Part shown: piece after piece, positions 1 to 32,000 of the stretch
Position numbering within the stretch: position 1 is the stretch's first letter
Layout of the letters: the number at the start of each line of letters is the position of its first letter
Assembly: GCF_000010625.1 (NCBI RefSeq)
Contig: NC_010296.1
Coordinates: forward strand, 600,001-632,000
DNA length: 32,000 bases
From: Microcystis aeruginosa NIES-843
GTDB lineage: Bacteria; Cyanobacteriota; Cyanobacteriia; Cyanobacteriales; Microcystaceae
Direction: 5' to 3'
Translations under genes and position numbers: made by a program
The notes under the pieces: model-generated
Told to the model about the DNA's origin: nothing
Seen by the model: the letters and a program-made list of their open reading frames with translations, nothing else
Databases searched by the model: none

Positions 1-521
1 GCCCGAAAAAACGCCTCAAAGCCGGTTCTGTGTTAAAGGTAGATACGGGGGCCTACTACCAAGGTTATCATGGGGATTCCTGTATCACGATCGCGATCGG
101 TTCCGTCTCTCCAAAAACCGAAAAATTAATCTGCGTGGCGGAAGAAGCTTTATATAAAGGCATAAATCAGGTAAAAGCGGGCAATTATCTGCTCGATATT
201 GCGGGAGCGATCGAAGATCACGTTCAAGCTAACGGTTTCCAGGTGGTAGAAGATTTTACTGGTCATGGAGTCGGCAGAAATCTCCACGAAGAACCCTCGG
301 TATTTAATTTTCGCACTAATCAGTTACCCAATGTCAAACTCCGCACCGGGATGACTCTGGCAATTGAACCAATTGTCAACGCGGGATCTAAACATACCAG
401 AACTTTGCGCGATCGTTGGACGGTGGTGACGATGGATAATGCTCTCTCCGCTCAGTTTGAGCATACTGTCTTAGTAACCGCCACGGGGTACGAAATCTTA
501 ACCGAGCGCAATAACCTATAA
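1..521 (+). CDS. map: Type I methionine aminopeptidase, C-terminal part (5' end lies outside the window)
   Basis: The frame is open from the window edge. It contains the MetAP metal-ligand regions ([43 protein letters not shown]). Confidence 0.9.
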
Positions 522-611
522 AATTGTCTATCTAGGCATAATGGCAGAATCAAAGATTTTTTGCTCCGGAATCTTAATTGGAAGTTTGTTTAGCGGCAGG
601 ATTTAGTCAAA

Positions 612-1013
612 ATGTTTAAAAATATCGTTGTTGCCTTAGATTGTGGGGAATTATCGGATCGAGTCCTTGATTCCTTGAATTCCCTTTCTCTAACGGCAAA
701 TTCTTGCCTCATCCTCACCCATATCCTCGGCAAGGAGGGAGATGAATCGCCAGTTGATCGCCCTCACCCCTCCCGTGAGATCATTGAAGATCAATTGCGC
801 TGCTATCAATCCCAGATTGCTGCCCCTAGTGAAATCGAGGTCATCTTTGGTGATCCAGCGGAGGAAATTATTCGTTTAGCTAATATCTATCATGCTGATC
901 TGATCGTGATCGGCAGCCGGGGATTAACGGGAGTTCAACGGGTGATCGAAGATTCTGTTAGTAGTCTCGTGGTGGCAGAAGCTACCTGTTCAGTATTGGT
1001 GGTAAAAGCATAG
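612..1013 (+). CDS. Universal stress protein family (UspA-like) protein
   Basis: 133 aa. It opens with a Usp-type strand (IVVALD) and ends with the ATP-binding tail pattern DLIVIGSRGLTG...GSVS..V...A.CSVLVV. Confidence 0.75.
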   Translation: MFKNIVVALDCGELSDRVLDSLNSLSLTANSCLILTHILGKEGDESPVDRPHPSREIIEDQLRCYQSQIAAPSEIEVIFGDPAEEIIRLANIYHADLIVIGSRGLTGVQRVIEDSVSSLVVAEATCSVLVVKA

Positions 1014-1211
1014 CAGCCAGCATTCAGCTAGAAAAGGTACTCTGGCAAGAGTGCCTAAGTAGGGTTGGCTGAATAAATCTAAAAACCTTGTTAGATAAGG
1101 CTTTTAGACTTTTTTGACCTCAAAAAGTGCTGACCATTGGAGTGATCGGGGGTAAAATTCTGGGACTTTTTCCCTGAAAATTAGGTAACTTACTACCTCA
1201 AAATCGGTAAA

Positions 1212-1271
1212 ACCCCACACCCCACACCCCACACCCTGCACCCACGAAAAACTTTTTGCCGCAAACCCTAA
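1212..1271 (-). repeat. Dispersed ~60-bp repeat, copy 1 (inverted): GGGTTTGCGGCAAAAAGTTT core plus a G-rich GGGGTGT heptamer tail
   Basis: The reverse complement reads CTTAGGGTTTGCGGCAAAAAGTTTTTCGTGGGTGCAGGGTGTGGGGTGTGGGGTGTGGGG. It aligns by eye to 8883-8943 and 10646-10697. Confidence 0.8.
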
Positions 1272-1664
1272 GTAGTCTTGAGCATCACTACGGATTAAAA
1301 TTTGCAAATCTTATTTTTCCCCAATGTTTTCCCCCATACATTCCCCGGTATTTCCCCACTCACTCCCAAGTTTTCCACAGTTTACCCAGACTTTTCCACA
1401 GGCAACAGCGATAGAATCGGCACTTGCTTCTAGAAAAAATTAATCTTGATTGTCAAAATTCCCATCGATAGATACTGAGTTATTGTTAAGTTGAGTAAAT
1501 AAAATCTAGCTCTAACCCTTATTCCCTCGTAAATATTAAGTTTTTCTAAAGCATTCCTTTACATCTGGTAATATTGCAACTCCCCCCAACTTGGCTCACA
1601 ATAGTCCTTACTGTCCACTGCACCAGTCAGGGATTTCCCCACTTCAGATTTAGAGGTAAACGAT

Positions 1665-1889
1665 ATGAATACATCAGTCAGTATCTTGGCAGAAATCCCC
1701 GAAATCCTCCACCAATCCCTACAACAATATCTAGAAACTCACCCCGGTTGGGATCAAGATGGTGTGTTTACGGCGGCTCTATCATTTTTTCTACTTAATT
1801 GTCAATCCTCCGAAAGGATGAATTTTGAGGAGCAAAATAGCTGTGCCAAGGTTTATCTAGAAACTTTGTTCCAGCGCTCGGAGTGCTAA
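1665..1889 (+). CDS. Small conserved cyanobacterial protein (DUF2811-like, by recollection)
   Basis: 74-aa ORF (ILAEIPEILHQSLQQYLETHPGWDQDGVFTAALSFFLL) just upstream of pth. The family name is from memory, not a search. Confidence 0.45.
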   Translation: MNTSVSILAEIPEILHQSLQQYLETHPGWDQDGVFTAALSFFLLNCQSSERMNFEEQNSCAKVYLETLFQRSEC

Positions 1890-1938
1890 TTCGGGGATAA
1901 TAAGAGTCGGGTCATGGTTAAAAACCCGATTTTCCCCT

Positions 1939-2565
1939 ATGAATTCCGATAAAACCCCTAATTTAATCATTCCTCAGCTAATTATCGGTTTGGGTAATCC
2001 CGAACCCAAATATGATCGCACCCGTCATAATATCGGTTTTGAAGCTGTGGACTCATTAGCACGGGATTGGGGGCTATCTTGGCAGGAAAACAAGCGATTT
2101 CAAGGTTTTATTGCCGAAGGTGACAGTCCTCTCCCGGGCAAAATTCGTCTCTTGAAACCCCAAACCTATATGAATCGCTCCGGGCAATCGGTGCGATCGG
2201 TGCTGGACTGGTATAAACTAGCTCCAGAGTCGATTTTAGTCATTTACGATGATATGGATCTGCCCCTAGGCCGGTTGAGAATCCGTCTATCGGGATCGGC
2301 TGGCGGACACAACGGTATTAAATCAATGATTGCCCACGTTGGCACGGAAAACTTCGCTCGTTTACGCATAGGAATCGGTAAATCAACCGAAAAAGCGACA
2401 ATTTCCCACGTTTTAGGCCGATTCACCCCCCAAGAAAACGAAGTCATCTTGAAAGTGTTAGACTTGTCCAGAAAAGCGATCGAACTTGGTCTCAAACAAG
2501 GGTTACAAAAGGCAATGAGTCTCTACAATAATCAAAGTGTAGAGATTGGTTCTGATCTATGCTGA
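1939..2565 (+). CDS. pth: Peptidyl-tRNA hydrolase
   Basis: Carries the Pth hallmarks LIIGLGNPEPKYDRTRHNIGF, KPQTYMNRSG, DDMDLPLGRLRIR and GSAGGHNGIKS. Confidence 0.95.
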   Translation: MNSDKTPNLIIPQLIIGLGNPEPKYDRTRHNIGFEAVDSLARDWGLSWQENKRFQGFIAEGDSPLPGKIRLLKPQTYMNRSGQSVRSVLDWYKLAPESILVIYDDMDLPLGRLRIRLSGSAGGHNGIKSMIAHVGTENFARLRIGIGKSTEKATISHVLGRFTPQENEVILKVLDLSRKAIELGLKQGLQKAMSLYNNQSVEIGSDLC

Positions 2566-2699
2566 TAGCAAATAAGCCTGATTTTAGTAATGGTTATAAT
2601 AGCCATTTTCGTCTATACTCTTACAGAACCCTCGGTCAAATTTTGATCGCCCTTTGCTAGATTAGGTCAATTTTTATCCTCGATATTAGCAGTTTAAGT

Positions 2700-5027
2700 A
2701 TGATTAATCGCCAAAGTTTGCTGAGATTCGCCCACAAGTTTAATCTCATTTTATTGATAATCGCTACAGTTTTTTGTCTTTGGAGTAATGCTGCTTTTGC
2801 CCATCGTCCCCATGATGTAATTAGTCAATTGGAAGTTTCTCCCGATTTCCAGACAGATAATACAGTATATATCTTGGTGCGAAATAACTTTTATAAGTCT
2901 AGGGATGGAGGCAGCAACTGGACAAGATTAATTCAAGGTTTAGATTATACGGGGGAATTAAGTTCCCTCTCCCTATCTCCCCTCAATAAAAATATTCTCT
3001 ATTTAGCTTCAAGATCCGATGGTATTTATAAAAGTGAAGATGCGGGGGAATCTTGGCAGAAAGTTAATCAGGGTTTAGAAACTAAATTTATTAACTTCCT
3101 AGAAATTGCCCCTTCCGATCCCAATATAGTAGCGGCAGTGGGATTAGAAAAAGGGGTTTATTTAACCGAAGATGGCGGTAAAAATTGGTCAAATATTTTC
3201 CCCACCACGGCACTGATAACCTCTCTAGCTATTACTCCCAACAATCCCGATCGAATTTTTTTCGGGGATGAACAGGGTAAATTATACAGTTCCTCCGATG
3301 GGGGGAAAACTTGGCAGAATCTCCCCTTACCTGCTAATGTGGGGGCAGTGGATACAATTGCTTTTTCTCCTAATCTAGACAGCGACAAAACCTTTTTTGT
3401 CGGCACAAAAGAAGCGGGTATTTTTAAAACCGTTGATGATGGTAAAACCTTCCAAGTTGTTAACGAAGGAATTAAGGATAAAATCATCGAAGACATCGTT
3501 ATTTCTCCCCAGTATGCCCAAAATTCAACCCTTTATGCCATCACTTGGTATGAGGGAATGTATGTTTCGCAAGATGGGGGCAAAAGTTGGACAAAAATGA
3601 GCGAGGGTTTAACCAAAGACAAACAGGCTGATGATTATAAAGTTCCCCATTTTATGGATTTAAAAATAGTTCAAGATACGATGTTTTTAGGGGGATTTAA
3701 TGGCTTATTTAAAACCACAGATAGCGGCAAACAATGGCAGGAAATAGAAACTTTAGCCCGGGGAACAGTTATCGCCATGGCGGTTTCTCCTAATTATGCC
3801 GAGGATGGCACTGTCGTCATGGCTAATTATGTAGGCAATATCTTCATCAGTCGGGATAAAGGGGAAACTTGGACACCAATTAATCGCGGTTTAGAGGTTT
3901 ATCGACTTGGGAAAGATCCCGAAGAATCAGGACAAGATCCCCGGCGTTTCTTTGACATTGCCTTTTCTCCTAACTATGGAGAAGATAGAACTATTTTTGC
4001 GGGGTTTTTACGCAATAAATTTGCCAAATCCGATAACAGTGGTGATTTCTGGAAAATTATCGAAATCGATGAAGGAGTCCGCGGTCCGAGGATAGTTCCT
4101 TCCCCAGATTTTGCCAAGGATAAAACTCTTTTTCTCACCAATCAGCAGGGGAGAATATTTCGTTCTACTGATGGAGGAAATACGGTTAAAAATATCAGTG
4201 AAGTGGGCAGAATTTCCGGTAATTATGCCCCTGCCATGGTAGCTTCCCCTGATTTTGCTAAGGATAAAACTTTGTTTGTCACGGGAAAAGAGGGTATTTA
4301 TCAAAGTGTTGATGGTGGACTAACTTGGAAAAATGTCAGCCAAGGAACACCTCTATCAAAAACCCCTAATGTGCAGTTGGCAATGTCTCCCAATTATCCC
4401 AGTGATGGAACTATTTTTGCTGGGACAATTTCTGGTTTGTTTGTCACCAAAGATGGGGCTAAAAGTTGGACAAAATTAGAGAAACCAGGGTTTAATCCGC
4501 AGGCATCAGTAGAAACCATTGCTATCTCTCCTGATTATGCTAATGATCGCACGGTAATAGTTAGTTTACAGGGAAATGGCTTGTTTAAATCTACCGATGG
4601 AGGAGAAACTTTTAAATCAATTGGTGATCCTAAAATACCCCTAGTGAAAATTCATAGTATCCCTTCCTCTGGTATCTCCGTCCAGTTTTCTCCTAATTAC
4701 GCTCAAGATAAAACTTTATTCGGTTTTGGTGGCGCTAAAACTACAGTTTTTCGTTCCACCGATGGGGGAGAAACTTGGACAAGTGTAACTATTCCTCCTC
4801 ACGCAGAAGAAAATACACCCCGCTATAAAATCGGTGAGTTTTTCTCTGGTCCCCTTGGCACAATCTTGCGCGTGGTTATCCCGATTCTCCTAGCAATCGC
4901 CGCTTATTTTCTGGTGGGTTTCTTGAAACTGGAGAAAGTTATTAATCTTCCTAAATCCTTCTTCCGCATGGCAGGGGCATTTATGGTTTTTCTGTTTGTT
5001 TTCTTCGCTATCATTAGCCAAGTTTAG
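2700..5027 (+). CDS. BNR/Asp-box repeat beta-propeller protein (Ycf48-like/sialidase-like repeats) with an N-terminal signal and C-terminal TM anchors
   Basis: About 14 Asp-box motifs (S/T-x-D-x-G-x-T/S-W/F, e.g. SRDGGSNWT, SSDGGKTWQ, STDGGETWT). They alternate with roughly 10 SP(D/N)(F/Y)AxDxT(L/I)F motifs. The N-terminus is hydrophobic and the tail has two hydrophobic helices. Confidence 0.75.
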   Translation: MINRQSLLRFAHKFNLILLIIATVFCLWSNAAFAHRPHDVISQLEVSPDFQTDNTVYILVRNNFYKSRDGGSNWTRLIQGLDYTGELSSLSLSPLNKNILYLASRSDGIYKSEDAGESWQKVNQGLETKFINFLEIAPSDPNIVAAVGLEKGVYLTEDGGKNWSNIFPTTALITSLAITPNNPDRIFFGDEQGKLYSSSDGGKTWQNLPLPANVGAVDTIAFSPNLDSDKTFFVGTKEAGIFKTVDDGKTFQVVNEGIKDKIIEDIVISPQYAQNSTLYAITWYEGMYVSQDGGKSWTKMSEGLTKDKQADDYKVPHFMDLKIVQDTMFLGGFNGLFKTTDSGKQWQEIETLARGTVIAMAVSPNYAEDGTVVMANYVGNIFISRDKGETWTPINRGLEVYRLGKDPEESGQDPRRFFDIAFSPNYGEDRTIFAGFLRNKFAKSDNSGDFWKIIEIDEGVRGPRIVPSPDFAKDKTLFLTNQQGRIFRSTDGGNTVKNISEVGRISGNYAPAMVASPDFAKDKTLFVTGKEGIYQSVDGGLTWKNVSQGTPLSKTPNVQLAMSPNYPSDGTIFAGTISGLFVTKDGAKSWTKLEKPGFNPQASVETIAISPDYANDRTVIVSLQGNGLFKSTDGGETFKSIGDPKIPLVKIHSIPSSGISVQFSPNYAQDKTLFGFGGAKTTVFRSTDGGETWTSVTIPPHAEENTPRYKIGEFFSGPLGTILRVVIPILLAIAAYFLVGFLKLEKVINLPKSFFRMAGAFMVFLFVFFAIISQV

Positions 5028-5040
5028 CGGAAATTTTCAC

Positions 5041-5065
5041 CGGCGGGGCTTGACAAATCCCGCCG
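5041..5065. terminator. GC-rich hairpin between convergent genes (possible bidirectional terminator)
   Basis: CGGCGGG (5041-5047) pairs with CCCGCCG (5059-5065) around an 11-nt loop. It lies between the BNR gene stop and the fumC stop. There is no clear U-tract. Confidence 0.35.
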
Positions 5066-5147
5066 CTTGCCTTATGCTTATATATATAATGGGAATCCGT
5101 GCCTGCCTGCGACCTCTGATTTTTACGGTAGTCAACCCCTCAGAGAA

Positions 5148-6551
5148 TTAACCATCGGCAACGTAGGGATTGACCATCTTAGCGGGGTCAACAATGCGAT
5201 CAAAATCCGCTTCCTTGATGTATCCCAGTTGCAAGGCTGCCACTTTCAGGGTTAAATCCTTTTCTAGGGCATAATGAGCGACGTAGGCAGCCTTTTGGTA
5301 GCCAATCACGGGACTTAAGGCAGTCACCAGCATCAAGGATTGATTTAAAAAAGTCTCAATTTGTTTTTGATTAGCAGTCATCCCCTTAACCAAAAACTGA
5401 CAGAAATTAGCGCAACCATCAGTGAGCAAACGGATAGACTGCATGAGATTATGAATCAACAGCGGTTTATAGACATTCATTTCCAGATGTCCTCCGGCGC
5501 CTCCCATCGTCACCGCTAAATCATTAGCCATCACCTGCAATGCTATCATCGATAAAGCTTCGCATTGGGTGGGATTAACTTTCCCCGGCATAATTGAAGA
5601 ACCCGGTTCGTTTTCCGGCAGCTGTAATTCTCCTAATCCACAACGGGGACCACAGCTAAGTAAACGGATATCATTAGCAATTTTATACAGGGAACTAGCG
5701 ATAGTTTTCAATCCCCCGCTCAAGAAAACTAGAGCATCGTGGGAACCTTGCACGGTAAACTTATTAGGGGCGGTAATAAAAGGTAATTTGGTCAGATTAG
5801 CGATTTCGGCAGCCACATCTCGATCAAAATCTGGGGGAGCATTAATTCCCGTACCGACGGCAGTTCCTCCCAAGGATAAACGATAGACTTTTTCTAGACA
5901 TTTTTCTAGCCAATCGCTGCCATCATCCAATAAACCCACATAACCGGAGAATTCTTGTCCGAGGGTTAAAGGGGTGGCATCCTGTAGGTGAGTGCGACCA
6001 ATTTTAACTATATTTGCCCATAATTGCGCCTTTTCATCGAGACTATTCCGTAATAGTTGCAGACTGGGAATTAATTTTTCCTTGACTGCCAAGGCAACGG
6101 CAATATACATGGCCGAGGGAAAGGAATCATTAGTCGATTGGGACATATTAACATGATCGTTGGGATCCACGGGAGTTTTGCTACCCAGAGGATTCCCCGT
6201 CAGTTGACTACAACGATTGGAGATGACTTCGTTGATGTTCATGTTAAACTGGGTGCCACTTCCCGTCATCCAAACGTAGAGGGGAAAGTTATCTGCGTGT
6301 TGTCCGGCTAAAATTTCATCGCAGACTTGACAGATAAGGTTTTTTCTCTCCTGACTGAGACGATTTTTTTGCTGATTGACAATCGCACAGGCTTTTTTGA
6401 GAATGGCATAGGACCCGATCATCTCCCGGGGCATGAGATTATCACCGATACTAAAGTATTGTAGGGATCTTTGGGTCTGCGCTCCCCAAAGTTTATCGGC
6501 AGGGACGGGAATTTCTCCCATGCTGTCTTTCTCGATGCGAAATTCTGTCAT
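5148..6551 (-). CDS. fumC: Class II fumarate hydratase
   Basis: The N-terminus [27 protein letters not shown] and the signature [16 protein letters not shown] match FumC rather than the AspA variant. Confidence 0.9.
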
Positions 6552-6794
6552 CTTTTAAGTTACTTCTGCATCTGGCCTGAAAAGAGAGGGTCTCCAGGGC
6601 GACACGGATCCCCATTATAAGAAAAGTATAAGTCAAGTCTGGCTGGTTTGTCAAGCCCTATCGGGACTTTTTATTGGCGGCATTTTTACCCGGGAGGTTG
6701 ACAAGAATAACTGGCAGGGTGCTGGGGCGATTATGAGACAAAAACTGTTATATTTTAGGGAAGATAATCGGTAAAAAAGACGGGATTGGAGACT

Positions 6795-7082
6795 ATGGAC
6801 ACAGCGATCGCATTAAGTTGGACATTGGCAATTATCTTAGGGTTGATGACCCTTTTGTTTATCTTACGGATCGTGCTGACTTGGAATCCACAGGTAGATT
6901 TAAATAGCTTTCCCTTTAATATTATTGCCTGGCCCACAGAACCTTTTTTAATCCCCGTGCGTAAACTCATACCCCCCTTAGGAGGAGTTGACATTTCTCC
7001 AATTATTTGGGTGGGAATTTGTACGCTGCTGCGGGAAATTCTTCTCGGTCAACAGGGTTTAATTACCATGGCCTTAAAATAA
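6795..7082 (+). CDS. YggT/Ycf19 family membrane protein
   Basis: LRIVLTWNPQ...PFNIIAWPTEPFLIPVRKLIPPLGGVDISPIIW is the YggT pattern. The ATG at 6795 is preferred over the upstream TTG at 6786. Confidence 0.8.
   Translation: MDTAIALSWTLAIILGLMTLLFILRIVLTWNPQVDLNSFPFNIIAWPTEPFLIPVRKLIPPLGGVDISPIIWVGICTLLREILLGQQGLITMALK
6804..6811. repeat. HIP1 site (GCGATCGC), a cyanobacterial highly iterated palindrome
   Basis: Exact GCGATCGC here and also at 8407-8414, 21494-21501 and 26245-26252. Many one-off variants occur elsewhere. Confidence 0.7.
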
Positions 7083-7086
7083 TTAT

Positions 7087-8247
7087 TCACGCAACTAGAA
7101 TATGCTGACATAATTTATGTTCTAACTCTCGTTCCTGTTCTTCTAGGGTAATAATCGCCTGTTTGATAATACTTTTAACATCCATACCTTGGTCGTATTG
7201 TTTTAACCATTGTTGTGCAGTGTTACCTTCGCGGAGGATTTTTTGTAGGGGAGAGAGGAAACAACTAAAACCCTTTTCTTTAGCGATCGGATAAACTTGA
7301 ACATAGAGGTCTTTAATCCAATCCCTAGCTAAGATTTCTCGGCCATCGTACCAATGTCTCAGGGTGGCATCAAGACTAAAACGAGCGGCAGCCTGTTCGT
7401 TTTCTTGGGTTAAAGTTAATAAATCCTCGCTGCGATTGCTGCTGGGTAATTGACTTAAAATTAAGGGGTCTAATTGGGGAGCTTGTAAAAGTTGAGTTAA
7501 ACGGGCCTCTAAAAAAGCCATAACTGCTAATAAACTAATAGGATTAGCAATCAGGTCACAAATTCGCAATTCTAGACGATTGAGATTATAGGGACGATTG
7601 CTACCGTTAGGACGTACCGACACCCAGAGATGACGAACATTCTGCATCGTACCGAGTTTTAATTGTTCCTCGGTCCAAGTGACAAAATGTTGATGACTTT
7701 CAAAGAGGGGAACATAAGCGGGAGTTTGGGGGAAAACTTGCCAACGACGGGAATGGGAACCGGTGATTTTACCGTCGAGAAAGGGAGAAGAAGCACTTAA
7801 AGCCAAGTATAAAGGAGCTTCTAGGCGAATTAAGCGACAGGCACGCATTAAATCCTCATAATCGCTAATACCGACGTTAATATGAATACTGGCCGTGACT
7901 ACATTAGTGCCGTAGGTCTGTTCAATATAGTCATGATAGGGATTGTGGGGGTCACTGCGATAAAAATGTTGACTATCGCCCAAGGAGAGGGTACTGCCAG
8001 GGATGAGGGTATAATCGCCTAAACGACGCAAATATCGCCGTAGAGCGAGACGAGGTTTTAAAGTAGCGCATAAAAGACGGTCATAGTTAGTCATGGGAGC
8101 CGTAGTATATTCTACGTTACGACTATCCGGTTCCCGGACAAAACCATCTAAATCCTTGACAATGCGATCGGATAAACCGATAATTTCTCCGGCTGCTGTT
8201 CCGGTGTACATTTCCACTTCAAAACCTTTACTTAGGAGCATCGTCAA
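7087..8247 (-). CDS. gshA: Glutamate--cysteine ligase, cyanobacterial type (GCS2 family)
   Basis: LLSKGFEVEMYTGT start, then EPDSRNVEYTTAP, VVTASIHINVG, EAPLYLALSASSPF and NRLELRICD. The call is from recollection of cyanobacterial GshA. Confidence 0.65.
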   Translation of the reverse strand: MTMLLSKGFEVEMYTGTAAGEIIGLSDRIVKDLDGFVREPDSRNVEYTTAPMTNYDRLLCATLKPRLALRRYLRRLGDYTLIPGSTLSLGDSQHFYRSDPHNPYHDYIEQTYGTNVVTASIHINVGISDYEDLMRACRLIRLEAPLYLALSASSPFLDGKITGSHSRRWQVFPQTPAYVPLFESHQHFVTWTEEQLKLGTMQNVRHLWVSVRPNGSNRPYNLNRLELRICDLIANPISLLAVMAFLEARLTQLLQAPQLDPLILSQLPSSNRSEDLLTLTQENEQAAARFSLDATLRHWYDGREILARDWIKDLYVQVYPIAKEKGFSCFLSPLQKILREGNTAQQWLKQYDQGMDVKSIIKQAIITLEEQERELEHKLCQHILVA

Positions 8248-8280
8248 TTCACCTTGCTGTGTCTATTTTGTAGTGTGACA

Positions 8281-8673
8281 TTATTTGGACTGTAAATGAC
8301 GTTCGATCAGCAGAATCGCCACTATATCATCAATGGGGCGATCGGGAAGACGCATACCTTGGGGGATGAGTTTCTGTAATCCTTTGGGGGGGAACATTTG
8401 CCAATAGCGATCGCGCGCTTCTAGGGTACTATTGCGTTCATCTACTAGAGTAATCGGGATGGTGATACGAGCGGCAATTTTTTGGCGCCAACTTTTCGAG
8501 GTGGTTTGGTTCCCCATCACCAATAATTCGAGCGGATATTGTTGACAGAGACTAGCTAAACGCTCGATCGCTTGTGACGATGCTATCACCTCATGGGTAT
8601 AAATTTTCCCCGTCGATGACCTGACCGCGATCCCACATTTATCCTTACCCGGATCAAAACCGAGAATACACAT
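8281..8673 (-). CDS. YqgF/RuvX-like RNase H-fold nuclease (putative pre-16S rRNA nuclease / resolvase-like)
   Basis: ILGFDPGKDKCGIAV at the N-terminus and VDERNSTLEA resemble the RuvX motifs LGLDxGxxRxGxA and DERxTTxxA. Confidence 0.6.
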   Translation of the reverse strand: MCILGFDPGKDKCGIAVRSSTGKIYTHEVIASSQAIERLASLCQQYPLELLVMGNQTTSKSWRQKIAARITIPITLVDERNSTLEARDRYWQMFPPKGLQKLIPQGMRLPDRPIDDIVAILLIERHLQSK

Positions 8674-8882
8674 AGTTTTTATCTCCTGCAGCAGTGGTCG
8701 GTTTTATTAAATCACTAAATTAGGGTCTTGGGTGTTGGGGTTTTAGCAGGGTAAGCGCATCTGAACAATCCTTGACAAAATTAACTTTATGTGAGTTGCT
8801 TACCCACGATTCAGGCATATTTGAGGAGAATTTGCCATCTCAATTGTTAAGCAAAAATCGACCAAATGGGTCGAGTTCATGA

Positions 8883-8943
8883 CTAGGGTTTGCGGCAAAA
8901 AGTTTCTCCTGGGGGGAGGGTGTGGGGTGTAGGGTGTAGGGTT
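8883..8943 (+). repeat. Dispersed ~60-bp repeat, copy 2
   Basis: CTAGGGTTTGCGGCAAAAAGTTTCTCCTGGGGGGAGGGTGTGGGGTGTAGGGTGTAGGGTT. Confidence 0.8.
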
Positions 8944-8973
8944 ATAACCAAGCATCACCTATATAGCACAAAT

Positions 8974-9381
8974 TTACTGAGTAGATAAAAATAAACTTGA
9001 GTCAACGTGAAAAAACTGTCCTAACTTTACAGCTTGTTTTTCTGTTATTATTTGTTGGCCAATAAGAATATCAGAAACTATTGTTTTTGAACCTAGTATA
9101 TCTGATAAATCTTTTTCTTGTAAGTTGTTAGCTTCCATGAGTTCCCAGAGTATTGAATGGGGTTCTGATTCTTCAAGGGGATAATGATCTTGTTCGTATT
9201 TTTCGATTAAAGTCAAGAGTAAATTTAACAAGGTGGTTTCTTCTAGACTGCGATTTTCTCGATGAGATAAGGCCTCAGCTAGGTTAATAGCCTGTTCGTT
9301 TTCTGCATCGTTTTCTATTACTTTTGGTAGATACTCGGCTAGTAACCTTCCGTAGGTATCACGGTTCAAAGTAAGGGTCAT
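8974..9381 (-). CDS. higA: HigA-type HTH antitoxin (intact)
   Basis: The C-terminal HTH (LQEKDLSDILGSKTIVSDILIGQQIITEKQAVKLGQFFHVDSSLFL) matches the HigA/XRE pattern. The ATG at 9381 is preceded by GAGGGG; the ORF track start at 9402 is also possible. Confidence 0.7.
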   Translation of the reverse strand: MTLTLNRDTYGRLLAEYLPKVIENDAENEQAINLAEALSHRENRSLEETTLLNLLLTLIEKYEQDHYPLEESEPHSILWELMEANNLQEKDLSDILGSKTIVSDILIGQQIITEKQAVKLGQFFHVDSSLFLSTQ

Positions 9382-9574
9382 TTTTCCCCTCATCTTTGTC
9401 ATACTCCGCGTGAGTCAAAATGTACTTGATGTAAATTATTTGATCTTTGTAAACGATATCTACTGGCTCCGGTCGTGCCGGCAAGAAATAACCCACCGTC
9501 TGACCCTGGCAAGTGACGGCGATGGGAGTAGTAGAACTCAAATATTTGGCGAGATGATCCTGGAATTCTCCCAT
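9359..9574 (-). pseudogene. Chimeric ORF: Phd/YefM-like antitoxin N-terminus (44 aa) fused to the last ~27 codons of a HigB-type toxin
   Basis: MGEFQDHLAKYLSSTTPIAVTCQGQTVGYFLPARPEP is a near-identical copy of the ORF at 11921-12175. The tail VYKDQIIYIKYILTHAEYDK is the conserved HigB C-terminus. The ORF sits directly upstream of, and overlaps, higA. Confidence 0.65.
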
Positions 9575-9650
9575 TCCGATTTTTTCTAGCAGAGACTATT
9601 GCTTTTCCCGCTTGTGTACTGTTGTGTAGATAATTTTAGCAGAAAAATCT
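9464..9650 (-). repeat. 187-bp duplication, copy A (promoter/5' UTR plus first ~45 codons of the Phd-like antitoxin)
   Basis: Hand alignment to 12047-12233 gives 5 mismatches in 187 bp. Confidence 0.9.
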
Positions 9651-9684
9651 AACGGTAAAGAATCTTAAGTTAGCGTCAGAACAT

Positions 9685-10155
9685 CTATTGCTGCCGCAAA
9701 AGTCGTTCGAGTAGGCTGGGTGCAACCCAAAAGCCAGCTTCTTGGAGACGTTCAAAGGTTACTCTTAAATCGAGCAATCCGAATTGGGCAGCATCTTTGA
9801 CAATGCCCAAAAGTCCAATAATTCTTAAGCCACGCTCCGAAGCAATTTGCCTCCCTGCTTTGTCATCTAAAATAATCAATTCAGCTTCAATTTGCTCTGC
9901 TAGTAAAATCGCTTCTTGCTCACCCGGATCGAGTTTTTACAATCCTGACCTTGAGGATGTCCTAACAATTTCAATCCGGAGCCAATCAGGGGGGTTAGCA
10001 ATCCAATTGCGAACGATAGATGGAGATTCTGAGGCCTTTAATTCATCAGCTACAGCTTCAGGAATGACCACAAGCTCATACAGTTCTTGTAGGATCATAA
10101 TTTGGTCAATTAAGAGCAGGTAGCAAATCGGAGAAGTGTCAGAAACAACTATCAT
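9685..10155 (-). pseudogene. DUF3368 PIN-like toxin gene interrupted by an in-frame TAA
   Basis: ORFs 9937-10155 (MIVVSDTSPICYLL...) and 9685-9879 share one frame and are separated only by TAA at 9939-9937. Read-through gives ...SGL*KLDPGEQEAILLAEQIEAELIILDDKAGRQIA..., the typical DUF3368 core. Confidence 0.8.
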
Positions 10156-10418
10156 TTCGCTCTGAGTTCTTTGAGAGTTTGCAAATCGCGTTCCAGTTCA
10201 GTTTCATCATAATTCAGATAGACTCCCATCCGCTTTAAAAAGGCATGAGTTTCTAACCGAGAAGGTAATTGAAGGATGCGTCCAACTTCGGCCGTACTCA
10301 AGATACCGGCACGGTAAGCATCAGCAATAACCATTTCCAGCAGTTTATGAGCCAAATTATCGCCTGTTTGACCTAATCTCTGGGCGATTTCGTCGGGAAT
10401 ATCAACAGTGATTTGCAT
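10152..10418 (-). CDS. UPF0175-family antitoxin (partner of DUF3368), intact
   Basis: MQITVDIPDEIAQRL...AYRAGILSTAEVGRILQLPSRLETHAFLKRMGV. The stop overlaps the DUF3368 start (ATGA). The 54-aa N-terminal extension in the ORF track is rejected. Confidence 0.7.
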   Translation of the reverse strand: MQITVDIPDEIAQRLGQTGDNLAHKLLEMVIADAYRAGILSTAEVGRILQLPSRLETHAFLKRMGVYLNYDETELERDLQTLKELRAK

Positions 10419-10645
10419 AAAATTATCGGAGTCGCTACCAGTTAGTTCTATCATAGGTGAAATAGATGGCTCTTCCAGTTTTTGTGTGGAAGGAAGAAGA
10501 ATAGGGATAATTTGGGTGCATCTCAATTTGGTCGAAATATCTATAGGACATTTTGGGCGCACACAGTTCGATAAACTCACTGACCACAGTGCGGCCCTAC
10601 CATTGGCGTAATAATATTATTGTAGGGGCGAATTGCCTTCGCCCT

Positions 10646-10697
10646 CAGGGTTTGCGGCAAAAAGTTTTTTGTGGGGGCGGGGTGTGGGGTAGGGTTG
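10646..10697 (+). repeat. Dispersed ~60-bp repeat, copy 3
   Basis: CAGGGTTTGCGGCAAAAAGTTTTTTGTGGGGGCGGGGTGTGGGGTAGGGTTG. Confidence 0.8.
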
Positions 10698-10786
10698 TTT
10701 CATTCCCTCAAATGTCATTCTCTGCAATCCAACAGAGTTTTTAGATTTATTCAGCAAGCTCTATCTAGGGTTTGCTGAATAAGTAC

Positions 10787-10851
10787 GGGCGAAGCATTCG
10801 GATAGAAAATCTACCTTTTCACCGATAGGTTATTGTCCGAATGCTTCGCCC
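10787..10851. repeat. Perfect 16-bp inverted repeat (GGGCGAAGCATTCGGA / TCCGAATGCTTCGCCC) with a 33-nt spacer, inside a cluster of small palindromes
   Basis: The arms are 10787-10802 and 10836-10851. Neighbouring palindromes are TTATTCAGCAA/TTGCTGAATAA near 10748-10783 and GGGGCGAA/TTCGCCCT near 10625-10645. Confidence 0.8.
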
Positions 10852-11137
10852 CTACAGGACGCGGGCCGATGAAGACGCAAGGTTTTGAACGACGATTCTC
10901 TCAAAATCTTGCACCTGTTTCGCTCGTAAAGCCCCAAAACCTTTACTTTGCCTACATTTCAAATTTATTCAGCAAACCCTATCTAGCCGGTCTGAGATTA
11001 ACCCTAGCCAAACTCATCCAACGCTTGCAAAGTTGGGAAGCGCACCTAGCCCAGGGCGACACCCACCGACTACGGCGGGATATCTTCGATTCTTACGAAT
11101 TCACCAGAATATCGGATATTGTTGTGATCGCCGTCGC

Positions 11138-11910
11138 TCACTCACCGAAATACAGGTGAACCAGATTGCTCGTCCAGGTTGCCACCCCCGTGCCGAAAAA
11201 ATCCGCGTCTTCCGTCCAGATCGGGCATTCCAGCAATAAAGCCAGCGCCACGACTGGCCAATCGTCCACATCCCGCGCGGCGATGCGTTTTCTAGCCTCC
11301 CCCTCGTAAGAAGCGTACAGGCTGTTATCCACGATCCGCACCCAACCGGTCAAACCTTCCAAGACTGCCATCGCGTCCTCGCTCCCTAGGTCGCGTTTCT
11401 CGAAAAGAATCGGTAAATATCGCCTTGCGTCGGCGTAACAGCGATCGGTCGTGAAAAAATCTACCGTGGGAGCGAACCGAGCGATCATCGGAAATTTTGG
11501 GTCTGAAACCCCGCCGTTCTAGGTTGGCTTTACGTTAGAATTAAAAGGCCAGTCTCGAAAACCAAGTGGACGGCGCAGCACCTTGAAAACTCGGCTTAGG
11601 GGGTTCCGACCAGAAAAGCTTGGCCGGGTAAAAAGTCGCGCGCAACAAGTACAAGAAGCTATAGGCGGTCAACGTACCGTGGGACACACGGAATCGGGCT
11701 TCTGAAATGGGGCGAAAGTCTGTGGACTCTGTGTAAGACAGTACATGGTTTTTTAACTGTGGTATGCGACGGTGGTGGAAGCAGAAACTTAAATCGTGAG
11801 GTTTAGGAATCGCCGCACTTTTAGGGCGGCGAGGATGTCAACTCCCGTACCTTTTTCCCCAACACGGCACGGATGAGAATATTGGCATCCAGAACGATTC
11901 TTTTCGTCAT
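11138..11910 (-). pseudogene. PIN-domain (VapC-like) toxin gene split by a 353-bp insertion
   Basis: The ATG at 11910 gives MTKRIVLDANILIRAVLGKKVREL, then runs into TAA at 11823-11821. The 116-aa ORF 11488-11138 (IARFAPTVDFFTTD...DVDDWPVVALALLLECPIWTEDADFF) lies in another frame. Deleting 11486-11838 rejoins them into a 139-codon PIN ORF. Confidence 0.75.
11486..11838. mobile_element. 353-bp non-coding, hairpin-rich insertion of unknown class (possible IS200/IS605-derived PATE or orphan guide-RNA-like element, or an intron-like RNA)
   Basis: The ORF track has no ORF of 60 aa or more here. There are no terminal inverted repeats, and TCA sits at both junctions on the + strand. Hairpins: TCGCCGC-N9-GCGGCGA (11810-11832), 6 nt from one end; CCGTG-ggaca-CACGG (11677-11691); AGTC-tgtg-GACT. 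Several GAAA/GAAAA loops occur on the + strand. Confidence 0.5.
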
Positions 11911-11920
11911 GGCAGAAAGC

Positions 11921-12175
11921 CTAACGCTCGCCTTCGCGGAGTTGACGGAATTCGCGAACGAGCGCATCTTCAGAAAGTCCCTGTTCCCGTAAAAGCGCAT
12001 CCAACCTCTCGGCGGCGCGTTTTAACCCATCGATCTCCGCTTCCGATGGCTCCGGTCGTGCCGGTAAGAAATAACCCACCGTCTGACCCTGGCAAGTGAC
12101 GGCGATGGGAGTAGTAGAACTCAAATATTTGGCGAGATGATCCCGGAATTCTCCCATTCCGATTTTTTCTAGCAT
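11921..12175 (-). CDS. Phd/YefM-like antitoxin (intact), upstream partner of the split PIN gene
   Basis: The N-terminus GEFRDHLAKYLSSTTPIAVTCQGQTVGYFLP fits the Phd/YefM fold pattern, and the C-terminus is a charged helix. Its stop lies 10 nt before the PIN ATG. Confidence 0.7.
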   Translation of the reverse strand: MLEKIGMGEFRDHLAKYLSSTTPIAVTCQGQTVGYFLPARPEPSEAEIDGLKRAAERLDALLREQGLSEDALVREFRQLREGER

Positions 12176-12233
12176 AGACTATTGCTTTTCCCGCTTGTGT
12201 ACCGTTGTGTACATAATTTTAGCAGAAAAATCT
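12047..12233 (-). repeat. 187-bp duplication, copy B (native context)
   Basis: See 9464-9650. Confidence 0.9.
12196..12212 (-). promoter_or_regulatory. Direct repeat TGTGTAC-N3-TGTGTAC in the antitoxin 5' region (putative operator)
   Basis: It lies about 20-40 nt upstream of the Phd-like start and next to an A/T-rich -10-like TAAAAT on the coding strand. Copy A (about 9613-9629) conserves it with 2 changes. Confidence 0.35.
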
Positions 12234-12271
12234 TAGGTTGGGGACGTGCTAACTCGCTGATAATGTTAGTA

Positions 12272-12511
12272 TCACACAGGAATGTCATTTAAGCTTTCTG
12301 CAAATGGATTAGAACGATCTTGGCGAGGAGGAACTTCTATAGTATAGTTTTCTTCAGCACAAATTTGTCGCAATTCTGCTAAAGCTTGGGCTAGGTTATC
12401 AAAATCTGTTTGAGTTTCATGGGCAGCTAATTTCTTCTCTAAGAGCAATCTTTCTTCTTCAGAAAGGGATTGGATAATTTGGACGAGAGATTCAATCAAT
12501 TTGGCATTCAT
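12272..12511 (-). CDS. Orphan type II antitoxin-like protein (VapB-like, cyanobacterial type); no toxin follows it
   Basis: 79 aa. The tail ELRQICAEENYTIEVPPRQDRSNPFAESL resembles antitoxins that precede PIN toxins in cyanobacteria (recollection). Downstream, the 187-bp repeat begins after only 38 nt. Confidence 0.5.
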   Translation of the reverse strand: MNAKLIESLVQIIQSLSEEERLLLEKKLAAHETQTDFDNLAQALAELRQICAEENYTIEVPPRQDRSNPFAESLNDIPV

Positions 12512-12586
12512 GTTTTTTTCCTCTTTCCACTCATATTTCTGTTACCCAAAACAAAAAGATAACTGCTGTATTTAAATTGTTACAGT

Positions 12587-14554
12587 TTATTTTAAATAAA
12601 TCAAGAGATTTAACCCCGGAATCGTGCGCGAGAGAGTCCAGATAAGGAGAGTGATATAAAAGATGCCGATACCCCATTGATACCAAACTAAAAAAGAAAT
12701 GATAGCGGGTAATTCTTGATCGCGAACTCGCCAATCATTAAAGCCTAATTTTAGCAAATTATTGAGACTTAAATCGTAATAATTTAACCAATTCCAACGC
12801 TTTTGCCAAGGAATAGGAGTATAACGATCGCGAAAGAGGGGAAATTCGGGAACCACGGGTAAACGGGTTATTAATAAGCGTAATTGTCGCATACTACCAT
12901 CTTGCAAAAAATAGGAACTATCCATTAAATCGTGATAGCGTCCCCGACGATAAAGTTCGATAACTAAAATTAAGGGTAAGGGGACAAGAATTAGGGCAAT
13001 AGCTGTTAAAGTTAGTAGGGGACGACTGGCAGATTGCAGGATATTAAACACACCTGAAAGGGTGAGAATAATATAGCTAGTTACCATACAAAAGATTTCA
13101 TAACGATTAGGAATTACCGGTTTAGGAGTGAGACGACGCACGCGATCAATTAACCAAAATAAACAGCCAAAATAGGCAAAAATTATGATTCCTGTACCGA
13201 AAACTAAACTAAAATTTGTACCATCTTGACTTAAAAGTAATAGTAAAGCAAGGAAAGAAGTATGCAGAAAATCAGCTACCCAAGTGAGGTTAATTAGGCG
13301 AATAACTGAGATATTATTCAGTTTTTGTTTTAACTGTTGAAATCGCAATTTTTCGGTTTTGTATTCAATTTGATTGGCATCGGCAATTTGTTCTAGGGAG
13401 CGAAAATTACGAACTAAATTTCTTAAAACTGTCTCATTTCCTGTTAAAGTTGGTAAATAAATTGCTTGACCAATTACTCCTCTATCTCCCAGTATTTTCG
13501 CTTTATCGGAATCAAAAGCTAATCCTGATACACTCAAATAACTATTTTTAGTAAAAGTGGAATTACTAAAATCTACCTGATCTAAAAGTTTCACATCTTG
13601 AAAACTAACGACACCATTAAAATAACTAGACCGGAAAGCGCCTGATTTTTCAAAAGTGGCATTTCTAAAGGTTAATAAACTTAAAAATCTACTCTTAGAA
13701 AATAGCGGACGATCTCGCCATTGACTTTGGGAAAAATTGGCTTCCTTTTCCCAGAAAGTACGGGTAAAATCTGCGGGTTTATCGTATTTAGTTTGATCAA
13801 AATAAGCTTCGGCAGTAAAATGACTGCGATGGAAGTTAGTAATACTTTTAAAATGGGCCGTGCGAAAGATAGCTTTATTTAAAAATTGACTTTGACTAAA
13901 ATTTACATCTCCCATAAAAGTGGCTTTGGTAAATTTCGCTACCCTAGCAAAACGCGATTCTACCCAATTACTTTCACGACTAAATTTTGCTTCCATTACT
14001 TCGACAATTTGCAGAAAAAAAGTCTTAGAAAAGTCCACTTCTCCCATAAATACGGTTCCCTGCAACTTCACCGGTCCGCGAAATACTGTGACATTAAAAA
14101 CCGGTTCATCGCTATCGAATAAAAAATTTTCGTCCTGTTGTAATAACTGTTCTTCCGTGGGTGATAATAAGGTAGCGAGAGCCACTTTTGTTAAAGGAGT
14201 CGGTAAACCCAGACGGGAAGCGATAAAATTGCCTTGAATTAAGGAATTACTAAAATCTAAACCTAGGGGTTGTTTAGCGCGATTAATTTGACCTTGAATC
14301 TGTTGATAAAATTGTTCTTGTAGTTCTTTATTTTCATCGCGGATATCGATAACTAAATTGGCTAAATTAATGGTAGTCATCCCTTCTTTAAGGACGGGTG
14401 CGCTTAAACGTTCCTGCAATAAAGTTACTGTTAAAGGAACCCTATCCACTACTGCCAAACTAGGGAGAGAATGTAAACAGAAAAACAGAAAAACAATGAT
14501 TAGTAACCAGCAGCCTTTCAACAACGCACCCACGACAGTTATTTTCCTAAACAA
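12587..14554 (-). CDS. Pentapeptide-repeat protein with a C-terminal multi-pass membrane domain
   Basis: Long runs of A(D/N)LxX-type pentapeptides (FSNSLIQGNF, ANFSQSQWRD, VDFSNSTFTK). An N-terminal signal-like helix and about 6 hydrophobic helices in the C-terminal third. Confidence 0.8.
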   Translation of the reverse strand: MFRKITVVGALLKGCWLLIIVFLFFCLHSLPSLAVVDRVPLTVTLLQERLSAPVLKEGMTTINLANLVIDIRDENKELQEQFYQQIQGQINRAKQPLGLDFSNSLIQGNFIASRLGLPTPLTKVALATLLSPTEEQLLQQDENFLFDSDEPVFNVTVFRGPVKLQGTVFMGEVDFSKTFFLQIVEVMEAKFSRESNWVESRFARVAKFTKATFMGDVNFSQSQFLNKAIFRTAHFKSITNFHRSHFTAEAYFDQTKYDKPADFTRTFWEKEANFSQSQWRDRPLFSKSRFLSLLTFRNATFEKSGAFRSSYFNGVVSFQDVKLLDQVDFSNSTFTKNSYLSVSGLAFDSDKAKILGDRGVIGQAIYLPTLTGNETVLRNLVRNFRSLEQIADANQIEYKTEKLRFQQLKQKLNNISVIRLINLTWVADFLHTSFLALLLLLSQDGTNFSLVFGTGIIIFAYFGCLFWLIDRVRRLTPKPVIPNRYEIFCMVTSYIILTLSGVFNILQSASRPLLTLTAIALILVPLPLILVIELYRRGRYHDLMDSSYFLQDGSMRQLRLLITRLPVVPEFPLFRDRYTPIPWQKRWNWLNYYDLSLNNLLKLGFNDWRVRDQELPAIISFLVWYQWGIGIFYITLLIWTLSRTIPGLNLLIYLK

Positions 14555-14823
14555 GCTTGGATAGCCATTTCTAAATCCTCTTGGTTTAAATCGGTAATAA
14601 CAAAGACCTCCTGAACACTTTTTCCTGTCCTCGCAATCAGCTTAAAACCACCACGAATCGGCACTGATATCCGCAATTGTAACCGCGGACAATGACCTTT
14701 TGAGCGAGAAAGTACCCCCGGGGTGACAGTGGTGATTCCCTGATAAGTAATTAACTTTTCTAATACCGCAATCAACCCCGGAATATGAGTAGAATGATTC
14801 CAAACTAAGCGACCATTATTCAT
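14539..14823 (-). CDS. Conserved hypothetical protein (DUF2103-like, by recollection)
   Basis: 94-aa ORF (RLVWNHSTHIPGL...QEVFVITDL) immediately downstream of clpS. It overlaps the next gene start by 16 nt. Confidence 0.45.
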   Translation of the reverse strand: MNNGRLVWNHSTHIPGLIAVLEKLITYQGITTVTPGVLSRSKGHCPRLQLRISVPIRGGFKLIARTGKSVQEVFVITDLNQEDLEMAIQACLGK

Positions 14824-14825
14824 AA

Positions 14826-15119
14826 TTATGCGGCCTCTAGGGGAGCCATGGTTAATCCTTCCCGTCGCAATTGTTGGTGATAAAGTTCCGCTTGTTCTTG
14901 GGGACCGGTCCAGACAATTGCCTGTCCTTGGTAGTGAACTTGATTAGTTAATTCCCAAGCTCGATCAGTAGTCATATCCGGGATATATTTAATTAAACAA
15001 TTGGCCACATGATCGAAGGTGTTAAAGTCATCGTTGAGAACAATAACTTTATAGTTGGGATAAGTCTTTTTGACCACTTGGGTGGACTTATCTAAGGTGG
15101 TACTGGGTGCGCTGGACAT
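14826..15119 (-). CDS. clpS: ATP-dependent Clp protease adaptor ClpS
   Basis: YKVIVLNDDFNTFDHVANCLIKYIP...AWELTNQVHYQGQAIVWTGPQEQAELY is the ClpS core. Confidence 0.9.
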   Translation of the reverse strand: MSSAPSTTLDKSTQVVKKTYPNYKVIVLNDDFNTFDHVANCLIKYIPDMTTDRAWELTNQVHYQGQAIVWTGPQEQAELYHQQLRREGLTMAPLEAA

Positions 15120-15174
15120 AAAAGTTACAATAGGTCAAGGTTTTTGCAATTAAATTCGAGCATTTTGACAACAA

Positions 15175-16308
15175 TTAAGCGGCAAAAGCCACAGTATTAT
15201 TATTCAAAACCCGGTGATAGTAATTTAATAACTGTTTGGTGGCCGCTTGCCATGCCCATTTTTCCGCTTCTAGACGCGCATTTCGTCGTAATTCCTCTCT
15301 TTCTGCCTTGGCGGTTAGTAATCTTTGGGTGGCACTAATTAAACCTTTTTCATCCCTAGGATCGAAGAGATGACCATTAACTCCATCGGTGACAATATCG
15401 GGAATTCCCCCCGAATTTGCCGCCACCACCGGACAACCGGCAGCCATGGATTCTAAAAGTACCAAACCGAGGGTTTCTGTGCGTGAGGGAAAAAGAAAAG
15501 CATCTGCGGAAGCAAAAGCGGAGGCTAATTCTAACCCCTGTAAATAACCGACAAAATGGGTATTTGTGTCGGCAAAATGACTTGTTAAAGCTTCCCGATG
15601 GGGACCATCTCCCACAATGGCAAATCTTGCTTCGGGAATCGCTTCTAATACTGGTTTAATGCGATCGATTTCTTTTTCGGCCGACACTCGACCAACATAT
15701 AATAAGAGAGGACTATCGGGGTTATTTTGGGATAATTTCAGTCTCATAGCTGGGGATTTTAAATGAGGTTGAAATAATTCCGTATCGACTCCCCTTTGCC
15801 AAAGCTCGACCTTTTCAATGCCACGACTAGATAATTCTTGCACCATAGCGGTGGAAGTGCAGAGATTTAAACTTGCTTGATTGTGGGCCAATTTTAATAA
15901 TTCCCAGAGTAATCCTTCTAGGGAACCTAATCCATAGTGTTGTAAGTATTGGGGGAGATGGGTATGATAGGAAGCGACGAGGGGAATGTTCATAGTTTTG
16001 GCAAAATAAATGCCTCCCACCCCTAAAATAGCGGGGTTAACCACATGAATAATATCAGGTTTAAACCTCTCTAAAGCTTGACCGACTGAAGGCCGGGGGA
16101 AAGCCATTTTTAATTCCGGATATAGGGGTAAGGGAATCCCTGTAACTCCATGAATTTTAGCACCTTTGTAATCCTTTAAACCGCCATCGGGAGAGAAAAC
16201 TAATACCTGATGACCTAATCTTTGTAGGTGTTCCACGGTATGTTTAAGACGGGTGACAATGCCATCAATTTTCGGTAAGAAGGTTTCTGTAAAAAGAGCA
16301 ATTCGCAT
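15175..16308 (-). CDS. sqdX: GT4-family glycosyltransferase, SqdX-like (sulfoquinovosyl-diacylglycerol synthase)
   Basis: MRIALFTETFLPKIDGIVTRLKHTVEHLQRLGH at the N-terminus and the GT4 C-terminal E-x7-E region (FPSRTETLGLVLLESMAAGCPVV). The SqdX assignment is from recollection of the Synechocystis protein. Confidence 0.65.
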   Translation of the reverse strand: MRIALFTETFLPKIDGIVTRLKHTVEHLQRLGHQVLVFSPDGGLKDYKGAKIHGVTGIPLPLYPELKMAFPRPSVGQALERFKPDIIHVVNPAILGVGGIYFAKTMNIPLVASYHTHLPQYLQHYGLGSLEGLLWELLKLAHNQASLNLCTSTAMVQELSSRGIEKVELWQRGVDTELFQPHLKSPAMRLKLSQNNPDSPLLLYVGRVSAEKEIDRIKPVLEAIPEARFAIVGDGPHREALTSHFADTNTHFVGYLQGLELASAFASADAFLFPSRTETLGLVLLESMAAGCPVVAANSGGIPDIVTDGVNGHLFDPRDEKGLISATQRLLTAKAEREELRRNARLEAEKWAWQAATKQLLNYYHRVLNNNTVAFAA

Positions 16309-16403
16309 AGAGAAAACAAGGTTAAGTAATAATTAAGGACAAGCTTTTTGAGATAGCTAGGAATAATTACTGAATTTCTCAAGGCAATTAACTCCCCAAT
16401 TAA

Positions 16404-17066
16404 TCATAGATCAGAAAGGCCAAAGGTTTTAATCACTCGATCGCTACCTTCGATAACCACCGTCGCTCGATAATTATCGCCGATTGCTGCCGTCCATAAT
16501 TGCCATTCCCCCGCCACATTGTCTAATTTTAAGGGATTGAGGCCTACTTCCACTCGATCGAGTCCCCCGCTAATTCCCGTTCCCACTGCCTTTAAATAAG
16601 CCTCTTTTGCCGTCCATAACTGAAAAAATAGCTTTTCCTTCTCCGCAGACTTTTCAACAAGCTCGTGTTCCCTAGCACAAAAAAATCTTTTTGTCAAGCT
16701 ATCTAAATCTTTCATCTGGCGCATTTTCTCTAAATCTACCCCGATGCGAGCGGTTAAAGTCAAGCCACAGATTGCCATCTCCTCGGAATGGGAGAGATTA
16801 AACTGCAATTGATAGTTAATACTCGGTTTTCCCCGTTCACTGTAGATAAACTCGATTTTTTCGGGACTTATCGCCAAATATGACCCTAAAATCTCCCGTA
16901 AACACCCCCTAGCCACCAAAAAACGCCGCTTGTGTTCGGGAAAATGGTAACGATTAGCTCTAATTATTTCATCTTCCGAGAGCAAAGAAGCCAGTGTTTC
17001 TAGTCTATCCCCAGAGGGATCAAGACTGATAAAATAGAGATGAACCTCATCGGTAGATATAAACAT
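16404..17066 (-). CDS. Sfp/HetI-type 4'-phosphopantetheinyl transferase
   Basis: FNLSHSEEMAICG, GVDLE and WTAKEAYLKAVGTG are the PPTase motifs. Confidence 0.85.
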   Translation of the reverse strand: MFISTDEVHLYFISLDPSGDRLETLASLLSEDEIIRANRYHFPEHKRRFLVARGCLREILGSYLAISPEKIEFIYSERGKPSINYQLQFNLSHSEEMAICGLTLTARIGVDLEKMRQMKDLDSLTKRFFCAREHELVEKSAEKEKLFFQLWTAKEAYLKAVGTGISGGLDRVEVGLNPLKLDNVAGEWQLWTAAIGDNYRATVVIEGSDRVIKTFGLSDL

Positions 17067-17176
17067 TAAACTCAGAAGCGATCAAATAATTAATTATCGG
17101 TAAATTTTACCGTAAAATGAGAATTGCCGACTCAAGAATTTATCCACCTTCTAACTCTTGACTTTGCAGCACACCT

Positions 17177-18118
17177 ATGAACTTTTTTCATACTGAAGAC
17201 CATCTCCAACAGTTCGGTACAGATATTTTAGAAACAACTTGGCGAGAATTTCCCCAATTAGCTCAAGAACAAATCGCCCTAACTTGGATAGTATATGATC
17301 CTCCCGTTATCGTCAACACGGGGGGAGCAATTTCTCACGAAGAATTCTGGAAATATTCCCCCCGCGGATTTAGTTATCGAGGACAAGAAAGAACCTATCC
17401 CGCTAGTTTAGTGAAATTATTTTATCTAGTAGCGATTCATGAGTGGTTAGAAGGGGGAATGATTCCCGAAAACACCGAATTAAATCGCGCCATTCGTGAC
17501 ATGATTGTTGACTCTAGTAATGATGCTACCAGTTTAGTTGTAGATCTGGTTACGGGAACCACTAGCGGTCCAGAAATTGCCGCCGGTCCCTTTGAAACTT
17601 GGAAGCAACAACGCAACATAGTTAATCGTTATTTTCAATCCCTAAATTGGCCAGAATTAGCGACAATTAACGTTAATCAAAAAACTTGGTCTGATGGTCC
17701 CTATGGACGTGAACGCGCTTTTTTAGGGGAATTAATGGAGAATCGCAATATGTTAACTAGCAATGCAGTGGCGCGTTTAATTCATACTATTATCGGGGGG
17801 ATTGCGGTTTCTTCCCAACGTTCCCAGATGATGATGTCTTTACTAAAACGTAGTCTTAATCCTGCTGATTGGACAAGTCAAGGAGATGAGACACAAATCT
17901 TAGGATTTCTGGGACAAGGATTACCAGAAAATAGTCAAATTTGGTCAAAAGCTGGTTGGACAAGTCAAGTGCGTCACGATGCAGCCTATATTGAAATTCC
18001 CCATCATACTCCCTATCTCTTGGTGGTATTTACCGAGGGAAAAGATAACAGTCAAAATCGCTCAATTTTACCTTTTATTTCCCAGAAAGTAGCCGAGAAA
18101 ATTATGCAGATCCATTAA
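17177..18118 (+). CDS. Class A beta-lactamase-related serine hydrolase
   Basis: An S-x-x-K motif (PASLVKL), an SxN-like motif (DSSNDAT) and a KxG motif (SKAGWT) in the expected order and spacing. Confidence 0.65.
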   Translation: MNFFHTEDHLQQFGTDILETTWREFPQLAQEQIALTWIVYDPPVIVNTGGAISHEEFWKYSPRGFSYRGQERTYPASLVKLFYLVAIHEWLEGGMIPENTELNRAIRDMIVDSSNDATSLVVDLVTGTTSGPEIAAGPFETWKQQRNIVNRYFQSLNWPELATINVNQKTWSDGPYGRERAFLGELMENRNMLTSNAVARLIHTIIGGIAVSSQRSQMMMSLLKRSLNPADWTSQGDETQILGFLGQGLPENSQIWSKAGWTSQVRHDAAYIEIPHHTPYLLVVFTEGKDNSQNRSILPFISQKVAEKIMQIH

Positions 18119-18414
18119 TTAAGCTGTGGGTAGGATGGTTTTCTCTGTCATTGCCAAAAGTGCTAGATAAACATCCTACTGCAATAAATCCGTAAATTTA
18201 CCGATGTGCATCTCAATATACAGCTTTTCTGGGATAGATGGGGTTCGTTCTTGCAGCTGAAATACTTGATTAAGTAAGGATTTAGTCTGTGCTTCACCTT
18301 GACGGGAAAGGCCGTCATCATTTAAACTAACAATAAGTTGTTGTTAAGTAAGTAGTCGGAGATAAATTCTGTTGTCTATCTTAAGAAATGTAAATTACCA
18401 CAATTCTTACTTAG

Positions 18415-18446
<32 letters not shown>

Positions 18447-18496
18447 TACCCCACAGTTAACTTTACTTTTGTCCAACTACTTATTTCCTCAAATGT

Positions 18497-19846
18497 GTGA
18501 CTTTCAACCCTCACCATTGTCATAACGAAAGGGAAGTGGAGAGTAAATTAATTGTCCAGTATTTACTCCCCAAACTAGGCTACAATGCCGAACATTGGTA
18601 TCAACAAGTTAGCTTCGGTAAAGTACGCTTAGATTTCCTTGTTTCCGCTCAAAAACCTATCAACAAAAAGCAGTTTTTACCCTCTCACTGTCTAATTATC
18701 GAAGCTAAAAACCCCAGAGAAAAGCTCATCAATCATCGTCACCGCTTAGGTTATTATCTCGACTACTTTAAAGTGCAGTGGGGATTATTAACCAATGGTG
18801 ATGAGATTCAACTTTATCGAAGAAAACCCGATAAAATTTATTTAGTTTTTAGATGTTCTGGGTTAGAAATTGCCGCTCACTTAGAACAGTTAAAATCTCT
18901 GATTGGCTACGAAACTTTATCCCTGGGTATTCCACCGCTCAATTCTCCAATAATCAACCACAGAAACCCCATGAAAACCATCGCAATTTATCATCATAAA
19001 GGTGGTGTTGGTAAAACCACCGTCGCTACCAATCTAGCGGCAGCTTTGAGTAAAAAAGGCAAGCGAGTTTTATTAATTGATATTGATGCTCAAGCGAATA
19101 GTACCTTTGCCGTTGGTTTAATTAAGTTTCAATTCGATGATGACGATGATTTAAAAGATAAAAATGTCTTTCATTTGCTAGATAACAGTAACCGCATTTT
19201 TATTGAGAATATCGTCAGAAAGTCTCAAGGATTCAATCATCCAGAAATTGATGTTATTCCCTCTCACATATCTTTAATTGCTAACCAAGCTAAAATTAAA
19301 GATAATGCAGCGGTATTTGCTAGATTGGCAAGAAAATTAGAGAAAGTAAATGATCAATACGATATTGTAATTATTGATGCACCTCCCGCACTTGATTTAT
19401 ATGCACGCATTGCTTTAATTGCAGCTGATTATCTGATAATTCCTTCAGATCTTAAACCATTTTCTAATCAAGGATTAGATAGCGTTAAAAACTTTGTTCA
19501 AGAGGAAATCAATGAAAGTCGTGGAGATTTGGGTAAACCAACACTACAAATTTTAGGCGTTTTACCTTCCAAAATTTCTACCCACGCTCAATACTTAAAA
19601 TATAATTTCCCCAAACAAAAACAAGTGATTCCAGACAAGTATGGTTTACCCTTGATGGAATCAATTATCTCGGAAAGAATGCCTTTATCTCGCTGTATAA
19701 ATCAATACGTTACTGTGGGAGATTTAGAAATTCCTGCCCCCCAATCTATAATCGATTATGCCGAACATCAAGCTGATGCGGGAGTGTCAGCAGCAGAATT
19801 TGAAGCCTTAGCACTGGAAGTTTTAGCTAAAATAGGAGTTAAATAA
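18497..19846 (+). CDS. Fusion protein: N-terminal restriction-endonuclease-like (HSDR_N-type PD-(D/E)xK) domain plus a ParA/Soj-family ATPase
   Basis: Residues 1-158: NEREVESKLIVQYLLPKLGY, RLDFLV (D46), IIEAK (E69, K71) and GLLTNGDEIQLY, a typical HSDR_N layout. Residues 159-449: MKTIAIYHHKGGVGKTTVATNLA (deviant Walker A), LLIDIDAQANST and IVIIDAPPAL. The annotated start is GTG. An internal ATG at 18971 would give a plain ParA. Confidence 0.7.
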   Translation: MTFNPHHCHNEREVESKLIVQYLLPKLGYNAEHWYQQVSFGKVRLDFLVSAQKPINKKQFLPSHCLIIEAKNPREKLINHRHRLGYYLDYFKVQWGLLTNGDEIQLYRRKPDKIYLVFRCSGLEIAAHLEQLKSLIGYETLSLGIPPLNSPIINHRNPMKTIAIYHHKGGVGKTTVATNLAAALSKKGKRVLLIDIDAQANSTFAVGLIKFQFDDDDDLKDKNVFHLLDNSNRIFIENIVRKSQGFNHPEIDVIPSHISLIANQAKIKDNAAVFARLARKLEKVNDQYDIVIIDAPPALDLYARIALIAADYLIIPSDLKPFSNQGLDSVKNFVQEEINESRGDLGKPTLQILGVLPSKISTHAQYLKYNFPKQKQVIPDKYGLPLMESIISERMPLSRCINQYVTVGDLEIPAPQSIIDYAEHQADAGVSAAEFEALALEVLAKIGVK

Positions 19847-20536
19847 ATGTGGAAATTTTTACGAGTCGATATTACTGATATTAATCCTTCTGTTCCCAGA
19901 GAAACCTTCTCCGAAACTGAATTGGAGAATTTAGCCAATCTTATTATTGAAATGGGTGGACTTATTCGCCCTGCTATTCTCAAAAAAGCTGATAATAAAA
20001 AAGTTGATGAACGTTATAATCTTATCAGTGGAGATTTAGAATATTATGCTTCTGTTATCGCCAATCAGAAAGTTCCTGACATCGAGATGATTAACGCTTT
20101 TGTGGTTGATAAAGAAGCGGAGAATATCGCTTTACAGCAAATACAGTTATTATCTCCTTCTCCTGGGTTAATTACCACGCCTGAAAAAACAGATAATCCT
20201 CTAGAATTGAGGGTGAGTAATCTTGAAAAACGATTAGAAACCCAGTTACAAGCAATCCGAGAGGAGTACCAAAAAGAAATCAAAAGACTGGAAGAAAAAA
20301 TTATTATTCTTCCTCCTCCTCCTCCTGCTTCTAAGTCGATTTTAGAGCTTTTGAATACCTGTGATGCTAATCAACTTAAAAAAGCGGGAATTCCACCTGC
20401 ATCTGTTAATGACTTTCTGAAAAAACGTTCAGAAAAGCCCTTTGATTCTTTGGAAGATGTCCTAAATCGCCCGGTGTCAGGAGTTAAAGAGAAAAGATTA
20501 ATTAAGCTTGTCGATTATTTGCTGACTTCTAACTGA
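19847..20536 (+). CDS. ParB-N-terminal-domain-like protein with a degenerate arginine patch, coiled coil, poly-Pro linker and a C-terminal helix-hairpin-helix
   Basis: LRVDITDINPSVPRETFSETELENLANLIIEMGGLIRPAIL...YNLISGDLEYYAS aligns to ParB box I/II, with GDLEYYA in place of GERRxRA. It is followed by PPPPP and then LELLNTCDANQLKKAGIPPASVNDFL...FDSLEDVLNRPVSGVKEKRL (HhH-like). The ATG abuts the parA stop (TAAATG). Confidence 0.6.
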   Translation: MWKFLRVDITDINPSVPRETFSETELENLANLIIEMGGLIRPAILKKADNKKVDERYNLISGDLEYYASVIANQKVPDIEMINAFVVDKEAENIALQQIQLLSPSPGLITTPEKTDNPLELRVSNLEKRLETQLQAIREEYQKEIKRLEEKIIILPPPPPASKSILELLNTCDANQLKKAGIPPASVNDFLKKRSEKPFDSLEDVLNRPVSGVKEKRLIKLVDYLLTSN

Positions 20537-20543
20537 TTTTTTA

Positions 20544-20571
20544 GGGTGTGTTGAGCTACTTTAACACACCC
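20544..20571 (+). terminator. 9-bp stem hairpin just after the parB-like stop (GGGTGTGTT-N10-AACACACCC); duplicated at 21612-21639
   Basis: Perfect 9-bp stem with no trailing T-run. It is conserved in both tandem units. Confidence 0.4.
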
Positions 20572-20590
20572 TACCGATGGATGTTATAAT
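20561..20590 (+). promoter_or_regulatory. Sigma70-like promoter candidate for Uma2 copy 1 (TTAACA-N18-TATAAT); copy 2 equivalent at 21629-21658
   Basis: The -35 TTAACA (20561-20566) overlaps the hairpin 3' arm, and the -10 TATAAT is at 20585-20590. The same arrangement is conserved in the second unit. Confidence 0.4.
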
Positions 20591-20643
20591 AATGGAAGAT
20601 CAGGAGAAATTGCTGATCCGATAGCGGGCAAAGATTAACTAAG

Positions 20644-20789
20644 TAGGTAGGTGTTAAAAATTGTCAGACACCCCCCTTATCAAGGGGGGCAGGGGGGATC
20701 CCCCCGCCTATCGGCACCCCCCTTAATAAGGGGGGCAGGGGGGATCAAGGGCAAAATCTATCTTCTATTTAACTAGAAACACTTACCTA
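20644..20789. mobile_element. 146-bp MITE with 12-bp TIRs (TAGGTAGGTGTT / AACACTTACCTA) containing two ~33-bp CCCCCCTT-N3-AAGGGGGG hairpin units
   Basis: It is present in the leader of Uma2 copy 1. It is absent from the otherwise colinear leader of copy 2 (21700-21712), which acts as an empty site. Confidence 0.7.
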
Positions 20790-20814
20790 GAAGACGGGTG
20801 AAAAGAGAAAACTT

Positions 20815-21513
20815 ATGACAACTACCCCAGTAATAGCTGCTTCTTTAACAATTCCTCCCCTAGAAAACGGCGATAAATTAACTCGATGGGAATTTGAACG
20901 ACGTTATCAAGGGATGCCCCATCTCAAAAAAGCGGAATTAATTGAAGGAATTGTTTATATGGCATCTCCCCTCAGATTTGAAAGTCACGCCGAGCCTCAT
21001 GCTAATATTGTCGGATGGTTAGCTCTCTATAAAGCGGCGACTCCAGGTGTTAGATTGGGTGATAATGCCACCGTGAGATTAGATATTGATAACGAACCCC
21101 AACCGGATGCCCTATTAAGAATTGACAAGGGAGGACAATCAACAATTAGTCAAGATGATTATGTAGAAGGTGCGCCGGAATTAATTGTCGAAATTGCCGC
21201 TTCTAGTGCTTCCTACGATGTTCATCAAAAATTAAATGTTTACCGTCGCAATCAAGTCCAAGAATATCTAGTCTGGCGGTTTTATGAACAAGAAATTGAT
21301 TGGTTTCGACTACAGGCAGGAGAATATATTAAACTAGAACCCGATAGTGATGGCATAATGCGCTCCCAAATCTTCCCCGGTTTATGGCTAGATAAAAACG
21401 CTTTATTAATGGGCGACTTAGGAAAAGTTTTAGTGATTTTACAGCGAGGGTTAGAGACACCAGAACATCAAGATTTTGTTAATAAATTAACTAGCGATCG
21501 CTCTCAAGTTTAA
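20815..21513 (+). CDS. Uma2-family (DUF820) PD-(D/E)xK endonuclease, copy 1
   Basis: AELIEGIVYMASP, the PQPDALL (D) and PELIVEIAASS (E) motifs, then HQKLNVYRRNQVQEYLVW (K...Y..G/Q.EY.W): the Uma2 layout. Confidence 0.8.
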   Translation: MTTTPVIAASLTIPPLENGDKLTRWEFERRYQGMPHLKKAELIEGIVYMASPLRFESHAEPHANIVGWLALYKAATPGVRLGDNATVRLDIDNEPQPDALLRIDKGGQSTISQDDYVEGAPELIVEIAASSASYDVHQKLNVYRRNQVQEYLVWRFYEQEIDWFRLQAGEYIKLEPDSDGIMRSQIFPGLWLDKNALLMGDLGKVLVILQRGLETPEHQDFVNKLTSDRSQV

Positions 21514-21550
21514 AAATTAGATAATTATTTTCTCTCAAGTGTTCTATAAT

Positions 21551-21604
21551 ATGGGAGAAAAAACTTTGCTCAAATTAATGGATTATTTATTGACTTCTAA
21601 CTGA
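21551..21604 (+). pseudogene. Relic 3' end of a second parB-like gene (MGEKTLLKLMDYLLTSN*)
   Basis: It aligns with the last codons of 19847-20536 (EKRLIKLVDYLLTSN*) at lower identity. It is followed by a near-identical copy of the 130-bp spacer. Confidence 0.6.
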
Positions 21605-21730
21605 TTTTTGTGGGTGTGTTGAGCTACTTTAACACACCCTACCGATGGTTGTTATAATAATGGAAGATCAGGAGAAATTGCTGATCCGATAGCGGGCAAA
21701 GATTAACTAGAGGGTGAAAAGAGAAAACTT

Positions 21731-22423
21731 ATGACAACTACCCCAGTAATAGCTGCTTCTTTAACAATTCCTCCCCTAGAAAACGGCGATAAATTAACTC
21801 GATGGGAATTTGAACGACGTTATCAAGGGATGCCCCATCTCAAAAAAGCGGAATTAATTGAAGGAATTGTTTATATGGCATCTCCCTTGAGAATTACCCA
21901 ACATGGTGAACCCCACGCGCATATTATGTTATGGTTGGGTTTTTATAAAGCTTTTACCCCCTATCTGCAATTAGGGGATAATTGTACTGTGAGATTAGAT
22001 ATTGATAACGAACCCCAACCGGATGCCCTATTAAGAATTGACAAGGGAGGACAATCGACAATTAGTCAAGATGATTATGTAGAAGGCGCGCCGGAATTAA
22101 TTGTCGAAATTGCCGCTTCTAGTGCTTCCTACGATGTTCATCAAAAATTAAATGTTTACCGTCGCAATCAAGTCCAAGAATATCTAGTCTGGCGGTTTTA
22201 TGAACAAGAAATTGATTGGTTTCGGCTACAGGCAGGAGAATATATTAAACTAGAACCCGATAGTGATGGCATAATGCGCTCCCAAATCTTCCCCGGTTTA
22301 TGGCTAGATAAAAACGCTTTATTAACGGGGGACTTAGGAAAAGTTTTAGTGATTTTGCAGCGGGGGTTAGAAACAGCAGAACATCGAGATTTTGTCAATC
22401 AATTAACTGCCAATCACAGCTAG
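21731..22423 (+). CDS. Uma2-family (DUF820) PD-(D/E)xK endonuclease, copy 2
   Basis: Same motifs as copy 1. The first 52 aa and residues ~87-200 are identical or nearly so, and residues ~53-86 are replaced. Confidence 0.8.
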   Translation: MTTTPVIAASLTIPPLENGDKLTRWEFERRYQGMPHLKKAELIEGIVYMASPLRITQHGEPHAHIMLWLGFYKAFTPYLQLGDNCTVRLDIDNEPQPDALLRIDKGGQSTISQDDYVEGAPELIVEIAASSASYDVHQKLNVYRRNQVQEYLVWRFYEQEIDWFRLQAGEYIKLEPDSDGIMRSQIFPGLWLDKNALLTGDLGKVLVILQRGLETAEHRDFVNQLTANHS

Positions 22424-22438
22424 ATTTTAAAATTAGAC

Positions 22439-22683
22439 GGGTGCATCTCACATTTGCAGAAATACCGACAATCAGCAATTATCAGTGACTCTTAAATTAT
22501 TACAAATATGTCAGCAGCTGCGTGTAAGCATCCCACCGAAAAACTAATGCGCTCCGGGGTTTGGGGGGTAGAACCCCCCAAAAGCTTGGATTGAGTGATA
22601 AAATCGGAAGTAATACCAATTTTAGAAGATAGTTTCCCTTTAAAAATCCCAACTCAGTAGATTGATAAAAATCAGATGCACCC
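22439..22683. mobile_element. 245-bp MITE with TIR GGGTGCATCT(C/G)A and an 8-bp target-site duplication AATTAGAC
   Basis: Left end GGGTGCATCTCA at 22439-22450; right end TCAGATGCACCC at 22672-22683. It is flanked by AATTAGAC at 22431-22438 and 22684-22691. Confidence 0.8.
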
Positions 22684-22805
22684 AATTAGACAATTATTCT
22701 TGATCCACTGTCCTATAATGACAGAAAGAGTATTTTTGACTTGAATTTGTTCTTAACTGTACCCCAATAATCTCGCCCCTGATAATCTTCTCTTCACCTC
22801 ACTAT

Positions 22806-24230
22806 ATGTCAAATCTAATCCTTTTCTGGCATCGTCGCGATTTACGTCTCTCGGATAATATTGGACTGAGTAAAGCTAGGGAGCGTAGTCCGAAAATTAT
22901 CGGGGTTTTCTGCCTCGATCCTGCTATTTTAGAAGGGGATGATATTGCCCCTGCTAGAGTTGCCTATCTCCTCGGTTGTCTAGAGGAATTAGAAAAAAAT
23001 TATCACCAAAAAGGTAGTCAATTACTGATTATTCGCGGCAACCCCAGTCAAACACTCGTCAATTTAGCTGGCAATTTATCGGCAAAAGCAGTTTTTTTTA
23101 ACCTCGATATCGAACCCTACGCGCGTCAACGGGATCAACAGGTAATCGCCGCTTTACAAACAAAAGGAATTGAAGTAGAAACCTTCTGGGATCAACTTCT
23201 CCACGCTCCAGGGCAAGTCCTCACCCTCTCAAAAAGTCCCTACACCGTATATACTCCTTTTTGGAAAAATTGGAGCCAATTAGCCAAAGCCAGCCCCAAA
23301 ACCCTAGAAAACCTGCAAGGATTAGACGAAAATGAGGGGGAGAAACTCACAGAAACTATTAATTTACCAACCCTAGAAAATTTAGGTTTTACCTGGCAAA
23401 ATCCCTTACCCCTCACCCCCGGAGAAAAGGCCGCCCATAGCAGATTAGAAGAATTTTGTCAAGGGGTTATTAACAATTATCAAGAAGATCGTAACTTCCC
23501 CGCTTTCGATGGCACCTCGCGCTTGAGTGCCGCTTTAAAATTTGGGGCGATTGGCATTCGCACAATTTGGACGGCAACCCTAGAGTTATTAGAAAATTGC
23601 TGCGCCCAGGAAGCAAAAGATAGTATTATCACTTGGCAGCAAGAATTAGCTTGGCGGGAATTTTACCAGCATTGTCTCTATTTTTTCCCAGAATTGGCGG
23701 TCGGTGCTTATAGAAAAGAATTTCGTCATTTTCCTTGGCAGGATAACGAAGAACATTTTCAAGCTTGGTGCCAGGGAAAAACCGGCTATCCGATCGTTGA
23801 CGCGGCGATGCGACAATTAAATGAAACGGGATGGATGCACAATCGTTGTCGCATGATCGTGGCGAGTTTTTTAACCAAAGATTTAATTATTAACTGGCAA
23901 AAAGGCGAAAAATACTTCATGCAGAAACTTTTTGATGGCGATTTAGCCGCTAATAATGGTGGTTGGCAGTGGAGTGCCTCTAGTGGCATGGATCCGAAAC
24001 CTTTAAGAATTTTTAACCCCGCTAGTCAGACACAAAAATTCGATCCGGAAGGGGAATATATTCGTCAATGGTTGCCGGAATTAGCTTCCGTAGATACGGA
24101 ATATTTAGTAACTGGGAAAATCCCCCGTTTAGAAAGACATCGTTGTGGTTATCCTGAGCCAATTGTCGATCATAATCAACAACAAAAAGAGTTCAAACGA
24201 CTCTATAGTAATCAGAAGCCAAAACGGTAA
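22806..24230 (+). CDS. phr: Deoxyribodipyrimidine photolyase (class I CPD photolyase)
   Basis: [44 protein letters not shown] and [13 protein letters not shown]. Confidence 0.9.
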
Positions 24231-24236
24231 AACTAG

Positions 24237-26900
24237 CTACTTTTGACCGGCTTTAATCTGGTTCCAAACATCCTCTAAACTTAGATATAACACAGGCACA
24301 ACAATTAAACTCAACAGGGAAGAAGTGACTAAACCTCCCACAATCACCATCGCCATGGGTTGCCGCAATTCCGCACCAGTACCCAATCCCAAAGCGATCG
24401 GAATCATGCCTAAAATTGTCGAACAAGTGGTCATTAAAATCGGTCTTAACCTAATCATTCCCGTTTCTAAAACCGCTTCCTCCCGACTCCAACCCTGTTG
24501 ACGCAATTGGTTAGTATAATCCAGCAATAACACAGCGTTTTTATCCAGTAATCCCAAGAGGAAGATAAACCCGATCAGAGAAATCATACTAAACTCACTA
24601 CCCGTTACCAATAACCCTAACATTGCCCCCACAATCGCTAAAGGTAAACATAAAGCGATGACGATAGTTTCTAACAGTCTTCTGAATAATAACCATAAAA
24701 CTCCTAACATTAAAATTGTCGCTAGGATTAAAGTACGACCAAAACTGCCCAAAACATCGCTACTTTGAGAAGAAGTACCCCAACGCTGTAAAGTTATCCC
24801 TTCCGGTAAAGGAATCCCTTCAATTTTAATCGCCGCATCTTCTAAGCCTAAATCCGGACTGAGATTAGCACTGAGAAAAATCGCCTGTTGACCATTTAAA
24901 CGCTCGATCGCCAAAAAATCCCCCCGCTCATTTAATCTAGATGATAGGGAAATATCCTTTAAACCGGCGATTTTAGCGGCCTCAACCCGCAATTTCTCGG
25001 CACTATCGCGCAATAGCTTGAAATCATCGCTTTTAATCGCAATTTGGATCGGCTTTTCCGCTTCCGTCTGCACAAAAGGAATGTCCTCGACACTGACATT
25101 CACCCCTCTAATTGTCGGTAAAATTTGCCGAATCCGTTGCTGCACCGCACTGGTGTGAGATCTACGATCGCTCTTCAGTTTAACGTGAATTTTGCCCCGA
25201 TTCGGCTCACCGCGTAAACCGGCGATCATAAAAGTCGATTCCACTTCCCCATCCTGCAAAATCGGCGCTTCTAATTTGCTGCCATCGCGGATAGTGCGAC
25301 GCAGGAGAAAACTTTCGGGAGAACTAGCTAACTGGGAAATCCAAGCGAAACTATCAGTAGAACTCTTAGCGGTCGGTTTATTAGGGCTAATTTGCGTTAT
25401 TTTCGGCAAAGGAGAAGTATAAACCAGATTAAACTCGCCGCGATCGAGTCGGGGAATAAATCCCCTAGAAATAAAAGGAATCAAGGCAATACCCGCAAAA
25501 AAGGTAATTAGGGCAATAGCAATGACCAGCAAACGATGACGCAATGACCAGTTTAAGAGCCGTCGATAGGCGTTTTCAATCGGTCGCTTTTGTTTCGTCA
25601 TTTTTGCCCGTGACTGCGGTTTCAGCCAATATACTGCCAAAACTGGCGATAAAGTTCTGGCGATCAACAGAGAAAAAATCACCGCAGCCGAGACAGTTAA
25701 ACCGAAGGGTTGGAAAAACTGCCCCACCGCACCCCCCATAAAAGCCACGGGTATAAACACGGCAACAATGGTTAAAGTGGAAGCAGTGACAGCTAATCCG
25801 ATCTCCCTTGTCCCCTTGAGTGCCGCATTTTTCGGGGTTTCCCCCGCGTCGATTAAACGGGAAATATTCTCCACATCAACGATCGCATCATCCACGACAA
25901 TGCCGATTACCAAAGCGAGAGCCAGCAGCGTCAGGGTTTCCAGATTAAACCCATAGATGGCCATGATAATGAAAGTCCCCAAAAGAGATAGGGGGATAAC
26001 CAGAGCAGAAATGATTGTAGCAGCGAAACTGCCTAAAAATATCAAGATCACCAGCACCGACAGCAAAACTGCCAAAAGTAAATCATCGATCGTGCCTTGT
26101 AGGGCAGCGCGAATATATTCCGCTTGAGTTTCAGCTAAAATTATCTTGACATCGGGCAGTTTTTGTGCTATGTCTTTAACCAGTTTTTCTGCGACCGCGG
26201 CCAGATCGAGACTATTGGCAGCACCTTGTTTGATTACCTGCACAGCGATCGCTTCTTGACCGTTAAAGCGCACCAGCGTGGGCAATGGTCGGGTTAAGCT
26301 TTTATGGGGATTATCTTCTCTAACTGTACCCTGACCGAGTAAATTAACTTTAGCCGTACCAGGAAGAGCTTTTAAGGGCGGAATTAAATTATCTTGGGCG
26401 ATTTGGCTTAATTCTTCTAGGGTTTTCTGCTCACTCACCAGCGCATAGGTGACTGTTGCCGACTCATTTAAATCAACGGGGATAACTTCTGTGGTAGCTT
26501 GAGGGGGTAAAGGGATTTGCGAGATAGCCTGTTTAACTGCTGCGGTGGCTTTGTCTAAATTTGTGCCAATTTTAAAGAAAACGCTGATTACTGACTGTCC
26601 GGGGGCAGTAGTCGAGGACACATCCCGACAACCGGGGAGAGAGAAAAGGGGATTTTCTAGGGGTTTAGTTAATTGCTTTTCCGTGGTGATAGCAGTAGCT
26701 AAATCCGCTTGAGCGTTAATTATTACGACTGGAAAGCTTATATCGGGGAAAAGAGCGTATTTTAGGGAACTAAAAGCCAAAATTCCCGCCATGGCCACCG
26801 CTAACCAGAAAGCAATGGTTAACCTCGGGGCATTAATCGCTATTCGAGAGATATTCAGACGTTCTCGCCATGATTCTTTCATCTTTTGATCATCTCTCAT
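24237..26900 (-). CDS. RND-superfamily efflux permease (AcrB-like, short 887-aa form)
   Basis: 12-TM RND topology with two periplasmic loops. VDDAIVDVENI and the C-terminal IPIALGLGTGAELRQPMAMVIVGGLVTSSLLSLIVVP are typical of AcrB/HAE-type pumps. Confidence 0.8.
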   Translation of the reverse strand: MRDDQKMKESWRERLNISRIAINAPRLTIAFWLAVAMAGILAFSSLKYALFPDISFPVVIINAQADLATAITTEKQLTKPLENPLFSLPGCRDVSSTTAPGQSVISVFFKIGTNLDKATAAVKQAISQIPLPPQATTEVIPVDLNESATVTYALVSEQKTLEELSQIAQDNLIPPLKALPGTAKVNLLGQGTVREDNPHKSLTRPLPTLVRFNGQEAIAVQVIKQGAANSLDLAAVAEKLVKDIAQKLPDVKIILAETQAEYIRAALQGTIDDLLLAVLLSVLVILIFLGSFAATIISALVIPLSLLGTFIIMAIYGFNLETLTLLALALVIGIVVDDAIVDVENISRLIDAGETPKNAALKGTREIGLAVTASTLTIVAVFIPVAFMGGAVGQFFQPFGLTVSAAVIFSLLIARTLSPVLAVYWLKPQSRAKMTKQKRPIENAYRRLLNWSLRHRLLVIAIALITFFAGIALIPFISRGFIPRLDRGEFNLVYTSPLPKITQISPNKPTAKSSTDSFAWISQLASSPESFLLRRTIRDGSKLEAPILQDGEVESTFMIAGLRGEPNRGKIHVKLKSDRRSHTSAVQQRIRQILPTIRGVNVSVEDIPFVQTEAEKPIQIAIKSDDFKLLRDSAEKLRVEAAKIAGLKDISLSSRLNERGDFLAIERLNGQQAIFLSANLSPDLGLEDAAIKIEGIPLPEGITLQRWGTSSQSSDVLGSFGRTLILATILMLGVLWLLFRRLLETIVIALCLPLAIVGAMLGLLVTGSEFSMISLIGFIFLLGLLDKNAVLLLDYTNQLRQQGWSREEAVLETGMIRLRPILMTTCSTILGMIPIALGLGTGAELRQPMAMVIVGGLVTSSLLSLIVVPVLYLSLEDVWNQIKAGQK

Positions 26901-26902
26901 AA

Positions 26903-27023
26903 GTGGGGTGTGGGGAGTGGGAAGTGGGGAGTGGGGTGTAGGGTGTGGGGTGATGGGGAAGTGGGGAGATGGGGTGTAGGGTGTGGGGTGTAGGGTTTTA
27001 GGGTTTTAGGGTTTTAGGGTTTT
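26903..27023 (+). repeat. G-rich degenerate heptamer array (GGGGTGT/GGGGAGT variants) ending in (AGGGTTTT)x4
   Basis: It abuts the RND start codon. Exact 8-mer units lie at 26992, 27000, 27008 and 27016. Confidence 0.9.
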
Positions 27024-27082
27024 AGTGGAAATTACTCTATCTCCCCATTACCCTATTCCCCCATTTTCCTATCCCCTTCTCA

Positions 27083-27124
27083 CTGATAACTGATAACTGA
27101 TAACTGATAACTGATAACTGACTC
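27083..27124 (+). repeat. Tandem heptamer (CTGATAA)x5 plus one CTGACTC unit
   Basis: Exact units from 27083 to 27117, then the variant at 27118-27124. Confidence 0.9.
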
Positions 27125-27603
27125 CTAACCCCATGGTAGATGTTGGATTTTTGCAGGAGTTCTATTTTCTGACAAAGATAAGCAAAAATTATTTATTGAC
27201 TGCAAAAACTTGAGAATATTTAAATTAACATTCCGCAATATTTATAAATTCTTAAGAATTAATTGAGAAAGATTTTTATTTAACAACGATGTTATCATAG
27301 TTACAGCGATTTTACTGAATTTCATAATGGGTTATTCTGTGCTTTTTTGACCAGCAATGGTTGAAACCCTTGCCACACCTAGAAGGGTATCCTAATTGAA
27401 GCGGGTAAATCAGTCAATTTCACCCCTAACGATGATCTTTTTTTTGTGTAGTTTTATTGCAAAAAAAAAGTTTTTTTGACAAAAAGCACAAAGTATGATA
27501 AGCCCAACCTATTTCTGGCTGCGAGTAATTATTGCAGAGTGGGGGAGTGGGGAAGTGGGGAGAATAAATAAAAGCAATCTCCTGTCTCGGAGTCTCCTGA
27601 CTT

Positions 27604-27655
27604 GAAAGAGGGTGTGGGGTGTGGGGTGTGGGGTGTGGGGAAGAAAACCTCTTTC
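27604..27655. repeat. 8-bp stem (GAAAGAGG / CCTCTTTC) enclosing (GTGTGGG)x4
   Basis: The arms are 27604-27611 and 27648-27655, and the heptamers span 27612-27639. It lies about 50 nt downstream of the trpD stop. Confidence 0.8.
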
Positions 27656-27705
27656 ATCTGTGGGGGTGAAAATTTTTTCATCGAGACTGACTCCTGTGAA
27701 TTGTC

Positions 27706-28743
27706 CTAGGCGGCGAGAAACTTAACCAACTCCTCTAATTTTTGCCAAGCTAACCCACTGGCTAAAATGTCGCGAGCGAGGGCGAAACCGGCAGCATGGT
27801 CGCCAAAAGTGACCTTTTCTGCCACCTGTAGGGCAAGAGAGGCATTAATCGCCACAGCATCCCGTTGAGCCGGTGTTCCCCCCCCTTGCAGGACATTTTT
27901 GAGGATTTCGGCATTTTCTGGTACTTCCCCGCCTTTAAGGGCATTTAAACTGGCTCTGGGGATAGCAATTGACAAGGGATCGATCGCCGCAGAAATCACC
28001 TCGCCATTATTTAATAAAGCCATATCGGTCAGATCTCCTAACCCCACCTCGTCGAGTTTTTCCCGGCCGTGAACAATAATCGCCTTTGGGGTTCCCATTT
28101 GTGCTAAAGCCGTGGCCATGGGGGTGAGAAATTGCCGGTCATAAACCCCGATAACTTGACCTGTGGGACGGAGAGGATTAACTAGAGGACCCAGAAGATT
28201 AAAAACCGTGCGAACTTTCAGGGTTTTGCGGAGATTAGCCACACTTTTCAGGGCTGGATGCCAACCGGGGGCAAAAAGAAAGGTCACTCCCACCCCATCT
28301 AAAGCCGCTGCTACTTTCTCGCTAGGGGCGCTCAAATTAACCCCAAGATATTCTAAAACATCGGCCGAACCGACCTTGCTGGAAGCCGAGCGATTGCCGT
28401 GTTTAGCCACTTTGACACCCCCGGCGGCCGCCACAAAAGCCACAGCAGTGGAAATATTAAAAGTTGCGGCCCCGTCACCGCCGGTGCCACAGGTATCGAT
28501 AACGGGAGTGGTATGGGGTTTAGGGTCTTCTAAGCGAGATTGTTGCCGTAAAACTCCGGCCATTCCCGCTAATTCCGCGGCCGAGACTCCTTTTGCTTGC
28601 AAAGCCGCTAAAATCGCCCCCGATAAAACTTCTGGAATCTGGCCGTTTAACCATCCGGTCATTAATTCTTCAGCTTGGTTAAGGGAAAGGGATTTTCGAT
28701 CGAGTAGTTGCTGCAGTAGGTTTGGCCAGTCTGGAGTGGTCAT
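27706..28743 (-). CDS. trpD: Anthranilate phosphoribosyltransferase
   Basis: [36 protein letters not shown] and [11 protein letters not shown]. Confidence 0.95.
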
Positions 28744-28822
28744 CGCTGTTCCATTGGTGTCGGGATGGGGCGATATACTATCATAGCGGTTTGTCGGGAG
28801 AATCGATCGCTCCTAGTAATTT

Positions 28823-29350
28823 TTACTTTAAATCGAGCAAACCCTGTTCTTTTAACTTGGGATTAAAACGAATTTCCATCTGTACTCCCCGTTTTTCTAG
28901 GGTTGATAAAATATCGTTTTCTACTCGTCTGGATAACTGTTTTAATAACTTGATTTGCCCCAATTCGTCAGCACTTTGATAAAATTCTTTTTCTGTCTCA
29001 GTCATGGCTAATTTAGCATCAATTGGTTCTGTCCAGAGTTTTTCATTGTCGATTACTGCCTGACTTTCTCTTAGCCAAGCTTGTTTAATCGATTCGAGAA
29101 TAGTCCGATTAGGACGATCAATCAACTGTATTTTTAGCCAATAACAAGCTTGAGGCTGTCGGGCAAGATGTTGTTTTAAACTGAGATAAATATCACGAGA
29201 ATAGCCGACAAACTCCAAGACTTGTTCTCGATCAAAAATGGCATAAACCCCGATTTTTCCCTGGAAATCAGCAGAGATATTACCCGTGGCATCTAGGTAG
29301 GGAATATATTCTAATTGTTGGAGATTAGCCAAAGTATCAGACTCATTCAT
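28823..29350 (-). CDS. GIY-YIG-like domain protein conserved in cyanobacteria
   Basis: GVYAIFDREQVLEFVGYSRDIYLSLKQHL resembles the GIY...YVG/YIG motif pair. The rest of the protein is uncharacterised. Confidence 0.45.
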   Translation of the reverse strand: MNESDTLANLQQLEYIPYLDATGNISADFQGKIGVYAIFDREQVLEFVGYSRDIYLSLKQHLARQPQACYWLKIQLIDRPNRTILESIKQAWLRESQAVIDNEKLWTEPIDAKLAMTETEKEFYQSADELGQIKLLKQLSRRVENDILSTLEKRGVQMEIRFNPKLKEQGLLDLK

Positions 29351-29559
29351 AATTAATCGTCGCTCATTGGTTGGAGATAGCTAAATTATACCTAATTTTA
29401 ACTGTTTAATCTTGAATTTTAAGGATTTTTTTGTCCATTGGGTAAACTAGATACCCTCAAGAGAGCACGGGAGCAAGTCAAAGCTGAAGAACAAATAAAC
29501 TACTTGACAAAAGCATCAATTGGGTATGGGATAGAGAAAAGAGTAGGGAAAAGACAAAA

Positions 29560-30552
29560 ATGACTCCAGAGCAACAACAAGAACTTAACCAACATATTCA
29601 AGCGATAGCCAAGATTCTTCATCAGGAAGCTGAGGCTGAAAAAATTCAAACTTTAGAGGGAATAGAGACGACAATAAGAGAACAGACCTGAAAATATATA
29701 ACTCCGAAACTAGGATTTTTTTTGGTCACAAAAACGACAGGAACTCAAGCCGGGAGACCGAGAAAAATAAAAAGCATCATCGGAGAATTATGCCTGACAG
29801 AAAAACAAGCAATCCGTTTAAATATTCCTCGTAATAACCAAATTAGTCCTTACTTAGAACGCTGTTGTTTAAGAGCTAGTGCCAATGTTTCTTATGAAAA
29901 TGCCGCCAGAGATATTCAATTTTATATAGGGATGAAGGTCTCGGCTAGGACTCAACAACGATTAGTCCATCGCCACCAATTTGCCGAAGAAGAATCAGGA
30001 AACCCCGTTCAAGAAATTAGTCTAGATGGAGGAAAAGTGCGCTTAAGAACCGAAACTAAGGGAGAGGCTTGTATCTGGAAAGATTATCAAGCAATCTGTG
30101 TTGATACTTTCCTAAGAAAAGCTTGGTTTGGAGAGAATGAATCGTTAATATATTGGGTTAATCAACAACCTTTATCTGACCCCCTTACCTGTTTGGGAGA
30201 CGGACATCCCGGTATTGGGAAAATTGTGAAAAACTGGGATTGTCCAGGAGAAAAAAGAGAAATACTTGACTGGTTTCATTTGGTAGAAAATCTTCATAAA
30301 GTCGGCGGTTCAGTGAAGAGATTGAAAAAAGCAGAAAGTTTATTATGGCAGGGCAAAATTGAGGAAACAATAGCATTAATCTCTCCTTTAAAAAACGAAC
30401 GAGCTGAAAATTTCTGTCGTTATTTAGAGATTCATCGTCATCGAATTGTTAATTATAATTACTATCAACAAGAAGAGATGGTTCTTCGTTACTTGGTATC
30501 CCACATTCCGCACCCTCAACTGTCACATAATACCAAATTTCTAAATCCATGA
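29560..30552 (+). pseudogene. ISKra4-like transposase gene with an in-frame TGA (29689-29691), 3'-truncated by another IS
   Basis: A 43-codon ORF (MTPEQQQELNQHIQAIAKIL...) and ORF 29722-30552 share one frame and are separated by a single TGA. LGDGHPGI and ILDWFHLVENLHKVGG are ISKra4-type motifs (recollection). Family-like sequence stops after YYQQEE (about 30477). Confidence 0.55.
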
Positions 30553-32000
30553 CAGACATCCACGCTCGAATGCTTGCCAAGCCGGTGTTCGTTGTGACGC
30601 GAATAAAGAAAAATGGTGTAAGCTGTCCCCCTCCAGAGACTTGAGTAAAAATACCTAGCTGGTGAAGGTTTTCTCGGTGGCCGCTAGGGGGGTCTTGAGA
30701 CCCCTAATTATGAAAAAATAGGAATTGTTGGAAAACTGAGGCGAGTGGACTGTTCGACCATGAATCAATCAACAGAAATTGAAGTCAAAAATCTAGACCA
30801 TCTGGGATTAGTAGCCGGAATTATCGATGAAATAGGAATCGTTGAAATTATCAACGAACAAGTCTCAATTGAGCGAGGAGAAATTGTCACAGCGGGGCAA
30901 GTAGTGAAAGCAATTATCCTGAATGGATTGGGATTTGTCTCCCGAGCCTTGTATTTATTTCCTCAATTTTTTGAAGATAAAGCAACCGAACATCTGCTGG
31001 GAGAGGGCATCGAACCCAAGCACTTGAATGATGATAAAATTGGTCGAGTAATGGACAAACTTTATCAACTGGATGTTTCGGGTATTTTCCTACTCATCAG
31101 TTTAGCCGCCGTGAAAAAATTTGGTGTAGCAACCGAGAACTCCCATTTAGATTCGACTTCTCTATCAGTAGAAGGAGAATATAAAAAGGAATACCCAACA
31201 GTAGAAATCCTGAAATCAGGAGCAGTGGGAGAAGAAATTGAAACCAGACAACAGCCAATAAAAATTACCTACGGATACTCCCGCGACCGAAGACCTGACT
31301 TAAAACAATTTATGATTGACTTAATCGTAAGTGGGGATGGAGATGTACCTTTATTCCTGAAAGTAGGGGACGGAAATGAAGCGGACAAAGCGGTTTTTGG
31401 TCAAATCGCCCGAGAATTTAAAAAACAAGTTGACTTTGACAGTTTAATAGTCGGCGATAGCGCCCTCTATAGCAAAGAGAATTTAAAACTAATGAAAGAA
31501 ATGCGTTGGTTGTCTCGAGTACCATTAAGCATTAAAGAGGCTCAAGAGTTGGTTGATAGCATCTCAGAAAAAGAGTTAACCGATTCAGAAATACCGGGTT
31601 ATTCCTGGCGGGAAACCATCTCTAACTATGGGGGGATAGAACAAAGATGGTTGCTAGTTGAAAGTCAAGCTAGACAAGAATCAGACTTGAAAAAATTAGA
31701 GAAAAAAATCGAGCAGGAAAAGAATTCTGCCCAAGAAAAAATCCGGCAACTATCCCGAAGAGAATTTGAGAATAGAGCGGTGGCGTTGGCGATAGCCAAA
31801 GGATTATCTGACTCCTTAAAATCTCATCAGTTAACGGAGATTAAAGTCAATCTCATTCCGCCTGAGTCCCAGGGGTCAAAACTCAAATCAAAAGACGATT
31901 TACCCTCTCAAAGCTATCAAGTTCAAGCCGAATTAGAGTTGAATTTGACCGCCATTGAGAGGCTAAAGAAACGAGCAGGACGATTCGTTTTAGCAACTAA
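30478..32000 (+). mobile_element. IS1634/IS4-family insertion sequence (left part; continues beyond the window)
   Basis: It begins about where the ISKra4-like reading frame loses family similarity. It contains the transposase ORF starting at 30760. The exact left terminus is not determined. Confidence 0.55.
30760..32000 (+). CDS. IS1634-family (IS4-like DDE) transposase, N-terminal 413 codons (open to the window end; not in the ORF track)
   Basis: Hand translation from the ATG at 30760 gives no stop codon. It shows a DUF4277-like N-terminus (LDHLGLVAGIIDEIGIVEIIN) and the hallmark ITYGYSRDRRPDLKQF. Confidence 0.8.
   Translation, partial: MNQSTEIEVKNLDHLGLVAGIIDEIGIVEIINEQVSIERGEIVTAGQVVKAIILNGLGFVSRALYLFPQFFEDKATEHLLGEGIEPKHLNDDKIGRVMDKLYQLDVSGIFLLISLAAVKKFGVATENSHLDSTSLSVEGEYKKEYPTVEILKSGAVGEEIETRQQPIKITYGYSRDRRPDLKQFMIDLIVSGDGDVPLFLKVGDGNEADKAVFGQIAREFKKQVDFDSLIVGDSALYSKENLKLMKEMRWLSRVPLSIKEAQELVDSISEKELTDSEIPGYSWRETISNYGGIEQRWLLVESQARQESDLKKLEKKIEQEKNSAQEKIRQLSRREFENRAVALAIAKGLSDSLKSHQLTEIKVNLIPPESQGSKLKSKDDLPSQSYQVQAELELNLTAIERLKKRAGRFVLAT

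Follow-up and report, generated by a model that had tools for sequence, protein, structure and literature searches.

A probable PATE-like IS200/IS605 element with a structured, omega-RNA-like RNA splits a PIN_2 toxin gene of Microcystis aeruginosa

IS608 of Helicobacter pylori is reportedly the paradigm of the 'peel and paste' transposition carried out by Y1 TnpA. It inserts at the target TTAC, terminates in TCAA at its right end, carries subterminal hairpins at both ends, has neither terminal inverted repeats (TIR) nor TSD, and excises seamlessly. The HEARO RNA (RF02033) is located upstream of iscB, on the opposite side of the gene. Non-autonomous, PATE-like IS200/IS605 elements that encode an omega-RNA have been described in Geobacillus stearothermophilus (Meers et al. 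2023, PMC10055086).

Here we analysed an insert found in a 32,000-nt stretch of DNA from M. aeruginosa NIES-843 (NC_010296.1, positions 600,001 to 632,000; hereafter the window). A sequence-only reading had described a non-coding insert of 353 nt splitting a PIN toxin gene, a description that our analysis confirmed. The interrupted gene, on the minus strand, codes for a PF10130 (PIN_2) toxin. Fusing its two halves restores a 139-codon ORF, as had been claimed; its 139-aa product matches Pfam PIN_2 at 3.4e-41 over residues 6-137, intact homologues of 139-141 aa align contiguously over the junction, and an empty allele exists. The locus is composed of the following parts.

11138..11488, minus strand: C-terminal PIN_2 fragment, from the native Met24 to the stop, 116 codons (ORF list)
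11485..11488, plus strand: target or transposon-adjacent motif TCAT, host-gene sequence already present in the empty allele L014
11489..11841, plus strand (the tnpB-sense top strand): the whole probable non-autonomous IS200/IS605-family element (empty-site comparison)
11842..11910, minus strand: N-terminal PIN_2 fragment, codons 1-23, MTKRIVLDANILIRAVLGKKVRE, with the first catalytic Asp (ORF list and intact homologues)
11921..12175, minus strand: intact upstream ORF of 84 aa, located where the operon would have its antitoxin (ORF list; it adjoins the intact PIN gene in L014)

The boundaries of the insert were set by comparison with the intact PIN allele L014 (protein P0001), which shares 98-99% DNA identity with the window locus and on the plus strand reads GCGATCAT followed at the junction by CTCCCG. 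Since L014 reads uninterrupted across the junction, the 353-nt insert occupies 11489-11841 of the plus strand and not 11486-11838, the initial coordinates having been off by 3 nt; a 1-nt C ambiguity makes 11490-11842 an alternative placement. No support was found for a 3-nt TCA ambiguity, TCA having seemed to occur at both ends because the target TCAT resembles the last bases of the element, TCAA. Relative to L014, no base was duplicated and none lost, leaving neither TSD nor scar, and a repeat search combined with direct reading revealed no terminal inverted repeats in the insert; the reported lack of both TIR and TSD thus stands. At the PIN site, Microcystis populations contain the interrupted as well as the uninterrupted allele, which answers the call for an empty/filled-site comparison.

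Insertion took place in codon 24 of the PIN gene, 3' of TCAT, and cut off the first catalytic Asp from the remaining domain, as the sequence-only reading had deduced. That the two halves might not be contiguous in this family was also considered, and full-length homologues run straight through the junction, with the protein sequence ...VRE-M-IARF rather than ...REL-IARF. Read on the minus strand, the target TCAT becomes ATGA, which holds the Met24 codon; therefore, the ATG at 11488-11486 (minus strand), attributed at first to the insert, belongs to the host gene and is present in the L014 target. An identical 116-aa product is annotated on 14 public contigs carrying the C-terminal fragment, and in 9 of the 10 listed the contig end falls inside the insert, as is expected of a repeat. 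The 84-aa upstream ORF has no Pfam match and can be called an antitoxin by position only.

The search for further copies yielded 24 besides that of the window, all 346-369 nt long and of the same architecture (22 of them in genomes and 2 in metagenomes), a recurrence well in excess of chance. Thirteen of them come from Microcystis, where they occupy separate sites and are 98-100% identical, while the 11 from other cyanobacteria and metagenomes are 67-79% identical. M. aeruginosa LEGE 91341 carries five copies of 98-100% identity and M. ichthyoblabe FBCC-A1114 likewise five. Length and architecture are kept in at least six non-Microcystis cyanobacterial lineages, and in other cyanobacterial orders diverged copies have preserved their length and ends as well as the helices of the RNA. 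TCAT directly precedes the element in 25/25 mini-elements and in 3/3 full-length tnpB elements, with otherwise unrelated flanks, and GTCAA makes up the last bases of 25/25 copies. Most of the other copies are intergenic or upstream of genes, and the majority point away from the adjoining ORF. Neither a repeat search nor the covariance models R1 and R2 described below detected a second copy within the window, and two scans of viral contigs for mini-element motifs gave 0 matches each. The element and its flank can be divided as follows.

11489..11533, plus strand: left end (LE), with the invariant motif GGGTCTGAAACCCC and a subterminal hairpin at 11511-11527 (LE homology to tnpB elements)
11536..11541, plus strand: candidate -10 box TAGAAT, with a predicted RNA start near 11548 (prediction from motif conservation)
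11544..11679, plus strand: 5' RNA domain specific to the mini-elements, comprising hairpin P1, whose loop CGAAAACCAAG is conserved, a CUUG/CAAG stem around a pair of covarying helices, and a small hairpin that varies (covariance model R2)
11674..11841, plus strand: 3' RNA domain, including hairpin 11677-11691 and the RE hairpin, and sharing homology with the scaffold region of the omega-RNA (reRNA) in tnpB elements (model R1)
11810..11832, plus strand: right-end (RE) subterminal hairpin (helix 11), followed by GGATGTCAA, the element terminus
11842..11861, plus strand: predicted guide of a read-through omega-RNA, CTCCCGTACCTTTTTCCCCA (known TnpB/omega-RNA layout, PMC10055086)

Both ends of the insert have homologues in the LE and RE of tnpB-only elements from Calothrix and Microcystis plasmids and from Microcystis phages. 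A search for TnpB genes with related ends, as had been advised, was thus successful, with 81-89% identity at the ends; the full-length relatives include the following.

AP018208.1, 88747-90060: element of a Calothrix plasmid
NZ_CP025929.1, ~79180-80515: element of Microcystis NIES-2481 p1
MaMV-DH01 phage: 'transposase' UWV19685.1

The DNA just upstream of tnpB in three such elements (L011, L012 and L013) shows 81-88% identity to the LE, the RE shares 87-89% identity with tnpB elements over the last 65 nt (blastn), and GAGGATGTCAA is near-invariant across the copies and the full-length elements alike. Subterminal hairpins are conserved at both ends across lineages, with compensatory changes in 4/9 pairs of the RE hairpin and at one pair of the LE hairpin (helix 1), in L021. 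The GC stem at 11810-11832 had been positioned correctly by the sequence-only reading, but it lies 9 nt from the true end instead of 6 nt. The tnpB relatives are annotated as 'IS891/IS1136/IS1341 transposase' or 'RNA-guided endonuclease TnpB family protein', and the L013 protein contains the Pfam domains OrfB_IS605, Cas12f1-like_TNB and HTH_OrfB_IS605. The parent of the mini-element is not among the tnpB elements found, the nearest of which share only the above identity at their ends. A motif scan detected no Y1 tnpA in the loci examined, hence none with matching ends, and the mobilising enzyme is therefore assumed; Microcystis PCC 7806 carries 14-16 copies of IS200/IS605 tnpA (PMC11448079). 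Mobilisation by a serine recombinase (IS607-type) was rejected because the junctions have no common crossover dinucleotide; the TCAT/TCAA and hairpin layout fits Y1 TnpA. A Microcystis plasmid does carry an IS607-type tnpA-tnpB pair.

The interior of the insert is a structured RNA of ~295 nt, encoded on the plus strand in tnpB sense. The folding energy of this strand is -115 kcal/mol versus -84.9 kcal/mol for the minus strand (z-scores of -1.5 and -0.3, respectively); such single-sequence z-scores are weak alone, and the comparative data carry the case. The covariation check on the copies revealed a conserved structure, as 24 of 68 pairs covary in their alignment, 73 pairs having been predicted, 24 of them with compensatory changes. 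Paired cells amount to 96.7% compared to 32-43% in slid-partner controls, the covariation score was 0.334 against ~0.05, and 0/500 shuffles reached the observed value. More than 10 conserved G.U pairs become C.A mismatches if read on the opposite strand; the folded strand is therefore the plus strand, antisense to the toxin. The hairpin at 11677-11691, one of those pointed out earlier, is genuine and covaries across relatives. A long-range pairing between LE and RE predicted by RNAalifold was dropped, being uninformative because all of its pairs are invariant.

The RNA consists of two parts with distinct relationships. Model R1, built from mini-elements only, matched at its positions 1-167 the stretch 2407-2564 of L013 (91 bits, E 2e-24), and it matched L012 at 87 bits and L011 at 64 bits. 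The stretch matched covers the final ~115 nt of tnpB together with the RE, on the same strand, so that the 3' 168 nt of the mini-element align end to end with the tnpB omega-RNA region in both sequence and structure. This 3' domain is the best-conserved part of the element and keeps all helices common to the tnpB omega-RNA region; the central omega-like hairpin differs between the mini-element and the tnpB elements. By contrast, nothing there corresponds to the ~130-nt 5' domain, R2 having given no match at E<=10 in the tnpB elements L011-L013 or in L039. In the window R2 matched the site 11544-11679 alone (129 bits). Covariation affects 11/20 pairs of the 5' domain, and the arms of P1 have a different sequence in each lineage.

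Transcription of this RNA could start within the element itself. A TAnnnT hexamer lies 6-13 nt past the LE hairpin in 11/11 lineages, with a TGn extension in 8/11 despite diverging surroundings, and this candidate -10 box matches the position of the TGTTAAATAT box in full-length elements. The box of the window has neither a TG extension nor a -35 box and was not called by a simple consensus promoter scan. Read-through at the RE would append as a guide the flank 11842-11861, which is identical to the sequence following TCAT in L014.

As the sequence-only reading had stated, every ORF within the insert is shorter than 60 aa, the longest having 48 aa (ORF list). In the 353 nt, tblastn detected no TnpB coding remnant. 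An antisense ORF, MYCLTQSPQTF..., runs without a stop up to the LE end in six diverged lineages. It was rejected as a gene, since the frame of homologous nucleotides shifts between lineages, the middle of the protein is unconserved and the ORF measures only 25 aa in the window and the active Microcystis copies.

We conclude that the insert is very probably a protein-less, PATE-like IS200/IS605 element with Y1 TnpA-type ends, a predicted outward-reading promoter in its LE and a ~295-nt RNA comprising a TnpB omega scaffold, with TnpA and TnpB presumably acting in trans. Of the two identities offered earlier, a PATE or an orphan omega/HEARO module, the PATE and a TnpB-type omega-RNA are retained and the HEARO/IscB type is discarded. 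Reasoning from established IS200/IS605 and TnpB mechanisms, we infer both transposition by TnpA in trans and homing by TnpB in trans. A TnpA produced from another part of the genome would cut out the plus strand as single-stranded DNA and insert it anew in that form. Transcription starting at the LE promoter and continuing past the RE into the flanking DNA would produce an omega-RNA whose guide is the adjoining ~16-20 nt, CTCCCGTACCTTTTTC... A TnpB from a full-length relative would then load the mini-element RNA and cut alleles bearing TCAT followed by CTCCCGTACC..., that is, the restored toxin gene, and recombinational repair of the cut would put the element back in place. Use of this RNA by TnpB proteins of the L011-L013 type is putative. 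For the host, the outcome is a disabled toxin gene, which precise excision could in principle bring back.

Several other explanations were weighed against the PATE-like reading. A cmscan of both strands of the insert against Rfam, using both the gathering threshold and E<=10, returned no intron, HEARO or other family, in keeping with the earlier remark that no named RNA family was recognisable, and the omega regions of the full-length relatives returned no family at threshold; this RNA clade is absent from Rfam. Noise-level matches to HgcC (E=5.4) and HYMAI (E=6) were observed, the former with an alignment spanning the RE hairpin and GAGGAUGUCAA, and HgcC may be a distant relative of omega-RNAs. 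HEARO/IscB omega-RNA was rejected, as there is no match to RF02033 and the relatives encode TnpB. A group I/II intron or IStron was likewise rejected for want of a covariance-model match on either strand at E<=10. The proposal that a self-splicing or RNA-excisable element of this sort makes the toxin conditionally expressible draws on the clean interruption of the ORF and the strong structure, yet we find it barely credible: no intron or ribozyme family was matched, the strand that folds is antisense to the toxin mRNA as judged by its G.U pairs, the minus strand folds like shuffled sequence (z -0.3), most other copies lie in intergenic or upstream positions, outside genes, and both ends and the target are of the IS200/IS605 type.

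Having the LE and RE of a tnpB element, no ORF and no trace of TnpB coding sequence, the insert could also be taken for an inert deletion remnant of a full-length element, devoid of its own function and kept because the toxin gene is dispensable. This is very improbable, since the 13 Microcystis copies are nearly identical at separate loci and since, at 67-79% identity and with covariation at 24 pairs, the length and architecture persist in six or more cyanobacterial lineages besides; a constant 346-369 nt together with compensatory changes is not expected of a random deletion product. A further alternative is that of a mobile cargo RNA with a regulatory, antisense or scaffold role, for which the IS200/IS605 ends would serve mobility only and the omega-like 3' part would be a leftover. 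Consistent with such a role, the 5' domain covaries across orders and is missing in the relatives that carry tnpB, the element brings a promoter motif of its own, and read-through would be antisense to neighbours, most copies facing away from the adjoining ORF. However, the 3' domain is the best conserved and has kept every omega-region helix, which argues for ongoing TnpB-related selection, and the 5' domain matches no known RNA family. We therefore hold a cargo RNA to be improbable.

The PATE-like reading, if reduced to a plain omega-RNA remnant, leaves the 5' domain unexplained, as this domain has no counterpart in tnpB elements. More speculatively, and in our opinion unlikely though worth considering, the element could be a free-living guide-RNA gene that became its own transposon, made of a promoter, a 130-nt 5' domain and an omega scaffold, and parasitising the TnpA of others for movement and their TnpB for homing. 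If so, the 5' domain would give the RNA a role beyond that of a standard omega-RNA, such as processing, stability, competition for TnpB or host-directed regulation. The target site has a consequence of its own: TCAT being the complement of ATGA, each insertion adjoins an ATG, and several copies lie directly before authentic start codons. Outside Microcystis, the sequence of the LE terminus on the opposite strand is AGGAG, 6-7 nt upstream of the abutting ATG; therefore, the element may take over from the ribosome-binding site of the gene before which it inserts, and may be tolerated there. Our literature search returned nothing relevant on the sequence motifs of the element or on a TnpB with TCAT. 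While the kind of element is already known, this cyanobacterial mini-element family with its extra 5' RNA domain appears to be undescribed, as do the 5' domain and the start-codon-abutting insertion as features.

Identification of the insert as a PATE-like element explains the split toxin gene without a new mechanism and adds a well-supported, covariation-backed RNA family that is missing from Rfam. It indicates recent activity of guide-RNA-only IS200/IS605 derivatives in bloom-forming Microcystis and their wide distribution among filamentous cyanobacteria. In genome annotation, contig breaks and 'fragmentary' genes of Microcystis assemblies find an explanation in this element. A natural omega-RNA free of coding constraints could reveal which RNA features TnpB needs, and the family is a candidate TCAT-TAM system for TnpB biology.

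Among known systems, the PATE-like elements of G. stearothermophilus (PMC10055086) share with the mini-element the lack of a protein gene, an LE and RE held in common with tnpB-bearing relatives, hairpins near both ends, a conserved 4-nt target adjoining the LE, the absence of duplication, and an omega-RNA region at the RE for a TnpB acting in trans. The mini-element differs from them by its cyanobacterial host, its sequence family, its target TCAT, a conserved ~130-nt 5' RNA domain that is missing from its tnpB relatives, and a conserved -10 motif belonging to the element. With IS1341-type tnpB-only elements it has in common the TCAT target, the LE motif TTTGGGTCTGAAACCCCG and hairpin, the orientation, an RE made of AAATCGTGAGGTTT, a hairpin and GAGGATGTCAA, and the helices of the last ~160 nt; those elements are ~1.3 kb long and code for a TnpB of 370-399 aa, in place of which the mini-element has the non-coding 5' domain and another central hairpin. 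Like HEARO/IscB omega-RNA, it places a transposon-borne guide-RNA scaffold beside an IS200/IS605 end, but it gives no cmscan match to that family and its relatives encode TnpB. Finally, it resembles IS608 in its strand-specific insertion 3' of a tetranucleotide, its TCAA end, its hairpins and its lack of TIR and TSD, and departs from it in having neither tnpA nor tnpB and in targeting TCAT.

Taking out the 353 nt that interrupt the PIN_2 gene of the window yields a fused protein of 139 aa (PF10130, E 3.4e-41). It has more than 4,500 homologues, of which the close ones measure 139-141 aa and run unbroken across the junction. P0001, a 98% identical homologue, is encoded on L014, a metagenome contig that matches the window DNA at 98-99% identity on either side of the insert. 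This empty site, which reads GCGATCAT/CTCCCG on the window's plus strand, sets the insert boundaries at 11489-11841 (353 nt; ambiguous by a single C), rather than at 11486-11838 as the sequence-only reading had placed them.

11138-11910, minus strand: PIN_2 (PF10130) toxin gene, interrupted by the 353-nt insert

The junction residue of the intact homologue is a Met (VRE-M-IARF); therefore, the ATG at 11488-11486 is native codon 24 of the PIN gene and, contrary to what had been proposed, is not supplied by the insert. The insertion disables the toxin gene in its host: codons 1-23, with the first catalytic Asp, are cut off from the remaining PIN codons. The 84-aa gene upstream remains intact, and the toxin gene would be regained by precise excision. 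As initially described, the insert lacks ORFs of at least 60 aa as well as inverted termini, and contains a hairpin at 11677-11691; the GC hairpin at 11810-11832 is also present, 9 nt rather than 6 nt from the true end. The plus strand of the insert folds better than the minus strand.

The window contains other repeats. A 187-nt direct repeat (97% identity) occupies 9464-9650 and 12047-12233; the latter copy takes in the initial ~43 codons of the PIN-adjacent 84-aa gene together with its upstream region; the former, 2.6 kb off, adjoins another small toxin-antitoxin-like pair (HigB-like in L001-L003). The arrangement resembles recombination between toxin-antitoxin loci or the sharing of a promoter/N-terminus. 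Arrays of the G-rich heptamers GGGGTGT and GGGGAGT (and their complement) flank several genes (1195-1272, 8884-8948, 10644-10690, 26899-27020 and 27539-27640), and longer units of 44-63 nt (AGGGTTTGCGGCAAAAAGTTT...) occur in both orientations; these short dispersed repeats make up a family with no relation to the mini-element. A tandem duplication (20488-21095 versus 21556-22011, 86-90% identity) has produced two paralogous ORFs of ~230 aa (20815-21513 and 21731-22423) with their upstream regions.

Comparison of the insert with plasmids and phages by blastn revealed matches at its two ends only. Over its last 65 nt, the insert shares 87-89% identity with the 3' end of tnpB-type genes annotated as 'IS891/IS1136/IS1341 transposase', 'IS605 OrfB' or 'RNA-guided endonuclease TnpB' in Calothrix, Stanieria, Trichormus, Nostoc and Microcystis plasmids and in the Microcystis phages MaMV-DH01, DL01 and DL02; its first ~45 nt show 81-88% identity to the DNA directly upstream of these genes. 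In the three full-length tnpB elements examined, the right-end match comprises the final 22 nt of tnpB and a further 43 nt, in tnpB sense, and TCAT likewise precedes the left end (LE). The phage TnpB protein exhibits HTH_OrfB_IS605, OrfB_IS605 and Cas12f1-like TNB domains. The lack of terminal inverted repeats and target-site duplication, a constant tetranucleotide target next to the LE, subterminal hairpins at both ends and a TCAA right terminus are hallmarks of the IS200/IS605 family; since the insert carries no gene, it is a non-autonomous element resembling a palindrome-associated transposable element (PATE), in support of what had been suspected from the sequence. A related tnpB element on a Microcystis NIES-2481 plasmid (L042, NZ_CP025929.1 125864-127660) has its LE after TTAC, not TCAT, and foreign sequence of ~400 nt sets its 3' region apart from tnpB. 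A lone perfect palindrome resembling the right end (RE), TTGACATCCTCACCG...CGGTGAGGATGTCAA, is also found on the NIES-2481 plasmid (L040 36420-36460), so that one replicon holds related ends with different targets.

We searched one genome per species for the left-end core and the right-end core separated by a 267-297-nt gap, and found 22 elements, with 2 more in metagenomes. Thirteen Microcystis copies, 98-100% identical to the window copy, lie at different loci, including five in M. aeruginosa LEGE 91341 and five in M. ichthyoblabe FBCC-A1114. The remaining copies (346-369 nt, 67-79% identical) come from Oscillatoriales, Symploca, Oscillatoria, Microcoleus, Spirulina subsalsa and cyanobacterial MAGs. 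TCAT closes the left flank and GTCAA the element in 25/25 copies, the flanks being otherwise unrelated. The element inserts at TCAT without duplication and has multiplied recently in Microcystis, and its ends and RNA structure have been conserved over the long term.

The 116-aa C-terminal PIN fragment is called on 14 public contigs, and nine of the 10 shown end inside the insert. In two of these nine, from other Microcystis populations (L005 1-576 and L003 1-124), the mini-element in the same PIN gene is broken by another insertion sequence at about window 11673/11674, precisely where the 5' RNA domain meets the 3' one; the interrupting sequence carries a partial, transposase-like ORF of 184 aa that ends ...YQKRFDIEEMFRDFKSGGYSLE... 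and lacks a Pfam match. An independent copy in Symploca sp. SIO2E9 (L032, reverse strand 5720-6074) also splits a PIN gene (PF01850, E 3.8e-12 on the rejoined ORF), antisense to it and, as in the window, shortly past the first catalytic Asp. The two hits in PIN genes probably mean that losses in this abundant and dispensable class of genes are tolerated, not that such genes are targeted.

On an alignment of 14 distinct copies, RNAalifold predicted 73 pairs, and compensatory double changes occur in 24 of these. Pair counts were made on 68 pairs, leaving out the invariant, uninformative LE-RE helix.

Pairing in the predicted structure and in slid controls (3' partners moved 1-3 columns)
Cells pairing: predicted 96.7%; slid controls 32-43%
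Pairs with double changes: predicted 24; slid controls 2-6
Covariation score: predicted 0.334; slid controls ~0.05
Shuffles equalling the observed value: 0/500

More than 10 conserved G.U pairs would become C.A mismatches on the opposite strand, indicating that it is the plus strand that folds; this strand has the sense of tnpB and is antisense to the toxin. P1, an extra 5' hairpin overlooked by the aligner, is found in every lineage with wholly different arms and a conserved CGAAAACCAAG loop.

TnpB omega-RNA scaffolds lie at the 3' end of tnpB and the right end. A covariance model built from the 3' 168 nt of the mini-elements only (R1) matched at full length the 3' ends of all three full-length tnpB elements (L013 2407-2564, 91 bits, E 2e-24; L012, 87 bits; L011, 64 bits), over the last ~115 nt of the gene plus the right end. 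Common to both groups are a CCGNN-GGGCU-NNCGG hairpin, a GUCUG/CAGA helix, an AAAUC-GUGA-GGUUU hairpin, the right-end hairpin and the GAGGAUGUCAA tail, while the central hairpin is unlike that of tnpB elements. The 3' domain is therefore homologous to the omega-RNA region of tnpB elements, and the orphan guide-RNA module envisaged by the sequence-only reading would be of TnpB type. The sole Rfam match, below threshold, was to the archaeal RNA family HgcC (11741-11854, plus strand, 12.5 bits, E 5.4), the RE hairpin and GAGGAUGUCAA tail aligning with the HgcC 3' hairpin and GAGGAGGUCAG; HgcC may itself be the omega-RNA 3' end of archaeal IS200/IS605 elements.

These data bear on other origins of the insert. 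A self-splicing or otherwise excisable RNA, the fallback initially entertained, is unlikely, as no intron covariance model matches the insert, its structure is on the wrong strand and most copies lie outside genes. An inert deletion remnant is contradicted by copy number, constant size and covariation alike. In the 5' domain (~130 nt), 11/20 modelled pairs covary, and its covariance model (R2, window 11544-11679) had no match at E<=10 in the full-length tnpB elements; this domain is either specific to the mini-element family or derived from an unsampled parent. That it is a cargo RNA serving some purpose other than guiding TnpB seems improbable to us.

A TAnnnT hexamer lies between the LE hairpin and P1 in every lineage, at the position of the TGTTAAATAT box of full-length tnpB elements. 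It is preceded by TGn (extended -10 box) in 8/11 lineages, and the surrounding sequence is not conserved.

11536-11541, plus strand: candidate -10 box TAGAAT, without TG and missed by a simple consensus scan

For these reasons the window promoter is a prediction only. An antisense ORF open in six lineages was rejected as a conserved protein: its frame shifts between lineages, and it measures 25 aa in the window.

IS608-type transposition is a single-strand 'peel and paste' reaction by Y1 TnpA. The plus strand of the mini-element would be excised and re-inserted by TnpA made elsewhere; no tnpA was found in the loci examined, and 14-16 IS200/IS605 tnpA copies were reported in Microcystis PCC 7806 (PMC11448079). 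Following the TnpB homing mechanism (PMC10055086), transcription would proceed from LE through RE, with the flank CTCCCGTACCTTTTTC... as putative guide. A TnpB acting in trans would cleave the restored allele (TCAT plus flank sequence), and recombination after the cut would reinstate the element. The L014 allele is such a perfect target.

Since TCAT is the complement of ATGA, every copy adjoins an ATG on the opposite strand (11485-11488 in the window). This ATG opens a long ORF at at least 5 of 24 independent sites (L021, L024, L028, L034 and L038), and Pfam shows it to be the true start at two of them (Epimerase from residue 4 in L028, RimP_N from residue 13 in L034). ORFs of at least 100 aa start from the ATG of the transposon-adjacent motif (TAM) in 8/25 copies, compared to a background of 12.6% (binomial p~0.009; ~0.02 with one shared site merged). 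In non-Microcystis lineages (L018, L019, L025, L028 and L033-L035), the reverse complement of the LE terminus (first ~14 nt) reads (C)CCAGGAG(N)TTTCG directly before the TAM ATG, thereby placing a Shine-Dalgarno-like AGGAG/GGAGG 6-7 nt upstream; the LE variants of Microcystis, L020, L032, L037 and L038 (AAATTT/TTTTTT) lack AGGAG. Judging from these motifs, the element may replace the ribosome-binding site of the gene behind its landing site. A related but different element of ~345 nt on a Rippkaea plasmid (L039 2501-2505) adjoins the annotated start of a pentapeptide-repeat gene.

Rfam has no family for this cyanobacterial element, and we found no literature on the family or on a TCAT TAM for TnpB, which is weak evidence given incomplete coverage. 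Protein-less IS200/IS605 derivatives keeping an omega-RNA are an already described kind; seemingly new and worth testing are the family-specific 5' domain, the element's own predicted promoter motif and the effects of the TCAT (= ATGA) target.

Follow-up and report, generated by a model that had tools for sequence, protein, structure and literature searches.

In the window, a stretch of 32,000 nucleotides of chromosomal DNA from Microcystis aeruginosa NIES-843, two translationally coupled genes form the functional unit of the locus, namely the operon at 18497-20536, which encodes a fusion of a predicted nuclease domain with a ParA ATPase, and a degenerate ParB-like protein (Table 1). With somewhat better than even confidence, the operon is regarded as an uncharacterized, chromosomally inherited system of cyanobacteria that most likely serves in a DNA transaction of the chromosome. 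An earlier note had reported the same features, and every one of its sequence observations was reproduced with correct coordinates; its assembly of four genes into one unit did not hold up. A literature and database search found no named system, as the note had supposed, and no paper describing the nuclease-ParA/ParB-like pair, and named PADLOC systems matched neither gene; the pair is apparently unstudied.

Table 1. Features of the nuclease-ParA/ParB-like locus and its surroundings (window positions)
Feature	Position	Strand	Details
MITE-like insertion	18351-18481	.	131 bp; terminal inverted repeats, internal TCCTGAC x4.6 heptamer array
Fusion gene	18497-19846	+	449 aa, GTG start; HsdR-N-type PD-(D/E)xK domain, variable linker, Soj-like ParA ATPase
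N-terminal PD-(D/E)xK (HSDR_N_2-like) domain	18497-18916	+	aa 1-140; invariant residues, AF2 fold
Putative catalytic D46	18632-18634	+	invariant in alignment
Putative catalytic E69	18701-18703	+	invariant in alignment
Putative catalytic K71	18707-18709	+	invariant in alignment
ParA/Soj-type deviant Walker A ATPase core	18971-19846	+	aa 159-449; AAA_31 match
Walker A KGGVGKTT	18998-19021	+	signature lysine K168
Allele-variable block of ParA core	19112-19561	+	co-varies with ParB-like N-domain; Microcystis comparison
ParB-like partner gene	19847-20536	+	229 aa; start abuts fusion stop
ParB/Srx-fold N-domain	19847-20152	+	aa 1-102; ParB_N profile, Foldseek
Box II position	20030-20050	+	G62-D-L-E65-Y66-Y67-A68 in place of GERRxRA; sequence
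Long single helix	20198-20302	+	aa 118-152; presumed coiled-coil dimerization segment; AF2 secondary structure
Five-helix C-terminal HhH-type domain (ComEA-like)	20339-20530	+	aa 165-228; HHH_3 profile
Duplication copy 1	20488-21555	+	last 49 nt of parB-like gene, leader, Uma2a, ~40 nt 3' flank
Leader copy 1	20544-20590	+	28-nt hairpin 20544-20571 overlaps promoter-like TTAACA-18-TGnTATAAT 20561-20590
G/C-rich insertion	20642-20782	.	141 bp; two CCCCCCTTnnnAAGGGGGG hairpins; splits leader copy 1
Uma2 copy a, PD-(D/E)xK family	20815-21513	+	232 aa; Pfam Uma2 E 4.9e-31; PADLOC PDC-S03 E 2e-14
Relic of parB-like 3' end	21556-21604	+	opens duplication copy 2; direct repeat
Leader copy 2	21612-21658	+	hairpin 21612-21639; promoter-like site 21629-21658
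Uma2 copy b	21731-22423	+	230 aa; Pfam Uma2 E 2e-29
MITE just after Uma2b	22439-22683	.	245 bp; terminal inverted repeats GGGTGCATCTCA / TCAGATGCACCC

Judged by its sequence, the N-terminal domain of the fusion protein would be an HsdR-N-type nuclease with conserved catalytic residues. The Pfam HSDR_N_2 profile matches aa 17-113 with 19.9 bits, which is under the cut-off of 25, but homologues score above it (33.0, 32.3, and 30.7 bits) and the match is precomputed for most of them. In an alignment of 20 cyanobacterial homologues, D46, E69, K71, and T99-N100-G101-x-E103 are invariant, and the D/ExK/TNG motif is also kept in most of the distant fusions (Myxacorys, Thermosynechococcaceae). The AF2 model has an alpha-beta-beta-beta-alpha-beta core at medium confidence (pLDDT 73); its best Foldseek matches, with weak E-values of 8e-3 to 4e-2, are BpuSI, HsdR of EcoR124I, a restriction-endonuclease-domain protein, and TT1808. 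At all loci surveyed the domain is fused to a ParA core. Full-length homologues (99-100% coverage) are found across cyanobacteria, and such phylum-wide conservation shows that translation begins at the upstream start and not at the ATG at 18971; the proposed fusion is real. The remainder of the protein is matched by the ParA/AAA_31 profile over aa 159-339 (E 6.6e-52), K168, K173, D195, D197, and D294 being invariant among the 20 aligned sequences, and its closest solved relatives are the Soj proteins of H. pylori and T. thermophilus.

The partner is named 'chromosome partitioning protein ParB' in databases. ParB_N matches its aa 5-79 with 31.3 bits (cut-off 26.3), and Foldseek aligns its N-domain with ParB, Noc, KorB, PadC, and Srx at a probability of 1.00. 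It differs from ParB in having neither the GERRxRA CTP motif with its CTP-binding arginines nor the central HTH domain that binds parS, and the C-terminal domain of ParB is missing as well; at the Box II position, 50 members of the family all carry G62, E65, Y66, and Y67. The region of the long helix varies in length across the family. The C-terminal domain is matched weakly by HHH_3 (17.1 bits, full profile coverage), the family profile matches AF1531 (E 1.1e-5), and homologues bear PF12836 and 'ComE-like' names. That this domain binds DNA independently of sequence is an assumption based on its family.

That the pair is the ordinary chromosome-partition ParABS of cyanobacteria, with an unusual ParA extension, would fit the Soj-like core, the database name of the partner, and the gene order of parA followed by a coupled parB-like gene. 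It is nevertheless unlikely, given the ParB regions missing from the partner; a parS consensus is absent from the window even when three mismatches are allowed, and the deeply divergent types described below are swapped within genera, unlike core partition genes. According to a review, the classical ParA/B/S mechanism is absent from cyanobacteria (PMC7766704).

Linkage was surveyed in the best 80 of at least 467 GTDB genome stretches encoding the N-domain, which were retrieved by scanning with two exact peptide patterns. In 80/80 of these cyanobacterial loci the fusion is immediately followed by the ParB-like gene, at a distance of -4 to +6 nt (56 nt in one locus); in the window, stop and start abut as TAAATG, as had been pointed out. 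The coupling of the fusion to the degenerate ParB-like/HhH protein is tight, and no other gene cluster accompanies the pair in more than 28 of the 80 loci. In eight loci an exonuclease/AAA-ATPase triad adjoins the pair. Within orders the flanks are syntenic and composed of housekeeping genes (fatty-acid desaturase, dihydroxy-acid-dehydratase-like, glycosyltransferases, photolyase); the setting is no defence island. Neither gene was found among 72,556 PLSDB plasmids, 50,697 phage records, or the viral contigs of IMG/VR, and the window is free of plasmid and replication genes, as had been noted; the pair is no partition module of a plasmid or prophage. The N-domain follows taxonomy, as expected under vertical inheritance.

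A new aspect is an ancient polymorphism of two types in which the core of ParA varies in step with the ParB-like gene. Within Microcystis, the block 19112-19561 shares 96-100% nucleotide identity with loci L003, L004, L008, and L022 and 54-90% with L001, L002, L006, and L007; the ParB-fold block 19832-20101 diverges together with it (56-71%), and the remainder of the locus is 88-100% identical, mostly at least 92%. Members of one genus may carry either type at the same locus, the nuclease domain and the flanks being 90-98% identical. In Chlorogloeopsis, L015 and L018 share 96% identity in the N-domain, 55% in the core, and 38% in the ParB-like protein, with flanks mostly of 84-98% nucleotide identity. 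Phylum-wide, clusters of the ParA core agree with those of the ParB-like N-domain (adjusted Rand index 0.75) and not with those of the nuclease domain (0.18). By these comparisons, the core of ParA and its partner gene constitute one matched cassette of two ancient types, exchanged by recombination at a single locus, and the swapping of both as a unit implies a specific interface between ParA and its adaptor.

Such exchange within genera is also a typical pattern at specificity loci where selection is balancing or frequency-dependent, and a possible, though less probable, reading is that the two genes are a chromosomally fixed conflict system, in which ParA would serve as an ATP-gated nuclease effector and its ParB-like partner as the sensor or regulator on DNA. 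Anti-plasmid, anti-phage, and self/non-self DNA discrimination systems would all be covered by it. The conservation of the catalytic triad over the whole family, the hypervariability of the ParB-like gene in Microcystis (46-93% identity), and the recurrence of nuclease-type neighbours (Uma2; the exonuclease/ATPase triad) are in its favour, as is a weak PADLOC PDC-M28B match, which is, however, restricted to the P-loop of ParA (aa 156-257). It is opposed by the lack of a system-level PADLOC match, by the conserved synteny of the locus, which in many orders lies among housekeeping genes, by the absence of the pair from the plasmid, phage, and viral collections, and by the N-domain tracking taxonomy; defence systems are usually patchy and mobile.

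The reading preferred here is that the pair is most likely a nucleoid-bound, ATP-gated DNA-handling machine, each of whose biochemical steps, like its biological role, is inferred. The nuclease domain would be tethered by a flexible linker to the Soj-type ParA, and the cognate adaptor would combine the ParB/Srx-fold domain, a coiled coil, and the DNA-binding HhH domain. By analogy with other ParA/Soj proteins, ATP-bound ParA would dimerize on nucleoid DNA, whereby two nuclease domains would meet; the ParB-fold domain of the DNA-bound adaptor would then contact the core of ParA and elicit ATP hydrolysis and release. Through this cycle, cutting or capture of DNA by the nuclease fold would be gated by the ATPase. 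It counts against this reading that a strictly conserved nuclease active site would not be expected on the ParA of a plain positioning system, that polymorphism in two types commonly goes with conflict or self/non-self specificity, and that the exonuclease/AAA-ATPase triad adjoins the pair in eight loci. Cyanobacterial hosts of the pair are polyploid, and nucleoid organization or the handling or processing of chromosome copies is the most likely role; the pair is no mobile defence island.

Both Uma2 genes proposed downstream were identified (E 5e-31 and 2e-29), each preceded by the hairpin leader, which lies in a direct 154-nt repeat of 90% identity (20488-20641 versus 21556-21709) that spans the leader and the final 49 nt of the preceding parB-like sequence. 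The 28-nt hairpin occurs exactly twice (0 expected), and either promoter-like site has 11/12 matches and an extended -10. Uma2b is a mosaic, 86% identical to Uma2a in the first 300 nt and nearly identical thereafter. The parB-tail/leader/Uma2 junction had been taken for a heritable unit; the relic and the repeat are real, yet they derive from an ordinary tandem segmental duplication, whose edges, by comparison with single-copy strains, lie inside the parB-like 3' end and approximately 40 nt past the Uma2 stop.

Fusion, ParB-like protein, and Uma2 nucleases had been combined into one MITE-bracketed defence cassette moved as a unit, which is improbable and largely refuted by the neighbourhood survey: Uma2 accompanies the pair in only 24/80 loci, all of them from Microcystis or Microcoleus-type genomes (2 of approximately 25 genus-level groups), and is absent from 56/80 loci in approximately 20 such groups. 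In support of the cassette, Uma2 comes immediately after the ParB-like gene in 9/11 Microcystis loci (only the leader and approximately 40 bp of Uma2 are left in L003, and the contig of L005 ends at the parB-like gene, leaving Uma2 unassessable) and follows a second ParB-like paralogue in approximately 15 Microcoleus-type loci; elsewhere in loci without Uma2 downstream of the par-like operon none was seen, except for a weak Pseudanabaena candidate (L072; approximately 6 kb downstream, E 1.7e-4 in a relaxed search). The PADLOC match of Uma2 is to the single-gene candidate PDC-S03. In two of the 24 loci (L034, L038) Uma2 is 6-8 kb away from the pair. Against the cassette, the Microcystis and Microcoleus Uma2 proteins align over 67 aa with just 31% identity and so are not orthologues. 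Uma2 is a multi-copy family of many contexts in cyanobacteria (PMC9403480, PMC11855584). Each copy has its own promoter-like site, and the copy number per locus is 0, 1, or 2, with truncation or loss in several strains. By these sequence features, Uma2 would be a dispensable neighbour, duplicated in tandem and transcribed on its own, rather than a core component; that two unrelated lineages each have it behind a ParB-like gene may be more than coincidence.

The repeats and MITEs seen around the block are real, but their bracketing of it is not supported, all three being strain-specific insertions into otherwise continuous intergenic DNA. The first element is 15 bp upstream of the fusion start, with inverted arms at 18346-18365 and 18467-18486, and alignments with other Microcystis loci jump from 18350 to 18482. 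The CCCCCCTTnnnAAGGGGGG motif of the G/C-rich insertion is found nowhere else in the window, and the other strains lack both that insertion and the 245-bp MITE, whose inverted repeats coincide exactly with the borders of its insertion. A MITE-delimited mobile element or cargo cassette at 18.3-22.7 kb, as the flanking elements might suggest, is extremely improbable and was refuted by this comparison with empty sites: genes between and outside the elements stay collinear in all Microcystis strains examined, the terminal repeats of the two flanking MITEs differ, and the pair is syntenic across cyanobacterial orders. The MITE-like elements are incidental and lie outside the nuclease-ParA/ParB-like system.

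Together, the nuclease-domain-ParA fusion gene and the ParB-like gene following it constitute a genuine variant of ParA/ParB-like systems that was previously undescribed. The fusion gene (18497-19846) has a GTG start and encodes 449 amino acids. Judging from sequence conservation, its N-terminal domain is real and translated. The 120 best database relatives, found in Microcystis, Crocosphaera, Nostoc, Anabaena, Nodularia, Calothrix, Symploca, and others, are nearly all full-length proteins of 440–540 amino acids (coverage of 99–100% in the large majority). In an alignment of 20 fusion proteins, the same N-terminal start residue is found throughout; E11, E13, E15, K17, D46, E69, K71, and T99-N100-G101-x-E103 are invariant, and the linker between the N-domain and the ParA core is variable, with roughly 20–70 residues. 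The fusion proposed in the earlier note, translated from the upstream start, thus holds, and the objection raised there, that the N-domain might be untranslated, fails on the almost uniformly full-length relatives. Annotation pipelines can miss the domain, since one gene of Myxacorys almedinensis (P0491 and P0492) is recorded both as a 507-amino acid "AAA family ATPase" and as a 322-amino acid "ParA family protein".

The Pfam family HSDR_N_2 matches amino acids 17-113 of the window protein with 19.9 bits, under the gathering cut-off of 25, and homologous fusions with 27.5–33.0 bits, above it; PF13588 is precomputed for most relatives of the window protein. Modeling of the N-domain with AF2 (pLDDT 73), a check suggested by the earlier note, recovered the α-β-β-β-α-β order of PD-(D/E)xK nucleases, with helices at residues 11-26 and 77-91 and strands at 34-40, 43-51 (with D46), 65-69 (with E69, then K71), and 95-99. 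The best fold matches in the PDB are BpuSI, HsdR of EcoR124I, a restriction-endonuclease-domain protein, and TT1808, at weak scores (E 8e-3 to 4e-2, TM 0.40–0.46). A PDB sequence search with the N-domain profile returned a designed repeat protein only, which was taken as spurious. Among 1.84 billion proteins, only 380 representatives match this profile at E up to 1e-3. The ten distant matches checked (434–556 amino acids) are all ParA (AAA_31) proteins with the N-domain profile at the N-terminus, seven of them with HSDR_N_2 (E ≤ 0.001); the named ones are from cyanobacteria (Myxacorys, Thermosynechococcaceae), and the D/ExK/TNG residues are retained in most. The model and these residues point to a PD-(D/E)xK fold of the HSDR_N_2 type and to a putative nuclease, for which metal-dependent DNA cleavage is predicted.

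The remainder of the fusion protein is matched by AAA_31 (ParA) at amino acids 159-339 (E 6.6e-52, 176.5 bits versus a cut-off of 27) and by CbiA (67.5 bits versus 25.4). The Walker A motif KGGVGKTT with its signature lysine (K168-GGVGK173-TT) and the Walker A' and Walker B aspartates D195, D197, and D294 are invariant in 20 homologues, and the nearest solved structures are the chromosomal Soj proteins of H. pylori and T. thermophilus. The NCBIfam equivalog cut-offs for ParA_partition (85.9 versus 180 bits), plasmid RepA (77.8 versus 348), and SopA (46.3 versus 725) were all failed. By its motifs and family scores, the core belongs to the ParA/MinD deviant Walker A ATPases, with ATP-dependent dimerization, non-specific DNA binding, and stimulation by a partner as putative properties.

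The stop codon of the fusion gene adjoins the start of the ParB-like gene in a TAAATG junction. ParB_N matches this 229-amino acid ORF (19847-20536) with 31.3 bits, above the cut-off of 26.3, and its AF2 model (pLDDT 80), for which 50 family sequences were aligned, has three parts, which are listed in the table below. With the N-domain of the partner, Foldseek retrieves ParB, Noc, KorB, PadC, and sulfiredoxin at a probability of 1.00. Box II (GERRxRA) is the CTP-binding motif of ParB, according to a ParB-fold survey (bioRxiv 10.1101/2025.10.10.680097). The corresponding site in the partner is G62-D-L-E-Y-Y-A68, without arginines at these positions, and all 50 family members examined have G62, E65, Y66, and Y67; CTP clamping by the partner is therefore unlikely. 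Pfam finds no HTH family in the partner, the central HTH and the C-terminal dimerization domain of ParB are absent by Pfam and the AF2 model, and TIGR00180 reaches 24.6 bits, under its cut-off of 58.45. The C-terminal domain is matched weakly by HHH_3, across the full profile length; the family profile retrieves the HhH-containing AF1531 (E 1.1e-5), and some homologues carry PF12836 or the name "ComE-like DNA-binding protein". All 635 named matches of the family profile are cyanobacterial. One Microcystis annotation names Q8YXU5, a protein of Anabaena PCC 7120, as similar to the partner. The parS consensus TGTTNCACGTGAAACA, with up to 3 mismatches allowed, has no match within the 32-kb window.

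Parts of the ParB-like partner (amino acids) and MITE-like insertions (window positions)
Feature	Position	Basis
ParB/Srx fold of partner	aa 1-102	AF2 model
Single long helix (presumed coiled coil) of partner	aa 118-152	AF2 model
Five-helix HhH-type C-terminal domain of partner	aa 165-228	AF2 model
Strain-specific insertion, terminal inverted repeats exactly at its borders	18351-18481	Strain comparison
Strain-specific insertion, two G/C-rich hairpins	20642-20782	Strain comparison
Strain-specific insertion, terminal inverted repeats exactly at its borders	22439-22683	Strain comparison

A pattern scan over one genome per GTDB species yielded 467 stretches encoding the N-domain, of which the best 80 were analyzed; these are all from cyanobacteria, in about 25 genus-level groups. 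All 80 loci have the N-domain joined to a ParA core, with the ParB-like gene directly 3' of the fusion (gaps of −4 to +6 nt, one of 56). Besides the pair, every gene family is found in at most 28 loci. The flanks are syntenic within orders and housekeeping-like, comprising a fatty-acid desaturase, a PLP enzyme, a dihydroxy-acid-dehydratase-like protein, glycosyltransferases, and RecQ. The 11 Microcystis loci fetched have a common backbone wherever the flanking sequence sufficed, in the order 4'-phosphopantetheinyl transferase, beta-lactamase-like, fusion, ParB-like, zero to two Uma2, photolyase, and RND transporter. The window, a stretch of Microcystis chromosome, also encodes peptidyl-tRNA hydrolase, fumarase, a GCS2 ligase, TrpD, and glycosyltransferases. 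No genes of plasmids, replication, or defence islands are found in it. That the pair might be a plasmid or prophage partition module, another objection considered beforehand, is contradicted by its absence from PLSDB, phage records, and IMG/VR. PLSDB holds only 4 stand-alone HsdR-N proteins of Phaeobacter (29% identity) and no ParB-like gene; phage records gave no match, or matches at 28–29% query coverage only; and neither gene was found in IMG/VR.

The description of genes, repeats, and leader in the earlier note was accurate, with the domain searches, the repeats, the hairpin, and the TAAATG junction all being reproduced. Of the four-gene defence cassette it derived from them, the linkage between ParA fusion and ParB-like gene stands, while Uma2 is present in 24 of the 80 loci only. 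The cassette is not supported, as Uma2 is sporadic, belongs to non-orthologous lineages, and has its own promoter-like site, and the flanks are of the housekeeping kind. Nor did PADLOC lead to a named defence system for the four proteins. In PADLOC-DB 2.0, no multi-gene system had all components matched: the fusion gave PDC-M28B only (amino acids 156-257, the P-loop, 37.8 bits), the ParB-like protein no match, and the Uma2 proteins the single-gene candidate PDC-S03 (E 2e-14 and 3e-15). The MITEs, thought to bracket a unit, are three strain-specific insertions, and they do not delimit a mobile unit, since gene order, both between the insertions and beyond them, is collinear across all Microcystis strains compared. 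The first insertion lies 15 bp upstream of the GTG start of the fusion gene and could affect its expression.

Both Uma2 ORFs 3' of the ParB-like gene are clear members of PF05685 (108.0 and 102.8 bits versus a cut-off of 27). A phmmer search with the Microcystis Uma2 as query detects Microcystis copies only; the Pfam neighbor scan and the iterated HMM, on which the count rests, add a divergent Microcoleus type, so that 9 of the 24 loci are from Microcystis and 15 are of the Microcoleus type. The Uma2 gene of the latter encodes 285 amino acids and is located after a second ParB-fold paralogue. Uma2 is concluded to be an accessory neighbor, not a core component, because the two lineages have only 31% identity over 67 amino acids, Uma2 is absent in the other roughly 20 genus-level groups (one weak candidate lies 6 kb off in a Pseudanabaena locus), truncated or relic copies occur in several strains of both lineages, a promoter-like TTAACA-18-TGnTATAAT (11 of 12 positions, extended −10) precedes each Microcystis copy, and the family is multi-copy in cyanobacteria, with 15–17 copies per 2.6-Mb genome (PMC9403480) and further members within Microcystis CRISPR clusters (PMC11855584). 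A weak recurrent association of Uma2 with ParB-like genes may exist. As a caution for genome scans, a "cassette" can be mimicked in Microcystis when MITEs and nuclease genes of multi-copy families adjoin. In 24 Oscillatoriales loci (e.g., L028:12700-13788; also L042 and L066), the second ParB-fold paralogue, of about 362 amino acids, is located downstream of the pair; ParB_N (E 3.7e-4) is combined in it with a long coiled coil and, at the C-terminus, a Rho_N/SAP-like domain, GERR is absent from it as well, and in Microcoleus the Uma2 gene follows it after about 63 bp.

The duplication of Uma2 in the window is a plain tandem segmental duplication. A 154-nt repeat (20488-20641 versus 21556-21709, 90% identical) takes in the terminal 49 nt of the parB-like gene along with the leader, and a further 300-nt repeat spans the 5' parts of both Uma2 genes. 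In single-copy strains, the sequence after the first Uma2 gene (21515-21550) runs into window sequence beyond the last MITE (22684 onward). The 28-nt leader hairpin has exactly 2 occurrences, with 0 expected, and the leader folds better than shuffled sequences (z = −3.3). A regulatory RNA was considered for it, and its simpler reading would be an end-of-operon hairpin overlapping the promoter-like site. A known RNA was considered for the leader and rejected, Rfam giving no match on 18100-22900 (E up to 1) or on the whole window (gathering score); tRNAs are not found in the window either. The two Uma2 copies are mosaic (20815-21095 versus 21731-22011), being nearly identical save for a divergent stretch at about amino acids 54-85. 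Other strains have a- and b-type copies singly or in variable order, a pattern suggestive of gene conversion among the copies.

Four Microcystis strains diverge from the window in two blocks, the ParA block 19112-19561 (amino acids 205-355; down to 54–90% nucleotide identity) and the ParB-fold block 19832-20101 (down to 56–71%); identity is 88–100%, mostly ≥92%, in the flanks, the nuclease domain, and the C-terminus of ParA. Clustering of the ParA cores from the 80 loci gives two major groups, with 31 and 41 loci, both of which include Crocosphaera, Nostoc, Chlorogloeopsis, and Tolypothrix species. Within one genus, the N-domain, ParA core, and ParB-like protein are 96, 55, and 38% identical between the Chlorogloeopsis loci L015 and L018 and 94, 55, and 39% between the Nostoc loci L060 and L073; between loci of the same type from different genera, Chlorogloeopsis L018 and Tolypothrix L045, the values are 80, 85, and 74%. 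In loci with identical neighbors, sliding-window nucleotide identity drops from 90–98% to 40–66% at the linker/ParA boundary and rises again past the parB-like stop. The adjusted Rand index is 0.75 for ParA-core versus ParB-N clusters and 0.18 for ParA-core versus nuclease-domain clusters. Because of this joint divergence and cluster agreement, at a conserved nuclease domain and conserved flanks, ATPase core and adaptor are seen as a single matched cassette that is ancient and can be exchanged as a whole. Both a specific interface between ParA and adaptor and selection maintaining alternative cassette types are suggested by this behavior. The two-type polymorphism is a ready-made test of ParA-adaptor specificity, and it raises the question which selection keeps both.

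In the ParA/Soj family, the proteins dimerize with ATP on DNA of any sequence, and hydrolysis is stimulated by their partners. Given these family traits and the anatomy of the pair, ATP-driven ParA dimerization on the nucleoid would pair two tethered nuclease domains, and the DNA-bound adaptor would reset the ATPase cycle. Vertical, syntenic, and housekeeping-embedded conservation favors a chromosomal DNA-handling role for the pair. The main rival is that the two-gene core is a conflict system that has become fixed, for which the intact nuclease site of the fusion and the cassette polymorphism would speak. A possible but rather unlikely reading is that of an ancient machine, so far seen in cyanobacteria only, in which the ParA ATPase cycle would gate a restriction-type nuclease on the nucleoid, the CTP-clamp chemistry of the adaptor would have been replaced by coiled coil and HhH, and two old "idiomorphs" of the ATPase-adaptor interface would persist within genera through recombination and balancing selection. 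If true, this would amount to chromosome-encoded discrimination of self and non-self DNA, or of chromosome copies, in polyploid cyanobacteria, and to a ParA system of a previously undescribed kind. With a conserved nuclease site, a ParA would take the ParA/MinD ATPases beyond positioning, to ATP-gated DNA processing. Cyanobacteria are said to be without a classical ParA/B/S mechanism (PMC7766704), and since they are also polyploid, the pair touches a gap in their cell biology, the management of chromosome copies. No description of the nuclease-ParA fusion or of its partner was found in literature searches; the widely conserved pair is seemingly unstudied, partly through generic database labels and annotations dropping the N-domain.

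With ParABS (Soj/Spo0J), the pair has in common the signature-lysine ATPase, the ParB/Srx N-terminal fold, and the translationally coupled partner immediately downstream. It differs in the 140-amino acid PD-(D/E)xK domain on ParA, in a partner with coiled coil and HhH instead of CTP-binding arginines, HTH, and ParB C-domain, and in having no parS in the 32-kb window. In type Ia plasmid ParA (P1 ParA, F SopA), the N-terminal extension is a helix-turn-helix that binds operator DNA. The fusion likewise has an extra N-terminal domain, which is, however, a predicted restriction-endonuclease fold with intact catalytic residues, and the family is carried by no PLSDB plasmid. HsdR (EcoR124I) and BpuSI, the best fold matches, and Pfam HSDR_N_2 have the same D...ExK and TNG-type layout, and in HsdR and BpuSI, too, the nuclease is joined to an NTP-driven or regulatory module; in the fusion this is a ParA dimerization ATPase, not an SF2 translocase or methyltransferase, and no methylase or specificity subunit is present among the locus neighbors or in the window. 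Noc, KorB, PadC, and sulfiredoxin have the N-terminal fold in common with the partner. Noc, KorB, and PadC retain nucleotide-binding motifs, and all but PadC the HTH, whereas the ParB-like family has an invariant G-x-x-E-Y-Y-A for GERRxRA and a C-terminal HhH. The survey mentioned (bioRxiv 10.1101/2025.10.10.680097) reports reuse of the ParB fold outside chromosome segregation, and the architecture of this partner is not described in the passages searched. The McdA/McdB system of carboxysome positioning likewise pairs a ParA-family ATPase of cyanobacteria with a coiled-coil partner that is small, evolves fast, and is encoded downstream (PMC7182216). The structure match of the ParA core to McdA (6noo, E 1.3e-11) is weaker than to Soj (E 8e-21), McdB is without the ParB fold and McdA without the nuclease domain, both of which the pair has, and the window holds no carboxysome genes. 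The S. aureus agr groups and pneumococcal pherotypes are signaling systems with co-varying interacting segments. By analogy, divergent allelic types of two interacting products would here, too, be exchanged at one syntenic locus with conserved flanks; unlike in signaling, the partners are an ATPase and a predicted DNA-binding adaptor.

Several neighbors recur at some of the loci. Several loci of Nostocales and Oscillatoriales have, upstream and on the opposite strand, a second, plain ParA gene (291–310 amino acids, 27–30% identical to the fusion core, without nuclease domain; one copy each in L015, L018, L045, L054, L059, L064, L069, and L076, two in L033). Up to three genes lie downstream, on the opposite strand and tail-to-tail with the pair, in L023, L042, L054, L056, L059, L064, L066, and L069. 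They encode a DEDDh 3'-5' exonuclease fused to a Cys-rich C-terminus that is Cas4-like, an ATPase of the AAA_16/KAP type (about 665 amino acids), and an unassigned protein of about 280 amino acids. The triad is complete in L023, L042, L054, L059, L066, and L069; the contig of L056 is without the gene for the 280-amino acid protein, and in L064 the ATPase gene is present twice and the exonuclease gene is missing. PADLOC gave domain-level matches only, and no system, for the triad and other neighbors. In the Crocosphaera loci L013 and L035, the next gene downstream of the pair, on the strand of the pair, encodes a full-length RecQ helicase.

Tandem arrays of heptamers are found in intergenic DNA of the window (1212-1236, 18415-18446, 26903-27121, 27610-27640; units ACCCCAC, TCCTGAC, GTGGGGT, ACTGATA, and GGGTGTG), and in Microcoleus (AATCTAA) and Dapis (AACTGAT) the fusion gene is closely preceded by a comparable array. 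The idea of a conserved control element was rejected, as six arrays are scattered in the intergenic DNA of the window and the one upstream of the fusion is inside a strain-specific MITE; their occurrence upstream of fusion genes in different genera is judged coincidental. Elsewhere in the window, a G+C-rich kilobase (11138-12175, minus strand; 53% versus about 41%) holds a PIN-like ORF of 116 amino acids and a Phd/YefM-like ORF of 84 amino acids, which, from their translations judged by eye, look like a horizontally acquired toxin-antitoxin pair.
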